Positions 1-64,000 of a stretch of 64,000 nt of DNA are shown in pieces. Source of the stretch: a virus. Both the position numbers and the translations under genes were made by a program. Below the pieces are notes generated by a model. It searched no databases. It saw only the letters and a list, made by a program, of their open reading frames with translations, and had not been told where the DNA came from. How positions within the stretch are numbered: the first letter of the stretch is position 1; each line of letters opens with the position of its first letter. The DNA lies in the IMG/VR virus record IMGVR_UViG_3300023174_000140, positions 1 to 64,000 of that record; one strand, given 5' to 3'.

Positions 1-2
1 CA

Positions 3-836
3 GTTTGGAATGACGCTATCACCGCAATCAGAGAAGGAAGGTTTAGCGATCTTCCAGATATTCTCGACAAGAGCAAAGCTATTGCACGATTCTCTCACGG
101 CAAGATTGAAGTCCGTGATGGTCTTGTAACTTATGCTGGCGAAGAAATTCATAATATCGTTGTAGATAGAATCTTGAACTTTATTAAGAATGGTTTGCCT
201 TATGAGCCTCTTGTTAAGTTTCTTGATAAGCTAATGGCAAATCCTTCTCGTAGAGCAGTTAATGAACTCTACAAATTCTTGGAGCATAAGAAAATGCCTC
301 TCACACCAGATGGCGATTTCCTTGCATACAAGAGTGTTAGATCAGATTTTACTGATTGGTATAGTGGCAAACATAATTTTGCTATCGGCCAAGTCCGTGA
401 GATGGCAAGAAATCAAGTTTGTGATAATGCAGATGTTGGTTGTTCTGCTGGTTATCACGCTGGGTCAGAAGAATATGCAAAGAGTTTCAATGGTGGTGGT
501 AATCTTGTGATAGTTAAGATTAACCCTGCTGATGTTGTATCTGTTCCAACAGATTGCGAATGTCAGAAACTTCGTGCATCTAAACTAGAAGTTGTTGCAC
601 TATATCGTAAATCTCTTGACAAAGAACTTTATGATATTGCTTACGGAAACTTTATTCATCCATATCGTCCAGAAGCTATTGAAGCTATGCAAGAAATGTA
701 TGATGTAGACCCCGATGATGAATACGATGATGAAGATGAGGAAGATGATATTCCTAGTTGGGGAACTGATGGCACACTTAAAGCGAATTATCACAATAAG
801 CGTGACCCTAATACTGGAAGGTTTATCAAGGGATAA
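3..836 (+). CDS. rIIB: rIIB-like protein (5' partial)
   Basis: Frame is open from window start; motifs LMANPS..AVNELYKFL, TPDGDFLAYKSV, CSAGYH, VKINPADVVSVP typical of T4-like rIIB. Confidence 0.9.
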   Translation, partial: VWNDAITAIREGRFSDLPDILDKSKAIARFSHGKIEVRDGLVTYAGEEIHNIVVDRILNFIKNGLPYEPLVKFLDKLMANPSRRAVNELYKFLEHKKMPLTPDGDFLAYKSVRSDFTDWYSGKHNFAIGQVREMARNQVCDNADVGCSAGYHAGSEEYAKSFNGGGNLVIVKINPADVVSVPTDCECQKLRASKLEVVALYRKSLDKELYDIAYGNFIHPYRPEAIEAMQEMYDVDPDDEYDDEDEEDDIPSWGTDGTLKANYHNKRDPNTGRFIKG

Positions 837-1078
837 TGAAGTTAGGTTTGCACATTGATTGGTGCATAGGGAGATGGTTTGGTAGGAGCAATAATCTTGA
901 GATTAGAGTTACCCTACCGACCATCTCTCTCGGTTATAAACAAGAAGATGATGATAAATGGTTTGGATTTAAATTGAATTTAAGAACAGACATATCATTT
1001 GAATCATACGAATATGGAAAAAGATTTACCTTGATTTTTTTAGGATTTGGAGTTAAAGTAAGCAAGTTTTATATATGA
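836..1078 (+). CDS. hypothetical protein
   Basis: ORF coupled to rIIB stop (TAATG). Confidence 0.6.
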   Translation: MKLGLHIDWCIGRWFGRSNNLEIRVTLPTISLGYKQEDDDKWFGFKLNLRTDISFESYEYGKRFTLIFLGFGVKVSKFYI

Positions 1079-1272
1079 ACGAAGAAGATAATTTTAATTC
1101 AAAAGCTGGAAATCAATTAAGAGATACTTTATATAAAGATATATTAAGGTATGCTCAAGAAAGTGATATGACAGCGTATCAAGTTATTGGCGTTTTAGAA
1201 TCATTGAAATTTGATTTATTAAACGCTATGAGAAACGCACATATAGAAGAAGGAGATGAAGATGAAATCTAA
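1075..1272 (+). CDS. hypothetical protein
   Basis: ATGA-overlapping ORF in operon. Confidence 0.65.
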   Translation: MNEEDNFNSKAGNQLRDTLYKDILRYAQESDMTAYQVIGVLESLKFDLLNAMRNAHIEEGDEDEI

Positions 1273-1468
1273 TCGTGGCCGTAAAAAAGGTTCGTTTTGT
1301 TTTTCAATGATTCCATTGAGTGAACTTAATAAAGTATTGAAGCGAGATGCAGTCGTTATCGTATCAAAGAAATTCCTCGACAATTTAAATATAAAAGGAA
1401 TTGAAAAAGAAGTCAATACTAAAACCTATAATAGTTTAGAGCAAAGTATTGATTTTGAAGTAGTTTGA
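1256..1468 (+). CDS. hypothetical basic protein (RGRKKG N-terminus)
   Basis: ORF overlapping previous gene. Confidence 0.6.
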   Translation: MKMKSNRGRKKGSFCFSMIPLSELNKVLKRDAVVIVSKKFLDNLNIKGIEKEVNTKTYNSLEQSIDFEVV

Positions 1469-1513
1469 ACAAACTTCTTGATTACAAAACAAAACCCTTG
1501 TATAAAAACATAT

Positions 1514-2446
1514 ATGACAAAAGATAACTTCTCGGAAATCGTTGGACAAGAAAAGACAAAAGGTAAAATTAATTTCTTATTAGAAGGATTTAATCAAACA
1601 AGAATTATGCCTCATCTTCTTTTCGTTGCTCCAAGAGGATGTGGTAAAACTCTTATCGCTCAAAAAACAGCTAATCTAATGAATAGACAGAAAACTCTGA
1701 TTGTTAATTGTTCTACGATCAAGAATGTTAAGAGTTTCTTTAATCAGATTATGCTTCCTTATGTTGCAGATAAAGATATTACTATTATTTTTGATGAAGC
1801 TAGTGAATTGCCAAGAGATGTTACGATGGCACTTCTTACTATTTTAAATCCTAATTCCACTAATCAGAATGAATTTAGTTTTGAAGATGGAACTTATACC
1901 TTTAGATTCAATCAAAATTCTTTTATCTTTTGCACAACAGAAGCTCAAAAGATTTTTCACGCACTTCTTGATCGTCTTTATAGAATTGATCTTCAAGATT
2001 ATTCTTATATTGAATTGGGTAAGATTATTTCTGCAAATCTACTTACAAAAAAGCAAAAGATTAATGATTTGATTATTGACGAAGTGGCTAGTGTTTGTCG
2101 TGGTAATGCTCGACAAGCTCAATCTATGGCAAATCAAATTTCTGGTTATTTAGCAGGTAAAAAATCTAATGAATTGACTAGCGAAGGTTGGAAGGAAATT
2201 AAAAGCAAACTATCCATCTACCCTCTTGGCCTTTCAGAAATCGAACTTAATGTAATTAAAATTCTTAAAGAACACGGAGAAGTTAGACTAACTAACCTTT
2301 CAGCTAAAACTAATCTTACAAGAGATATGTTGCAAAAGAATGTTGAATTATATCTTGTTCGTAATAGTTTAATTGAAATTCGTCCAACTGGTAGAGCATT
2401 AACTAAAAAAGGTAGCGATTATCATACAGAACATTTATCTAAATGA
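1514..2446 (+). CDS. ruvB: RuvB-like Holliday junction branch-migration AAA+ ATPase
   Basis: EIVGQE, Walker A APRGCGKT, Walker B IFDE, CTT, LLDR, RGNAR, C-terminal winged helix VELYLV..LIEIRPTGR; ATG start at 1514. Confidence 0.85.
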   Translation: MTKDNFSEIVGQEKTKGKINFLLEGFNQTRIMPHLLFVAPRGCGKTLIAQKTANLMNRQKTLIVNCSTIKNVKSFFNQIMLPYVADKDITIIFDEASELPRDVTMALLTILNPNSTNQNEFSFEDGTYTFRFNQNSFIFCTTEAQKIFHALLDRLYRIDLQDYSYIELGKIISANLLTKKQKINDLIIDEVASVCRGNARQAQSMANQISGYLAGKKSNELTSEGWKEIKSKLSIYPLGLSEIELNVIKILKEHGEVRLTNLSAKTNLTRDMLQKNVELYLVRNSLIEIRPTGRALTKKGSDYHTEHLSK

Positions 2447-2643
2447 AAAATCAAAAAGTTAAAACTACAAAAGGAACTCCTATGGAAGTATTAAGCTATG
2501 ATACTAATATTAAAATGTTTTATTGTTTTGTGCCTCATCTAGATATGACGCTAACAATTCACCCTTCTGCTCTTGACTTAAATGAGAAAGAGTTAGATAA
2601 TCTAAAAATCGAGATGTCCCAAAATGAACAAAAAAATAATTGA
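2443..2643 (+). CDS. hypothetical protein
   Basis: ATGA-coupled ORF. Confidence 0.6.
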   Translation: MKNQKVKTTKGTPMEVLSYDTNIKMFYCFVPHLDMTLTIHPSALDLNEKELDNLKIEMSQNEQKNN

Positions 2644-2818
2644 TAAGATTGACCTAGTAATTGAGGATATAACATATCTTCAAGAGCTAATTGATTTTGA
2701 TACAACTGATTCCAGCGAATATGACTTGGATTCAGTAATAAATCTATTAGCTGAAATTCGTGGTAAAGTTTCAAATCAAGAGGACGAAGTAGAAAGAATT
2801 GATTTAAAACAATTATGA
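2624..2818 (+). CDS. hypothetical acidic protein
   Basis: overlapping ORF in operon. Confidence 0.6.
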   Translation: MNKKIIDKIDLVIEDITYLQELIDFDTTDSSEYDLDSVINLLAEIRGKVSNQEDEVERIDLKQL

Positions 2819-3063
2819 AATTACATCCTAAAATTAAAATGATCGCAGAGGAGTTTGGTGAATCCTATGAGTGGATTGCTGGCGATGAAAGTTTGTTTAT
2901 CAAGATTAGTAATCATTTCATAGATATTGTAAAGGAAAGATTGAAAACTTGCAATCTTGAATTTATCGAAGCTCAACAAAAAAACGATCACACTTATCTT
3001 TGGTTTCGTTCACCAGAGCAGAATGAGGCAGTTTATGATTTTGAAGATGAGGACGAAGAATGA
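2815..3063 (+). CDS. hypothetical protein
   Basis: ATGA-coupled ORF. Confidence 0.65.
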   Translation: MKLHPKIKMIAEEFGESYEWIAGDESLFIKISNHFIDIVKERLKTCNLEFIEAQQKNDHTYLWFRSPEQNEAVYDFEDEDEE

Positions 3064-3389
3064 ATATTTATGTAAGTGGACATAATTGGTTAGCAAAAGT
3101 TGATTTAGAAGATTCAATTAAAAAATCTGATAGATATACAGAAGCTACCACTAGAGCAATCGAAAGCCTTCTGGATGATGAAGAAAGACAAGGTGTTGAT
3201 TTAAAAATTATAGATTACAATGATTATGGTCTTGGAATTATTACCTTGACTTACGATGAAAAAGATATTAAAAATGAGGGAGAACATCGAGTAATGCTTA
3301 CAAGTAACATTCTAGCCAACGCTGGGCGTTGGGAAGAATATAAATTCTTGAGGGATTACGAAGAAAATTGTAAGGAGCAAGGATTATGA
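3060..3389 (+). CDS. hypothetical protein
   Basis: ATGA-coupled ORF. Confidence 0.7.
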   Translation: MNIYVSGHNWLAKVDLEDSIKKSDRYTEATTRAIESLLDDEERQGVDLKIIDYNDYGLGIITLTYDEKDIKNEGEHRVMLTSNILANAGRWEEYKFLRDYEENCKEQGL

Positions 3390-3733
3390 AACATAAAATA
3401 TTTTGGGAAAAGAATAGCAGAATCAAAGGAGTTGTTCCAGCAGAACAAATCATTGACAAAACATCTACGGATAAATTTCCTTGTGATGCGGTGACCATTC
3501 GTATGTATAATCTTAATGGTGAAAATCCAACGGCAACTGCATATTTTTACGGAAAAGAAACACAAGGAACATCTTGGGGTGGCTCAACTTGGAGTTTTCC
3601 AGAAACTAAACTTATGGTTACTTTTGATAAAGACAAAGAAGGTTATAGTTTTAATGGTGGACTTAAATCTTATTCTTTACAAGACCTTAAAGAAGTGTTA
3701 GATTCAGTAAGGGAAACCTTAAATAAAGTATGA
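3386..3733 (+). CDS. hypothetical protein
   Basis: ATGA-coupled ORF. Confidence 0.7.
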   Translation: MKHKIFWEKNSRIKGVVPAEQIIDKTSTDKFPCDAVTIRMYNLNGENPTATAYFYGKETQGTSWGGSTWSFPETKLMVTFDKDKEGYSFNGGLKSYSLQDLKEVLDSVRETLNKV

Positions 3734-4404
3734 GTCAAAAACAAACATTTGAAGAAATGATGCAAAGTTTTAGATTTCACAAGAATCCTATTTTAAATTG
3801 GGCTTTTGGTCAGTCTAATTATTTGTATCATACTTTTTTAAATAGTAAATGGAAAGTAAGAAATGCTTTTCAAAAATTGACTAGAGGCTTTTCTGATAGT
3901 GATTGCTGGAATCTTCCTCAATCTACTGCGAAGTTTATGCTTCCACGAATCAAGCATCTTCGACAAAACTATCATAGTCTTGCTAATCGCCACCATCTAG
4001 TTATTAATGATAAGATTGTTCCTTATGTTGGGCAAGAAGATAATTTTGAATTTAATTCAACCCTTGGATGTTATACAGACAAAACAACTGGCTTGGGAAT
4101 TTCCCTAGATCAAAAAGAATATGAATATATTTTAGATGAAATTATCTTTGCACTCCAAACTATTGTTGATGAAGATGATATTAATGTAAGCTTAGAAGAA
4201 GTTTATGAAGTTTATCCACAAGGATTTGACCCTATTAAAGATCGTCAAATGTTTCTTGAGAAACAAGAAGATGGAACATATCTAGTTGAATTTGAAAGAA
4301 AAGAAAACATTCAACCAGATTATTCAAAATTAAATAAAGCCTATGAGCGTCAAAGAAATGGACTTCTTTTGCTTGGACTTTATTTTAAAGACTTATGGGA
4401 TTAA
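3730..4404 (+). CDS. hypothetical phage protein (RGFSDSDCWNL...ILDEIIFA...LGLYFKDLWD)
   Basis: 224-aa coupled ORF; motif pattern common in uncharacterised phage proteins. Confidence 0.8.
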   Translation: MSQKQTFEEMMQSFRFHKNPILNWAFGQSNYLYHTFLNSKWKVRNAFQKLTRGFSDSDCWNLPQSTAKFMLPRIKHLRQNYHSLANRHHLVINDKIVPYVGQEDNFEFNSTLGCYTDKTTGLGISLDQKEYEYILDEIIFALQTIVDEDDINVSLEEVYEVYPQGFDPIKDRQMFLEKQEDGTYLVEFERKENIQPDYSKLNKAYERQRNGLLLLGLYFKDLWD

Positions 4405-4513
4405 ATTATGCACAACGATAAAATACTATTAGACATTAAAAGAAGTTTGGTTGATATATCTCAATCATTATATAATTTATCACTTGATATTAATAAAATA
4501 ACAAGAAAAATTA

Positions 4514-4759
4514 TTGAAGAAGATGAAAAAGAAGAAAGAAAGAATGACAAGCGAAGAATTTGAGAAAGCTATGAAAGCTCAAGGCTGTTTCGTGAGCAAA
4601 GTTTATTATCGTATCACATTTAAAGGTATGGGGCTTTATATTTTAAATTCATTTCAATTTAAATTATTGCCTAAATTTTTTTATATGAGTGGCAAATACT
4701 TTACTGAATGTGGATTTCATTGGTTAGGATGGATTTTCGAGTTTCAATGGAATAGATAA
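4514..4759 (+). CDS. hypothetical protein
   Basis: ORF; start uncertain. Confidence 0.5.
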   Translation: MKKMKKKKERMTSEEFEKAMKAQGCFVSKVYYRITFKGMGLYILNSFQFKLLPKFFYMSGKYFTECGFHWLGWIFEFQWNR

Positions 4760-5061
4760 TGAAACCTAGATACGATTTTACTAAAGGAAAATTAATTTCA
4801 TACGATGGTGAAATTATTGAGTTTGCTGGTTCAGCAGTAGTAGACAAGTATCCAGATCAAGTGCAAGAAATAATGGATTTATTTGATTTTAAAAAAGGCG
4901 AATACCTTGTGACTGATGAAAGCTCTGTTGGGGATTTTGAAAAACAGAATATGAATCCTAAAAAATTACAAAAATTTAAGAAAAAATACGGATTCAGTTT
5001 GACAAATAAATCAAACATAAGTAAGATAGCTGAAAGGATGTATAACTTTAGACCATTTTAA
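4759..5061 (+). CDS. hypothetical protein
   Basis: TAATG-coupled ORF. Confidence 0.7.
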   Translation: MKPRYDFTKGKLISYDGEIIEFAGSAVVDKYPDQVQEIMDLFDFKKGEYLVTDESSVGDFEKQNMNPKKLQKFKKKYGFSLTNKSNISKIAERMYNFRPF

Positions 5062-5064
5062 TTT

Positions 5065-5355
5065 ATGAAATATACAATAACATCACAAGATACAGAGTCA
5101 CTCATTGAATTTGACAAGATTAAAGAAGGAGAAGTTTTTTCTTTCTTTGACCCCGAATCTGTTCAAAGAGGCAATCACGCAATCTATATGAAGATCAGAG
5201 TTCCTAATACTACTAGCGTAAATATTCTAGATTTAGAAGATGGAAAGGCTTATGACTTTTCTAATAAAAAGCGTAATACGATTAATGACCCCGATGAAAA
5301 GCAGGGCAATCGAGTTTATAAACTAAACGCAAAAATTAATATTGTTGTATTATGA
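5065..5355 (+). CDS. hypothetical protein
   Basis: ORF in operon. Confidence 0.7.
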   Translation: MKYTITSQDTESLIEFDKIKEGEVFSFFDPESVQRGNHAIYMKIRVPNTTSVNILDLEDGKAYDFSNKKRNTINDPDEKQGNRVYKLNAKINIVVL

Positions 5356-5543
5356 AGGTAATAAGATACATAAAACAATTAGAAGATGAATTTGGAAATG
5401 ACCTTGAATTATGGGGAGCTTACGAAGAAACTTGTAAAGATAATTACCCTAGTGTTGATTTAATTGACGCTAAACTATTAAAAACTTTTCCAAGTCCTTA
5501 TCACGCAAGGAATTGGATGGAAAATGATGGTAAGAACAATTAA
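5352..5543 (+). CDS. hypothetical protein
   Basis: ATGA-coupled ORF. Confidence 0.6.
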   Translation: MKVIRYIKQLEDEFGNDLELWGAYEETCKDNYPSVDLIDAKLLKTFPSPYHARNWMENDGKNN

Positions 5544-5547
5544 TTCT

Positions 5548-5581
5548 TTGACTTAAATTAAATTTAAATTATATTTGAGTT
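5548..5581 (+). promoter_or_regulatory. sigma70-type promoter giving leaderless mRNA (representative of >15 copies)
   Basis: TTGACT-N16-TATATT-N6-ATG; -35 box starts 34 nt before ATG, also at 6652, 11976, 16695, 19039, 19306, 19621, 20271, 20897, 21939, 23451, 23845, 24922, 25971, 26923 (+) and 29513, 30294, 31482 (-). Confidence 0.85.
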
Positions 5582-6256
5582 ATGGATACAACTAAACCAG
5601 ATCAGTTTTTCGCCAGCTTTAATGAGCTTCATCGCCACAAGGTAGAAGCCTACAAGCAGTATTGGGAAACACTTAAACCTTTAACCAACGATGATATTTT
5701 TAGGCGTTATCTTTTCGCCTTCTGCTCGGTTCATACTACTTGGGAAGGTAATATCAAGGGTTATCTTGCTATTCGTGACTTTATTTATTGGAGATATAAT
5801 CGCAAGGAATTGTTAAAGCGTCTTACTCGTTCTGGCGTTGGTTGTCAGAATGAACGCACAGATTATATTTGGGACTTTGCAAAAGACTTCTGGCAGAATC
5901 CTAAAGACTTTGTTTGTTATAACAAGAAACATTATGTTAAGGTTCGTGATAGTCTTGTTGAGCGTATTCGTGGATTGAGCTATGCTAAAGTTAGCTTTGC
6001 TCTTGAAATGATTAATCCTAATCATACCAAAGTTGTATGCGGTGATGTTCACCATCTTCGCTTTTATGGTATGGAAAATTTGAAATACACCAAGTCAAAG
6101 GTTGGTGCGATGAAATACAAAGCGATGGAGAAGCATTGGATTGATAATTGCGATAAACTAGGCGTTCCTTCGTATATTGTTCGTTGCCTTATGTGGGATG
6201 ATATTCAGAAACAAGCTGATAGCGATTATTGGGGATATGTTCTCAAGCCATTTTAA
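5582..6256 (+). CDS. HhH-superfamily DNA glycosylase/lyase (OGG2/thermostable 8-oxoG glycosylase-like)
   Basis: HhH-like RDSLVERIRGLSYAKVSFAL followed by VCGDVHHLR (catalytic Asp/His region); FAFCSVHT. Confidence 0.65.
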   Translation: MDTTKPDQFFASFNELHRHKVEAYKQYWETLKPLTNDDIFRRYLFAFCSVHTTWEGNIKGYLAIRDFIYWRYNRKELLKRLTRSGVGCQNERTDYIWDFAKDFWQNPKDFVCYNKKHYVKVRDSLVERIRGLSYAKVSFALEMINPNHTKVVCGDVHHLRFYGMENLKYTKSKVGAMKYKAMEKHWIDNCDKLGVPSYIVRCLMWDDIQKQADSDYWGYVLKPF

Positions 6257-6257
6257 T

Positions 6258-6455
6258 ATGAAAGCATCATCTTATTTTACAGATGGAGAGATTGAATTAG
6301 CGATGGGTATTCTTGGAGACTTGTTAAGCAACAAAGATTTTCTAGATGAAATTTCAATATCTCACGATGCTACTGATAAATATTATAAATTAGTAGACAA
6401 GATAGATGTTTATTTTAATGATTTTGATTTAAAGAATGAGACTCCACAAGAATGA
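6258..6455 (+). CDS. hypothetical protein
   Basis: ATG directly after upstream stop. Confidence 0.6.
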   Translation: MKASSYFTDGEIELAMGILGDLLSNKDFLDEISISHDATDKYYKLVDKIDVYFNDFDLKNETPQE

Positions 6456-6655
6456 AATTAAAAGATTTAATTAACCGCAAGATTCTTTATCTTAACTTTC
6501 CTATCAATAGACACGCAATTCAAGAAGGAAAGGTAACAGAGATTTCTCCATCTGAAAAATGTATTAAAATAAATTCTGATTGGCACTTGATTACTAATAT
6601 TCGTATTATAGAATTGTTTTCTGAAAAAGAAAGACCAGCATTAGGATTTAATTGA
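6452..6655 (+). CDS. hypothetical protein
   Basis: ATGA-coupled ORF. Confidence 0.6.
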   Translation: MKLKDLINRKILYLNFPINRHAIQEGKVTEISPSEKCIKINSDWHLITNIRIIELFSEKERPALGFN

Positions 6656-6685
6656 CATTAAATTAAAATGAAGCATAATCAAGAA

Positions 6686-6826
6686 ATGGAAAAAGCAATT
6701 AGACTTCTAGAGGAACTTGTTAATCAAGCTGACGAAGATTGTCCTCAAGATTGTAGAACAATGCACTTCGTTAATGCTCTTGAAGAAGCTAGTGAATTTA
6801 TAATGGAGTATAAAAACGCAAAATGA
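6686..6826 (+). CDS. small hypothetical protein (46 aa, MEKAIRLLEELVNQADEDCP...)
   Basis: Below ORF-track cutoff; leaderless promoter TTGACA at 6652. Confidence 0.65.
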   Translation: MEKAIRLLEELVNQADEDCPQDCRTMHFVNALEEASEFIMEYKNAK

Positions 6827-7032
6827 AACTAGGACGAGTTTGTGTAGATTTAAATTATATTGTAGATATGGACAATCAAGAAATGGTTGAACGAGCTATT
6901 GAATGTCTTTACGAAGATTTGATGCAAGGAGTGAAGTATGGTAATATCACTAACTGGATTGATGTTATCGAAGATAAGAACGCAAAAGAAGATATGATTC
7001 CAGAGTTTTTATTGGAGAAAGAAAATGACTAA
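6823..7032 (+). CDS. hypothetical protein
   Basis: ATGA-coupled ORF. Confidence 0.65.
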   Translation: MKLGRVCVDLNYIVDMDNQEMVERAIECLYEDLMQGVKYGNITNWIDVIEDKNAKEDMIPEFLLEKEND

Positions 7033-7216
7033 TCCAAGATCAAAAATTCTATCAGACTTAAAGAAAGCATATCTTAAAGAGCATCCTACCACCCTTGTAG
7101 ATAGGATTCTAGGGTATTTAAATAATCTAACAGATTTTCAACTTTGTCAATTATACTCTGAAAAGTATGAAACTAACCCAAAATATATGGCAGAGCAGTT
7201 TGAATTTAAATTCTAA
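7025..7216 (+). CDS. hypothetical protein
   Basis: overlapping ORF. Confidence 0.6.
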   Translation: MTNPRSKILSDLKKAYLKEHPTTLVDRILGYLNNLTDFQLCQLYSEKYETNPKYMAEQFEFKF

Positions 7217-7231
7217 TGTGTAATTAGAATT

Positions 7232-7441
7232 ATGGGCAAAAAAAAAGTAGACAAATCACGAATAGAAAAAGGTTTAGAAAAAGAAGAAAAGACTTTTGCT
7301 TTAATGGCTAAAAAAATTATTGACGCTATTAAAGATGAAAAAGAATTAAGAGCTTTTGCAAAAACTTCATTAGAAATACTTTACAAAGACAATCCAAACT
7401 TATTCGCAGATCACGCAAAATTAAAGTTGAAGAAAAAATAA
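7232..7441 (+). CDS. small basic protein
   Basis: GTGTAA-N8-ATG motif upstream (7218). Confidence 0.65.
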   Translation: MGKKKVDKSRIEKGLEKEEKTFALMAKKIIDAIKDEKELRAFAKTSLEILYKDNPNLFADHAKLKLKKK

Positions 7442-7462
7442 ATTCAAGTTAGTATATAAAAT

Positions 7463-7648
7463 ATGCAAGAAGAAGTCAAGACACTTCGCACAATGAAACA
7501 ATTTGTAGCTTGGTATGAAACTAATGTGGACAATACCTTACTTCCAGCAAGCGTAGCGTTGGACTTGAATGAATTTTATATTAAATTTAAATTTCTAATT
7601 AATCAAGAAGATGAAATGAATGAATATCTTAAAAACTTTTTGGGATAA
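7463..7648 (+). CDS. hypothetical protein
   Basis: ORF in run. Confidence 0.6.
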   Translation: MQEEVKTLRTMKQFVAWYETNVDNTLLPASVALDLNEFYIKFKFLINQEDEMNEYLKNFLG

Positions 7649-7650
7649 TT

Positions 7651-7833
7651 ATGGAAAATCAAAAAACAATAATAGGTAGAGTAAATAAAGAACTTGAAGA
7701 ACTAGAAAATGATATTACAGCTTTAGTTGAATGGCACGATAATAACCATAAAGATATTTCTGGAATTAAATGGCAGGAACTATCTAAAGTAGAAGCACTT
7801 GTAAAGAAAATCAAAAAATATATTAAAAAATAA
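7651..7833 (+). CDS. hypothetical coiled-coil protein
   Basis: ORF in run. Confidence 0.6.
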   Translation: MENQKTIIGRVNKELEELENDITALVEWHDNNHKDISGIKWQELSKVEALVKKIKKYIKK

Positions 7834-7897
7834 CTTGCGTGTAAGTTAAAATGTGAGTATAAGTAAGGTTAAGAGGACACCATATACATTAGCAATT

Positions 7898-8194
7898 ATG
7901 AAATTAAGCAAACATAACCAAAAAATCGTAGACTTTATTGAAACTGGCTATTCAGATTATTCTGACAAGATTCTTCTTGCAGATGGGTTTGATGATGCTT
8001 TTATCGGAGTTGGTGATAATGCAGAGGGAAATCCAGTAGCAATTTATTCTATTGAGAAATGTTTAGATATTCTTGCAGAACAATTTAAAGATCAAGAAGA
8101 TCCTCAAGGCGAGGCTATTGATTATTTTGAATTTAATGTAAGATGTTCTTATGTTGGAGAATTTACTCCAATGTTTATAAATACTTTATCATAA
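7898..8194 (+). CDS. conserved hypothetical phage protein (LLADGFDDAFIG...EAIDYFEFN..SYVGE.TP)
   Basis: motif widespread in aquatic phages; ATG at 7898 preferred over GTG 7853. Confidence 0.75.
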   Translation: MKLSKHNQKIVDFIETGYSDYSDKILLADGFDDAFIGVGDNAEGNPVAIYSIEKCLDILAEQFKDQEDPQGEAIDYFEFNVRCSYVGEFTPMFINTLS

Positions 8195-8523
8195 TGAAAT
8201 TACCTAAACTTGACTTACTTGATCTCGCCACAACCTATATTTTCTTTGGCCTTATCTATGGCACGATTATAACTTTAACTTGGAATTATCTTTTTGAGCC
8301 AGTTACTTTTGTTCATCTATCTATTCTTCAAGGATTTGGTATGCACTTGATTGCTAGGATTCTTTTTGGTAATACTAATACAAATTATATTAGTAATTTT
8401 TATAGCCAAAAAACTCCAGACCTAGATAAGATTGATGGTTATTTGAAAGAAATACAAGCAGATTTAGACAAAGAAGCAGAAGAAGTTGAAAGACAATACG
8501 AAGATTTAGATAAAAAAGATTAG
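8194..8523 (+). CDS. membrane protein
   Basis: two hydrophobic segments; TAATG coupling. Confidence 0.65.
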   Translation: MKLPKLDLLDLATTYIFFGLIYGTIITLTWNYLFEPVTFVHLSILQGFGMHLIARILFGNTNTNYISNFYSQKTPDLDKIDGYLKEIQADLDKEAEEVERQYEDLDKKD

Positions 8524-8524
8524 T

Positions 8525-8938
8525 ATGAACTTCAATAAGATTATTGAGGTTACTTATGCCCTTATCAATAAGCATAATGCAGATTTAAGATGTAGACACT
8601 TTAGTTTTATTCTTGACCGCAATCGTATTATAAGTATTGGAATGAACTCTACAAAAACTCATCCAATGAATTTAAAATACAATTATATTAATAAAAATAA
8701 AGAAAAGATTAGCGATATTGTTGGAACTCATAGCGAGCTAAATGCTGTTATAAAATTAGGTATAGAAGATTGTTCTAAATTAACTCTTGTTAATACTAGA
8801 ATCAATAGAAATAATCTGCTAGATCATTCTGCTCCTTGTCACGGATGCTCGGATATGATTAAACAATTAAATTTTAAAAATGTTTATCATACAGATAGTC
8901 AAGCGGATTTTATTCAATACAATATAAATAAAAACTAG
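8525..8938 (+). CDS. Zn-dependent cytidine/dCMP-deaminase-fold protein
   Basis: IISIGMN, HSE (HxE) and APCHGC (PCxxC) motifs. Confidence 0.8.
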   Translation: MNFNKIIEVTYALINKHNADLRCRHFSFILDRNRIISIGMNSTKTHPMNLKYNYINKNKEKISDIVGTHSELNAVIKLGIEDCSKLTLVNTRINRNNLLDHSAPCHGCSDMIKQLNFKNVYHTDSQADFIQYNINKN

Positions 8939-9370
8939 ACAAAGTTATTTATGTAATATAAAATGTATTTGACAATATTTAATATATAAAGTAACCTATA
9001 TTATAGGTAAAATGAAAAAGTCTTTTGGTCTTAAAACTGATTTCACTTGGGAAGAAGTGCGTCCAGACGCAACGATGAATGATTATATAATTGTTTTTGA
9101 TTTTGATAATTTTTGTATATTCTGCGAAAACACAAACAGAAAATATATTGAAGTAAAAAATTCTTTAGATAACACAAACTCATAATATATAATACATTAT
9201 GAATAAAGAAGCCTTGCGAAAAGAATTAGATTTTTACATTGAAAAAATAAACTCCTATCAAAAAGATATTTTAAGAATAGAAGGAATAATTGCTTATTTA
9301 CAAAATAAAATCAAAGAATTTGAAAATTCTAACTTGACAAATAGTTAAAATATTAATAATATTAATCATT

Positions 9371-9547
9371 ATGGCAAACAGACCCAAAACATACTTTGTT
9401 AAAATGACAGATAACACTAATGGCACATTTACGATTAGTGAAGCAAAGGTTCTTGATAAAGTCAATCAACATACTCGTCATTGGCGTTCCTTTGACAAGC
9501 GTAAATTGACCAGCAAGCTCCGAGCTTCTGATCTTCTTACAAAGTAA
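9371..9547 (+). CDS. small basic protein (58 aa, MANRPKTYFVKM...)
   Basis: below cutoff; TTGACA promoter at 9334 and downstream hairpin. Confidence 0.6.
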   Translation: MANRPKTYFVKMTDNTNGTFTISEAKVLDKVNQHTRHWRSFDKRKLTSKLRASDLLTK

Positions 9548-9712
9548 TTCTATTATAGGATACATTCATAGGGATTAAAACTCCCTATGGGTGTAACTTA
9601 TATTGTTATGAAGTCTATTAATCATAAGGAATTATCTAGTCGCTAGAAGAAGTTAATCTAGCTTGACATTTTAATCAATTTAAATTAATCTTAAATAAGT
9701 CGAGGACAAGTT

Positions 9713-18787: not shown

Positions 18788-19042
18788 ATGAACAGCACAT
18801 ACCAATACATAGCAAACTATATCAACAAGCCCACATACTTTTGTTATGTTGTAGATCGTGTGGTTAATACAAATCCTTATTTGTTTACTGGCGAGTATAA
18901 TAAAAAATTAATAAATAAGAAAGTATGGGTTGCTAAACAAGTATATCCAATGTGTATGCCAGAACAATATACCTATTTCAAAACACTCAAAGAATTAAAA
19001 GCCGCGTTAAATAGATGGGGCGCGAGTTGGGTAAGAGCTTGA
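18788..19042 (+). CDS. hypothetical protein
   Basis: ORF with promoter-like upstream. Confidence 0.65.
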   Translation: MNSTYQYIANYINKPTYFCYVVDRVVNTNPYLFTGEYNKKLINKKVWVAKQVYPMCMPEQYTYFKTLKELKAALNRWGASWVRA

Positions 19043-19072
19043 CTTAATAATAATTTAAGTTATATTAAATAT

Positions 19073-19309
19073 ATGGCATCAACAAAAACAAACTCCCAAC
19101 CTACCTTAACATCAAGAAGTGTTAAGATGTATTATCAATTTAAGATTGGCCCTGCTGATTATGAAGTGATAGAATCCTTTGATGGTAATAATGAATTATG
19201 TTTTAGAGAAATAAAGAGGTCAGATTGGGGTGGCTCATATAGTGTTACCAATGAATCATTAAGAAAGAAATTAATTAAAGCGGCGAAACAATATAGAATA
19301 TTTAATTGA
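19073..19309 (+). CDS. hypothetical protein
   Basis: leaderless promoter at 19039. Confidence 0.7.
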   Translation: MASTKTNSQPTLTSRSVKMYYQFKIGPADYEVIESFDGNNELCFREIKRSDWGGSYSVTNESLRKKLIKAAKQYRIFN

Positions 19310-19339
19310 CTAAATAATAATTTAGATTATATTCTATTT

Positions 19340-19624
19340 ATGACTAAAACATTCAAAATAGGCGAGACAGCACTTGGTGGAACTATCAAGGTAAGTATTC
19401 CTAAAACCTTAACTAATATTAAGATAGATGTTATTTCTACTAATCATATTACCAGAGGTTCGTGTGATGCACCATACTTAATTAATCAGTATATCTATTA
19501 TAGCTTTGATAGGATTAGAATTGAAAGAGATTTGTTTCAAATAGTAAGTGGTTACTGGTCAGATCAGATCCTTAAATGGATTACTAGCAAGTGGCAAATA
19601 GAGATTCCTAAAAATATAATTTGA
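19340..19624 (+). CDS. hypothetical protein
   Basis: leaderless promoter at 19306. Confidence 0.7.
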   Translation: MTKTFKIGETALGGTIKVSIPKTLTNIKIDVISTNHITRGSCDAPYLINQYIYYSFDRIRIERDLFQIVSGYWSDQILKWITSKWQIEIPKNII

Positions 19625-19654
19625 CAATAAATATAAAAGGAGTATATTAAAAAT

Positions 19655-19891
19655 ATGAACAACACCGAAAAACCCCTAAAGAAATTCACGATTCGTATGC
19701 AACGCAACCAAATCGCAGAAGTGGACATCGAGGTGGAGGCCACATCAGATGAGGAAGCGGTTGATAAGGCAACAGAGATGGCTGAGAATTGCACAGACGC
19801 AAATGGCTTTATGCTCGATTGGGATGAGGTTGATTATAACTTTGAAGCTATTGATGTCGAGGAAGAAGAGGAGGACGAAGATGAAGCTTAG
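19655..19891 (+). CDS. small acidic protein, DpnD/PcfM-like
   Basis: KKFTI...IEVEATSDEEAVDKA; promoter at 19621. Confidence 0.55.
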   Translation: MNNTEKPLKKFTIRMQRNQIAEVDIEVEATSDEEAVDKATEMAENCTDANGFMLDWDEVDYNFEAIDVEEEEEDEDEA

Positions 19892-20036
19892 GTCGCAAAT
19901 TGTCAAAGAAATCAGTGATAGGATTGAGGAATATAAAGGTCTGCAAATTGATCACGACAATAACCAAGATGTTGTGCATGAACTAAATAGCGTAATTAAT
20001 GAACTAGAAAATATATTGGAATGGATTAATGAGTAA
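19881..20036 (+). CDS. small hypothetical protein
   Basis: ATG at 19881 overlapping upstream gene. Confidence 0.55.
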   Translation: MKLRSQIVKEISDRIEEYKGLQIDHDNNQDVVHELNSVINELENILEWINE

Positions 20037-20304
20037 TGCACCTTTATATTTTGCTATTATATTAAGTATTGTTTTTGCTGTTTATATATATTTTAGCTAC
20101 AATGAATAAGTTATTTTGTATTGAAATACTACAAGAGAAACCAGTAATATCATTTGATGAATTACTATTAGTTAAATATGAAATAGATAATAGTGAAATA
20201 AGAGTTGATTAATAATAAATAGATGATAGCAGTATAGTGATTATAGAATATATATTTTAATTTTGGGCTATTGACATTAAACTAATTTGGTATATTATTA
20301 GCCT

Positions 20305-20757
20305 ATGAAGCTAATTAATACTACCTCATATTGTTCTGAAAAGTTAAAAGAAATTATTAAATGGTGCTTGCCCCAAGGATTGCACCTTAAAGATATTAGA
20401 AAAATAGACTTTGGTAATACCAAAATTGGTTGGCATGGCAGAGCATGGGGAAGCATGAGGGTGCATATTGCAGTTCCAAATTATTCTATTTATAAAAAGC
20501 CTTATAAGAGTGGAGGGTTTAGAGGATATTTACCAGTTAAGAGTTATAGCTGGGAAGAATCATTAGTAGAATTAGTTGCCCATGAAGTAAGACATATATG
20601 GCAATACAAGAAAGATAAGTTCTATCATGGTATTAAAAAGATAAGAAAATATAATATGGGTACTAGGGCTAAATTAAGTGAAGTAGATGCTAGTTTATAT
20701 GCTATTAGAAAGATAAGAGAATATAGAAAGAGTAGTATTAAATTTAATTTGGTTTGA
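20305..20757 (+). CDS. HExxH zincin-like metallopeptidase-domain protein
   Basis: LVAHEVRHIWQ and downstream EVDA; promoter at 20271. Confidence 0.6.
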   Translation: MKLINTTSYCSEKLKEIIKWCLPQGLHLKDIRKIDFGNTKIGWHGRAWGSMRVHIAVPNYSIYKKPYKSGGFRGYLPVKSYSWEESLVELVAHEVRHIWQYKKDKFYHGIKKIRKYNMGTRAKLSEVDASLYAIRKIREYRKSSIKFNLV

Positions 20758-20834
20758 CTTAAGTAGTTGATTATTATATATTTACGTATCGGCGGAGCCC
20801 GCGTGCGTAAATCCTTGAATATCAGCACTTTATA
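20758..20834. repeat. 77-bp double-palindrome element, copy 1
   Basis: 29-bp dyad + TATCGGCGGAGCCCGCGTG (19 bp) + CGTAAATCCTTGAATATCAGCACTTTATA. Confidence 0.8.
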
Positions 20835-20930
20835 AAAAATTATCTTAGGATACGTAAATCCTTGCACAACATTATCTTATGACATGAAAAAAGTTCTTGT
20901 CACAGTTTAAAAGTGTGGTATGATTAACAT

Positions 20931-21788
20931 ATGGCTAGAACAACAAAACCCGCTCAAAGTGTATACGATTTCGATATACATCAAGAGCCACTCCTCACAA
21001 CCGACGGCAAGAGGACAGGATACTTCGGGATGGTACGCCGTGATACCCCCGAACCCATGACACTCGGAGTTTGCACCGAGCAGTATGGTGTGGTGAAGAA
21101 TGCAGACCTTGTGGAAATGGTCGAAGAGTCGCTGGCTCAGAACAGCATGCTCATGAATCACACTTCTAAGAAGTTCGTGGTTCGTGATGGTGCTCGTTTC
21201 TACGCTAGCTATGACTTTACTGACTTCAAGACTGAATTGAAGCCAGTTGGCAAGCGTGCCAAGGGAGACATTCTTGGACTGCGGTTGACTGTGAATAACA
21301 GTTATGATCGCTCCAGCCGTGTCTCGTTAACCCTCGGTTTCCTCCGTTTGGTTTGCACCAACGGAATGAAATCGTTGACCAAGGAGTTCAGCATGACGAA
21401 ACGCCACACGTTGGCCGTCAATCTGGATTTCATTGGTGATGCGTTGGCTAACGCTGTCTCCAGCGTTGACAACTCTGTAGCAATCTTCAATAGGTTGGCG
21501 CAGAAGGCAATTACTGACGAGCAGGGTTTGACCTTGCTCACCAAGTTGGAAGAGAAGGATGTCATCTCTGCTAAGGTGCGTGAAGGCATCGAAGCAGTCT
21601 GGCGGAACCCTTCTTACGAGGAAGATACTGACCGCAACCTGTACAATTTGTACAATGCGTCAACTCAGTTCTTGACTCGCAATGTGGCGGATGAACGCTA
21701 TGAGTATAGCGAGCGCATCAGCACCGACCTGCTCAAGGTCTTCAGCGGAAAAACCCGTGATGAAGAGCTCTTGAAGTTGGTTGCCTAA
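20931..21788 (+). CDS. DUF932-family protein
   Basis: LGVCTEQYGVVKN, NSYDRSS, RLVCTNGM, NLYNLYNASTQFLT. Confidence 0.85.
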   Translation: MARTTKPAQSVYDFDIHQEPLLTTDGKRTGYFGMVRRDTPEPMTLGVCTEQYGVVKNADLVEMVEESLAQNSMLMNHTSKKFVVRDGARFYASYDFTDFKTELKPVGKRAKGDILGLRLTVNNSYDRSSRVSLTLGFLRLVCTNGMKSLTKEFSMTKRHTLAVNLDFIGDALANAVSSVDNSVAIFNRLAQKAITDEQGLTLLTKLEEKDVISAKVREGIEAVWRNPSYEEDTDRNLYNLYNASTQFLTRNVADERYEYSERISTDLLKVFSGKTRDEELLKLVA

Positions 21789-21808
21789 ACTAAAACGAAA
21801 CTTTAACA

Positions 21809-21840
21809 GAGGCGGAGGGCAAAACCCTCCGCTTCTTTTT
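21809..21840 (+). terminator. intrinsic terminator
   Basis: GCGGAGGG-CAAAA-CCCTCCGC followed by TTCTTTTT. Confidence 0.9.
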
Positions 21841-21857
21841 GCTCAAATTAAAAAATG

Positions 21858-21934
21858 TATAAGTCGTTGATTATCAAGCATTTACGTCGGGCGAGCCCCC
21901 GCATGCGTAAATCGTTATCTATCAAAGGTTTACA
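21858..21934. repeat. 77-bp double-palindrome element, copy 2
   Basis: TATAAGTCGTTGATTATCAAGCATTTACG-19bp-CGTAAATCGTTATCTATCAAAGGTTTACA. Confidence 0.9.
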
Positions 21935-21972
21935 ATTCTTGACATTTATATTATTTATGTTATATTTATGAG

Positions 21973-22314
21973 ATGAAAGCCAAACATAAAGTATATTATA
22001 ATTTACATAAGCATTGTCTTTCTATTATGCTTCGTGGTAAAGTATTAGAGCATAGCACAGAATTCTTTTTGAAGGATGTAGAGTTTAGAGTGAGTCAAGC
22101 TGGCAGAAACAGAGTATTAAAAGAACAAAGAAAGAATGTTCACGCTTTTGTGTGTGGCACTCCAGATGATGGATGGCCAATAGATCAAACTGAAAGAAAG
22201 GTTACCTATAATCCTTATAAGTTTAATAGTTTTGTTTATTCTGATACTCTTGAGCCAGTATATAAAGCTAAATGGGTTGGAGTTATTAATCGTGATATTT
22301 TTGTCTTGAATTAA
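21973..22314 (+). CDS. conserved hypothetical phage protein (VYYNLHK...VSQAGRNRVLKEQRKNVHAFV)
   Basis: widespread phage motif; promoter at 21939. Confidence 0.8.
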   Translation: MKAKHKVYYNLHKHCLSIMLRGKVLEHSTEFFLKDVEFRVSQAGRNRVLKEQRKNVHAFVCGTPDDGWPIDQTERKVTYNPYKFNSFVYSDTLEPVYKAKWVGVINRDIFVLN

Positions 22315-22339
22315 TCTAAAAGTATAGTAGAATTATCTA

Positions 22340-22495
22340 ATGGAAATCACTAAAGCCAAAAAACTAAAGGAGGGTGGCTACGCACTATACGCAGTTGACC
22401 CTAAAACTAAAACCGAAACCCAAGTTGGATATATTGGAGAAAATCTGACTTTGGAAGCGTGGCTTCCTAAAGGAGTTAAAATTGAAAATTCTTGA
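22340..22495 (+). CDS. small hypothetical protein (51 aa)
   Basis: below cutoff; MEITKAKKLKEGGYALYAV... Confidence 0.55.
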   Translation: MEITKAKKLKEGGYALYAVDPKTKTETQVGYIGENLTLEAWLPKGVKIENS

Positions 22496-22895
22496 AGAAT
22501 CTTTTACTAGCAGAGGCTTTAAGTTCACGATGATTGGTCGTGATGGAGATGTTGCAATCTATAAAAAACAATTAGATGAAGTAGACAGCGAAGCCTATAA
22601 CTATGAAGTTATCGCTATCAAACGCCACAATGGTTACGAGATTGCAGGTGTGAAGATGCCTCCTGCTGAAATGTATCCAAGCGATAGTCAATGGGGTGAT
22701 TGGGCTTTCACTTGCTCTACTCGTGAAGATGCAGATAAACGATTTGTTCAACTAAAAGAAAAACTATCAGCTTATGTTGCCACAGCAACTTTGCCTAATG
22801 GTGAGAAGCGTGGTCGTGGCCGTCCTCGGAAGAGTAATGTTCTTCCAGCACCTCCAGCAGAAATTCACTTGACACCAGAACAATTAGCAGTATAA
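22482..22895 (+). CDS. hypothetical protein with C-terminal AT-hook
   Basis: KRGRGRPRK; EMYPSDSQWG.WAFT motif; AAGGAG upstream of TTG. Confidence 0.7.
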   Translation: MKILEESFTSRGFKFTMIGRDGDVAIYKKQLDEVDSEAYNYEVIAIKRHNGYEIAGVKMPPAEMYPSDSQWGDWAFTCSTREDADKRFVQLKEKLSAYVATATLPNGEKRGRGRPRKSNVLPAPPAEIHLTPEQLAV

Positions 22896-22902
22896 TCCGA
22901 TT

Positions 22903-23139
22903 ATGACATACAAATGTGCAGTAAGCGGTGAAGCACTTTCACCAGAGAGAGTTGAGGCTCTGCAAGTCCTCGGCGTTCCAGAGAGTCAATGGACAAAGAA
23001 AGAATATAGTCAGACAAAAAAACTACGAGCTGTATATGCAGGTGATGATGGCAGTAATGACATCGTGATTTGTGATGCAGTAGATGGTGGCTCTATGTTT
23101 GATAATGCAGTAGCATTGGAGGTAGAAAATGAATCTTAA
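22903..23139 (+). CDS. degenerate TraR/DksA-C4-like protein
   Basis: CAVSGEALSPERVEAL resembles CxxCGExIpxxRLxA. Confidence 0.4.
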   Translation: MTYKCAVSGEALSPERVEALQVLGVPESQWTKKEYSQTKKLRAVYAGDDGSNDIVICDAVDGGSMFDNAVALEVENES

Positions 23140-23287
23140 GTATATCGTTTTGCGAGATGGAGTTCGTGTGAGTGAAGATATGCACTCAAAGATTGAAGAT
23201 GCCGAGCAAGAAGCGGAGTTTTGGCGTAAAGTCATCCGCTCTTGGCCTGATGGAACGAAAGTTACCATCAAGAAAATCGGTGGATAA
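23129..23287 (+). CDS. small hypothetical protein (52 aa)
   Basis: below cutoff; GGAGG upstream. Confidence 0.6.
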   Translation: MNLKYIVLRDGVRVSEDMHSKIEDAEQEAEFWRKVIRSWPDGTKVTIKKIGG

Positions 23288-23326
23288 CTTCGGAGGCTGA
23301 CATTGAGCTACGGCTTAGTGTTGATT

Positions 23327-23417
23327 GCTAGGGTCGTCTAACTGGTTAAGACCCACGACTTATACTCGTGAAGCTCTAGATTTGAGCGTAATGAAGGTTC
23401 GAATCCTTCCCCTAGTA
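23327..23417 (+). tRNA. tRNA with TAT anticodon (Ile, AUA-reading) and long variable arm
   Basis: GCTAGGG/CCCTAGT, CACGA-CTTATAC-TCGTG, V-arm GCTC/GAGC, GAAGG-TTCGAAT-CCTTC. Confidence 0.85.
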
Positions 23418-23484
23418 TGTAAAGCCTTATCATTCAACGAATTATTTTTATTGACTATTTCTCTAACTCTTGTATATTAAACCT

Positions 23485-23694
23485 ATGACAAACAAACAAT
23501 CAGTTCCATTCTATGTGATGAATGTGTTCGGCCAAGATCGAGCTATCATCCTAAACACCTCAATCCGTATGTGCACAACCAAAGAGACTTGTTCTCTCAA
23601 AGACTTGGAAAATTATGCCAAGGCTTTTGCAGTAGAGTTCTTTCAAGTGCCAAAACCTTCCAGCTTTCCAGCTAAAGTGGGGCAAGTAGTTTAA
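23485..23694 (+). CDS. hypothetical protein overlapping 5' end of tRNA(CAT)
   Basis: leaderless promoter at 23451 gives ATG 23485. Confidence 0.6.
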   Translation: MTNKQSVPFYVMNVFGQDRAIILNTSIRMCTTKETCSLKDLENYAKAFAVEFFQVPKPSSFPAKVGQVV

Positions 23695-23751
23695 AGGTGA
23701 AACAGAGAACTCATAATTCTCCTAGTGCTGGTTCGAGTCCAGCCTTGCCCA
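23680..23751 (+). tRNA. tRNA-Met/Ile2(CAT)
   Basis: GGGCAAG/CTTGCCC, GAGAA-CTCATAA-TTCTC, GCTGG-TTCGAGT-CCAGC; lacks initiator features. Confidence 0.9.
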
Positions 23752-23878
23752 CTTCTCCTTCTGCAGATTGGATGCTCAATTCCTATAGTAAGTATTGTGA
23801 GCCATCTCAAGAGGACATAGATTGGTATTTTAACAATAAAAGTATTGACAAAAAACAAAAACAGGATAACATTAAACT

Positions 23879-24265
23879 ATGAAACTAATTAAACAAAACC
23901 TCGGTGCTCATTGGGTCATCGGGATTAAAGGCAACAAGGACGAGATTGAGCAGTTCCACAATCGAGTCTATAATTGGGGTGGAACAAACGGAGAGCTTCA
24001 ATGGATGAGTAATGACTTTGCTTATTTTTGGATTACTCTCGAAAAGTTAGAGCGAGTGATGTTTAAGTATGTTATGAATGGTATCACAGATAAACTTGGC
24101 AAAAAGTTTCGTGGTGCTAAAGGTGGATTGAAAGCAGTTGCGATGAATCGTATTAAGAATACTATTGATAATATTCCAAACGAACATTTTGTTCGCACAG
24201 CACAAGTGGAGGATATTTATTCCCTCGGAACAATCTCTGCTGAAAAATTAGATAACGATAGCTAA
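23879..24265 (+). CDS. hypothetical protein, paralogue of 30763..31182
   Basis: YNWGGTNGEL, KGGL, YSLGTISAEK; promoter at 23845. Confidence 0.8.
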   Translation: MKLIKQNLGAHWVIGIKGNKDEIEQFHNRVYNWGGTNGELQWMSNDFAYFWITLEKLERVMFKYVMNGITDKLGKKFRGAKGGLKAVAMNRIKNTIDNIPNEHFVRTAQVEDIYSLGTISAEKLDNDS

Positions 24266-24271
24266 AAAATC

Positions 24272-24344
24272 CGCCTAGTAGCCCAATGGCAGAGGCAAAC
24301 GACTTAAAATCGTTATAGTGTCAGTTCGAGTCTGACCTAGGCGA
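24272..24344 (+). tRNA. tRNA-Leu(TAA) with short variable loop
   Basis: CGCCTAG/CTAGGCG, AACGA-CTTAAAA-TCGTT, GTCAG-TTCGAGT-CTGAC. Confidence 0.9.
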
Positions 24345-24354
24345 AAAATTTGTT

Positions 24355-24428
24355 GCTCCTATAACTCAACTGGAGAGAGTAACAGTTTTCTAAACTGTAG
24401 GTTGCAGGTTCGATCCCTGCTAGGAGCG
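24355..24428 (+). tRNA. tRNA-Arg(TCT)
   Basis: GCTCCTA/TAGGAGC, ACAGT-TTTCTAA-ACTGT, GCAGG-TTCGATC-CCTGC. Confidence 0.9.
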
Positions 24429-24830
24429 AAATACTTTCTCTAAATAAAAAATAAAATGTACTCTATTTATGTGAGAAATATTTTTGATAAATTTGGCGTA
24501 GAGTTTTTTGTTTTATTTTTAATGTTAGCGATATCGTGGGGCGGAATACAAGAGATACTGAAAATTATAATTACACATCTAAAGTAAGATTTGCCAAATA
24601 TCTAATAGGATATAATAAATAGTTGAAATATTTCCTAAATAATTGTAATATATATTGATATGAAAAGCGAAAATAGATTGAGCAAAATACTTGAGAAAAG
24701 AATCTTACAAAACGAAGATCCTAAGACTATTGCTCAAATAGATAAGTTTTTAAATAATTTAGAAGTTGTTTTCGTAAAGTGGGCGAAAGCTCATCCCAAT
24801 TGGAAAGAATCAGAAGAATAATTAAACTGT

Positions 24831-24907
24831 TGTAAGTTGTTGGTTATTAACTATTTACATTCGCGGGGGCTCTTCATGCGTAAGTCGTTGACTATCAACG
24901 AGATTTA
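24831..24907. repeat. 77-bp double-palindrome element, copy 3
   Basis: TGTAAGTTGTTGGTTATTAACTATTTACA-19bp-CGTAAGTCGTTGACTATCAACGAGATTTA. Confidence 0.9.
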
Positions 24908-24955
24908 ATTTAAGATTTTTCTTGTGAAAAAACAAAGGTATGGTATATTTAACCT

Positions 24956-25222
24956 ATGAACAAAATCAAAAACGCAATCATATACGCAACCTCATATCTG
25001 AAACACTTCGTCCTTTTCCTCTTGGGGCAAAGGTATTTAATCGAATACAAACCCTATGGTAAGGAGCAGGTTTATACCTACATCATCAGCAAACCCTCTT
25101 CTCATACCATCAGCAAGGCAGGGAATAAGCTATTCACTAGCTTCTGCTTTTCTGGTCGTATGGATTCTGGCGTGAAGCAATTCCGCTATGATCGAATCGC
25201 TGGTGGTCTTTCGCCAGTCTAA
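24956..25222 (+). CDS. small WYL-like domain protein
   Basis: IEY...SFCF...VKQFRYDRI resembles WYL RxFRxDRI. Confidence 0.45.
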   Translation: MNKIKNAIIYATSYLKHFVLFLLGQRYLIEYKPYGKEQVYTYIISKPSSHTISKAGNKLFTSFCFSGRMDSGVKQFRYDRIAGGLSPV

Positions 25223-25242
25223 AAACAGAAAGACATTATAGA

Positions 25243-25275
25243 AAGGGCGAGGCCTAAAAAACCTCGCCTTTTTTA
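25243..25275 (+). terminator. intrinsic terminator
   Basis: GGCGAGG/CCTCGCC hairpin followed by T-run. Confidence 0.85.
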
Positions 25276-25309
25276 TTGCAGATAAACAAAAGTATGTTAA
25301 GATAGTTTT

Positions 25310-25523
25310 AGTTCTTCGATATCAGAGAAGGTTGACCGCAAGGTTGCAGTTCTGGAAAGTTTCTAATGGAAACATTAGTTATATATAACGGAACGCCAAT
25401 ACTTCTCTTGGCGAGTCTGACTAACTCCCATAAGAGGATGAACCTGCCAACGCCCAGAGTCAGAGGCGAAAGAGGAGCAGGATATTCCTTTACGAAATCA
25501 TGAGCGTAGAGGGTCGAAGAACT
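25310..25523 (+). ncRNA. candidate structured ncRNA C (214 nt)
   Basis: TTGCAG-N16-TAAGAT predicts TSS at first base of 11-bp closing stem AGTTCTTCGAT/GTCGAAGAACT; GNRA hairpins ACC-GCAA-GGT and CTAATG-GAAA-CATTAG; CGCCAA/TTGGCG; TCTGACT/AGTCAGA; CCTTTACG/CGTAGAGG. Confidence 0.75.
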
Positions 25524-25701
25524 AATTTTTATTACGCCATTTTTCTCTGTGATTGAAAACCCAATCTAACAGAGCTTTTTCAAAACCAATATCGTGTCCT
25601 GCTTTTTCGCTTTCGAGCCATTTGTGCTTTAGGATTTCATTTCGCTCTTCAATAAACTTTTTATATAGAGCAGACGATTCAAGTAAACCAGAAACCTTCA
25701 T
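25522..25701 (-). CDS. DUF4032-like microprotein (59 aa)
   Basis: LYKKFIEERNEILKHKWLESEKAGHDIGFEKALLDW; GTGTAA-N8-ATG upstream; below track cutoff. Confidence 0.75.
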   Translation of the reverse strand: MKVSGLLESSALYKKFIEERNEILKHKWLESEKAGHDIGFEKALLDWVFNHREKWRNKN

Positions 25702-25715
25702 ATATTATATTACAC

Positions 25716-25829
25716 CTATTCCCACGGCATCCACATCGTGGCAAACTCTTCTTCGAGTTTTTCTATTTTTTGTTGTTGTGCCATTTCGTTTGCGAGTTGC
25801 TTCAATGCTTTCATATCATCTAAATACAT
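25716..25829 (-). CDS. small hypothetical protein (37 aa)
   Basis: AAGGAG SD and TTGACA promoter on minus strand (25885). Confidence 0.5.
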   Translation of the reverse strand: MYLDDMKALKQLANEMAQQQKIEKLEEEFATMWMPWE

Positions 25830-25889
25830 ATTAGCTCCTTTGGTTAGTGTTAACTTAACATTAACATATTATATTAATTTGTCAATGTT

Positions 25890-25966
25890 TATATCTCTTT
25901 GATAGCCAAGCATTTACGTCGGCAGGGGCTCTTGCGATGTAAATCGTTGATACTCAATGAAATTTA
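25890..25966. repeat. 77-bp double-palindrome element, copy 4 (between divergent promoters)
   Basis: TATATCTCTTTGATAGCCAAGCATTTACG-19bp-TGTAAATCGTTGATACTCAATGAAATTTA. Confidence 0.85.
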
Positions 25967-26004
25967 AATGTAGACAAAAAACAAAACTCTGATATATTTA
26001 AACT

Positions 26005-26844
26005 ATGAAAGTAAACGAAATTATCACCGAAAAATTCATCGAAGCCCTCAACAAAGGTGTCATCCCTTGGCAGAAGCCTTGGAAAGTTTTTGACCTCTGC
26101 AACGGAGTTTCCAAAAAGAATTATAGGGGCATCAATCAATTTTTGCTACGGATGCTGGCTTCTGATGATTTCTTTTTTACATTCAATCAGATTAAGGAAC
26201 TAGGTGGGAGAATCAAAAAGGGCGCTAAGTCTCATATGGTAGTTTATTACAAACTCCTCAAAACAGAAAGCAACAATGAAACCAAAACTTTCCCCATGAT
26301 GAGATTCTATAAAGTTTTTGGATTGAGTGATATTGAGGGCATGAAGTGGAAACAGCCCGAAGTTAAGAAGCTGGATTTTTCACCAGTAGAAGAAGCAGAA
26401 AAGTTGATTAACAAGTGCGTGATTCAGATTAAACATGGTGGAAGTCGTGCCTGTTATTATCCACAGGAACATAAGATTGATTTGCCCCCAAAAGAAAACT
26501 TCACCAGCGTTGAGGAGTATTATTCTACAGCGTTCCATGAGATTGGTCACGCTATGCACAAGGCTACAAGCGATGAAGTGAAGAATGGATTTGGAACGCA
26601 GAATTATAGCAAAGAAGAATTGACAGCAGAGATTTTTGCAAGCCTTTGCCTTAACTTCTGCGGAATTGATTCGGAAAAATGCTTTAACAATTCTGCGAGC
26701 TATCTTTCAAGCTGGCTTCAAGTTTTGAAAAAAGATATGAACTTTATCATCTCAGCTTCTAGCAAAGCCCAAAAAAGATTTGATGCTTTTATTGATAGAA
26801 AAGAAAGCGAAGAGATTCCAGAAGAAGAAGCTGCAACTGCTTAA
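26005..26844 (+). CDS. ardC: ArdC-like antirestriction protein (ssDNA-binding DUF1738 + zincin domain)
   Basis: PWQKPW, YRGIN, TFNQIKELGGRIKKG, YYSTAFHEIGH, YSKEELTAE, SASYLSSWL. Confidence 0.9.
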   Translation: MKVNEIITEKFIEALNKGVIPWQKPWKVFDLCNGVSKKNYRGINQFLLRMLASDDFFFTFNQIKELGGRIKKGAKSHMVVYYKLLKTESNNETKTFPMMRFYKVFGLSDIEGMKWKQPEVKKLDFSPVEEAEKLINKCVIQIKHGGSRACYYPQEHKIDLPPKENFTSVEEYYSTAFHEIGHAMHKATSDEVKNGFGTQNYSKEELTAEIFASLCLNFCGIDSEKCFNNSASYLSSWLQVLKKDMNFIISASSKAQKRFDAFIDRKESEEIPEEEAATA

Positions 26845-26908
26845 GTCTCAACGATTTACGCAAGCAACCTCCCTGCATATGTAAGTCATTGATAGTCAAT
26901 GAGATTTA
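26832..26908. repeat. 77-bp double-palindrome element, copy 5 (left arm overlaps ardC stop)
   Basis: ..TCAACGATTTACG-CAAGCAACCTCCCTGCATA-TGTAAGTCATTGATAGTCAATGAGATTTA. Confidence 0.85.
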
Positions 26909-26956
26909 ATTGTAAAAAAAACTTGTCCCAAAACAAAAACGTGGTAACCTATTTTT

Positions 26957-27592
26957 ATGTTCAAAAACAAAAAACAAGCCGAAGAGATTGTTGGCACACT
27001 CTCAAAACCCTCAAAGATGCCTGGATATGCTTATTCAACGCCCGCAAAGCGTTGTCTTATCGGGCAGAAAATGCGGAATGTTGTAGGAAGCATTTGTGCT
27101 TTTTGCTATGCTCTTAAAGGGCGTTATGTTTTCCCCAATGTTCAAAAAGCTATGGAAAAGCGTTTTGCTTCTCTTACCAATGATTTGTGGGTGGATGCTA
27201 TGACATACTTAATCGGCAAGGTTAAGAATCCGCATTTCAGGTGGCACGATTCGGGCGATTTGCAAGGTGTGTGGCATATTGAAAAGATTGTGAAGATTGC
27301 AAAGAATCTTCCTCACATTTCTTTTTGGCTTCCAACTCGTGAATATGCTTTCGTTTCAACCTATATTGAACAAGGCGGTGAAGTTCCTAGCAATCTTACT
27401 ATCCGTTTGTCTGCTCTGATGATGGATGGCCCCGCACCCGTAGGAATTGCACAACGCCTTGGCTTATGCGTTAGCGGTGCAAGCAAGTTAGGAAACTTTA
27501 ACTGCCCAAGCTCCAAGCAAGGCAACAAGTGCGGTGATTGTCGCAAGTGTTGGGATAAAAATGAGTTTGCAATCGACTATAAAAAGCATTAA
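26957..27592 (+). CDS. Gp88-like protein (Cys-rich, radical-SAM-like)
   Basis: SKMPG, C...CAFCYA.KG.Y, FRWHDSGD, FWLPTRE, NLTIRLS, CP...CGDCRKCW. Confidence 0.8.
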   Translation: MFKNKKQAEEIVGTLSKPSKMPGYAYSTPAKRCLIGQKMRNVVGSICAFCYALKGRYVFPNVQKAMEKRFASLTNDLWVDAMTYLIGKVKNPHFRWHDSGDLQGVWHIEKIVKIAKNLPHISFWLPTREYAFVSTYIEQGGEVPSNLTIRLSALMMDGPAPVGIAQRLGLCVSGASKLGNFNCPSSKQGNKCGDCRKCWDKNEFAIDYKKH

Positions 27593-27824
27593 GATGTCTA
27601 GATGACATTAATCTTTTTAATTATCCTTGGAATATTATTATCACTATTTATAACATACTAAAATGAAAATTGAAAAACTCTTAAATGAAAATCTAGAATC
27701 TTTTTATCCTTGGAATGATTCTGATAATCCTCCACTCGACACAAACAAAAGTTTTGTAGAAAAACAGAGAGAGATTGACGAAGTATTCGAAGGTTGGCGA
27801 GCGAGTATGTAAAAAACTTGCTGG

Positions 27825-27901
27825 TGTAAGTCTTTGATTATCAAGGATTTACATCGGCGGCCTCCCTGCGTGCGTAAGTTGTTGATAACCAACTACTTAC
27901 T
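27825..27901. repeat. 77-bp double-palindrome element, copy 6 (at strand convergence)
   Basis: TGTAAGTCTTTGATTATCAAGGATTTACA-19bp-CGTAAGTTGTTGATAACCAACTACTTACT. Confidence 0.9.
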
Positions 27902-28160
27902 CACCACATAAATTTTCATCACCAGCCCAGCCAAAATCCTCCATTTGATAACACCCGCCATTATAGTCTTCGTCAGTTCCATGGCCAGCAGAAGCCATAG
28001 CAGAGTCGAAGTCGCCATCCATAGAGTCGTCTGGCTCGTTCGAGGTTTCGGATTTGATAGCGCGATCATCTTCGCGCATCTGGTTAAGGATGTCGCGCAC
28101 ATCCAGCGGAGACAGCATATGCTGGCTCATCCACTCCTTGAGAGAGGCTTTGTAGTCCAT
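27897..28160 (-). CDS. very acidic protein (DGDFDSAMASAGHGTDEDY motif)
   Basis: GGAGG SD places start at 28160; ASAGxGTDEDY motif recurs in phage early proteins. Confidence 0.7.
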   Translation of the reverse strand: MDYKASLKEWMSQHMLSPLDVRDILNQMREDDRAIKSETSNEPDDSMDGDFDSAMASAGHGTDEDYNGGCYQMEDFGWAGDENLCGE

Positions 28161-28161
28161 A

Positions 28162-28326
28162 TTATTTGACCTCCACAATAGTTTCATTGGAGCCATAGAC
28201 TCCAGACAACGCATCGAGCATTGCATTAACTTCATCATTGGAATTGATGAAATCAAAGAACGCATTAGCGTCCGCATAAACTTCCTCGCAGGTTTCCGTC
28301 GATAGAGCTGTGATTTCGTTTGTCAT
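28162..28326 (-). CDS. small acidic protein (54 aa, MTNEITALST...)
   Basis: below cutoff; TTGCGC-N16-TACATT-N6-ATG on minus strand. Confidence 0.65.
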   Translation of the reverse strand: MTNEITALSTETCEEVYADANAFFDFINSNDEVNAMLDALSGVYGSNETIVEVK

Positions 28327-28381
28327 AGATTAAATGTATCACAGATTATTTTTAGCGCAACATTTATTTTTAAAAAAATTG

Positions 28382-28450
28382 AATAGAAGAATTGCTAATA
28401 GTAAATAGGAAATAGCCTAATAGGAAATAGCTCAATACAAAATAGGAAAT
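28382..28450. repeat. short tandem AATAGGAAAT(AG) repeats
   Basis: AATAGGAAAT three times plus degenerate AATAG units. Confidence 0.7.
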
Positions 28451-28487
28451 CACAATATCAAAATGTTATGCCCGATTTATCTTTATG

Positions 28488-28564
28488 CGTAAGTCGTTGA
28501 CTATCAAGGGTTTACGCGCGCGGCGGGCTTTCTTTTGTAAGTGTTTGATAATCAACATATTTGA
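28488..28564. repeat. 77-bp double-palindrome element, copy 7
   Basis: CGTAAGTCGTTGACTATCAAGGGTTTACG-19bp-TGTAAGTGTTTGATAATCAACATATTTGA. Confidence 0.9.
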
Positions 28565-28632
28565 TCTTTTACTTTCATTCAGGTTTTGTCTAAAAATCGG
28601 TTTGGATCTTTTGCTTTCGTTCAGGTTTTGTC
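28563..28632. repeat. 28-bp direct repeat x2, 42-bp period
   Basis: GATCTTTTRCTTTCRTTCAGGTTTTGTC at 28563 and 28605. Confidence 0.9.
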
Positions 28633-28646
28633 GCAAGATCAGATTT

Positions 28647-28723
28647 TATAAGTTGTTATTTGTTAAGGATTTACGCAAAAAACCTCCCTGCATGCGTAAA
28701 TTGTTGATACTTAGTTACTTACA
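28647..28723. repeat. 77-bp double-palindrome element, copy 8
   Basis: TATAAGTTGTTATTTGTTAAGGATTTACG-19bp-CGTAAATTGTTGATACTTAGTTACTTACA. Confidence 0.85.
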
Positions 28724-28875
28724 GCAGGTCTCGAAGATTCAAACAACTCGCAGAAAGATAGTAAAAAAATCTTTCACGCAAAAAGTTTTTCTGCTCACCA
28801 TTTTTCACAGCGAGTCTATAAGTTTTTTTATTTATTTTGAAAAGTATTTTTTTCATTCGTATTGTTAAGTCCATA

Positions 28876-29082
28876 TTATTTGCTCAACCTTTCTTGTGCA
28901 TCTTTGAGATATTCAAGAGCTTCTCTGATTGATTCGTTTTGCCAACCTTTTGTATAAGGTTTGACTGCTTCTAATTTAATCACAGCAACCGAGAGGCAAC
29001 CTTTTGCCCATCCTTTGTTGTGTGCTTCATTCATTATTTTTTCAACTTCAATTTCCATATTAGTCTCCTTTATATTGTCCAC
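28876..29082 (-). CDS. hypothetical protein
   Basis: minus-strand run; start may be the second Met. Confidence 0.6.
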   Translation of the reverse strand: MDNIKETNMEIEVEKIMNEAHNKGWAKGCLSVAVIKLEAVKPYTKGWQNESIREALEYLKDAQERLSK

Positions 29083-29479
29083 CGCTGTTATATGCTTCAG
29101 AGATTCCAGCAGAGATTCTTTTAGTCAATTTTACTTGTTCTAAAAGTTCTTCGGTTGATTCAACTTTTTTAATGTCGAAGTATTTTCCAACACTCGTCAA
29201 AAGTTCATATCCACCCGAAAGAGTCCAAAGCATTAGATTCTTTAAGAAAGGTAGGTTTGAGTAATGGCTATGCTCTTTTTCATCAGCATACCAGATTTCG
29301 GTTTCAGTAGTTTCACCACCGATTCTCCAAAACGATTTATAGGAAACTTGGATAAAGTCTCCTGCTTTGATGTTGAGCGAACGGAAAGCCTCAACTGCTT
29401 CTTTTTCTTTGCGAGCATTTTCAGCCCTAGCAAGTATCATTTTTTCTCTGAATTGTTTATTCTTTTCTTTTGTTGTCAT
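29060..29479 (-). CDS. hypothetical protein
   Basis: leaderless promoter TTGACA at 29513. Confidence 0.75.
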   Translation of the reverse strand: MTTKEKNKQFREKMILARAENARKEKEAVEAFRSLNIKAGDFIQVSYKSFWRIGGETTETEIWYADEKEHSHYSNLPFLKNLMLWTLSGGYELLTSVGKYFDIKKVESTEELLEQVKLTKRISAGISEAYNSGGQYKGD

Positions 29480-29518
29480 ATCTATAATCTATCACACTTT
29501 CCTATTTTGTCAAGCTAT

Positions 29519-29547
29519 TAAATTTCGTTGATTTACAACGACTTAGG
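29519..29547. repeat. single 29-bp palindrome (half element)
   Basis: TAAATTTCGTTGATTTACAACGACTTAGG. Confidence 0.75.
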
Positions 29548-29721
29548 ACTTTTCCCATTAAGTTTTGCCTTTAGTAAGGCGTGAGCTTTAGCCTTTTCAG
29601 GATTATTCTTTTTCCATTCAGACCATCGCTTTTTACGATTAGCCCAAAGAGCTTGATTTTTTTCTTTGCGTTGAATTTCCCATTCTTGGGAAGTTAATTG
29701 TTTTTTATTATCATTATTCAT
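29533..29721 (-). CDS. small basic protein
   Basis: stop lies within the half element. Confidence 0.6.
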   Translation of the reverse strand: MNNDNKKQLTSQEWEIQRKEKNQALWANRKKRWSEWKKNNPEKAKAHALLKAKLNGKSPKSL

Positions 29722-29722
29722 T

Positions 29723-29998
29723 TTATTTATTTTCCTTTATTAGTTTAGCGTTATTAAGGTTGATAGTTCCAACCTTATCTTTATCTTTACCTTCTAGGAA
29801 GGTTACAACCGCAGTATTTGCAGAAGTTTTGTAAGAAACTTTTACTAGAGTTCCTTCGTAAAGGTATATTTCACCAAAGTAAGTTGGTGTATTGTTAGAG
29901 TTAGTAATGATTACTTCTTCAGAAGCATTCATATTTTTTCGCATATTTTCACGCATTTGTTTTCGTTGAAAATTCCAGTTTATCATTCTATGAGTCAT
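29723..29998 (-). CDS. hypothetical protein
   Basis: minus-strand run. Confidence 0.6.
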   Translation of the reverse strand: MTHRMINWNFQRKQMRENMRKNMNASEEVIITNSNNTPTYFGEIYLYEGTLVKVSYKTSANTAVVTFLEGKDKDKVGTINLNNAKLIKENK

Positions 29999-30071
29999 TT
30001 TATTTTTTTCTTTCTTTGTTATTTGTTATCTTTTATCTTATGTATATAGTTTACCACAATTCCTGCAAAAG

Positions 30072-30260
30072 TCAAATTATTTCTTCAATTTGTTTTTCGT
30101 TGATTATCATAGAGTTATGATGAGCAACTTCAACTTTGTGTTCATATTTCGAGAAACTTTCATCGAGTCTCTTTTGGGATTCTTCAACGGCTTTTTTGAG
30201 GTCAGCCGAAGCTTTGTCTAAATTTCCGAGGAGGATTTCTAATTTTGTTTTTCTTTTCAT
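30072..30260 (-). CDS. small helical protein, paralogue of 31299..31448
   Basis: K.E.L..NL.KAS.DLK.A...KVE..H; promoter TTGCAA at 30294. Confidence 0.75.
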   Translation of the reverse strand: MKRKTKLEILLGNLDKASADLKKAVEESQKRLDESFSKYEHKVEVAHHNSMIINEKQIEEII

Positions 30261-30308
30261 ACTTATAATCTATCAGATTTTAGGATTTTTGCAAGATATT
30301 TTTTCATT

Positions 30309-30385
30309 TAAATTTCATTGACCATCAACGATTTACGCACGCAGGGAGCCCGCATGTGTAAGTCGTTGATATTCAATTACTTACA
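30309..30385. repeat. 77-bp double-palindrome element, copy 9 (overlaps SleB-like stop)
   Basis: TAAATTTCATTGACCATCAACGATTTACG-19bp-TGTAAGTCGTTGATATTCAATTACTTACA. Confidence 0.9.
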
Positions 30386-30758
30386 ACTTGTAAAACTTGT
30401 GGTTGTGTATTGTAGCCACTAGCCTTGCATTCCTAGACCACCTAGGAGCTACGCTAATGGCGTGGTAATGGTTCGCACCCCTTACGATATCGGGCATCTG
30501 CTGATGAATCACAAGGTCTGCGAGGTAGAGAGCGTTCTTACCTTGTGGTGTTGATAGTAGTTTCTTTTTGGTAGCTTCACTTACTCCACCATTCCAGAAG
30601 CTAAACTGCTTTGGTGATAAGCATACTTCTTTAGCAGATTGATGACGCTCTATCATCCTTGTTTGGATAACGCTAGCTACACCAGCCATACCTTCCATAC
30701 CTTCACCCCTAGCTTCACCCAAGAGCGTTAATGCTACAATGAATAGTTCTGCTGTCAT
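30381..30758 (-). CDS. SleB/CwlJ-like cell wall hydrolase (Hydrolase_2)
   Basis: LTLLGEARGEG..GM.GVA.VI..R, QFSFWN, GANHYH, P.W, HKFY. Confidence 0.9.
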   Translation of the reverse strand: MTAELFIVALTLLGEARGEGMEGMAGVASVIQTRMIERHQSAKEVCLSPKQFSFWNGGVSEATKKKLLSTPQGKNALYLADLVIHQQMPDIVRGANHYHAISVAPRWSRNARLVATIHNHKFYKL

Positions 30759-30762
30759 AGGA

Positions 30763-31182
30763 TTAGTCCCTTCCGTTGCTTACTGCACCGCAGTAGTCAG
30801 AAGGTTTCTCTGCACTGATAGTTCCAAGGCTGTATCCCTCGGAGCTACTCGCACCCCATAGGAAACAGGTTTGCCCCATAGCATCCACGATGCTCTGTGC
30901 TTTTGCCTTGGCAAGGTCAAGCAATCCACCCTTACGCCCCTTGGCGTTAATCTTATTCACGAGAGAGTGAAGAGCGACCTTGGTAAGAGCGTGCATCACA
31001 TCATCGGGATGAGCGTAGAAGTAGAACGCTTTGCCGTTGCCCATATCGTGCAACTTGCCGTTAGTTCCTTCCCAATTATATATAGAATTGAAGAAGTGAT
31101 TAATTTGTTTTATGTTTCCTTCGAGGAGGTAAGCATTGTTTTCGCCGAAGGTTTGGTAACTGATTTTTAGGTTTTGTTTCAT
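30763..31182 (-). CDS. hypothetical protein, paralogue of 23879..24265
   Basis: YNWEGTNGKL, KGGL, YSLGTISAEK; TTGACG promoter places start at 31182. Confidence 0.8.
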   Translation of the reverse strand: MKQNLKISYQTFGENNAYLLEGNIKQINHFFNSIYNWEGTNGKLHDMGNGKAFYFYAHPDDVMHALTKVALHSLVNKINAKGRKGGLLDLAKAKAQSIVDAMGQTCFLWGASSSEGYSLGTISAEKPSDYCGAVSNGRD

Positions 31183-31221
31183 AGGTTGTATATTGCCTTT
31201 CTGTTTATGTTTCGTCAAGTA

Positions 31222-31302
31222 TTATTTTGCTGTTACCATACCATAGATGCCCACGAGGATGCTTCCAATGGTAAGGGTGAAGATGAGGGTGTCGATATTC
31301 AT
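31222..31302 (-). CDS. 26-aa single-TM peptide (MNIDTLIFTLTIGSILVGIYGMVTAK)
   Basis: ATGA-coupled to upstream ORF. Confidence 0.5.
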   Translation of the reverse strand: MNIDTLIFTLTIGSILVGIYGMVTAK

Positions 31303-31448
31303 TTAGTCATCGCTTCCTGATGGATAGCTTCCACCTTTTGAGCGTGAGCGTCAAGGGTTGCGATGGCCTTTGTAGAGGCATCCTTAAGGTCTTGGCTAGC
31401 CTTGTTGAGGTTGGCAATCAGTTGTTCGTATTTGCTTAATTTCTTCAT
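31299..31448 (-). CDS. 49-aa helical protein, paralogue of 30072..30260
   Basis: MKKLSKYEQLIANLNKASQDLKDA...KVEAIH; promoter TTGCAG at 31482. Confidence 0.75.
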   Translation of the reverse strand: MKKLSKYEQLIANLNKASQDLKDASTKAIATLDAHAQKVEAIHQEAMTK

Positions 31449-31496
31449 ATAGGTAATCTATCACAGAATAGATTTTCTGCAACATATTTCTTCATT

Positions 31497-31525
31497 TAAA
31501 TTTCATTGATAGTCAACAAGATACG
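31497..31525. repeat. single 29-bp palindrome (half element), last of array
   Basis: TAAATTTCATTGATAGTCAACAAGATACG. Confidence 0.75.
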
Positions 31526-31924
31526 CATGGACATACCCCTACCCCCTATTTTATATTCTTAATTTCTTAAACATAAAGGATGGCTGGCTTCATTGTGGTT
31601 TTGATTTCGCATATGGGTACCCTATTTTTGAAAAGATGGATTGATTTTAATTTTGAATTAATGCGCGGGGGTACTATCTTCAATCTCCACACTATTTATA
31701 ACTATTACTTATTTATACCTTATCTATATATACCCCTACCCCTTTTCTTAAAATCTATTAAAATTCAAACCAATACAATAACCTTAAAGGTCAAAAATTC
31801 CGCTGGGCTATTTTTATTATAAAGTGTTTTTAATATATAGTTATTTTGGAACTATAATATCTTTGCCTTCTACTTTGCGTCCATTAAATGTGTGTGATTT
31901 GCCGCTAGCCATATATACTCTATA

Positions 31925-31942
31925 TTACACAATATAGTGTAA
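31925..31942. promoter_or_regulatory. back-to-back putative late promoters (GTGTAA motif; representative of about 18 copies)
   Basis: TTACAC-AATATA-GTGTAA; other copies at 32655, 33636, 34392, 34704, 40579, 40859, 42287, 48696, 50660, 52744, 52776, 55246, 56500, 60129, mostly 8 nt before ATG. Confidence 0.75.
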
Positions 31943-31952
31943 ATATAAGCAT

Positions 31953-32177
31953 ATGAAAATCAATTTAAAACTAATATCATTAATAACTATCCTTGGTACT
32001 TTATTCTACTTCTTAGGTCATAAAAATAAAAACAATAGTTCAATCGAACAAATAGAACAAGTAACAATAGTTGATAAAAAAACAAATAGCGCAAATTTAT
32101 CATCGCCCAAGGTTTATATTTCTGTTCCGCCAGCCCAAAATGGTTTAGGCATAGGAAATAATTGGAAAAGCAAATGA
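31953..32177 (+). CDS. small membrane-anchored protein
   Basis: N-terminal TM; GTGTAA upstream. Confidence 0.6.
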   Translation: MKINLKLISLITILGTLFYFLGHKNKNNSSIEQIEQVTIVDKKTNSANLSSPKVYISVPPAQNGLGIGNNWKSK

Positions 32178-32650
32178 TTATTCAAAATAAAGAATTAGTA
32201 ACTCCATTTATCAATAACAATAATATAATCCCTAAGAATTTTGTTATATCTGATACTGATTACTTTTGTCCTACATTAGATATGGTAAATATGGAGTTAT
32301 TTCCTAAATATTGGACATGGCTTCAATCATTAAAATTAACAAGATGGATGCATAAATGGGATTGTGATAATTTTGCAGATGCTTTTAAATTATTTTGTTG
32401 TGGATATTATGAACAAGTTATTGAGAGTACTGCAAATGGAATAGCAGTAGGAGTTATTAACTATAAAGCTAATAGTAAAGCAGAAAATGGATTACAAGGT
32501 GGTCATGCTATTAATATAGTTTATATAGATAATGGCAAAAATGATGATGGATCAAATAATTTTTATCCAATTTTTGTTGAACCTCAAAATGGAAAGATAT
32601 ATAGATTAAGTCAAGAAGAGTTTAATAGCATTTGGACAGTTTATATATAA
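32174..32650 (+). CDS. papain/transglutaminase-like cysteine hydrolase (MOA C-terminal-like)
   Basis: WDCDNFA, GHAINI, FVEPQ (Cys-His-Glu). Confidence 0.7.
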   Translation: MIIQNKELVTPFINNNNIIPKNFVISDTDYFCPTLDMVNMELFPKYWTWLQSLKLTRWMHKWDCDNFADAFKLFCCGYYEQVIESTANGIAVGVINYKANSKAENGLQGGHAINIVYIDNGKNDDGSNNFYPIFVEPQNGKIYRLSQEEFNSIWTVYI

Positions 32651-32669
32651 TATAGTGTAATTGTCACCG

Positions 32670-33314
32670 ATGGCTTATCTTAACGTAAATGTTCCTCCAC
32701 TCGAATGTTATGTTCGAGGAAACTATTTAAGAAATCAAGAGGATAGTTTTGATAAGTATTATCCTTGCCTCGTCTTTGGTGCGACAAGTCTTCCTAGTCA
32801 AGTTCCTCTTTTTAATTTTCTTATGGAAGATGGAGGGATTTGGTGGCATGCTCCTATTAGCGCATTTTGTAGTAAACCAAATACAGAAGCAATAGATTTA
32901 CATGAATTAGAATTATGGGATAGTTTTAGTTATCATATAGCAGTAACCAAGTTCTCAGTACTTCAAAATAAAAAAATGAAATATACTGGTCGATCTGGTA
33001 AAGAATATATGGGTCGTTATCTTTTTACATTAGATTGGGCTCATAGTGATTATAACGAACTTAATTTTGGAGTTAGCGAACATCCAGATCAACACAAAGC
33101 TGGTCATGTAATTCAATTAGATAATGGAAATTTTGCTATTCAACCAAACAATAGAATAAAAGTTTTTGATCCAAGCTTCGCAACAAAACCAAATGAAGTA
33201 TTGTTGCATAGAAAAGTAAATAGTCATATCTACACTGTAGAAAACAGCCCTAAGTGGGTCGCAGAAGATAGTGATAGTTATGAATATAAAATAGAGGAAA
33301 TAAAAAGTGAATAA
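32670..33314 (+). CDS. conserved hypothetical phage protein (MAYLN.N.PP...GNFAIQPNNR)
   Basis: motif common in aquatic phages; GTGTAA-N9-ATG. Confidence 0.8.
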   Translation: MAYLNVNVPPLECYVRGNYLRNQEDSFDKYYPCLVFGATSLPSQVPLFNFLMEDGGIWWHAPISAFCSKPNTEAIDLHELELWDSFSYHIAVTKFSVLQNKKMKYTGRSGKEYMGRYLFTLDWAHSDYNELNFGVSEHPDQHKAGHVIQLDNGNFAIQPNNRIKVFDPSFATKPNEVLLHRKVNSHIYTVENSPKWVAEDSDSYEYKIEEIKSE

Positions 33315-33588
33315 AACAATAAACATAACAGAAAGAAACATTTTTGAAGGAGAAAAAGCTAATCCTCAAAATTGTGCAATTGCCAGAGCAATCAAAAAGA
33401 ACATGAAAGGTAAAGTTACTAGCATTGCAGTACTTCCTTCTCATGTTAATATGAGAATTAAAAATAAAGAATATACTGCAGTTATGCCAAAAATTGGAGC
33501 AAACTTTATTAAAAGATTTGACGAGGGCCAAGCTGTTAATTCATTTTCTTTGAATTTAAAATTTAAAGAAGGTTATTCTTTAATCTAA
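33307..33588 (+). CDS. hypothetical protein (CAIARAIK)
   Basis: overlapping ORF. Confidence 0.65.
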   Translation: MNKTINITERNIFEGEKANPQNCAIARAIKKNMKGKVTSIAVLPSHVNMRIKNKEYTAVMPKIGANFIKRFDEGQAVNSFSLNLKFKEGYSLI

Positions 33589-33659
33589 TAAAATTTTAAT
33601 TTTATTAAAATTAATTATAAATTAGTACAATAGGGGTGTAATTATTTACAGTAAGTAAG

Positions 33660-34388
33660 ATGTCTAAAAAAAATAAACAAAAAGAAGACAAGTCAACTCC
33701 AGTTCCTCAAAGAGATAAAATTGAAGGTTTCTTGAATATTCGCGAATTACAATGGACAGATAATCAAAAGAAGTTCATTCAATTACTTCAAGATAAGAAT
33801 ACTAAAATGGTATTTTGTAAAGGTCCAGCAGGAACAGCTAAAAGTTTACTTAGTGTATATGCAGCATTAAATGCCATAAATCAGAAAAAAATTGGAGAAA
33901 TATTTTATATTCGTAATCCAGTAGAAAGTTCATCTCATAATCTTGGATTTTTAAAAGGCGATCTTCATAGCAAACTTGATCCATATCTTCAACCATTAAT
34001 GGATAAACTTCACGAATTACTTCCTAAAAATCAAGTTGAAATGCTTTTAAAGCAAGAACGAGTTAAGGGATTACCAGTAGGATTCTTAAGAGGACTTAGT
34101 ATTAATGCCAGTTATATTATATGCGATGAAGCTCAAAATTTAAGTATTCATGATCTACTTCTAATTACTACTAGAATGGGTAAATTTAGTAAATTAATAT
34201 TAATTGGAGATATAAGACAAGCAGATATTAAGAATAGTGGATTCGATAAAATTTATAATCTTTTTGATGATAAGAAAAGTAAAGACAAAGGGATATGTAC
34301 ATTTAAATTTGGACGAGAAGATATTATGAGAAATGATATATTAGCTTATATTATTGAGAAGTTTGAAGAGTTAGACAATAGTAGATAA
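33660..34388 (+). CDS. phoH: PhoH-like ATPase
   Basis: GPAGTAKS, LGFLKGDL..KLDPYL.PL.D, FLRGLS, DEAQN, TRMG..SK, GD..Q.D. Confidence 0.95.
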   Translation: MSKKNKQKEDKSTPVPQRDKIEGFLNIRELQWTDNQKKFIQLLQDKNTKMVFCKGPAGTAKSLLSVYAALNAINQKKIGEIFYIRNPVESSSHNLGFLKGDLHSKLDPYLQPLMDKLHELLPKNQVEMLLKQERVKGLPVGFLRGLSINASYIICDEAQNLSIHDLLLITTRMGKFSKLILIGDIRQADIKNSGFDKIYNLFDDKKSKDKGICTFKFGREDIMRNDILAYIIEKFEELDNSR

Positions 34389-34405
34389 AAGGTGTAATAA
34401 ACTAT

Positions 34406-34693
34406 ATGTCTGAATACTTCTTTAGAGATAGCGGATTTGAAGCTGAAGCGCTTGCAGCAAATATTACTGGGAATGGAGTTATTTTGAATTCGCCCTCAAA
34501 TGGTAGTATATATTTACTTGGAGTTAGTTGTCATACAAATACAATTTTAAAAGAAAATAATAATAATGGAAATGTATTATTAAACGTTGCTGCTGGAAAC
34601 TATAATTTACCAGCAACAGTTAAAGTTGGTAATGGTGCAAACTTATACGTTACAGGTTCTGGTCCAGTATCAGTAATATACCATACAAATTAA
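34406..34693 (+). CDS. putative small structural protein
   Basis: beta-rich G/N/T composition; GTGTAA-N8-ATG. Confidence 0.6.
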   Translation: MSEYFFRDSGFEAEALAANITGNGVILNSPSNGSIYLLGVSCHTNTILKENNNNGNVLLNVAAGNYNLPATVKVGNGANLYVTGSGPVSVIYHTN

Positions 34694-34717
34694 TTAAAAT
34701 AAAGTGTAATAATCTTT

Positions 34718-35311
34718 ATGCCAAATATTCGCGAACCAAATTTTAATAAAAATGTAATTGAGGTTTATACAGAAGAACCAGGATTTACAGGATACAAAGG
34801 TTTAGAGTGGAATAAATTAGATAGCGTTGAAGATATTTTGAGACAAGGAGTTGTTGTTTCTGGATTTGATGTTAATCTTAACTCAACAAATTCAATACTA
34901 AGTGGTATAAATAATAAAATTTTTGTAACAGGCGATCCATATCCAGCTGGAGTACAAGGCAATATAGTATTTCAAGCAGATTTAAATCCTCAATTTGATG
35001 CAGTTATGATGTACCAAGCAGATGCAGGGGGAAATGGACAAGTAGTATTTATTAATTCATTCGTAACACTACCAAATACAGGATATATTAAAAATCTAGT
35101 ATTTATCAACGCTTCTAATTCTACAATAGAAGTTAAACAAGATAATACATTTAATTGGGGAATACCAATTCCAGCTAATACGACTTTAACATTTAATGGC
35201 ATTACTGGTTTGCAACAACTTTCAGCTAGAAGATTTGATCAAGCAGCATGGCCTCCATTGACTGGTTATTTTAGATGGGAAGCTTGGCGTAAAAATTCAA
35301 TTTTAAATTAA
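34718..35311 (+). CDS. putative structural protein
   Basis: GTGTAA-N8-ATG. Confidence 0.65.
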   Translation: MPNIREPNFNKNVIEVYTEEPGFTGYKGLEWNKLDSVEDILRQGVVVSGFDVNLNSTNSILSGINNKIFVTGDPYPAGVQGNIVFQADLNPQFDAVMMYQADAGGNGQVVFINSFVTLPNTGYIKNLVFINASNSTIEVKQDNTFNWGIPIPANTTLTFNGITGLQQLSARRFDQAAWPPLTGYFRWEAWRKNSILN

Positions 35312-35318
35312 TTATATA

Positions 35319-36443
35319 ATGAAAAAAATAGAAATTGATTTTAGTTCTAGTTTAGCCGAAAAGAAAAAAGGCAAAGCACCACTCAATAAACCATTTCGCC
35401 TTCCATCTGGAAGTAAAAAGAAATTTGGAGTTTACGTTAAGAACGATAAGGGTAATATTGTTAAGGTTACTTTCGGTGACCCAAACATGTCGATTAAAAG
35501 AGACAATCCAGAAAGACGTAAAGCATATAGAGCTAGACATGGTTGCAGTAGTCCAGGCCCAAAATGGAAAGCTAATTACTGGAGCTGTAAAATGTGGAGT
35601 GCTAAACCAGTTAGTAAAATTACTGGTAGTGAAGAAGAAATTACTTTAGAAGCAGAAGTTCAAGGTAAAAATAAAGGACTTTGGTACAACATTCAACAAA
35701 AGAAAAAAAGAATGGGTAAAAATTATCGCCCAGCTAAACCAGGATCTCCAGATCGTCCAAGTCAAGAAGCACTTAAAAAAGCTCAAGCAGATGACTATAC
35801 TAATCAAGATTATAATTGGGATGGACAAACAGAATTTGATCAAAATCAATTTATTCAAGAAGATCCAACTTTAAATGAAGTAGAAATAATGGATGACACT
35901 GACATGGAAGCTCTTGAAATGAGTGAAAGTCAATTATCAGCAATCGCAGATAAAGCAGAACAACTTCTTGAAGCAATGTCTAATCCAGAAGTTGCAGATG
36001 ATATATTAGAACCTTGGATTCAAAATAAATTAGCAATTCTTGATGATTATATGGCTACAATTTATGATTATATCATGTATCCATCAAAACAAGAACAAAT
36101 GCAAGATCAACAAAATCCAAATTTAAATCAAAATCAAGCATATTCTATGTTTAATGTTGGAGATAAAGTTAGAAATATTAATGCTATGTGCAAGCATTAT
36201 GGTAGCGAAGGCACAGTTAAAGAAATTCGCCAACTTCCAGAAGATATGGGTTATGCAGTTATATATGAATGCACAAACAATGGTTCAACTTGGAAAATGG
36301 GAGATATGCTAGGTAAAACAGAAATACAACTTCAAAAAATTAATGAAGCAAAATGGAGCAAACAATATAAAGATAGCATTAATTGCAATAATCCAAAAGG
36401 CTTTTCTCAAAAAGCACATTGTCAAAGTTTAAAAAAGAAATAA
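35319..36443 (+). CDS. multi-motif virion-associated protein (DUF6321-like N-terminal motif)
   Basis: KVTFGDPNM..KRDNPERRK.YRARH.C...YWSC; GLW.NI..K; KWS..YK.SINC.NPKGFSQKAHC. Confidence 0.65.
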   Translation: MKKIEIDFSSSLAEKKKGKAPLNKPFRLPSGSKKKFGVYVKNDKGNIVKVTFGDPNMSIKRDNPERRKAYRARHGCSSPGPKWKANYWSCKMWSAKPVSKITGSEEEITLEAEVQGKNKGLWYNIQQKKKRMGKNYRPAKPGSPDRPSQEALKKAQADDYTNQDYNWDGQTEFDQNQFIQEDPTLNEVEIMDDTDMEALEMSESQLSAIADKAEQLLEAMSNPEVADDILEPWIQNKLAILDDYMATIYDYIMYPSKQEQMQDQQNPNLNQNQAYSMFNVGDKVRNINAMCKHYGSEGTVKEIRQLPEDMGYAVIYECTNNGSTWKMGDMLGKTEIQLQKINEAKWSKQYKDSINCNNPKGFSQKAHCQSLKKK

Positions 36444-36447
36444 TTTT

Positions 36448-36828
36448 ATGCCAAATGAAGGGCTTATCTTTCCAAAGTTAAACGAAAGACAAAAAGATCT
36501 TTATTTAAAGATAGTTACTAATCTACAAACCTATGGATATTTTGATAGAGGTATTGGTTCTAATGGAATTCAATATTTAAGTGCAGAACAAAATCCTTTC
36601 AAAGAGCAAAGTCTTGAATGTGAGTATTGTGCTTTTTATTACCTTGAAAGCGATAAGCCAAGATGTGAATTAATTCAAGGTGATATAGATAATGAAGGAT
36701 GGTGCAAATTTTGGATAATTTCTGATGAAGATATAAAGAAAGAATCTCAAGCAGCTTTTAAGGTTCTAAATAAAAAGAATAAAACTTTTGAAGCGACATA
36801 TAGATTGGATGATAAACAAATTAAATAA
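36448..36828 (+). CDS. HiPIP-like 4-Cys domain protein
   Basis: CEYCAFY...CELIQGDI..EGWCKFW. Confidence 0.6.
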   Translation: MPNEGLIFPKLNERQKDLYLKIVTNLQTYGYFDRGIGSNGIQYLSAEQNPFKEQSLECEYCAFYYLESDKPRCELIQGDIDNEGWCKFWIISDEDIKKESQAAFKVLNKKNKTFEATYRLDDKQIK

Positions 36829-37339
36829 ACTTTGTAACTGGAAATCGAAAACATTACTAGTTGGACTCATATTAATCGTATCTTGGATCGCTTGCTTAAA
36901 AATTGGTTTTGAACTTAAAAAACATTATTCAATAACAAATCTTCCAAATTCTTGCTTCATTGATTCAATGATATATGCCTCTAGATGTAATCTTCTTTTA
37001 ATAAGTAGTTCTGATACTTGGAATAGTGTTTATGGTTTTACATTTGGTTATAAAGATGACAAAGAAGCTATACTTGGTCATGCAGTTTGCGTTTTTGAGT
37101 ATAATAATAACTTATGGATGTACGATCCTAATTGGGGCACATCTCCTGTATGCAAAATTGGAGATAGAAAAAGATACAAAGAAAAAATAAGATTGTATAT
37201 AAACAAAACTTACCCTATAATAGTAATAGAGGATTTTATGTTAAATGATTGGACATATGTTCAAAAAACAAAGAAAAATAAAATGAACAAAACTTATAAA
37301 GAGGTGTCTATACATTTAGATGAAGACAAAAAGGAGTAA
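36788..37339 (+). CDS. membrane-anchored papain/transglutaminase-like protein
   Basis: TM, PNSC, GHAVCVF, WMYDP (Cys-His-Asp). Confidence 0.55.
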   Translation: MKRHIDWMINKLNKLCNWKSKTLLVGLILIVSWIACLKIGFELKKHYSITNLPNSCFIDSMIYASRCNLLLISSSDTWNSVYGFTFGYKDDKEAILGHAVCVFEYNNNLWMYDPNWGTSPVCKIGDRKRYKEKIRLYINKTYPIIVIEDFMLNDWTYVQKTKKNKMNKTYKEVSIHLDEDKKE

Positions 37340-37348
37340 ACTAATAAT

Positions 37349-39376
37349 ATGAAAATAAACCTACTAAAAAGGTTACTAAAAAACACAGCCGCAAAATTAA
37401 TTGCGGCTTTTTTAATGTCTGGAGCTGTTCAAGAATCTCAAGCAGTAAATTTCTTATGGAATAATACTGGCACACAATGGACATCTCCAACTAGCTGGAC
37501 AAATAACGCTCAACCAACCTCTACCACTACAACTGGTACAGATGTTGTTCAGTTTAGTAACTATGGTGCAAATTTTAATACTGTAGATTTAACTTCTACA
37601 AGAACAGCTCAAAAACTTGAGTTTTTTAGTGGAGCAAATGCTTATACATTTACAACTGCAAGCAGTAAGCTACTTGAAACAGCATCTGGCGGAATCACTA
37701 ACGCTTCATCATCTATACAAACTTTTAATTTACGAGTTAATAATAGCGGTGGCAATTATACTTGGTTTACAGCTAGTGGAGGAGGTCTTACGTTTAATCA
37801 ACAAGTAGGATTAACCACAGATGCGTCTAGTACTTCTAGGACTCTTACTCTTGCTGGAGATGGTGCATATATATTTAATAATAACCTTATAAACAATGGT
37901 ACAAGTTTAGCTCCTGCTGCTAAAGTAATTTATACAGGTAATGGCAGTATTACATTTAATGGTACAAACGTAATTGGAGGTTCTGGTGGAGGTGGTTTTG
38001 ATATAACAGGAAGTGGCACTGTTAATGTAAATGGTGGAACTGGTGTTGGACAAGGATTGGTAACATTAGGTGGAGCAAGTGGAACAACAAATGTACCTAT
38101 ATTAAAAATTAATACTGCAAATGGTTTATCTACTCTTAGCAGCTTGAAGGGATCAACTAGTTTATCTACAATGGGAACGCTAGATTTGCTAGGATCAAAT
38201 CCTGATGCTGTTACTACTTTTATCATGAATCAGTATCAAGGCAATAATATGAATTTTACAAATCATGGCGGAGGTAAAACATTGCTTCAATTTACTAATT
38301 CTGCTAATACATTAACTGTATCTACTGGTAATAGTGGTGGCAGAAGGATGTTCAACAATAGTACAAACTTACTAGTGCAATTTGATGGTACATTAGATGT
38401 TGGATCTACTACAGCAGATTATAATGTTGTTGGAGGTATTGGAGATTTCTTATTTAAAGGATCTTTGCTTAATACTGGTTCTGCAATCAGAGGGCTTACA
38501 AAAACAGGATTAGGAACAGTAACTCTAGAAGGAGTTAATTCTTATAATGGAGATACAACAGTACAAGAAGGAAAATTACTAGTTAATACAACTGGTTCTA
38601 TATTATCAAGTTCTGCTATAGTTTCTGGAGGAACTCTTCAAGTCAAAGGAGTTGCAGGTGGAGTAACTCTAAATAGCGGAAATTTACTTGTAGATAATGG
38701 TGGTACAGTTGGATCTACAACAGTTGGAGGTGGTACTCTATTAGTTTCTGGTACAGCTGGAACAACTATAGTTAATGCTGGAACAGCTACAGTAAATTTA
38801 GGTGGCACTATTGGAAGTACCACAATTAATGGAAGTTTACTTTCCGTAAATGGACGCGCAGGAGATGTTATAGTAAATACAGGAGGTACATTAGGTGGCT
38901 CTGGTAGTGTGCAAGGCTTGACTTTAAATGGTGGTATTGTGGCCCCTGGCAATAGCCCTGGTCTGCTTACTGCTTATGATTTAAATGGAAGCAACGGAAC
39001 ATTTGCATTCCAAATAGGCGCGCCCACTACTAGAGGAGTCACCTACGACGCTATCAATGTTACTAATTTATTAACTTTTGGATCAAATTCAAATTTTACA
39101 TTTGAAGTATTAGATACTTATAATTTCTCTAGTGGAGATTCATATGATCTATTTAACTTTGGAAGTATTGATGCTACAAATTTTGATATAACAAAACTAG
39201 ATATTGCATTACCAACTTTAAATTCAACTGATCTAAGTTGGAATACTAGTTCATTTACAACGGATGGAATAGTTAGCGTTGTTGCTAATGTTCCAGAACC
39301 ATCTGCGATACAATTATTTGGAATTGGTTTGATTTCTCTACTTGCTTGTCGTAGAATATCTAAAAGAAATGGATAA
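37349..39376 (+). CDS. PEP-CTERM surface protein with autotransporter-associated beta-strand repeat
   Basis: signal peptide; GLTKTGLGTVTLEGVNSYNGDTTVQEGKL; APGNSPG; C-terminal VPEPSAIQLFGIGLISLLACRR. Confidence 0.9.
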   Translation: MKINLLKRLLKNTAAKLIAAFLMSGAVQESQAVNFLWNNTGTQWTSPTSWTNNAQPTSTTTTGTDVVQFSNYGANFNTVDLTSTRTAQKLEFFSGANAYTFTTASSKLLETASGGITNASSSIQTFNLRVNNSGGNYTWFTASGGGLTFNQQVGLTTDASSTSRTLTLAGDGAYIFNNNLINNGTSLAPAAKVIYTGNGSITFNGTNVIGGSGGGGFDITGSGTVNVNGGTGVGQGLVTLGGASGTTNVPILKINTANGLSTLSSLKGSTSLSTMGTLDLLGSNPDAVTTFIMNQYQGNNMNFTNHGGGKTLLQFTNSANTLTVSTGNSGGRRMFNNSTNLLVQFDGTLDVGSTTADYNVVGGIGDFLFKGSLLNTGSAIRGLTKTGLGTVTLEGVNSYNGDTTVQEGKLLVNTTGSILSSSAIVSGGTLQVKGVAGGVTLNSGNLLVDNGGTVGSTTVGGGTLLVSGTAGTTIVNAGTATVNLGGTIGSTTINGSLLSVNGRAGDVIVNTGGTLGGSGSVQGLTLNGGIVAPGNSPGLLTAYDLNGSNGTFAFQIGAPTTRGVTYDAINVTNLLTFGSNSNFTFEVLDTYNFSSGDSYDLFNFGSIDATNFDITKLDIALPTLNSTDLSWNTSSFTTDGIVSVVANVPEPSAIQLFGIGLISLLACRRISKRNG

Positions 39377-39638
39377 TCAATTGAGAAATATATTATTGAA
39401 TAATTATGAAAAGAGTCTTCCATCCAAAAGGGATACAGAAGACTTTATAAGTAATTTTCGTCAATATAGAATTAAAAAGAAAGCACAAGAAAAAACGCAT
39501 TATGGATTAGTTTTTGCTTGCATTTTAGTATTAACTATGATAGGATCAATTGTGGCCAAACAAACTAAAAATAATTTAGATATACAAACCGCAGCTGGAT
39601 TAGAAAAATGCAATACGCAACTCATGGAAAAAAAGTAG
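39369..39638 (+). CDS. single-TM protein
   Basis: ATG at 39369; TM segment YGLVFACILVLTMIGSIV. Confidence 0.55.
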   Translation: MDNQLRNILLNNYEKSLPSKRDTEDFISNFRQYRIKKKAQEKTHYGLVFACILVLTMIGSIVAKQTKNNLDIQTAAGLEKCNTQLMEKK

Positions 39639-39826
39639 TCTTTGAAGGAGATGTCAAAGAAGTATCTAATTGGGTAAATAAAAACGTTGGAGATCATCAA
39701 ACAGTATCACTAAAAGAATATTTTCAAGATGATATTTTTGGGGTATATAAAAATGGCGAAGAAAATTATAGATACTATTATCAATGTTTGGGCCATGGAA
39801 GATATTCAATTTTCATAATACAATGA
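39608..39826 (+). CDS. hypothetical protein
   Basis: ORF in run. Confidence 0.5.
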   Translation: MQYATHGKKVVFEGDVKEVSNWVNKNVGDHQTVSLKEYFQDDIFGVYKNGEENYRYYYQCLGHGRYSIFIIQ

Positions 39827-40137
39827 AATCTTTTATTAGATTAGAGATGTTGTTTTATTTTATGCTATTTCCAATAGGTGCTGTTTGTGCATTTTTCTAT
39901 ACAAAAAATGTTGGACCTATAAAGCAATATAATCTTGGTCTTGATTTTGAATATGTGCCAGTTGATGAAGGCTCATCTTTTATATGTAGAGCAGAACCAA
40001 TAGGCGAAAATAGTCAACCTTGGATATTAAGCTTGCAACCAAAACCAAAACCAGTTATAGACACAAATGAACATTATATATGCATAGGCTATATGAGAAA
40101 AAGAATAAGATTAAAACCAAATTTATGCACAAATTAA
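39823..40137 (+). CDS. membrane-anchored hypothetical protein
   Basis: ATGA-coupled; N-terminal TM. Confidence 0.55.
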   Translation: MKSFIRLEMLFYFMLFPIGAVCAFFYTKNVGPIKQYNLGLDFEYVPVDEGSSFICRAEPIGENSQPWILSLQPKPKPVIDTNEHYICIGYMRKRIRLKPNLCTN

Positions 40138-40574
40138 TATATATACTATTAGTCACAATTTTAATTCAAACTTCTTATGCCGAGGATAAAATCAAAATAT
40201 CAATCAACAAAGATAAAAATGGCAAGATAACCTTAATTAGTTCTGGACATTCAGTTCCAATATCTTTTGATATTATGGGCAAAAGTTATGATGTTCCAGC
40301 TGGTGGTGGATCAGTAGAAGTTGAATCAAAAGAATTAGATAATAAAAAAGAACAAGTGCCAAAAGAGGAAAAGAAAGATGAAGCATCAAATTTAGCAAAA
40401 GAAGAGACTGCCGCGAATAATGATCAAGCTCAAAAGATGAAAGACTTCAATCAAAACCAAGAACAACAACAGCAAACTCAAAAACTTCAACAAGCTATAC
40501 AACAACAGCAAAATGAAAAGAATGTTCCACCAGTAAATTCAAATCCAAACCCTAAAGAAGCAACTCCTATTTAA
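40125..40574 (+). CDS. secreted Gln-rich protein
   Basis: signal peptide MHKLIYILLVTILIQTSYA. Confidence 0.6.
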   Translation: MHKLIYILLVTILIQTSYAEDKIKISINKDKNGKITLISSGHSVPISFDIMGKSYDVPAGGGSVEVESKELDNKKEQVPKEEKKDEASNLAKEETAANNDQAQKMKDFNQNQEQQQQTQKLQQAIQQQQNEKNVPPVNSNPNPKEATPI

Positions 40575-40592
40575 TATGGTGTAAGCCCATAT

Positions 40593-40859
40593 ATGGTAAT
40601 TAAAATTAAGAACTGGTGGAAAGATTTAAAATCTTATGATAGGTTTTTCTTTATCTCATTCGTTCCTGCAATGCTTTTCACACTTTGGGGGCTAAGTGAC
40701 CTTTATATTAATTACTTTGATTTATTAAGTAGAGAAGATCACCTTCAATTCTTTCTTAGGATATTCTTTCCAATATCAGTAGCTACTTTAATAACAGTAT
40801 TAGAGCGCAATAAGAGACAAAAACTAATAAAAGATATAAAAAACTATTTAAAACAGTAG
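40593..40859 (+). CDS. two-TM membrane protein
   Basis: GTGTAA-N8-ATG. Confidence 0.65.
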   Translation: MVIKIKNWWKDLKSYDRFFFISFVPAMLFTLWGLSDLYINYFDLLSREDHLQFFLRIFFPISVATLITVLERNKRQKLIKDIKNYLKQ

Positions 40860-40872
40860 TGTAATCTACTTT

Positions 40873-42180
40873 ATGGCTTTTACAGTTAAAAAACAAGGAA
40901 AGTTAAATTTTAAAAAAAATAAAACTTTTAAGATTCTAAGAACAGCAGAGTCATTTCTTCCATCAAGTTTAGGTGGATTAGCTCTTTGGTTAAAAGCGGA
41001 TACTGGGATTACATTACAAACTTATATATCTCAAGTTGTTCTAACTTGCACTGGAGGACTTTCAAGTTTTTCTGGAACATACATAGCCAATGGATTCCCA
41101 GATGCTGGTAATAACTATTCTTTGAGTTGCCCTGCAAATGGTAAATCAATAACTTGTGAAGAAGGAAGATTCTATCTTGACCAAAATTCTAATGTGGATT
41201 CTTATGATTGCATTAATTGGAATTTAAATAATCAGATTACAGTTGGTATACATATTAATGGTGGAGATATTCCTGAGGAATTAGGGGGTAATTATTATCT
41301 AAATGAAAGGTCTGCAGGATATTCAGATATGATTAATGGTAGTGGGGGAAATATACAAGGAAGCCTTGGAAATTGGAGTTTATACGATACAGCTACATTT
41401 ACTCTTCAATACTCTAACTCATCTACTTATGGAGATGGACAATGGACAAACGAAGCTGGAGGTGGAGAGCTCTATGGATCGTCAGTTATATTAGATCCAG
41501 ATGGTACGATATCTGGTACTGTTACAAGATCTATTAACTATGGATATCAAACTGTAATTGAATGGGCAGATCAAAGTGGAAATGATAACAATATGATTGC
41601 AGATTCTGGATCTGAACCCACATTTATTAGCAGTGAATTAAATGGGAAACCAGTTATAGATTTTGCAACAAACAAGTATTTAACCGCATCATTTTCCTCA
41701 ACCAATTTTACACAGGAAACTGTATTTGTTGTATTTAAGTTTGTTTCGGAAAATTTAAGTACTTATGCAAGGCCATTCTCGCAAAGTAATATAGACTACA
41801 ATGATTACCAAACACCAGGAAACCTTTTGCCACTTATGCGGAAAGATGGGACAGATGATATGTGGTGTTATAGTCCTCAAGATGATACATTTCTAGCTAG
41901 TCTTCCAACATCTAACAATACTTGGTATATTTCAACAACAAAAACAAATGGAAGTAATGGTTCTTTTTTGCTTAACGGAAGTAATGAGCAATCGTTTTCA
42001 GCAGAATTCAATGCAGATATTACAAATATGAGAATTGGTGGATCTATATTTGAAGGTGGATCTTTCAACGACCCATTCAATTCTAAAATAGCCGAAGTAA
42101 TTGTTTACAATAGAGATTTAACAACCCAAGAACGCCAGCAAGTTGAAGCTTATTTAAACCAAAAATATCAAATTTATTAA
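40873..42180 (+). CDS. LamG/ConA-like domain virion protein (adhesin/fibre)
   Basis: LALWLKAD, EWADQSGN, NGKPVIDF, IAEVIVYNRDLT..ERQQVE.YL..KY. Confidence 0.75.
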   Translation: MAFTVKKQGKLNFKKNKTFKILRTAESFLPSSLGGLALWLKADTGITLQTYISQVVLTCTGGLSSFSGTYIANGFPDAGNNYSLSCPANGKSITCEEGRFYLDQNSNVDSYDCINWNLNNQITVGIHINGGDIPEELGGNYYLNERSAGYSDMINGSGGNIQGSLGNWSLYDTATFTLQYSNSSTYGDGQWTNEAGGGELYGSSVILDPDGTISGTVTRSINYGYQTVIEWADQSGNDNNMIADSGSEPTFISSELNGKPVIDFATNKYLTASFSSTNFTQETVFVVFKFVSENLSTYARPFSQSNIDYNDYQTPGNLLPLMRKDGTDDMWCYSPQDDTFLASLPTSNNTWYISTTKTNGSNGSFLLNGSNEQSFSAEFNADITNMRIGGSIFEGGSFNDPFNSKIAEVIVYNRDLTTQERQQVEAYLNQKYQIY

Positions 42181-42182
42181 TA

Positions 42183-42257
42183 TTACTTAACTCTCTCTAC
42201 TAAATACCATATATAAATTAACACAGCAAAGCAAACTAAAGTAGTAGAAATAATCAT
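42183..42257 (-). CDS. 24-aa TM micropeptide (MIISTTLVCFAVLIYIWYLVERVK)
   Basis: minus-strand GTGTAA-N8-ATG; fills the intergenic gap. Confidence 0.45.
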   Translation of the reverse strand: MIISTTLVCFAVLIYIWYLVERVK

Positions 42258-42300
42258 ATATATTCTTACACTAGTATTAAAAACATGTGTAATAACATAC

Positions 42301-42966
42301 ATGCCGATTCCCCAGCCCAAGGATAACGAAAAACAAAACGACTACATGGATCGTTGCATGCACAAAGTTAATAAAGATAATCCTAAAATGGAAAATAAGC
42401 AACAAGTCGCAATTTGCTTAAATACTTATAACAACCCAAAGAAGAAAAGCAAAGCAAACGAAATTGAAGTAGACATGAGTGAAGATATCAAAAACTTGAA
42501 TAAACAACAAGAAGTAAAGGTTGAAGCGCCAACAGCACCAGAAGTTAAGGCTCAAGATATTACTGATATCCCAGATGATCAAAACACTGAGTCCTTAGAT
42601 GGAGAAAAAATTCAAACAGCAATGCTTCAAATGCAAAAACAATATCAAATTTTTCATTGGCAAACAACTTCATTCTCACAACATAAAAGTTTTGGAAAAA
42701 TTTACGAGAGCTTAGATGAAAGCATAGATACTTTTATTGAAACATACATGGGTAAATATGGCAGAGTAATCGCCGCTTCTAAGTTTAATCTTGAAATGTC
42801 AAATTATTCTGATTTGAATTTTAGTACCGCAACAGATTCATATATTGAATTTTTGATTGGATTAAATGATATGTTTGATGAAACTCGAGATTCAGATTTA
42901 TTAAATACACGAGATGAGATACTTGGCAGTTTAAATAGATTAAAATATCTATTGACATTAAACTAA
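42301..42966 (+). CDS. ferritin/Dps-like (DUF5856-type) protein with N-terminal extension
   Basis: FHWQT.S..QHK.FG..YE.L....D.FIE.YMGKYGR, DLLN.RDE......LKYLLTL. Confidence 0.75.
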   Translation: MPIPQPKDNEKQNDYMDRCMHKVNKDNPKMENKQQVAICLNTYNNPKKKSKANEIEVDMSEDIKNLNKQQEVKVEAPTAPEVKAQDITDIPDDQNTESLDGEKIQTAMLQMQKQYQIFHWQTTSFSQHKSFGKIYESLDESIDTFIETYMGKYGRVIAASKFNLEMSNYSDLNFSTATDSYIEFLIGLNDMFDETRDSDLLNTRDEILGSLNRLKYLLTLN

Positions 42967-42997
42967 AAAATAATATATATCACCCTAATATATTAGG

Positions 42998-43669
42998 ATG
43001 CACGAAGTACTAGCAATTTCAGATATTCACCTTGGCGACAAAGATTGTCAAGCTAATAAATTACTTAAAGTCTTAAAAAAAGAAGAAGCAAAAACAATAT
43101 TAATTGTTGGTGATCTTTTTGATCATCATAACTTAAATAGACTTAATAAAACTCATTGGAAAGTATTATCCAAATTAAGAAAATTAAGCAAAAAAAGCAA
43201 AATTATATATTTAATTGGCAATCATTGTTTTCTAAAAGCAGAGTTTATGAGTATTCTTCTTGGTTTTGATTGTAGAGATGAGTATGAATTTGATATAAAA
43301 GATAAGAAATTTATAGCAGTTCATGGTGATATATTTGATATATATTTTAGTAAATACAAAAGCATCACAGAATTTATAATTAAATTATATTATATTATTA
43401 GACACTATACGCCATTTGCGGATAATTTCTTTAAATTATTAAGAAAGAAAACAGAATCATTAGGAGAAAAAACATCTAATATAAAAGAAAATGCTATTAA
43501 ATACTGTAAATTTAATAACAAAGATTCAATTATTTGTGGTCATAGCCATAAACCAGAACATGACTATAATAAATTTGAATATATTAATACTGGAAGTTTT
43601 TGTGAAGAAAAGGCTAGTTATGTTATAATAGATAAGAAAGGTAAAGCAAGTTTAATTTATTTAGATTAA
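42998..43669 (+). CDS. calcineurin-like metallophosphoesterase (LpxH-like)
   Basis: ISDIHLG, GDLFD, GNH, HGD.FD, CGHSH, NTGSF. Confidence 0.8.
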   Translation: MHEVLAISDIHLGDKDCQANKLLKVLKKEEAKTILIVGDLFDHHNLNRLNKTHWKVLSKLRKLSKKSKIIYLIGNHCFLKAEFMSILLGFDCRDEYEFDIKDKKFIAVHGDIFDIYFSKYKSITEFIIKLYYIIRHYTPFADNFFKLLRKKTESLGEKTSNIKENAIKYCKFNNKDSIICGHSHKPEHDYNKFEYINTGSFCEEKASYVIIDKKGKASLIYLD

Positions 43670-43697
43670 ATTCAAAATTAGTGGTATAATATTGTTA

Positions 43698-44135
43698 ATG
43701 AAAAGATATTGTGCTTCATGCGGATCGCCCACAGAATATACGATTAAAAAACCATTATTTTGTTCAAGTTGTGCTAAACCATTTGATAAACTTGATGAAG
43801 CACCTACAAAACCAGTAGTACAAAAAGTATTAATGCAAAAAAAGACTATATCAAGTAAAAAATATATAGAAGATATAGATGCAGATGTTGACTCAGATAC
43901 TGACACAGATCTTGATATGGAAGATGATGTGGATGTTCCTAATATATCTAAATTAGAAGTAGAAGCTGAAGATGAAACTCCTAAATCTAAAGGAATAAAA
44001 ATAGGCTCACTTATGGGAACAAGTTCTACTCCATCAAAAAGGAGCAAGCAAACAAAAAATAGTAAAACTTCAAAGAAACAAACTCTAGAAGATTTTTCTA
44101 AAGAAGCAGGTACATTAAGAAGATCCAGAAAGTAA
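43698..44135 (+). CDS. zinc-ribbon protein
   Basis: YCASCG...FCSSCA; extended -10 TGGTATAAT directly upstream. Confidence 0.7.
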   Translation: MKRYCASCGSPTEYTIKKPLFCSSCAKPFDKLDEAPTKPVVQKVLMQKKTISSKKYIEDIDADVDSDTDTDLDMEDDVDVPNISKLEVEAEDETPKSKGIKIGSLMGTSSTPSKRSKQTKNSKTSKKQTLEDFSKEAGTLRRSRK

Positions 44136-44818
44136 TGAAATCTTCGAAAGCAAGTTTCGAGAGTAAAATTTCGGAGATAAATCAGGAAATTAATAAAAGA
44201 AAGCATAAGTGGAATCTAACTAGTTTAGCTTGGATGGACTTTAGTGATGTTTCTCAAATTCTGAGAATACATATATATAAAAAATGGAATCTATATGATC
44301 CTAAAAAGCCATTAGCTCCATGGATAAACAGAATCGTCAGCAATCAAATTAAAAATCTTATAAGAAATAACTATGGAAATTATTCGAGACCTTGTTTAAA
44401 ATGTGCAGCTGCAGAACAAGAAGATGGATGTAGCATATATGCTTCTCAATGTAGTAAATGCCCACTTTATGCAAAATGGGAAAAAAGCAAAAAATCAGCC
44501 CACAACATTAAGCTTCCAGTTGCTTTAGAAAATCATACTCAAGAAGTTCATAATATAATTGAAGATGAAATAGATATAGAAAAAACAGCTAAAAATATTC
44601 ATGCAAAAATGCAGCAAGTCCTTAAGCCTATTGAGTGGAAATTTTATGATTTATATTATATTCAACACAAATCTGAAGAAGATTCAGCAAAATCAATGGG
44701 ATATAAGACAACAGAAAAAAATAGAAAAATTGGATACAAACAAGTCAAGAATCTCAAAAAATCCATTATGATAAAAGTTAAGAAATATTTATATAATGGA
44801 GACATAGATATTCATTAA
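44135..44818 (+). CDS. phage sigma70-like factor with Cys-rich insertion (putative late sigma)
   Basis: region-2-like DVSQILRIHIYKKWNLYDPKKPLAPWINRIVSNQIKNLIR; region-4-like L.P.E..FY.LYY...SEEDSAK.MGY; CLKC..C..CSKC insert. Confidence 0.7.
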   Translation: MKSSKASFESKISEINQEINKRKHKWNLTSLAWMDFSDVSQILRIHIYKKWNLYDPKKPLAPWINRIVSNQIKNLIRNNYGNYSRPCLKCAAAEQEDGCSIYASQCSKCPLYAKWEKSKKSAHNIKLPVALENHTQEVHNIIEDEIDIEKTAKNIHAKMQQVLKPIEWKFYDLYYIQHKSEEDSAKSMGYKTTEKNRKIGYKQVKNLKKSIMIKVKKYLYNGDIDIH

Positions 44819-44819
44819 T

Positions 44820-45914
44820 ATGAGCGAAAATTTACCAGAGCTTACAGAAGAACAACAATTAAATCTATTGAATGAATGGAATAATCGAGTAGATAATCCA
44901 CCTTCATTAACTGAATTGGTTAAATTAGCTTTTGGTAGAGATGATCTTGATGGCAGAAGCAAAGAGGGTAAAGCTGTTAAACAATTCCTCGCAGCAAGAC
45001 AGATTAAACCACGAAAGAGTCACGAATATCAAGCTAAAGGTCTTATAGAATTAACAGAAGATCAAAAAGAATACATTAGCAATAATTGCGCTACAATGAC
45101 AGGAATTGAAATAGCTAAAATTTTATTTAAAAACGAATCATTAACAAATCTTTGCCAAGAAACTAGAAGCGTTCTTGATTATATGAAAACTATACCTAGT
45201 AATATCAAATATCTTAATGACGTAAATCAAAATGCTGCTACAGAAGTTTATAAAGCTCCGCGAAGCGAAGAAAGAATGATTGTCAAAATAAATAAATATA
45301 TATTAGATGGAATTGATAAAGAAAAGATTACTCCAAGACAAAAAAAAGAAATAAATTCTTTGATTGGTTATATGAATACTTATAGATTTACTCATCAAAT
45401 TAATCTTTATAGCGATGAAAATGATAGAGATCTTTTTGAAAGTAGTTTCGTTAGATATACTTATGATAAAAGTGATTTAACTCAAGAGGAAGTAGATCAA
45501 TATATTGTATTAGCTACAGAAGTAGTAATATCATCTAGCATTCAACAAACAATTACAGCATTACAAGATCAAATAGATATAGCGACTCAAGAAGATGGTA
45601 AAATTCCAATGGCAGTAGTAGAAGCTAGTAGCACAGCAAGAAAAGAGTACAATGACTGCGTTAATCGTCAACAAAAATTATTACAAGATCTTAAAGTTAA
45701 AAGAAGCGAAAGACTTAGTAAACAAGTTAAAGAAAACGCCAGTATCTTAAATCTTGTCGAAATGTGGAAGCAAGAAGAGTCAAGGCAAAAACTATTAAAA
45801 ATAGCAGAACTTAGAAAAAATAGTATTAAAAAAGAAATCGAACGACTTGGTTCAATGGAAGAATTAAAAGCTAGGATACTTGGAATATCAGAGGACGATA
45901 TTTTAAACGGATAA
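44820..45914 (+). CDS. hypothetical protein (HTH-like + coiled coil; possible terminase small subunit)
   Basis: position upstream of terminase large subunit; helical C-terminus. Confidence 0.45.
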   Translation: MSENLPELTEEQQLNLLNEWNNRVDNPPSLTELVKLAFGRDDLDGRSKEGKAVKQFLAARQIKPRKSHEYQAKGLIELTEDQKEYISNNCATMTGIEIAKILFKNESLTNLCQETRSVLDYMKTIPSNIKYLNDVNQNAATEVYKAPRSEERMIVKINKYILDGIDKEKITPRQKKEINSLIGYMNTYRFTHQINLYSDENDRDLFESSFVRYTYDKSDLTQEEVDQYIVLATEVVISSSIQQTITALQDQIDIATQEDGKIPMAVVEASSTARKEYNDCVNRQQKLLQDLKVKRSERLSKQVKENASILNLVEMWKQEESRQKLLKIAELRKNSIKKEIERLGSMEELKARILGISEDDILNG

Positions 45915-45918
45915 ATTT

Positions 45919-46854
45919 ATGCCAGTTATATGTAAAGTAGATGGAAAAGAATTTCCAACCGAGAAGGCATTACACATGTCACTCAAGGGTTATGGTTTGA
46001 ATAAAGTTAAATATTATCAAACATATTTTGAAAGACGAGATTTACTAACAAATGAGCTTATTAATTTTAAGACTAAAGAGCAATATTTAAATAGCGATTT
46101 TAATGATAAGAATAATATGAAAAAATGGCTAAAGCAACAGCCAATTGAAAAAGCTCAAGAATATTGTAAGCAACTACTATCTAAAAGAAAAGATGATAAA
46201 AACTTAACCTATAGCCCTTCTCAAGTAGAGTTAAGAACTATTATGGCGCCATCTATACTTTTCTACAATAAAATATTTAATGATTATTATGATGTATGCT
46301 CAAGCCTAGGACTAGAGAATAGATTCATACATCCAAATAATATAATAGATCAATTTAAAAATAAATTAAATAAGAAATCAATTATCTATGTTGATACAAG
46401 AGAACAAAGTTGGTTAAAGTTTGATACAAAGTTTGAGATTAAGACTTTACCATTTGGAGATTATTCTTGCAGTAACGATAATTGTAAATGCTTTATAGAA
46501 AGAAAAAGTTTAAGTGATTTCATTAGCACATTAAGTGTTAAAAACTTTGATAGATTTAAAAATGAAATAGATCGAGCAAAGAAAAGTGGAGCATATTTGA
46601 TTGTTATAGTTGAAGAAAAATTATCTAACGCACTTAGTTTTCAATATCTTCCGCATATTAGCAAAAAAATTAAAGCAACTCCAGAATATATATTTCATAA
46701 TGTCAGAGAATTATTGCAAAACTATGATAACCTACAATTTTTATTTGTAGACGGAAGAGGAGAGATGACAAGAGTAATTGAATCTATTTTTACATCAAAT
46801 TGTTTTTATAGACAAGTAGATCTTCAATTAGCTTATGACCTAAAACTATTATGA
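45919..46854 (+). CDS. ERCC4-domain (XPF/Mus81-type) nuclease
   Basis: YVDTREQ, LPFGDYS, IERKSLSDF, RF..EI.RA, VIVEE. Confidence 0.85.
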   Translation: MPVICKVDGKEFPTEKALHMSLKGYGLNKVKYYQTYFERRDLLTNELINFKTKEQYLNSDFNDKNNMKKWLKQQPIEKAQEYCKQLLSKRKDDKNLTYSPSQVELRTIMAPSILFYNKIFNDYYDVCSSLGLENRFIHPNNIIDQFKNKLNKKSIIYVDTREQSWLKFDTKFEIKTLPFGDYSCSNDNCKCFIERKSLSDFISTLSVKNFDRFKNEIDRAKKSGAYLIVIVEEKLSNALSFQYLPHISKKIKATPEYIFHNVRELLQNYDNLQFLFVDGRGEMTRVIESIFTSNCFYRQVDLQLAYDLKLL

Positions 46855-48695
46855 TATACTCTCCAGATAAATATAAAAAAGATTATCCAGACATTAATAC
46901 AGAATTAATGAATCTTAAAGGTATTCTTAACGATAAAGATGCAAAAATATCTCTTGCTAAATTTTTAAGAGCCAATTTAGGATTTACTACTGAACTTATA
47001 AGTGGTATCAAATTAGCTCCGTATCAAGAAATTCATCTTAAGGGTTTATTAAATAGAAACTTTAGTATGTGCGTATTTGGTCGAGGTTGTGGTAAGAGTT
47101 TTATCGCAAGCGTATTTTGTTTTCTTCAATGCGTTTTTGAGCCTAATACTAAAATTCTAATTGCAGGGCCAACTTTTCGAACAGCTAGATTCATATTTAA
47201 TAATCTAGAAAAAATTGTAAATAGTAAAGGCGCAGAACTTCTTCAACAAGCTTTTGGTTCAAAAAGCAAAAGAAATGATCAATATGAATGGTCGATTAAT
47301 GGTGGAAGCATTGTAGCTATTCCTTTAAGTGGAGAAAAGATTCGAGGATTTCGCGCTAACGTATTAGTGCTTGACGAGTTCCTTTTGTTGTCAGAGGATA
47401 TTGTTAAAACTGTATTGATGCCATTCTTGGTTGCCCCACAAAATATGAAAGAAAGAATGGAGATTAGAGAAATGGAAGACACTTTAATACGAGAGGGAGC
47501 AATGAAAGAAGAAGATCGAATGGTTTTTGAAAATAACAGTAAAATGATAGCTCTTTCTTCTGCAAGTTACACATTTGAGAATCTTTATAAAACGTACAAC
47601 GAATGGATAGAAAAAATTTATTCAAAAGAAGCCACAGAAGCATCTTATTTCGTATCTCAATTAAGTTATGAAGCTTTACCACTAGAGATGATAGATAAAA
47701 CAATTATTGAAGAAGCTCAAAACGGTGGATCAAGTCATAGTAGTTTCTTAAGAGAATATTGCGCAAGATTTATTGATGGTAGTGATAGTTATTTTAGCGC
47801 TAAAAAGATGGAAGACTGCACGATTCCAAATGGTCAATCTCCACATACTTTAATGAAAGGGATTCCTGGAAAAAAATATATTCTTGGTATTGATCCTAAT
47901 ATGAGCGATAGCCCTAATGCAGATTATTTTGCCATGGCAGTAATGGAGATTGATGAAGAAACTAAAACTGGCACATTAGTTCATACTTATGCTGGATTAG
48001 GAAACTTAAAAAATCATGTTAATTACTTATATTATATTATGACTAATTTTAATATTGTATTTATGATTTTGGATAACGCTGGCGCAGATGTATTTCTTTC
48101 TGCTTGTAATCAATCTGAATTATTTAAAAGCAATAATTTAATAATCAATACTTTTGAATTTAACTCTGATCTAGAAGGAGTAGACTATGATCAAGAAATT
48201 AGAAAAATTAGAAATAATTATAATTTAGAATCCAAGAAAATAGCTTTTAACCAAGTCTTTACAAGCAACTTTATTCGTAAAGCTAACGAGCATCTACAAG
48301 CATCTATTGATTATAAAAAAATATGGTTCGCTAGTAAAACTTGTGCAAATGATAGCTTTTTTGAATCTCAGTTTAATCAAAATATACCAATAGATTTAAT
48401 GAAAACAGAGGAAAAGAAAGATTGGTCTACTCTAGACTTTATTGAAAATCAGGATGACTTTATATATCAAACTAAAAAACAATGTACCCTAGTAGAGCAT
48501 TCATCTACCGCTAGAGGTACACAATCATTTGATTTACCTCAACACTTAAAAAGAAGTTCTTCAGCGAATAAAGCTAGAAAAGATAATTATTCTGCACTTT
48601 TATTAGTAAATTGGGGTTTAAAGTGCTATAATGATATAATAAACGCACCAAAAGAAGAAATATCACAGACTTTCACCCCAATAATGATAAAATAA
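46851..48695 (+). CDS. terL: terminase large subunit
   Basis: LAPYQ, GRGCGKSF, IRGFRANVLVLDE, FLREYCARF, RNase H-like ILGIDP, KDNYSA. Confidence 0.9.
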   Translation: MIYSPDKYKKDYPDINTELMNLKGILNDKDAKISLAKFLRANLGFTTELISGIKLAPYQEIHLKGLLNRNFSMCVFGRGCGKSFIASVFCFLQCVFEPNTKILIAGPTFRTARFIFNNLEKIVNSKGAELLQQAFGSKSKRNDQYEWSINGGSIVAIPLSGEKIRGFRANVLVLDEFLLLSEDIVKTVLMPFLVAPQNMKERMEIREMEDTLIREGAMKEEDRMVFENNSKMIALSSASYTFENLYKTYNEWIEKIYSKEATEASYFVSQLSYEALPLEMIDKTIIEEAQNGGSSHSSFLREYCARFIDGSDSYFSAKKMEDCTIPNGQSPHTLMKGIPGKKYILGIDPNMSDSPNADYFAMAVMEIDEETKTGTLVHTYAGLGNLKNHVNYLYYIMTNFNIVFMILDNAGADVFLSACNQSELFKSNNLIINTFEFNSDLEGVDYDQEIRKIRNNYNLESKKIAFNQVFTSNFIRKANEHLQASIDYKKIWFASKTCANDSFFESQFNQNIPIDLMKTEEKKDWSTLDFIENQDDFIYQTKKQCTLVEHSSTARGTQSFDLPQHLKRSSSANKARKDNYSALLLVNWGLKCYNDIINAPKEEISQTFTPIMIK

Positions 48696-48714
48696 GTGTA
48701 ATATCTTTAAATAA

Positions 48715-50655
48715 ATGAGTAAAAAAAATAAAATCCATCAAGTTGAAGCATCTATAGCTATACCAAAAGAAGAAGCAACACCATTAATGGTATATGGATC
48801 TGATTCTTCTAGCGCCAAAAGAGCTAAAATATCTGAAATTAGAGCCAATACAACCTCAACAAGAAGAAACGCTGCGTCCACCATAGAAAGAACTAATAGA
48901 TTCACTAATATTGATACAGGATTAATTCCTTTTAGATATTCTAATTATGTAAAAAATCTTTCAACTTTAGATGTTAGAGATGCTATTATTTTATGCCAAA
49001 AGGCTTATTATAATGTAGCTATTTTCAGAAATACAATTGATTTAATGACAGAATTTTCTGATAGTCCAATTTACTTAACTGGCGGAAGTCAAAAGTCAAG
49101 AGAATTTTTTGAAGCATATTTCAAAAAAATTAATTTAGCAAGTTTTCAAGATCAATTTTTTAGAGAATATTATAGAAGTGGGAATGTATTTACTTATAGA
49201 TTTGATACTTCTTTGAGCAGCGAGCAACTATTAAAAATAACACAAACTTTTGGTTCAAAATTAAAATCCATAGCTCAAGATGGAGATATTAAAATTCCAG
49301 CAAGATATACTATAATTAATCCAGCAGATGTTTATGTTGGTGGCACAGTAAATTATTCTTTTAATACATATTATAAATTATTGAGTGATTACGAATTAGA
49401 AAGATTAAGAGACCCAAAAACTGATGAGGATATAGAAGTATACAATTCTATGCCAGATATTGTTAAAGAACAAATAAAAAATAAAGGAAATTCTTATATT
49501 CTAATGCCATTAGATAGAACCAAATTAGCGGCAGTTTTTTATAAGAAGCAAGATTACGAACCACTTTCCATTCCAATGGGATTCCCAGTACTTGATGATA
49601 TCAACTGGAAACTTGAAATGAAGAAGATGGATATGGCCGTTACAAGAACAACCCAACAAGCAGTTCTTCTTGTAACAATGGGAACTGATCCAGAAAAAGG
49701 TGGAGTTAATCAAAAAAATCTTCAGGCTATGCAACAATTATTTGAGAACCAAAGCGTTGGTAGAGTTCTAATCGCAGATTATACAACTAAAGCAGAATTT
49801 GTAATTCCAGATATTGGAAATCTTATTGGGCCTCAAAAGTATGAAGTAGTAGATCGTGATATTCAAATTGGATTGAATAATATTCTTATTGGTAATGAAA
49901 AATTTGCAAATACAAGCATCAAGGTTCAAGTGTTTGTTCAAAGATTAAAGCAAGCTAGAGAAGTATTCATCAATGAATTCTTAATTCCAGAAATTAGAAG
50001 AATGAGTAAAGATATTGGCTTTAAGAATTTTCCAACTCCAACCTTCCAAGATATAGACATCAAAGATGATGTTCAATATTCTAGAATTTATAATAGGCTA
50101 GTTGAATTAGGAGTATTAACCGCAGAAGAAGGATTAGCTGCAATTGAAACTGGAAGATTACCAACCCAAGAAGAATCTCTAGAATCTCAAAGGAAATTTA
50201 AAGAATTAAGAAACGAAGGTCTTTATCAACCGCTTATTGGCGGATCAACTCCTCAAGCAGGAAGACCAGCTGGTACAACTGGAATACCTCAAAGCACAAA
50301 AAATGTAAGTCCAATTGGTAAAAAACCAACTCAAACTAAAGCTAATTTTTCAATAACAAAAATTAAAGAGAATATTCTAGCTATTCAAACTCTAGAAGAA
50401 GAAGTAAAATCTGCAGTTAGAAAGAAGTTTAATGTTAAAAAATTAAGCAATCAACAAAAGGAAAATGCAGAAAAGATATCTGAAATTATCATAGCTAACG
50501 AAAATCCAGAAAATTGGGTATCTAAAATTGAAGAATACATAGAAAAACCATTTGATAAAAATCAAGATAATCTCAACGAAATACAAGAAATAGCAGCACA
50601 ACATCAAGTAACTGAATATTTAGCTAGTATATTATATCACAGTAAATTTAATTAA
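48715..50655 (+). CDS. portal protein
   Basis: 646 aa directly after terL; AYY...FRN.IDLM.EF, FFREYYRSGNVF; synteny. Confidence 0.7.
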   Translation: MSKKNKIHQVEASIAIPKEEATPLMVYGSDSSSAKRAKISEIRANTTSTRRNAASTIERTNRFTNIDTGLIPFRYSNYVKNLSTLDVRDAIILCQKAYYNVAIFRNTIDLMTEFSDSPIYLTGGSQKSREFFEAYFKKINLASFQDQFFREYYRSGNVFTYRFDTSLSSEQLLKITQTFGSKLKSIAQDGDIKIPARYTIINPADVYVGGTVNYSFNTYYKLLSDYELERLRDPKTDEDIEVYNSMPDIVKEQIKNKGNSYILMPLDRTKLAAVFYKKQDYEPLSIPMGFPVLDDINWKLEMKKMDMAVTRTTQQAVLLVTMGTDPEKGGVNQKNLQAMQQLFENQSVGRVLIADYTTKAEFVIPDIGNLIGPQKYEVVDRDIQIGLNNILIGNEKFANTSIKVQVFVQRLKQAREVFINEFLIPEIRRMSKDIGFKNFPTPTFQDIDIKDDVQYSRIYNRLVELGVLTAEEGLAAIETGRLPTQEESLESQRKFKELRNEGLYQPLIGGSTPQAGRPAGTTGIPQSTKNVSPIGKKPTQTKANFSITKIKENILAIQTLEEEVKSAVRKKFNVKKLSNQQKENAEKISEIIIANENPENWVSKIEEYIEKPFDKNQDNLNEIQEIAAQHQVTEYLASILYHSKFN

Positions 50656-50674
50656 TTTTGTGTAATTTTATTAA

Positions 50675-50983
50675 ATGCGTACATTTAATGGATTACAAGT
50701 ATTTACTACTCAACTGACTAATTCTGGACAATTAGATCTTAGATATATTAGAATTACTGGAAACCAAGACGTACAAAATTTAAAAACTTTTAATGATGGT
50801 TTAGTTTTATCTAAAAATAATTCAGTTAGTATACCAAGCTCTTCAAATCCTGTCTCTAGTCCAGTCGGAGTAACTGGGCAGATGATATTTTCATCTCCTC
50901 ATATTTACATATGCACACAAGTAGATCAACCTAACAACTTGTATACTTGGAAAAGACTAATGATACAGGATTTTCCATTATGA
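50675..50983 (+). CDS. small fibre-module protein, paralogue of 52790
   Basis: MRTFNGLQVFTTQLTNSGQLD.RY; G..GQ..YIC..W.R module. Confidence 0.7.
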   Translation: MRTFNGLQVFTTQLTNSGQLDLRYIRITGNQDVQNLKTFNDGLVLSKNNSVSIPSSSNPVSSPVGVTGQMIFSSPHIYICTQVDQPNNLYTWKRLMIQDFPL

Positions 50984-52725
50984 GCTTAAAATCAGTCCAA
51001 ACATACGAAGTTGGCGCTAATGGAGTTCTTAAACCAGTTCCTAATCTTGTATTTCAAACAGATGGTTGTGGTAATACAATTTTAGGAGGATCATGTTCTG
51101 ATCTAATAGATGTAAGCAATATAAGCGTTGATGGTTCTGGAAAATTCCTAGGTTTCGTTGATTATAATATATCTGCTGTAATTGTTGGAGGGGCATGTAA
51201 TGTTAGTAATAATGCTGGGGCTTCTTTTATAGGAGCTGGACAAAATAATTTTATAACTGGTTCTACATGTGCTCTTTATTTTACTGATCCCATATACGGA
51301 TACAGTCCTAGTTGTTACATTCATGGTTCAAGAAGTTTTATTGGCGGTGGAACAAATAATTCTGTATGTAGTGCAAAATCAGTAATAGTTGGTGGACATA
51401 ATAACAGCATAAAAGGAACAACCTGCGCTCAGATGCAACAAGGTTACCCATACAACATTCAATATCCAGGAACAATAACAGGTGAATATCCAGATACTCA
51501 GACTGTATTTGGTACGTCTAATTTTGGTATTATATGCAGTGGTCCTGGATACAATGGAATAGTTGGTGGAAAAAATAATTCCATTGATGCAATTTTTTCA
51601 ATTATTGGCGGAGGTTTAAATAATAAAATTATTTCAGAAAGAGAAAGGGTAACATATTATAATAACGGAACACTTCCTATTAATGGTAATTTAAGTGGAC
51701 AATTTAATTTTATTGGTGGAGGAGAAAATATTTTAATAAACAATTCTTGCCATTCTGCAATATTAGGAGGAAAAAATAATTCAATTGATAAAAGCAATAG
51801 TTCTGTATTAGTAGGTGGATGTTGTAATTTAATAACTGGAGTTCCAAGAGGACCTGGTGGTGGAGCTAATTTGTCAAGACTTCCTGGTTCCAATGATACT
51901 TTAGTAGGGGGATTCCGTAACTGTATTATTACAACCGCTGGCTACGGGAGTAATCAGTTTATTGGTGGAGGAGCATGTAATATTTCTTCTGGAGTTTATG
52001 GGAGCGTAATTATTGGAGGAATGAATAATATTAGCAAGAGTAGTGAAGCTTTTATATTTGATTCTGACTCAGTTAATGTTATACTTGGAGGATCTTGTAA
52101 TTCAATTTCTGGAGGACAAAATGTAATTTTTGGAGGTCTTTTTAATAAAATAACTTCAAATTGTTGTTCATCAATTATAGGTGGAAATTGTAATACTATA
52201 ACAAGTAATTGTGCATCTATTGTAGGCGGCTTTCGTAATAATGTTTCTCATCTTGGAGCAGTATTAATCGGAGATTATACTTCTAGAACTAAAACTTCAG
52301 CAGGAAATCATACTCTTTCTTTAGATTTTGCATCTGGAATACTTTTAAGATCTGAATGTGTGCCATTAACTCACACAAGCAATGGATATAGTGGGCAAAT
52401 TAGTTTTGATAAAGATTATTTTTATAGACATAATGGTGATTATTGGACAAAAACACCAATGCTAACTGGATCTGGATCACAAATAATAATACAAAACCAA
52501 GGGTCCAATCAAAGCATAGCTTCTATATTAAATTTTTCTGGAAATGGAGTATCAACTTATACAGTTGGATCAATTGCTACGATTATAATAAGCGGAACAT
52601 CTTTTGCAAATCCACCCGCAAATTTTAATAGCCCTGGTACTCTTGGGCAGATTGCATATGATGCTAATTATCACTATAGACATAACGGAACAAATTGGAC
52701 AAGAACAGCAATGTCCATTTGGTAA
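50980..52725 (+). CDS. tail fibre-like protein with IGGGxxN repeats
   Basis: many (I/V)(I/V)GG.xN repeats; two GQI.(F/Y)D..Y.YRHNG..W modules. Confidence 0.7.
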   Translation: MSLKSVQTYEVGANGVLKPVPNLVFQTDGCGNTILGGSCSDLIDVSNISVDGSGKFLGFVDYNISAVIVGGACNVSNNAGASFIGAGQNNFITGSTCALYFTDPIYGYSPSCYIHGSRSFIGGGTNNSVCSAKSVIVGGHNNSIKGTTCAQMQQGYPYNIQYPGTITGEYPDTQTVFGTSNFGIICSGPGYNGIVGGKNNSIDAIFSIIGGGLNNKIISERERVTYYNNGTLPINGNLSGQFNFIGGGENILINNSCHSAILGGKNNSIDKSNSSVLVGGCCNLITGVPRGPGGGANLSRLPGSNDTLVGGFRNCIITTAGYGSNQFIGGGACNISSGVYGSVIIGGMNNISKSSEAFIFDSDSVNVILGGSCNSISGGQNVIFGGLFNKITSNCCSSIIGGNCNTITSNCASIVGGFRNNVSHLGAVLIGDYTSRTKTSAGNHTLSLDFASGILLRSECVPLTHTSNGYSGQISFDKDYFYRHNGDYWTKTPMLTGSGSQIIIQNQGSNQSIASILNFSGNGVSTYTVGSIATIIISGTSFANPPANFNSPGTLGQIAYDANYHYRHNGTNWTRTAMSIW

Positions 52726-52789
52726 AGTTTAATAAAAATAATAGTGTAATCCTTTCTAAGGATAATTTATTTCGAGTGTAATATATTTT

Positions 52790-53077
52790 ATGCGTACGTT
52801 TAATGGATTACAAATATTTACTTCACAGCTTACTAATTCTGGGCAATTAGACGCTAGATACGTAACTTTAAATACGAACCAAACTATAACTGGATTAAAA
52901 ACTTTAAAAAGTGATTTAATTTTTCAACCAAGCTATGTACCTTCTAATCCTAATTCTCCAGGATATAGCGGACAAATAGCCTTTAATAGAGATTATCTTT
53001 TTATTTGTGTTAGCGGAAATGGAATCAATGGAGATTGGAGATCTACACCAATTGCTACAAATTGGGCTTTAAACTAA
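52790..53077 (+). CDS. small fibre-module protein, paralogue of 50675
   Basis: MRTFNGLQIFTSQLTNSGQLDARY. Confidence 0.7.
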   Translation: MRTFNGLQIFTSQLTNSGQLDARYVTLNTNQTITGLKTLKSDLIFQPSYVPSNPNSPGYSGQIAFNRDYLFICVSGNGINGDWRSTPIATNWALN

Positions 53078-53078
53078 T

Positions 53079-54800
53079 ATGAGTAATATTACATACAATC
53101 AAGTCTTGAGTCTTCAAAAAGTCCCAAATGGAGGGTTCGCTTACATTAATGCAAATGAAGGAATAACTCTTAATAGTGGTCAGCAATTTTTTATTGATAC
53201 CGTTGGTACTGGATTTTTTCCACCAGTATCTTTGGCCTCTACAGATAAAAACAAATATAGAAAACAAAAATGGTTAAGTATAGGTTTAGAAGGAAATACT
53301 TTTAGAAGATATATTAACGAAAATAGTGGACTATTAGGTATTCCTGAAAATTTACAACCTGGAAATTTTGTTTATTATACTATTGAGCCTAAAAGCAGTC
53401 TACTAGAATCTGGTGCAGGAAATTCAAACACTAGATACATATCTTCTTTAAGAGCAAAACCTTATATGGTAATGGAAAATGATGCGAAAAGAGATAACAG
53501 TTATGAAAAAACTCCAGCCAGTCTTTTTACTGGAGTTTCTGGAAATAACAACTTTGTCGTATTTCATCCCAAAAGTAAATATAGCGGATTAGCTTTACAA
53601 TCAATAAGATTTCATCCAATTATTGGCAATGGATATTCAAATTATGACCTAGTAAGTGGAAAGATAATAAATATTCAACCAAAAAATCATCATCTTGAAA
53701 CATTTATAGAAATTAATGTTAAAAGTGGCAATAAAATTAATTATGGTAATAAAGATAGACAATCCTACTTTTTAACATATCCAACTATAGCTAGTGGAAG
53801 AGGAATTGGTATAGTAGGAGCACCAATTTTAGAAGCTAACGGAATTTATGTAGGAAATAATTCTAACCTTGAGCCAAGTTATTGGATAAATGAAAATAAT
53901 TATAGACTATATAATAGCGGTAGTACCAATTTATACGTAATAGCTCAACCAAAAAATTCAAATATTAGTTACAGTATAGCTCCTGATTTAATTAATTTTA
54001 CAAATATATATAGATCATCTGGAAATGCAACTTATCCATATAATTATACTAGATTTGCAGATAATAATCATACATATTTAGGTCAAAATAGCATCTATAC
54101 CTCTGGATGGAGAAACGTAAACGATTCTTCGAGTGTCCCATTAAAGGTTTCTAGTATGTCACTTAGCCAGACTAACAATACTCCTTCTTTATATGTTTTA
54201 AGTAGCGGCAAAAGATTTGGTTCTTTTGCAAGCGCAAATGTTAATCCAACAGGAGCATATTTATTACCTAAATTTTCTATAAATGATTTACCTCCTGTTA
54301 AAATTGGAAAATATATGAGATTTACAACTGACGTTAGAGGAGCTGCATATACTTCGGCTTCAACTTTAACTGCTAATTTAAGATATTTTAATCCTAATTT
54401 TATATTCGAAAACGATGGTATTTCTTATTTTCCAAATACAACATCGTATTCTTTACAAAATGAAATTATTAAAAAAGAAAGAGTTAATTTTAAAAAAGCG
54501 CTATCACCTAATCTGCATCAAGCTAAAAAAGTTAATTTAAAAATTAAATTTGATAGAGATGATAAAGCAGAACAGACCCTGCTAGTTATCAAAAACACTT
54601 ATCCTGTTGTGGAAAAAACGTATATTGGTTATGATAGAGTGCTAGAATTCTATGATGAAAAAGATAATAATACTTATTCCCAAATTCCATTTTATGCAAT
54701 TTCTGGAAGAGATTATGAATTTAATCAAAATGAACTTTTCATATATAAGTCTAGACCAGACTTTAATGATCCAAACCAACAAAGTGTAATTAGATGGTAA
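53079..54800 (+). CDS. putative virion structural protein
   Basis: 573 aa, N/S/G/Y-rich, within structural block. Confidence 0.65.
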   Translation: MSNITYNQVLSLQKVPNGGFAYINANEGITLNSGQQFFIDTVGTGFFPPVSLASTDKNKYRKQKWLSIGLEGNTFRRYINENSGLLGIPENLQPGNFVYYTIEPKSSLLESGAGNSNTRYISSLRAKPYMVMENDAKRDNSYEKTPASLFTGVSGNNNFVVFHPKSKYSGLALQSIRFHPIIGNGYSNYDLVSGKIINIQPKNHHLETFIEINVKSGNKINYGNKDRQSYFLTYPTIASGRGIGIVGAPILEANGIYVGNNSNLEPSYWINENNYRLYNSGSTNLYVIAQPKNSNISYSIAPDLINFTNIYRSSGNATYPYNYTRFADNNHTYLGQNSIYTSGWRNVNDSSSVPLKVSSMSLSQTNNTPSLYVLSSGKRFGSFASANVNPTGAYLLPKFSINDLPPVKIGKYMRFTTDVRGAAYTSASTLTANLRYFNPNFIFENDGISYFPNTTSYSLQNEIIKKERVNFKKALSPNLHQAKKVNLKIKFDRDDKAEQTLLVIKNTYPVVEKTYIGYDRVLEFYDEKDNNTYSQIPFYAISGRDYEFNQNELFIYKSRPDFNDPNQQSVIRW

Positions 54801-54803
54801 TTT

Positions 54804-54986
54804 ATGAAATATTTTTTACATAGCTCTAATAACGTGACCATCTCTGCAGTCCATAAGGACAACAGAAAGAGTCTAGAGAATCAAGCTCGCACCCGTAAAA
54901 AGATGCAAACAAATTCAAGTGATTTTCCCCAAAGTCTATACAGACCATATGGGGGGGTCACGTTATTAGAGGGAGTAAAAATATGA
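54804..54986 (+). CDS. hypothetical protein
   Basis: coupled ORF. Confidence 0.5.
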   Translation: MKYFLHSSNNVTISAVHKDNRKSLENQARTRKKMQTNSSDFPQSLYRPYGGVTLLEGVKI

Positions 54987-55225
54987 AAGAAAGAATAGAG
55001 TTAAAATATATAAATCTGGATGGAAAACTTATTAAAGTCCAAGGAGAGAATTTATATTTTAATAATAAGCAAATAAATCTGGATGGAAGTGCAGGCTTAT
55101 TTAAGAGTGCTCCAGTTTCTGCCAATTCATCAGGGACTGCGGGAGATATTGCTTTTGATAATCAGTATTATTATATCTGCATAGCTACAAATACTTGGAT
55201 AAGAACGGCTTTGGCCTCTTGGTAA
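54983..55225 (+). CDS. small fibre-module protein
   Basis: SSGTAGDIAFDNQYYYICIATNTWIRTALASW. Confidence 0.7.
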   Translation: MKERIELKYINLDGKLIKVQGENLYFNNKQINLDGSAGLFKSAPVSANSSGTAGDIAFDNQYYYICIATNTWIRTALASW

Positions 55226-55273
55226 ATATTAAATTTAAAATAATAGTGTAATCCTATATAAGGATTAAGGATA

Positions 55274-56479
55274 ATGCCAAGAAATAGAATAATCTACAAT
55301 GTAGAAGGTTTATATGTTGCTCCATATAGCGGCGAGCAAAATGCAAGTTCTGATTATTACTTAGCTAATAATATTATTCTTAAAAGATTAGAGAAAATAC
55401 AAAATTTCAATTACTCAATCCAACAGCCCAGATTAAATGCTCAAGGTTTTGGGCAAAAACAAAATATATTTCGCGGAATTTCTGGACCACCAGAAGTAAC
55501 TTTTAATTTTTCGTATATTCCTGATGGTGTTACAAATGAAAATAGATTAAATTTCAATGTTAATCATTTTTCTGGATTTAATGCCCCAATGTTTTCTGGA
55601 TTATGCACTAATAGCGGATTACTAAATGATAGAGATTTTTATCTTGTAATAAACAAGAATGATGATGATTTATTTTCTGAAAACGCTACACTAACAAATT
55701 CTTTAATTAATCCAATTAATACTACTCAAATAATAAATTCAAATAGTCAAAATTATGGATTACTACATTTTCAAAATTCTTATCTCAATGAATATTCTTT
55801 TAATGTTTCGCTTGGAAATTTACCAATAGTAAATCAAAGTTACGTTGCTGATAATATAGTTTTTTATACTAGTGGATCTGGCGTAAAGTATACTTTATTA
55901 GATTTAAGATCTGGAATCAATCAAGTAAATAATAATACAATAATTATTCCAAAAGCTTTAAATTATAATCAAACTGCAATAAGTGGACAAAATATTCTTC
56001 TGCCAGGAGATGCAACTGTTAGTTTTTATACAAGTAATACTGGGGTTTTATTTTATACTGATACAATTCAAAGCTTAGATTATTCATTATCTTTTAATAG
56101 GAAATCTTATAGAGCAATTAATTATAAATTCCCATTATTGAGAAAAATAGAATTCCCAATTAATGGAAAATTAAATACAAGCTTTATTGTTGAAGAAAAT
56201 CTTGTTGGTTCATTTTTTGATACTTTAAATAGAGATGATGATTATAATGTTGTTGTTGATTTTAGTAATTCAAGAAAAGGAGTAGATAAAACAAAATTGA
56301 TTTTTAGTGGCTGTAAATTTACAAATATTAATTACGACTCTTCTATCGGAAGTAATAAAACTGCTACATTAAGCTTTGATTTTGATCTTGATCCAGATTT
56401 TGGAAGAAGAGGGTTATTTGTTAGTGGAAATGTGTTATATGGTGTTTTAAATAATCAAAAGAAAGTATTGATATTTTAA
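55274..56479 (+). CDS. putative tail tube/major tail-like protein
   Basis: beta-rich duplicated pattern IQ.(F/L).YS....R; context. Confidence 0.5.
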   Translation: MPRNRIIYNVEGLYVAPYSGEQNASSDYYLANNIILKRLEKIQNFNYSIQQPRLNAQGFGQKQNIFRGISGPPEVTFNFSYIPDGVTNENRLNFNVNHFSGFNAPMFSGLCTNSGLLNDRDFYLVINKNDDDLFSENATLTNSLINPINTTQIINSNSQNYGLLHFQNSYLNEYSFNVSLGNLPIVNQSYVADNIVFYTSGSGVKYTLLDLRSGINQVNNNTIIIPKALNYNQTAISGQNILLPGDATVSFYTSNTGVLFYTDTIQSLDYSLSFNRKSYRAINYKFPLLRKIEFPINGKLNTSFIVEENLVGSFFDTLNRDDDYNVVVDFSNSRKGVDKTKLIFSGCKFTNINYDSSIGSNKTATLSFDFDLDPDFGRRGLFVSGNVLYGVLNNQKKVLIF

Positions 56480-56511
56480 TTTTTAATATATATAATATAG
56501 TGTAATATCTT

Positions 56512-56796
56512 ATGAAAACTATGCTATCTAAAATATTTGGCCCTAATTGGAGATCTAGCTCGTCTGGCATAGCTACAGTTGTAGCAGTTTGTACTGCAAT
56601 AGCAATTCACTCTGACCCTTCATTAGTAGCATTTCTTCCAGATCAAGCAGAAGTTTATATTCTTGGAATTTCAAAATTAATAGCAGTTGTTTCTGGTATT
56701 ATTTTTGCATTAACAGTAAAAGATGCAGCAGTTACTGGTGGAACAGTAGCTCAAACAACTGAAGCAAAAGATAAAACAAATGGAGAAAATATATGA
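56512..56796 (+). CDS. holin-like two-TM protein
   Basis: NWRSS..G, two TMs, VKDA.VTGG; first gene of lysis-like cluster. Confidence 0.6.
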   Translation: MKTMLSKIFGPNWRSSSSGIATVVAVCTAIAIHSDPSLVAFLPDQAEVYILGISKLIAVVSGIIFALTVKDAAVTGGTVAQTTEAKDKTNGENI

Positions 56797-57242
56797 ATAA
56801 ATTACAATTAGTACTAGTTGCTCTTTTGAGCTTATTTCTTGGCGCTTGCGCCACAACACCAACTGGTAAGGTTGATCCAGCAACAAGTGTTTCAAATGCA
56901 CTTCCTTATGTAAAACCAGCAGTTGTATTAGCTTGCACAGTAGTTCTTGATCAAGCTCTTTCTCCATCAGATAGAATAGAAAAAGCTAAAATGATTAATC
57001 ATGTCGCAAGTATTGTCGAAGGGCTAACAGCTGGAACTGCTCCAACTCCAGCAGAATTACAAAAATCTCTAACTGATTATCTTCCAGAAGAAAAAACTCA
57101 TTGGGCAAATTATGTTACTGTAATCAAAGATCTTTATGCTCAACAATTCGCAAGGTTAGACGGCAATACAGCTTTAGCTATAAAGGTGCTTAACGCTATT
57201 GCATCTGGATGTAAAGATGCAACAGCAAGTTACGTAGAGTAA
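56793..57242 (+). CDS. lipoprotein
   Basis: signal peptide with LGAC lipobox. Confidence 0.75.
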   Translation: MNKLQLVLVALLSLFLGACATTPTGKVDPATSVSNALPYVKPAVVLACTVVLDQALSPSDRIEKAKMINHVASIVEGLTAGTAPTPAELQKSLTDYLPEEKTHWANYVTVIKDLYAQQFARLDGNTALAIKVLNAIASGCKDATASYVE

Positions 57243-57244
57243 TT

Positions 57245-57445
57245 ATGCCAACTGGAATACTGCAAGCATTACTCTCAGCAGTATCTGGAATATTCTCAGC
57301 AATTAATAATGTATTCGGAGCAAAGAATACAAAAGAAATGAAAGAGCGTCAAGAAGCTCAAAAAGAAGTTAACCATCAAAGCGAAATAGAAAAAGAAGTA
57401 CAGGAGAAAAATCTTGAAGAAATTCGTAAGCGCATTAGTTCTTAA
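57245..57445 (+). CDS. i-spanin-like protein
   Basis: hydrophobic N-terminus plus coiled coil, overlapped by a lipoprotein gene. Confidence 0.5.
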   Translation: MPTGILQALLSAVSGIFSAINNVFGAKNTKEMKERQEAQKEVNHQSEIEKEVQEKNLEEIRKRISS

Positions 57446-57830
57446 TCTTCTTATTGTTGGTTGCACGACCGTAACACCAAATAAAATACAAGATGATAAA
57501 TCATCCTATGACGCAACTACTCCAAAACAATACGATAAAGATAATGGCGGATTAATTTCTTTTATTGGAGATGATGCATTAATTACAAAACAGGCTAGAG
57601 ATAGATATAATAATCTTGTTGAAATGTATAAGATCAAATTTAAAAAAGAAAAAGCAATAGAACTAAAAATAGATTCTGGCATTAAACCTTATAAAGATAA
57701 TTTTAATAATGAACTATATCTTATTGATAGTGAACATCTTGTTTATTTTGGAGTTTTAAACTCTTGGTTAAAAGAAAAAGTTCCTCAAGATAATATCATA
57801 GACAAGACCATAGATAAAATAAATAATTAA
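57414..57830 (+). CDS. o-spanin-like lipoprotein
   Basis: IVGC lipobox, overlaps preceding gene. Confidence 0.55.
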   Translation: MKKFVSALVLNLLIVGCTTVTPNKIQDDKSSYDATTPKQYDKDNGGLISFIGDDALITKQARDRYNNLVEMYKIKFKKEKAIELKIDSGIKPYKDNFNNELYLIDSEHLVYFGVLNSWLKEKVPQDNIIDKTIDKINN

Positions 57831-57835
57831 ATTAT

Positions 57836-59122
57836 ATGCCTAGCACTACTTATTCGTATGATGCAGGAACAGACTCTTATTTTGTAACTGGTGGCTGTGG
57901 TGATGCTACCATAACTATACCAGATACACATGATGATGGAAGTAATGGGCCTCATCCAGTAACAAAAATTAATGCCAGCGCTTTTCTAAGCTGCACAAGT
58001 TTAGTAACTCTTATAATAGGCAATAACGTAACAACAATTGGAGCTTCTGCTTTTAAAAGTTGTAGTAATTTAACTTCAGTTACATTTCCTACAAGCAGTT
58101 TAACAACAATTGGTAGTAGTGCGTTTTGGGGATCTGGATTGACTAGCGTAGTTATTCCAAATTCTGTAACAAGTATGTCAGATAGTATATTTGTAGATTG
58201 CATTAATTTGGCTAGTGCTACTTTACCAATTAATGGAACGATAAATACCGTTCCTCAAGGAACATTTGTAAATTGCACATCACTAATATCAATAACTATA
58301 CCTTCAAATTATACAATAATTGGAACAGATGCATTTACTATATCGGGTTTGCAAACAGTAGTATTAAATGAAGGATTATTAGATATTAGAACTCAAGCTT
58401 TTTATGGGTGTAGATCTTTAAGAGGTACTTTAACTATTCCTAATAGCGTAATAATTATTCGCGCTAGAGCATTTGAAAAAACAGGAGCAGCTCCATCTGG
58501 ATCAAATGAATTTAATGTGGTAATTGGCTCAGGAGCAATAAATCTTCAGTCTCATTGTTTTTATCAAAGTTATGCTAAAAGTTTTACTTTTATTCCAGGA
58601 AATTTAATAACAATTGGTCCTGGAGTTTTTTATGGTTGTATTTATTTAACAAATTTATCTATTCCAAATTCTGTAACTACTATAAATCCATATAGTATAG
58701 ATCCAAATGGTTATGCTTATACAGATGCACCATTTACTGCAACTACTTTAAAAAATTTAACTATTGGAGATGGATTAGCTATAAGTAACCACGTTACTTT
58801 TTCTCAAATATTTGTTGGAGCAAATATATCAAATTTAATACTTGGAAAAAGAATAACTGCTGTTCAAAATACTTCATTCAGTGAGTCTGGAGTTACATTT
58901 AGAAATAATTTAAAATCTATAACTTTTCAAGCAACAATGAGTTCGCTGGGAGCATCTACTTTTGGACAAGCTGGTGGGCCAAGCATGTTTAATTTAACTG
59001 AAATTTTTTTTAATGACTTTACCACTCCATTTAGTTTTGGCGCAGGAATGTTTGATTATCTTGATTATAATGTAAAAGTTTATATTAAACCAAAACAAAA
59101 CTTAAGGATACTTAAAAAATGA
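57836..59122 (+). CDS. BspA-type leucine-rich repeat protein (LRR_5)
   Basis: repeats VTTIG.SAF..C..LTSV.IP.SV. Confidence 0.9.
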   Translation: MPSTTYSYDAGTDSYFVTGGCGDATITIPDTHDDGSNGPHPVTKINASAFLSCTSLVTLIIGNNVTTIGASAFKSCSNLTSVTFPTSSLTTIGSSAFWGSGLTSVVIPNSVTSMSDSIFVDCINLASATLPINGTINTVPQGTFVNCTSLISITIPSNYTIIGTDAFTISGLQTVVLNEGLLDIRTQAFYGCRSLRGTLTIPNSVIIIRARAFEKTGAAPSGSNEFNVVIGSGAINLQSHCFYQSYAKSFTFIPGNLITIGPGVFYGCIYLTNLSIPNSVTTINPYSIDPNGYAYTDAPFTATTLKNLTIGDGLAISNHVTFSQIFVGANISNLILGKRITAVQNTSFSESGVTFRNNLKSITFQATMSSLGASTFGQAGGPSMFNLTEIFFNDFTTPFSFGAGMFDYLDYNVKVYIKPKQNLRILKK

Positions 59123-60123
59123 AAAATATTTCAATTACTCATAAAGGTTTAGGAAAAATTAGTGCGAAAAATTTTGCAGATTCTATAAGCTATAATGGTC
59201 CAAATTTAATAAAAAATCCTAATTTTGATCAAGATAATTATTATCCTTACGATGGATATGATAATAATTATTACGGGAATACTGTTGATGGTTCAGTTAT
59301 TATGTCTAAATATTTGCATAATTCTCCATTAAGATATGACGCTGGAACTTATGCAACATTATTTCGTAAAACTTTTCATGTAGCAAAACCACCATATGAT
59401 CAATTACCATATGACTCACCATTACAAAAAAGATTCATGAAAATTTTACCAGTTGGATATAGGTATCCATTAATAAACACAGATCTTGGATTAATAAGAA
59501 CTATTTCAAGTGTATTTTCTCCAGCAAATGGAGCAGGAAATACAGATTTAACAAGTTGGGTGAAATATTCATCAGAAACAATGGGATCGCAAACTTTTAG
59601 CCGTGGAGGATCAAAGTTACCTATATCAATTCCAGCAGAAGCAACAACTGTTAATTTTGGATGCTCTGTTAGAATAGCGAAAAATGATCAATTAAGACCT
59701 AAAAATTTTGGTGGAATATTTATTAATTTTAAAAAATCAACTTATAGAAGTTATGTAAATTATATTGCAGTATGTGGAAACGAAGTTCCAACACTTCTAG
59801 GAGATAACAATCCATACACAACGTTTGATGCAGATTCTGATTCTAATGCAATGTCTCAATGGTTAGGACCAAATACATCAAAAGCAAAAGTAAAAAAATT
59901 ATCTCAAACCGTTCAAGATGATACTTATGATAGTTGGAGAATTATAAATGGATCTGCTACAATACCAACTTTCTCTACAGCAGGTAACGATGCAACAAAT
60001 GGTAGAGCAGAGTATGTATCTTTGCATATGTATTTCGCAGAAAGTTTTGTTTATTTAAATAATAATGATGGCGTTGAAACTGGCGCAATGTTCTTTTATA
60101 ATCCTTATCTTTATTTTAGTTAA
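59119..60123 (+). CDS. putative carbohydrate-binding-like structural protein
   Basis: NLIKNPNF motif; beta-rich. Confidence 0.5.
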   Translation: MKNISITHKGLGKISAKNFADSISYNGPNLIKNPNFDQDNYYPYDGYDNNYYGNTVDGSVIMSKYLHNSPLRYDAGTYATLFRKTFHVAKPPYDQLPYDSPLQKRFMKILPVGYRYPLINTDLGLIRTISSVFSPANGAGNTDLTSWVKYSSETMGSQTFSRGGSKLPISIPAEATTVNFGCSVRIAKNDQLRPKNFGGIFINFKKSTYRSYVNYIAVCGNEVPTLLGDNNPYTTFDADSDSNAMSQWLGPNTSKAKVKKLSQTVQDDTYDSWRIINGSATIPTFSTAGNDATNGRAEYVSLHMYFAESFVYLNNNDGVETGAMFFYNPYLYFS

Positions 60124-60145
60124 AAATCGTGTAATTTAATATACA

Positions 60146-60370
60146 ATGAAAACAAAAGATTTCCCAGCAGATTTCATAGCATCTCTAGCTGATTATGTTA
60201 CAAATGCTGGGCCTGGATATGGTAATGGATTTGTAATGGATACATCTTATGTTCCAGCAACTTCTACATCTCCAGGAACAGCAGGACAAATTACTGCAGA
60301 TAGTCAATATCTTTATTTTTGCAAAGCTACTAATCTATGGGTTAGAACAGCTCTAGCTGAATGGGAATAA
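60146..60370 (+). CDS. small fibre-module protein
   Basis: SPGTAGQITADSQYLYFCKATNLWVRTALAEW. Confidence 0.7.
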   Translation: MKTKDFPADFIASLADYVTNAGPGYGNGFVMDTSYVPATSTSPGTAGQITADSQYLYFCKATNLWVRTALAEWE

Positions 60371-60371
60371 A

Positions 60372-60647
60372 ATGGGCGAAATTTCTTTTTCTTATAATCA
60401 AGCTAAATCAAATCAACTTTTGATTTCTAAAGAAAAAGAAGGATTAGGATATTTATCTACTTTTTTTCCAACAACTCTTGCACCTTCACCAGAAGGTGGA
60501 CTTTTAAATTTATATGATTATAGTTCATATTATCCTACTACCGTATCATCTCTAGGCTCAAGTGGACAATTAGCTTCAGATGGTGGTTTCATTTATTATG
60601 GTGCTGGAACTAATCATTGGATAAGAGTTTCTATGGCTGAATGGTAA
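60372..60647 (+). CDS. small fibre-module protein
   Basis: SLGSSGQLASDGGFIYYGAGTNHWIRVSMAEW. Confidence 0.65.
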   Translation: MGEISFSYNQAKSNQLLISKEKEGLGYLSTFFPTTLAPSPEGGLLNLYDYSSYYPTTVSSLGSSGQLASDGGFIYYGAGTNHWIRVSMAEW

Positions 60648-60656
60648 AATAATAAA

Positions 60657-61283
60657 ATGCTCTCAAAAAAATCCTTAGATCTTATATTAGAGTTTGAAGT
60701 TGGAGGTGGTGAAAACTATTATAATAAATTTTTAAAAAATCCAACTTGGCCCGAAGGTCAAAGTGGAGTTACAATTGGGGTAGGTTACGATTTGGGTTAT
60801 GTTAATAAAGCAGAATTTAGCGAAGATTGGAAAGATCTTCCTAAAGAAGTTTTTGATAGATTATATAAAGTTGTTGGCATCAAAGGATATAACGCTAAGA
60901 ATCTTGTTAGAGGATTAAAAGATATTAGTATTCCTTGGGATCTTGCATTAAAAGTTTTTAATAATAAAACAGTAACAAAGTTCTGGAATTTAACAAAACA
61001 AACTTTTCCTAATTTTGATAATCTTCCAGAAGATGCAAAAGGTGGTTTAGTTAGCCTTGTATTTAACAGAGGAAACGCATTAGAAGGTGATCGCCGCCGA
61101 GAAATGAAATTAATAAGAGATGGAATGGCAATAACAACTACTTTTGATCAAAAAGCATTATCTTTTATAGCTAATCAAATAAGAAATATGAAAAGAATAT
61201 GGATTGGTGGTAGTATTGAAAAAGGAATGAGTAGAAGACGAGATGCAGAAGCAAATTTAATAGAAAATTCATTAAATAATTAA
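60657..61283 (+). CDS. endolysin, T4-lysozyme/pesticin-like muramidase
   Basis: LILEFEVGG, WP.G.SGVTIGVGYDLG, LVSLVFNRG, G..RRR..EA. Confidence 0.85.
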   Translation: MLSKKSLDLILEFEVGGGENYYNKFLKNPTWPEGQSGVTIGVGYDLGYVNKAEFSEDWKDLPKEVFDRLYKVVGIKGYNAKNLVRGLKDISIPWDLALKVFNNKTVTKFWNLTKQTFPNFDNLPEDAKGGLVSLVFNRGNALEGDRRREMKLIRDGMAITTTFDQKALSFIANQIRNMKRIWIGGSIEKGMSRRRDAEANLIENSLNN

Positions 61284-61331
61284 AATTAATTAAAAATATA
61301 TGCCCTTTTTGTGTATATTATATATAAGAAT

Positions 61332-61925
61332 ATGAATTACAATTCTGAACAATATGGCTTTGATTTGATTAAAGCTAAAAGATCTGGTCCAAAGTCATCT
61401 GCCCAAACACCATCAAAACCCTCAGAAAGAAAAAAGGGCTCTTCTCGCAATAAGCCTGGAAGCGCAGGAACAAAGAGTGACAAAGCAATTGAATTTTCAA
61501 AAAAAGTTATTGAAGCACTAAAAAATAAAGTAAAAGAACATAATAGTAAAAATAAAAAGAAAGTAACCCTAGGTCAATTAAAAAAAGTATATCGTCGTGG
61601 CGCTGGAGCTTTTTCATCTTCTCATAGACCAGGAAAGACTCGTGGTCAATGGGCGATGGCTAGAGTAAATATGTTCATTAGAATGGTAAGTGGTAAACCT
61701 GTAAAAGATGCATATCGTAAAGCTGATAGCGATATCGCTCGTGCCTCATTTAATGATTATACTATTGAAGCTGCATTTGAACCCAATGAAGAAGACTTCT
61801 TGCAAGCAGATGAGGACATTAAAAATTTTGATTTAAATGATTTTGATTTTAATAGTGCTGAAGAATTATATCTAGAAGATGAAGATGATGGTGTAATTAT
61901 TTACGGACTAGGTAATAATATATAA
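61332..61925 (+). CDS. DUF5824-like basic protein
   Basis: LKKVYRRGAGAF..SHRPG....QWAMARVN.F. Confidence 0.6.
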   Translation: MNYNSEQYGFDLIKAKRSGPKSSAQTPSKPSERKKGSSRNKPGSAGTKSDKAIEFSKKVIEALKNKVKEHNSKNKKKVTLGQLKKVYRRGAGAFSSSHRPGKTRGQWAMARVNMFIRMVSGKPVKDAYRKADSDIARASFNDYTIEAAFEPNEEDFLQADEDIKNFDLNDFDFNSAEELYLEDEDDGVIIYGLGNNI

Positions 61926-61928
61926 AAT

Positions 61929-63464
61929 ATGAATTTTGAATTCACAACCACATTTGCAAATTTACAAATTAAACCACTAGTTAGTGAAGAGAAGGATAAA
62001 TATCTTTCTCTTGCTTCTATTGATAGTTTAAAGAAATTTTTACCAGAAATTAATACAGAAAAAAATGTAGATCTTCTTCCTATAGCTTTTGATGCATGTG
62101 TAGTTAATAGAGTTAATAAAAATGGCGATGTAGTAAATTCATTAACTGCAGGAGAGATGCTTAAAGACTTTATAAATAAACCAATTAATGTTGAACACGA
62201 CAGAACAAAAGTAGTTGGTTGTATATTAACTGCTAGTTTTAGTAAATTTGGTACAAATGAAGTTCTTGCCGAAGATCAAGTAAAAGATATGAAAGAGCCA
62301 TTTTATATTACTCTTGGCGGAGTAATCTGGAAAATTATTAATCCTCAATTATCAAATCTAATAGAAGAAAGCAATGATCCTTCTAGTGAAAATTATATGA
62401 ACGTAAGTGCTAGTTGGGAGCTTGGATTTAATGAATACGATTTAGTTCTTATTAATGATAATAATAAAAACTTAGAAAATGCTAAATTTGTAACTGATGA
62501 AAAAGAAAAAGACAAATTAAAGAAAAATTTAAAAGCTTTTGGTGGTTCTGGTAAAATAGACAAAAATACATCTATTTATCGCCAAGTACTAGGAAATGTT
62601 ATTCCACTAGGGATAGGATTAACAGCTAATCCAGCTGCTGATGTACAAGGAGTGGCTACCAAAGATGAACAAAGTTTAGAAGTTGAAATTTCTAAACCAG
62701 AGGAAAATGACCAAATGTCAGATTCTTCTGATATTAATTGTGAAAATAATATTTCACAAGACGAAGAAAATACTGTAAATGAAGAAGGAGTTATAAACAG
62801 AATAATTATGAAAATAGAAAATATTAATCAAATAACCGATGAGCTTTTGAAGCAAGTAACTGCTTCTAGCGTTTCCGATTTTATTCAAGAGGAACTTAAA
62901 AAAGCCTCTGAAGCTTTCACAGCTGAAAAGAATGAAAAAGATCTTGCTATCAAAGCTACTCAAGAAAAATACGAAGCACTATCTACTGAAAGTGAAAAAG
63001 TAAAAGAAGAACTAAAAAAAGTAAAAGCTTCTCTTGCTAAACTTGAAGAAGAAAAAGTTGCTAAAGCTCAAGAAGAAGCCTTCAATTTAAGAATGGCTGC
63101 TTTTGACGAAGAATTTGACCTTTCTGATGAAGATCGTCAAGTTATCGCAACTGATATCAAAGATTTAAACGATGAATCTTTTGCTGCTTATAAAAATAAG
63201 ATGGCAGTTCTTATGAAAGAAAAAAATAAAGCTGCTAAAAAAGCAAAAGAAGAAGAAATGAAAAAAAGTAAAGCTTCCGAAGTTAAAGAAGAAATTAAAG
63301 CTTCAACATCTTCAGAACAATCTGCAACCGAAGTTGTAGATGAAGTTCTCGACAATTCTAACGTTGAGAAGAATTCAATCCCAAATTCAACAACAGCCGC
63401 TGAACTTTCGCTACGTGAAAAATATAGCAAAGCTTTCGGTTTTGAAGGATTTGATATTAAATAA
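61929..63464 (+). CDS. prohead protease-scaffold fusion
   Basis: N.NGD, INVEH, VVG, ASWE, GIGLT.NPA protease-like motifs followed by long E/K coiled coil. Confidence 0.7.
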   Translation: MNFEFTTTFANLQIKPLVSEEKDKYLSLASIDSLKKFLPEINTEKNVDLLPIAFDACVVNRVNKNGDVVNSLTAGEMLKDFINKPINVEHDRTKVVGCILTASFSKFGTNEVLAEDQVKDMKEPFYITLGGVIWKIINPQLSNLIEESNDPSSENYMNVSASWELGFNEYDLVLINDNNKNLENAKFVTDEKEKDKLKKNLKAFGGSGKIDKNTSIYRQVLGNVIPLGIGLTANPAADVQGVATKDEQSLEVEISKPEENDQMSDSSDINCENNISQDEENTVNEEGVINRIIMKIENINQITDELLKQVTASSVSDFIQEELKKASEAFTAEKNEKDLAIKATQEKYEALSTESEKVKEELKKVKASLAKLEEEKVAKAQEEAFNLRMAAFDEEFDLSDEDRQVIATDIKDLNDESFAAYKNKMAVLMKEKNKAAKKAKEEEMKKSKASEVKEEIKASTSSEQSATEVVDEVLDNSNVEKNSIPNSTTAAELSLREKYSKAFGFEGFDIK

Positions 63465-63485
63465 TAAACAAGGAGAAATAAATAT

Positions 63486-64000
63486 ATGGCATTTACATTA
63501 AGACCATTAAGAGACTACAGTGAGCATGATGTAGTCAACTTCTTTGCCGTTCAAGCAGATCAAGACGCCAATGGCGTTATTGCTCTAGCAGGCACAGTAG
63601 TTAAAGTCACAGGAAACGGTTTTCAACCAGTTGTAGCTTCTACAACTCCAGGTGGAACAGGATTTCTTGGAACAGTACCAGTTGATTTAGGCGCCAGTCT
63701 TGGAGTTCCAGGACTAAGCAACGTCGTTTCTAACCGTTATACTGTAAACGCAAAAGTTGCACCAGCTGTTCGCAGTGATGCAGCACCACTAGGAATTACC
63801 CTAATGAGCACTCAAGAGCTTGATGAAAATGGTGAAAAACTAATTTTCAAACCTCGCAAAGCTGCCGAAAAGGGAGTAGCCATCAGTGGTCAAGCAGTAC
63901 CAGTTCTAACTAAAGGCGTAGTAGTTTATAGTGGAACTAATATTGCTAATACAGCCAATGTTGGCGATGGAGTTTATGTATCAACAAGTGCTGGCGAATT
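63486..64000 (+). CDS. capsid decoration/cement-like protein (3' partial)
   Basis: AAGGAG SD; MAFTLRPLRDYSEHDVVNFF...DENGEKL...SGQAVPVLTKG; open to window end; follows scaffold. Confidence 0.55.
   Translation, partial: MAFTLRPLRDYSEHDVVNFFAVQADQDANGVIALAGTVVKVTGNGFQPVVASTTPGGTGFLGTVPVDLGASLGVPGLSNVVSNRYTVNAKVAPAVRSDAAPLGITLMSTQELDENGEKLIFKPRKAAEKGVAISGQAVPVLTKGVVVYSGTNIANTANVGDGVYVSTSAGE

Follow-up and report, generated by a model that had tools for sequence, protein, structure and literature searches.

The window analysed here, the first 64,000 nt of the 76.8-kb virus record IMGVR_UViG_3300023174_000140, carries a confined array of dyads in an 11-kb island at 20.7–31.5 kb, where nine pairs and three singletons are accompanied by weaker relics. 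A full copy consists of a 27-nt core dyad (12+3+12), a 21-nt G+C-rich spacer and a second dyad, with the 27-bp dyad consensus GTAAGTCGTTGA-N3-TCAACGACTTAC. The start-to-start distance of the two dyads was 48 in all nine copies, with zero indels, despite a mutual likeness of only 60–80%. The nine full and two half copies listed in an earlier, sequence-only reading were all located within 1 nt of where it had placed them. Searched with a degenerate dyad pattern that tolerates three mismatches at most, the window gave 17 matches against 0.17 expected, and none of 100 shuffles gave as many. A position weight matrix (PWM) scan of the whole record found dyads solely at 20759–31524, besides two weak matches outside the island (13123 and 65760) that are probably due to chance; it also picked up a lone relic dyad at 23419 and, at 30092, a weak one. 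The module (~75 bp) recurs roughly once per kilobase in the island.

The first part of the array lies on the plus strand. The first element (20759..20833; dyads 20759–20785 and 20807–20833) begins 2 nt past the stop of the gene at 20305–20757, with an extra weak half site beyond it (20853–20880) that is a member of repeat family D8. The second (21859..21933) sits between an intrinsic-terminator-like site (21808–21836) and a promoter (21939–21966), its proximal dyad centred 53 nt ahead of the ATG at 21973. The relic dyad (23419..23445) directly follows a tRNA-Ile gene, 5 nt ahead of a promoter (23451–23478), and its centre is likewise 53 nt ahead of an ATG (23485). The third element (24832..24906; promoter 24922–24949) has its proximal dyad centred 63 nt ahead of the ATG at 24956. 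An ArdC cassette is bounded on its left by the fourth (25891..25965; promoter 25971–25998), whose proximal dyad centre is 53 nt ahead of the ATG at 26005, and on its right by the fifth (26833..26907), which has the ardC stop within its first dyad and its proximal dyad centre 63 nt ahead of the ATG of a GP88-like gene (26957). The sixth (27826..27900) is the best-conserved copy, with 0 and 1 mismatches in its dyads; it has no adjoining promoter and lies where plus- and minus-strand genes converge, its second dyad holding the stop of the minus-strand gene 27897–28277.

Two elements are given here without a strand, as is the pair of 42-bp tandem repeats (family D10, 28560..28643) that fills the gap between them. 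The left one (28489..28563), 176 nt upstream of a leaderless minus-strand start at 28326, is missing from the relative L068; the right one (28648..28722) holds in its second dyad the stop of the minus-strand gene 28719–28874. The remaining sites are on the minus strand. A single dyad (29520..29546; promoter 29513–29486) is centred 54 nt ahead of the ATG at 29479 and contains the stop of the gene 29533–29721, and at this point L068 has an extra cassette. The ninth element (30310..30384) is oriented with minus-strand transcription; its proximal dyad centre is 63 nt ahead of the ATG at 30260, and its distal dyad holds the stop of a cell-wall hydrolase gene (30381–30758). The island's last dyad, again single (31498..31524), is centred 63 nt ahead of the ATG at 31448. 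Stops thus abut or lie inside dyads at 20757, 26844, 27897, 29533 and 30381, as had been noticed before, and also at 28719.

Paired dyads were present in at least 58 related IMG/VR contigs. In three complete relatives (G001, G002 and G003; 148–172 kb; terminase identity 78, 54 and 39%) the pairs were restricted to one or two clusters each, so that the island-only placement proposed from sequence is borne out both in this record and in complete relatives. Pair spacing was constant within a contig but took values of 34, 40–42, 48, 50–52 or 58–60 across lineages, which means that the element geometry is not universal. The 29-19-29 arrangement described earlier is therefore fixed within this genome and not as a general rule; the variable spacer length in relatives is an outcome that the sequence-only reading had itself named as counting against it. 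The dyad consensus was unaltered across phages whose islands have 33–49% G+C; this phage has 31%.

The single dyad is also frequent, and mostly intergenic, in the chromosomes of Fibrobacter and Akkermansia. Scanning 185,579 species genomes for the perfect dyad gave 26 loci, with about 0.3 expected by chance; 24 were in metagenome-assembled genomes named Bacteroidota, Fibrobacter, Akkermansia/Verrucomicrobiales or Lentisphaerae/Victivallales, and the other two were both on one phage-like contig in an 'Enterobacterales' bin. Fibrobacter and Akkermansia genomes had 14–22 dyads each (0–1 for the reversed control), and a Fibrobacterota sample had about 100 matches (5 for the control), whereas 60 genomes from the phylum of the 'Enterobacterales' bin gave 4 matches and 4 for the control, which is background. 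This contrast suggests that the dyad-binding protein is probably host-encoded. By our reading of the surrounding 3-kb stretches, about 85% of 40 chromosomal dyads lay in inter-ORF gaps. They were mostly solitary, unlike the phage pairs, and upstream of ordinary genes: dnaA-family genes on both the Fibrobacter and the Akkermansia side, argS among other housekeeping genes and, in Akkermansia, glycosyltransferase and PEP-CTERM genes. Some chromosomal dyads adjoin tRNA genes, an integrase gene or a plasmid RepA gene.

A palindrome may be kept as a symmetric duplex site or as a hairpin, and the two differ in whether the arms covary. Among 503 distinct dyads, the Watson–Crick fraction equalled the product of the column frequencies at 12 of 12 pairs, and G:U and A:C counts were balanced, with no strand bias. 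In a set of 150 dyads 78.4% of cells were paired, compared with 77.9% in shuffles (87 of 500 shuffles were equally high), and pairs 5/23 and 8/20 were unpaired in half of the copies. The lack of arm covariation argues that the palindrome is kept as a double-stranded symmetric protein site. Within it the TTGA/TCAA core is symmetric and hardly varies, and the centre shows polarity, with either T13 or A15 favoured but not both. A nucleoprotein site, as had been suggested from sequence, would be compatible with these data, but the suggested scaffold was to be phage-specific, and that part is not supported, since chromosomes of Fibrobacter and Akkermansia commonly carry this dyad between their genes.

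Function as hairpins in RNA or single-stranded DNA, whether as terminators, RNase III or mRNA-stabilising structures, cruciforms or single-strand promoters of the plasmid-leading-region type, seems to us very improbable. Such a role would suit the start of elements at or within the upstream gene's stop codon, the shortened stem and T-rich tail of promoter-proximal dyads (one, 24885–24901, was called terminator-like), the position of the dyad in Bacteroidota after tRNA genes and ahead of a T run, and the ArdC and DUF932 genes that the island shares with plasmid leading regions. In the 58–60 spacing class the spacer contains a significant G+C-rich hairpin (z = −2.65), but in the 48-bp class spacer folding is no better than that of shuffles. 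Compensatory change was absent, pairing was at the shuffled expectation, and neither G:U nor A:C was in excess on one strand. Moreover, the element at 21859 follows a separate, canonical terminator and precedes a promoter, so it would hardly be transcribed. Identity with intrinsic terminators (a G+C-rich stem with a T run immediately after it) was rejected: only the dyad at 24885–24901 was called terminator-like, and the real terminator-like site at 21808–21836 is separate from the element next to it. The element had no family match in Rfam.

Promoter-like sites follow nine dyads, and nine dyads in the window sit 53–54 or 63–64 nt ahead of a leaderless ATG. The island promoters are of the TTGACA/TATAAT, sigma-70-like type. 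Tight promoter phasing was confined to the 48-bp class, the distances scattering in the other spacing classes, and may come from common descent of a dyad-plus-promoter unit. The description of the genes as repeat-bounded cassettes with their own promoters is right as to the boundaries and the promoters found, but has to be corrected for the elements at 27826, 28489 and 28648, which have no adjoining promoter; their distance from promoters is also a point against an explanation by boundaries and promoters.

Comparison of segments from six relatives showed that gene content and order differ between close relatives exactly at the elements, as expected if these are cassette boundaries; the opposite outcome, unchanged gene content at the boundaries, was one that the sequence-only reading had named as counting against it. 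The ArdC cassette and segments 29547–30309 are missing in L009, and in L066 the two blocks flanking the relic dyad at 23419..23445 are in the reverse order. The element at the L009 junction is a chimera of two neighbouring elements: its first dyad and spacer match the left element of L080 (26/27 and 18/21, respectively) and its second dyad the right element (25/27).

Such changes could also be produced by a recombinase that excises and inserts cassettes at a defined crossover point, as in an integron or shufflon, and parsing the dyad as 10+7+10 bp would, on our own reading of the sequence, make it resemble a tyrosine recombinase core site; the tRNA, integrase and RepA neighbours of some chromosomal dyads point the same way. 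We nevertheless judge dedicated site-specific recombination to be improbable. The absence of a visible recombinase, reported earlier for the window, extends to the whole record and the three complete relatives (G000–G003), in which no gene matched the tyrosine (PF00589) or serine (PF00239) recombinase families. The symmetric, nearly invariant TTGA/TCAA centre is unlike an overlap region, chromosomal dyads are mostly solitary and ahead of ordinary genes, and G001 has a RecA-family gene, so that general recombination is available. Like integron attC sites, the elements are imperfect palindromes bounding single-gene cassettes in an array; unlike them, they conserve sequence where attC conserves fold, and they are constant in length within a genome. 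Phage cassettes have their own promoters and integron cassettes do not. The integron-like comparison of the sequence-only reading is accordingly not supported, there being no IntI-type PF00589 match in G000–G003, a sequence consensus without covariation, and promoters within the cassettes.

The IHF consensus is WATCAR-N4-TTR (10.1101/382655), and column frequencies over the 503 distinct dyads showed these to be conserved columns on both arms, which upholds the match noticed earlier on individual copies. The central TA step of the dyad would suit a bent site. As at IHF-assisted promoters and origins of Proteobacteria and their phages, these dyads are found upstream of promoters, and bacterial copies occur near dnaA and DnaA-box-like sequences. 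The dyad differs in being a near-perfect palindrome, whereas the IHF consensus fills only one half of the footprint; in the IHF–DNA structure one WATCAR lies between kinks 9 bp apart (10.1101/382655). Its two inverted WATCAR halves overlap by 1 bp and are unusable by one IHF dimer, but could be two alternative sites or the site of a homodimeric relative. No HU/IHF gene (PF00216) was found in G001–G003. Every sampled Fibrobacterota genome had at least one DNABII gene, mostly two or three, irrespective of dyad count; gene number thus fails to separate dyad-rich from dyad-free Fibrobacterota, which is evidence against the DNABII reading.

A protein encoded by the phage might bind instead, the dyads being operators for a repressor that silences the island or an activator that times it, and the chromosomal dyads belonging to a related host regulator or to mobile elements. 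In favour are the restriction of elements to one island in every complete genome and the many island proteins that lack a known function. Pair spacing, constant within a lineage, varies from one lineage to another, suggesting a partner that co-evolves. Set against this are a consensus that stays constant across islands of 33–49% G+C in phages whose terminases are just 39–78% identical, the presence of the same dyad ahead of housekeeping genes, dnaA and argS among them, in two bacterial phyla, and the absence of helix-turn-helix or other DNA-binding families among 81 proteins scanned, the sole match of this type being a weak AT-hook in 22482–22895. We regard a phage-encoded regulator as unlikely.

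The reading that we favour, with somewhat better than even confidence, is one in which host-factor sites make up a promoter and boundary architecture and double as joints for homologous cassette exchange. Each 27-bp dyad would be bound, as duplex DNA, by a symmetric protein with sequence specificity that most probably comes from the host. Since both arms read WATCAR-N4-TTR, this protein may be a DNA bender of the HU/IHF (DNABII) type. The phage would set these sites at the transcription-unit boundaries of one island, the upstream gene ending in or beside the element. The promoter-proximal dyad, 53–54 or 63–64 nt ahead of a leaderless sigma-70-type start, would shape or activate the promoter, and the boundary between units would be formed by the complete pair together with its rigid G+C-rich spacer. 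The ~75-bp module, being the same about every kilobase, would also supply homology for general recombination, whereby cassettes drop out, enter or change order precisely at the elements. Against this explanation count the centre-to-centre spacings, which do not share one helical phase across lineages, the patchy dyad density in Verrucomicrobiota, and the TTGACA/TATAAT-type promoters of this 31% G+C phage, which are unlike Bacteroidota promoters in appearance; nor does it account for the G+C-rich spacer. More tentatively, the dyad may be the site of a sequence-specific architectural protein common to Fibrobacterota, Akkermansia and some Bacteroidota, placed in hosts ahead of dnaA, surface-polysaccharide and other genes, which a whole clade of ~150–170 kb uncultured phages has copied in rigid pairs for insulated, exchangeable promoter cassettes. 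If so, the host range of the clade should also be predictable from dyad content.

The closest parallel to the architecture favoured here is with the promoter-early stem-loops (PeSLs) of T4-type phages, in which a strong sigma-70-like early promoter is joined to a transcription-terminating stem-loop (PMC2839356, PMC4122927). In both cases a short conserved module recurs between the genes of a hyperplastic region with many small accessory genes, adjoining sigma-70-type promoters and gene ends; in the six relatives, as with PeSLs, the insertions, deletions and replacements that distinguish related phages have their ends within the modules, and exchange between neighbouring copies deletes a cassette. 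The anatomy is different: two 27-bp palindromes surround a G+C-rich spacer of fixed length, the conserved part precedes the promoter, the palindromes are not maintained as stem-loops, and the unit dyad is common to bacterial chromosomes. Nor is the phage clade T4-like, since no T4-type structural genes were among the PHROG matches and the terminase matches are remote, to Firmicutes phages.

There is also a resemblance to the BIME (RIB/RIP) elements of E. coli, in which REP palindromes flank an IHF site. Both are composite extragenic elements that lie where transcription units end and combine palindromes with the site of a DNA-bending protein, putative in the present case, but the order is reversed, two IHF-like palindromes surrounding a G+C-rich core. 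REP hairpins are species-specific and tied to a RAYT transposase. Identity with REP, REPIN or BIME elements was rejected for lack of covariation and for the single dyad consensus, which extends over several phyla and many phages; in bacteria, its copies number tens, not hundreds.

A repeat finder recovered full copies of the repeat element, ~75 nt each, at 20759, 21859, 24832, 25891, 26833, 27826, 28489, 28648 and 30310 (E1 to E9, in order), and single dyads at 29520 and 31498, confirming the array of nine full and two half copies described in the sequence-only reading. Each full copy comprises a 27-nt dyad (12+3+12), a 21-nt spacer and a second dyad. The start-to-start distance of the dyads is 48 nt in every full copy, and there are no indels among the copies despite a mutual likeness of only 60–80%. 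The spacers are G+C-rich (67%, versus 31% for the genome). When up to three mismatches were allowed, a degenerate dyad pattern matched the window 17 times versus 0.17 expected; none of 100 shuffles reached 17. Scoring the full 76.8-kb record with a position weight matrix located dyads only between 20.7 and 31.5 kb, two of them additional: a relic at 23419 and a weak dyad at 30092. The element's reported restriction to the island thus holds for the entire record. Rfam searches of the window and ten loci returned tRNAs only, with no match for the element. The gap between E7 and E8 (28560–28643) is filled by two 42-bp tandem repeats that are 81% alike; a comparable double element with an 84–87 bp filler is present in the related phage locus L009 and, at another position, in the related locus L012.

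The source is a viral fragment in IMG/VR, roughly half of a complete genome, and its nearest cultured relatives are remote. None of 50,697 phage records matched the island in a search for near-identical sequence. An exact half-dyad scan of IMG/VR found 119 loci, 58 of which had at least three dyads, mostly in pairs. Paired-dyad spacing was constant within each contig and fell into classes of 34, 40–42, 48, 50–52 and 58–60. The fixed geometry initially proposed (29-19-29) is thus invariant inside one contig but not among related phages, whose spacing classes differ. One helical phase common to both dyads was rejected, as it does not fit the spacing classes. Because length is kept without sequence conservation, the data argue for selection on spacing within each lineage. 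The spacer is G+C-rich in all classes; as a candidate terminator hairpin it was rejected, since the 58–60 class, unlike the 48 class to which this phage belongs, is the only one whose spacers fold significantly better than shuffled sequence. Three complete related phages (G001, G002 and G003; 172, 167 and 148 kb), with terminase identities of 78, 54 and 39%, respectively, have their dyads limited to one or two clusters per genome.

The island has a higher G+C content than the remaining genome and contains four of the phage's five tRNA genes. One of these, a tRNA-Ile (anticodon TAT; 23326–23418), is 93 nt long according to ARAGORN, ~20 nt above the other four phage tRNAs; the extra length may be a long variable arm or an insert. 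Among the island's products are a DUF932 protein, ArdC (with ArdcN and zincin peptidase domains), a cell-wall hydrolase, a GP88-family protein and a protein homologous to mycobacteriophage L5 gp82; many small proteins without a family match make up the rest. Two paralogous genes at 23879–24265 (+) and 30763–31218 (−), encoding 128 and 151 amino acids, share a C-terminal YSLGTISAEK motif; a family search gave no match for either, and relatives occur in ~10 related phage loci.

Transcription runs rightward to 27.8 kb and leftward for the genes at 27.9–31.4 kb. At six places the upstream gene ends inside a dyad or within 2 nt of one, and many elements are followed by a sigma-70-type promoter whose −10 hexamer lies 6–7 nt before the start codon. 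Promoter-to-start-codon stretches lie at 20271–20305, 20897–20931, 21939–21973, 23451–23485, 24922–24956 and 25971–26005 on the plus strand, and at 29513–29479 and 28357–28326 on the minus strand. So short a distance implies leaderless island messages, and the first genes of most units would be translated from such mRNAs. From the centre of the promoter-proximal dyad to the ATG, the distance is 53, 54, 63 or 64 nt at nine sites, which include all three single dyads (23419, 29520 and 31498). As single dyads suffice at three promoters, we propose that promoter and promoter-proximal dyad are coupled, and that the rigid double site may mark the boundary of a transcription unit. Dyad-promoter phasing was rejected as a universal rule, being found in the 48 class only. 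E6 (27826) lies between convergent genes and has no promoter, the next start is >170 nt away from E7 and from E8, and E2 is placed between a separate canonical terminator-like site (21808–21836) and its own promoter.

Comparing the segments between elements in six close relatives with 48-bp spacing bore out the suggestion that the genes form repeat-bounded cassettes: gene content and order shift at elements. The locus L009 lacks the ArdC segment (25966–26832), its segment 4 meeting segment 6 via one element, and also lacks segments 29547–30309. In L066, the blocks 21934–23418 and 23446–24831 have swapped places and their junctions carry full elements; the window retains a relic dyad at the corresponding junction. 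L068 lacks E7 and has an additional cassette at single dyad 29520. The L009 junction element is chimeric with respect to L080, the nearest relative of L009: its left part matches the left L080 element in flank, dyad 1 (26/27) and spacer (18/21), and its right part matches the right L080 element in dyad 2 (25/27) and right flank. This mixed match indicates that the crossover fell inside the element.

Exchange at such sites might, less probably, be the work of a dedicated recombinase acting on the elements as recombination sites, as had been suggested. The crossover inside an element is what such an enzyme might leave; searches of the record and the three complete relatives gave no family match to a tyrosine or serine recombinase, which speaks against that part of the suggestion, and none to HU/IHF. 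A RecA-family gene is present in the closest of the complete relatives; a search for an AAA_24/Sak4-type recombinase found none. By analogy with PeSLs, for which homologous recombination between repeated elements has been shown (PMC2839356, PMC4122927), general homologous recombination between the repeated elements would be the economical mechanism for cassette exchange, repetition of the double site providing the joint. The element is anatomically different from PeSLs and lies outside the T4 group, so that it would represent a second case of the same principle: a joint, defined by its sequence, that large phages of an uncultured clade appear to use in swapping accessory and counter-defence genes such as those for ArdC and DUF932.

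A palindrome might function as a hairpin, in which case its arms should covary. Among 503 distinct dyads, the Watson–Crick fraction at all 12 arm positions is what multiplying the column frequencies predicts (0.433 versus 0.415 at the most variable pair, 5/23), and G:U and A:C mismatches are equally frequent. Pair counting in 150 dyads gave 78.4% paired cells versus 77.9% after shuffling, a value reached in 87 of 500 shuffles; the covariation score was equalled in 63 of 500. Lack of arm-arm covariation implies that the palindrome exists because each arm separately keeps its consensus, the mark of a putative double-stranded site recognised by a symmetric protein. In both arms, the conserved columns of the 503 dyads match the IHF consensus WATCAR-N4-TTR (10.1101/382655). 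The central triplet shows polarity: T13 or A15, but not both, is favoured, which places a TA step off centre. The structure of IHF on DNA has one WATCAR, flanked by kinks that are 9 bp apart (10.1101/382655); the WATCAR halves of the dyad overlap by one base, so a single IHF-type dimer cannot use both. An IHF/HU-type family for the dyad-binding protein is therefore a lead, not a result. By inspection, the dyad is not a pair of DnaA boxes, as two critical positions differ. A full-text literature search for the half-sites returned unrelated primers only.

Searching 185,579 species genomes for perfect dyads turned up 26 loci, versus ~0.3 expected by chance. Twenty-four are in metagenome-assembled genomes named Bacteroidota, Fibrobacter (7), Akkermansia/Verrucomicrobiales or Lentisphaerae/Victivallales; the other two share a contig of an 'Enterobacterales' bin. 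The majority are solitary dyads on large chromosomal contigs. With up to two mismatches, whole genomes contained 15 and 14 dyads (two Fibrobacter), 22 (Akkermansia), 19 (Cytophagaceae) and 14 (Verrucomicrobiales), versus 0–1 for a reversed-pattern control. In a Fibrobacterota sample, 22 of 41 genomes held ~100 matches (19 had none) versus 5 for the control; sampled Verrucomicrobiota genomes mostly had 0–2 dyads each. Sixty genomes from the phylum of the 'Enterobacterales' bin were at background (4 matches versus 4). The bin itself (7.5 Mb) has 30 dyads of the 42-bp class, all on the phage-like contigs C152 and C176, which were probably binned wrongly because the rest of the bin has none.

Three rival accounts of the phage dyads are, in descending rank, a regulator encoded by the phage, a dedicated recombinase and hairpin function. 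Chromosomal occurrence makes it most likely that the protein recognising the dyad is bacterial, and the dyad may be a docking site borrowed from or common to the host. Bacteria using this protein are the probable hosts of the phage clade, and the motif would tie the clade to a candidate host range. We found no published description of this 27-bp palindrome as a conserved feature of Fibrobacter and Akkermansia chromosomes, and DNA-affinity capture in cultivable strains could identify its binding protein directly. DNABII gene number was not informative when set against dyad count in Fibrobacterota.

Inspection of 3-kb stretches placed ~85% of 40 chromosomal dyads between ORFs. In Akkermansia, the genes that start 80–200 bp downstream of dyads encode glycosyltransferases, an acyltransferase, a PEP-CTERM protein, DnaA and ArgS, and DnaA-box-like sequences are ~10-fold enriched beside the dyads. 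Fibrobacter dyads include several that abut G+C-rich terminators and two upstream of DnaA-family genes. DnaA-family genes downstream of dyads, with adjacent DnaA-box-like sequences, were seen in two phyla (L165 in Akkermansia; L173 and L180 in one Fibrobacter genome) and also at L139:7052–7226, hinting that the dyad-binding protein has a role at or near replication origins.

Most Akkermansia dyads (13 chromosomal dyads; loci L152–L168, one genome) have another conserved motif of ~27 nt 2–12 nt behind them, in which a GCATT-N3-AATGC palindrome precedes TGTATAC. Genes for glycosyltransferases, an acyltransferase and PEP-CTERM proteins lie downstream of this second motif, which resembles a promoter or operator, so far undescribed, for a surface-polysaccharide regulon. 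It was rejected on inspection as a sigma-54 promoter, its −24 element lacking GG; a literature search for Akkermansia promoter motifs found nothing. Several Bacteroidota dyads are preceded by tRNA genes, and one adjoins an integrase gene. Five Bacteroidota loci (L133, L142, L148, L126 and L130) share the order tRNA gene, dyad, T run and a common short sequence starting TTTTAGGG, an arrangement that may represent either the terminus of an integrative element or a conserved terminator-plus-promoter module.

Follow-up and report, generated by a model that had tools for sequence, protein, structure and literature searches.

The question raised by positions 25310–25523 of the window, a stretch of 64,000 nt that is part of a 76.8-kb IMG/VR virus record, is whether this interval encodes an RNA and, if so, of what kind. 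The first-pass annotation had proposed a stand-alone structured RNA, possibly undescribed, and had called it a ribozyme-like or scaffold RNA; all of the sequence elements that it quoted were found where it had placed them. Our analysis makes it near certain that 25310–25523 on the plus strand is a genuine, separately transcribed non-coding RNA gene of an uncultured lake phage, and that the structured RNA family to which it belongs is real. The elements of the transcription unit and of its convergent neighbor are as follows.

25246–25274, plus strand: intrinsic terminator of the upstream 88-aa gene, with the hairpin GGCGAGG/CCTCGCC at 25246–25268 followed by T6 at 25269–25274
25276–25303, plus strand: promoter, with -35 box TTGCAG at 25276–25281, a 16-nt spacer and an extended -10 box TGtTAAGAT (TG at 25295–25296, TAAGAT at 25298–25303)
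25310–25523, plus strand: RNA gene, long form, 214 nt; 263 bits with covariance model R1, fold z = -3.95
25513–25533, plus strand: 3' strand of helix P1, then AATTTTTATT, a terminator-like 3' end with TTTTT at 25526–25530
25522–25701, minus strand: convergent gene for a 59-aa hydrophilic DUF4032-like protein (Pfam PF13224, E = 1.4e-5)

The plus strand of the RNA gene has a minimum free energy of -67.2 kcal/mol (z = -3.95), which none of 200 shuffles equaled, and the minus strand folds more weakly (z = -2.43). The boundaries obtained by homology with covariance models are exactly 25310–25523. The plus strand is taken as the RNA strand because the helices contain many G-U pairs, which the opposite strand would turn into A-C mismatches, and because all 283 neighboring tRNAs lie on the same strand as the RNA. 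The region is GC-rich, as first described, with a G+C content of 43–45% compared with 31–37% in most adjacent segments. It is not strictly free of open reading frames, as had been claimed, since a 45-aa ORF spans 25366–25503, but this frame is disrupted in homologues by 1- and 2-nt indels. The RNA is present as a single copy in the 76.8-kb record, for which CheckV estimates a completeness of 50%.

The order of terminator and promoter, with transcription starting on the first base of an 11-bp closing stem (P1, 25310–25320/25513–25523), was borne out. The predicted +1 at 25310 lies 7 nt past the -10 box (6 nt between), and the same 7-nt spacing leads to the A of the ATG in four neighboring leaderless-type genes (22903, 23485, 23879 and 24956). 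The sigma-70-type promoters in which the -10 box ends 7 nt before the ATG (22869–22905, 23451–23487, 23845–23881 and 24922–24958, plus strand) suggest that the mRNAs made from them are leaderless. Across the RNA family, a sigma-70 match of at least 8 of 12 positions, in which exactly 6 nt separate the first A from the -10 box, occurs in 56 of 85 distinct upstream contexts; 12 of the remaining 29 are shown, and most of these are of the TTGCAC/TGnTAAGAT type with the same gap. The sequence farther upstream varies (a terminator, the 3' end of different tRNAs or other genes) and the +1 is still at the first A. Downstream, the first 12 nt are T-rich in 36 of 57 distinct contexts, and in some the next promoter follows immediately. 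These features show an independent transcription unit driven by a predicted host sigma-70-type promoter, with a 3' flank that is usually T-rich. The terminator at 25246–25274 is terminator-like on the minus strand as well.

In metatranscriptomes, assembled contigs from two lake runs of different studies span only 25293–25564, with the flanking genes uncovered, and a 279-nt contig from a third run lies over 25283–25564. The strand and ends of the RNA are not readable from these contigs, which extend ~40 nt beyond the T-run and come from libraries that possibly contain DNA, and their cover is a weak hint of an abundant discrete RNA. The contig stops (25326 and 25564) and the uncovered parts were considered as RNA ends and rejected, as they coincide with polymorphic sites and are assembly breaks.

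No known family accounts for the RNA. Rfam 15 gave no match for the whole window at the gathering score or for 25100–25700 at E values up to 10, nor did the short forms described below match it, and ARAGORN found 5 tRNAs elsewhere in the window and nothing at 25310–25523. A tRNA, a tmRNA and RNase P RNA were rejected on these grounds, as neither program detects them in this interval, and the initial view that the RNA is assignable neither to tmRNA nor to RNase P holds. A blastn search against 50,697 GenBank phages gave no match, a pattern scan over 185,579 species of bacteria and archaea in GTDB, each represented by one genome, gave no hits, and the literature searched contained no description of an RNA family like this one. 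The family is uncatalogued and absent from Rfam 15, in keeping with the original proposal of a possibly undescribed RNA with its own promoter.

Fetching loci by means of the ArdC-like gene yielded six 214-nt homologues of 89–96% identity and one truncated copy. With a covariance model built from the 214-nt homologues (R1), RNAs of ~130 nt were found at the corresponding genomic position of other phages; they match the model at both ends and lack its positions 16–98. A block shared by both forms, CCAANGCCCAGAGTCNGAGGC, served as the scan pattern for the wider family and retrieved 39 IMG/VR stretches and at least 116 metagenome stretches (118 listed, of which 2 are chance hits), with 101 distinct family sequences among the matches listed. 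The sequencing runs that hold the window's stretch are labeled as freshwater or lake-water metagenomes. The commonest size class is 128–135 nt, and the others are 138 nt, ~152 nt (in which Pd is longer and the P2 arm bears one more hairpin), 145 nt (in which P1 reaches 18 bp), and the 214-nt class of the window's RNA; members outside the last class measure 128–166 nt. Because the collecting pattern fixes the loop of hairpin Pc, the invariance of this loop among the collected members is partly by construction. A relaxed pattern in which the Pc loop was left free retrieved 14 new stretches, all of them chance hits in coding DNA, with a sole hit to the second model R2 at E = 0.065. A covariance-model search of the whole records of 44 terminase-related contigs, most of which are fragments without the region, gave one further member. 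That the 214-nt RNA is the long form of a family with a ~130-nt core had been missed at first pass, as had the self-complementary loop of its last hairpin and the link to tRNA islands.

The core of ~130 nt is, from comparative analysis, a four-way junction formed by P1, P2-Pa, Pb-Pc and Pd. In the window, the corresponding elements and the additional domain of the long form are the following.

25310–25320, plus strand: 5' strand of P1, 11 bp with 25513–25523; 7 of the 10 P1 pairs of the family change on both sides
25321–25323, plus strand: 5' strand of P2, AUC, pairing with GAU at 25437–25439
25324–25408, plus strand: 83-nt domain in the P2 arm, found only in the long form; a 10-bp helix GAGAAG-GUUG/CAAU-A-CUUCUC around two GNRA-capped hairpins
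25413–25427, plus strand: hairpin Pa, GAGU/ACUC, with an invariant GACU in the loop at 25419–25422
25443–25481, plus strand: helix Pb, CCUGC-C/G-a-GCAGG, with strands 25443–25448/25475–25481 and one bulged base, enclosing Pc
25451–25468, plus strand: hairpin Pc, CGCC/GGCG, with the invariant 10-nt loop CAGAGUCAGA; AGUC at 25458–25461 is complementary to GACU of the Pa loop
25487–25512, plus strand: hairpin Pd, CCUUUACG/CGUAGAGG, with a 10-nt loop containing UCAUGA at 25498–25503; 8 of 8 stem pairs change on both sides

The core structure was drawn by hand on nine gap-free 130-nt members (A6), as a first RNAalifold structure of the 3' half was wrong, and R2 was made from the hand model. In the R2 alignment of 100 hits, 81 of them distinct, 96.6% of the cells of the distinct sequences pair, compared with 40–50% when the 3' partners are slid by 1–3 columns, and 26 of 40 pairs show changes on both sides. 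The covariation score is 0.318, compared with 0.05–0.08 for the slid controls and 0.153 for shuffles, and none of 500 shuffles reaches 0.318. The alignment that was counted had been fitted to R2 and so favors it; support for the fold is nonetheless robust, given the variety of pair types and the outcome of the slid controls. The covariation extends to each arm. P1 changes from UUCGAU/GUCGAA to UUUCCGC/GCGGAA, and the short-form equivalent of P2 appears as AAGG/CCUU, AAUG/CAUU, AGUAC/GUACU, AGUGC/GCACU and AAGCG/CGCUU. In Pa, 5 of 5 stem pairs covary, and the loop GACU is present in all readable rows (77–78 of 81). Pb covaries with CCC-C/G-n-GGG of the short forms, where the bulged base is U, C or A, and the closing pair of Pc changes from C-G to U-A; the loop that it closes is written CAGAGUCNGA in the family model. 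Several of the contacts first proposed take a different form in this structure, since AGAGAAG/CTTCTCT, CCTGC/GCAGG and CGCC/GGCG, described as possible pseudoknots, are ordinary nested helices, and the stem CGCCAA/TTGGCG is not kept even in close homologues.

R2 misaligns the 5' side of the long forms, which were therefore analyzed separately. The short forms lack the 83-nt domain, and pairing in it reaches 100% across 19 distinct long forms; changes on both sides are seen at 3 pairs of the apical hairpin, and the domain is otherwise too conserved for much covariation. The two GNRA hairpins reported initially, with GCAA at 25338–25341 and GAAA at 25369–25372, are both part of it, and both tetraloops vary within the GNRA consensus (GCAA/GAAA/GUAA and GAAA/GCAA/GAGA). 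Two other variants depart from the common arrangement. In the 152-nt class (L025:2057–2208, plus strand; L196; L250), an extra hairpin GCUAU-CGGAUAA-AUAGC replaces the conserved strand CAUAAGAG of the P2 internal loop, and Pd is longer. The family member at L138:112–256 (minus strand; the same in L265) is without a promoter of its own and lies between two same-strand genes, and its P1 is lengthened to 18 bp (GGUGAACAAUCCUA-CCCG/CGGG-AUUAGGAUUGUUCACC). This layout suggests that the RNA is excised from an operon transcript, for which the long P1 may be a processing site for a double-strand RNase.

The only non-nested contact is TCTGACT/AGTCAGA, which had been described as a stem. The pairing is kept, in the form of a loop-loop contact and not a stem, and just its GACU/AGUC portion is universal. 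We infer that GACU of the Pa loop and AGUC of the Pc loop kiss and thereby pack two neighboring arms side by side. GACU/AGUC is without covariation support because it never varies, and a covariation test is impossible because the relaxed scan gave no member with another Pc loop; the contact could equally be intermolecular, or not formed.

The loop of Pd carries a self-complementary hexamer in 101 of 101 distinct sequences among the matches listed (UCUAGA in 77, UCAUGA in 11, GUCGAC in 8, UCCGGA and GUGCAC in 2 each, and UCUAGG, pairable with itself by way of G-U, in 1). The palindrome is not in register with the stem, and the hexamer of the window, UCAUGA, has a predicted unpaired probability of at least 0.98. 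Each switch between hexamers replaces both central bases (UA/AU/CG and CG/GC). All 4 central dinucleotides that are self-complementary occur, and the 12 others do not. Two switches separate otherwise near-identical RNAs (L002 compared with L015, and L152 compared with L211); in the long form the change is ...ACGAAUCAUGAGCGU to ...ACGAAUCUAGAGCGU, and in the 138-nt class it is GUCGAC to GUGCAC. Since two bases that are adjacent in a loop cannot form a pair within one chain, covariation from palindrome to palindrome points to pairing between two molecules, and the same reasoning, backed by cryo-EM, was applied by Kretsch et al. to loop L9.3 of OLE and loop L21a of GOLLD (PMC12286853). UCUAGA is constant in three quarters of the members, and the hexamer covariation rests on ~4 switches. 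On this evidence the Pd loops of two copies probably pair, giving a kissing-loop homodimer. Pairing of the Pd hexamer with the UCUAGA in the variable arm of tRNA-Ile(UAU) was rejected, as the arm stays CUCUAGAU whether the RNA hexamer is UCUAGA or UCAUGA. In the whole window TCATGA occurs 6 times, one of them being the RNA loop, compared with ~23 expected from shuffles, in which the counting of palindromes is uncertain; this depletion may reflect avoidance of a restriction site.

The carriers of the family are large uncultured freshwater phages, in which the RNA gene lies mostly within or beside the tRNA islands. Of 128 distinct contexts, 68 have a tRNA gene at a distance of no more than 1 kb. 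The stop codon of the convergent 59-aa gene overlaps the last 2 nt of the RNA. A DUF4032-like gene is found downstream in 117 of 178 loci (72 distinct sequences), with a product of 58–67 aa that carries the motif EILKHKWxESEKAGxDxGFE, and in ~85 of the 117 loci its stop codon ends at the 3' end of the RNA. The RNA also occurs without an adjoining gene of this kind, inside tRNA islands and between other genes, and the 59-aa gene is best described as a neighbor and at most a candidate partner. ESM Atlas look-alikes of the 59-aa protein come from viruses and bacteria; the few members with a record belong most often to the phylum Verrucomicrobiota, which is a faint hint of a Verrucomicrobiota host. 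The host is not readable from relatives because the large terminase of the phage (PHROG 2 type) shares no more than 27% identity with the terminase of any phage in culture.

Other features of the neighborhood were recorded alongside. In the tRNA-Ile(UAU) gene (23326–23418, plus strand, 93 nt) the variable arm is long and forms a hairpin, GCUC-UAGAUUU-GAGC, an unusual feature in a tRNA-Ile. Dozens of related phages retain this arm, and its stem covaries (GCUC/GAGC compared with GCCC/GGGC). Two ORF-free stretches on the plus strand, 17859–18050 and 18532–18752, fold with z = -2.7 and -3.4 relative to shuffles; neither has an Rfam match at the gathering score, and the models of the RNA family do not match them. 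Early-gene neighbors on the plus strand (20931–22314 and 26005–27592) encode DUF932, mycobacteriophage L5 gp82-like, ArdC-N plus zincin metallopeptidase (anti-restriction type) and GP88-like proteins. With respect to the identity of the RNA, a retron msr-msd RNA was rejected, as there is no reverse transcriptase domain nearby and the neighbors are ArdC-like, GP88-like and small proteins. The antisense RNA of a type I toxin-antitoxin pair was rejected on account of the convergent 59-aa product, which is hydrophilic and DUF4032-like, and a riboswitch or cis-regulatory leader because the RNA is followed by a T-run and then a convergent gene, and the downstream context varies.

Taken together, the RNA would be a trans-acting, highly structured molecule made early from a host-type promoter. 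Its Pd loop would pair with the same loop of a second molecule, so that the active species would be a symmetric homodimer or a larger assembly. The working surface could be formed by the invariant Pc loop and the junction (UGAAR-CCCC-AAY-GCC-CAGAGUCNGA-GGC and GNGGG-WAUAU), and its target in the early phase of infection might be a conserved partner from the host or the phage, perhaps a component of the tRNA or translation machinery; both of these latter steps are speculative, and any definite role, for instance in the binding of a tRNA or of some other translation component, is put forward with much less confidence than the pairing of the Pd loops. It is rather unlikely that the RNA is a miniature counterpart of the GOLLD and ROOL nanocages, in which the two-fold Pd contact and an intermolecular GACU/AGUC contact would close an RNA-only homo-oligomer that captures a tRNA or translation component in early infection.

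The same conserved elements could instead serve a protein. A monomeric RNA, acting as a decoy or as the subunit of an RNP, might bind a protein through its Pc loop and junction, with the Pd hexamer as a symmetric site for a dimeric protein and the convergent 59-aa DUF4032-like product as the candidate partner. A strictly invariant 10-nt loop with its flanks is indeed more typical of a binding site than of a structural contact, and the small conserved gene abuts the 3' end of the RNA in most loci (the 117 of 178 given above). A sequence-specific protein, however, would not tolerate five different hexamers of which only the self-complementarity is kept, the RNA is also found without the small gene alongside, and the 59-aa protein matches no known RNA-binding family, which leaves this explanation unlikely. 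The convergent layout, with a stop codon that overlaps the RNA end and an arrangement retained in most loci, would also fit a cis-antisense regulator, which pairs with the 3' part of a minus-strand transcript of the 37-aa and 59-aa genes. Readthrough of the RNA gene would take this transcript as far as the terminator-like hairpin at 25268–25246, a minus-strand site that does lie beyond the RNA gene. Such a regulator has no need of a conserved fold, yet 26 of 40 pairs covary and the loops are invariant; the RNA is present in contexts without that gene, and the hydrophilic 59-aa protein is unlike a type I toxin. We regard regulation in cis as quite improbable.

Catalysis, the other half of the initial suggestion of a ribozyme-like or scaffold RNA, is very unlikely as well. 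A ribozyme, self-cleaving or acting in trans (for example, on phage tRNA precursors), would have its active site in the invariant junction and Pc loop, and a compact multi-helix junction with invariant unpaired bases, a tertiary loop-loop contact and a position among tRNA genes are compatible with one. What we take to be a superficial likeness of CAGAGUC and GGUAUAUAU to loop sequences of the hairpin ribozyme was also counted in its favor, and identification with the hairpin ribozyme on that basis was rejected, as there is no covariance model match and no cleavage-site strand of the N-GUC type. No Rfam ribozyme or RNase P model matches at E values up to 10, and among the self-cleaving classes none of hairpin, hammerhead, twister, twister-sister, pistol, hatchet, HDV-like or glmS is listed. 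The metatranscriptome contigs are continuous across the RNA (25283–25564), and typical self-cleaving RNAs differ from this one, which is single copy with its own promoter. Nothing points to catalysis, and the scaffold-type reading is the part of the suggestion that stands. Palindromes and a position next to tRNA genes are also typical of integration sites, and the conserved stretch might act as DNA, as a recombination or protein-docking site beside tRNA genes. This is extremely improbable, as the covarying G-U pairs make sense only in plus-strand RNA, the promoter is set for the +1 (the fixed 6-nt gap in 56 of 85 distinct upstream contexts), and the stretch appears in RNA libraries without its flanks, as assembled contigs. 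The preferred explanation is the trans-acting structured RNA that pairs with itself through Pd.

Among small phage RNAs, the family resembles the phi29 pRNA (RF00044) in being small (120–174 nt for pRNA) with its own promoter, a multi-way junction, a helix in which the 5' end pairs with the 3' end, and loops whose complementarity serves intermolecular contacts. It differs in that there is no covariance model match, and the pRNA loops are hetero-complementary and form a ring on the portal. In contrast to the phi29 packaging system, the phage of the window has an ordinary large terminase, and the RNA is located in the early/tRNA region. The stable RNAs species 1 and 2 of T4 are small RNAs of no known function that are encoded among phage tRNA genes; we know of no self-complementary loop in them, and they are likened here by description and not by sequence. 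The Pd loop itself resembles the dimerization initiation site (DIS) hairpin of HIV-1, which has an apical loop of 9–10 nt with a six-base palindrome between unpaired purines and occurs in variants such as GCGCGC and GUGCAC. In both, the palindrome is in an apical loop, of 10 nt in Pd, and its central bases vary, whereas the HIV-1 element belongs to the leader of a retroviral genome and serves genome packaging and Pd belongs to a small stand-alone phage RNA. OLE likewise forms a homodimer through a palindromic kissing loop (bridge B3, loop L9.3) in which the central bases covary and stay palindromic (PMC12286853). It is, however, a ~600-nt RNA of Bacillota, not of phages, that is membrane-associated with Oap proteins, and there is no homology to our family.

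The closest analogues, though not relatives, are GOLLD and ROOL. Like the family described here, they are encoded by phages or prophages, often beside tRNA islands, and neither a protein partner nor a function is known for them; lake metagenomes were the source in which GOLLD was discovered (PMC12286853, PMC2864571). Symmetric kissing loops hold the homo-oligomers of both together, and the signature of such a bridge is palindrome-to-palindrome covariation (PMC12286853). There is no homology of sequence or structure, and cmscan lists neither family at E values up to 10. GOLLD and ROOL measure ~600 to more than 800 nt and have dozens of helices, whereas the RNAs described here, at 130–214 nt, are three to six times smaller and have a single four-way junction. 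In contrast to the oligomers of GOLLD, ROOL and OLE, the oligomer proposed here is suggested by a hexamer kept self-complementary through five variants, and no cage is implied. Before the 2025 structures of GOLLD, ROOL and OLE, all of them large RNAs, natural homo-oligomeric RNAs had been considered rare. If the Pd pairing is correct, a phage tRNA-island RNA of 130–214 nt shares the symmetric-kissing signature and is small enough for mutational, biophysical and structural work, with the natural short, medium and long forms marking its dispensable parts. The family adds a well-supported class to the structured phage RNAs without an assigned function; considered alongside GOLLD and ROOL, it suggests a recurrence of self-associating RNAs in phage tRNA islands.
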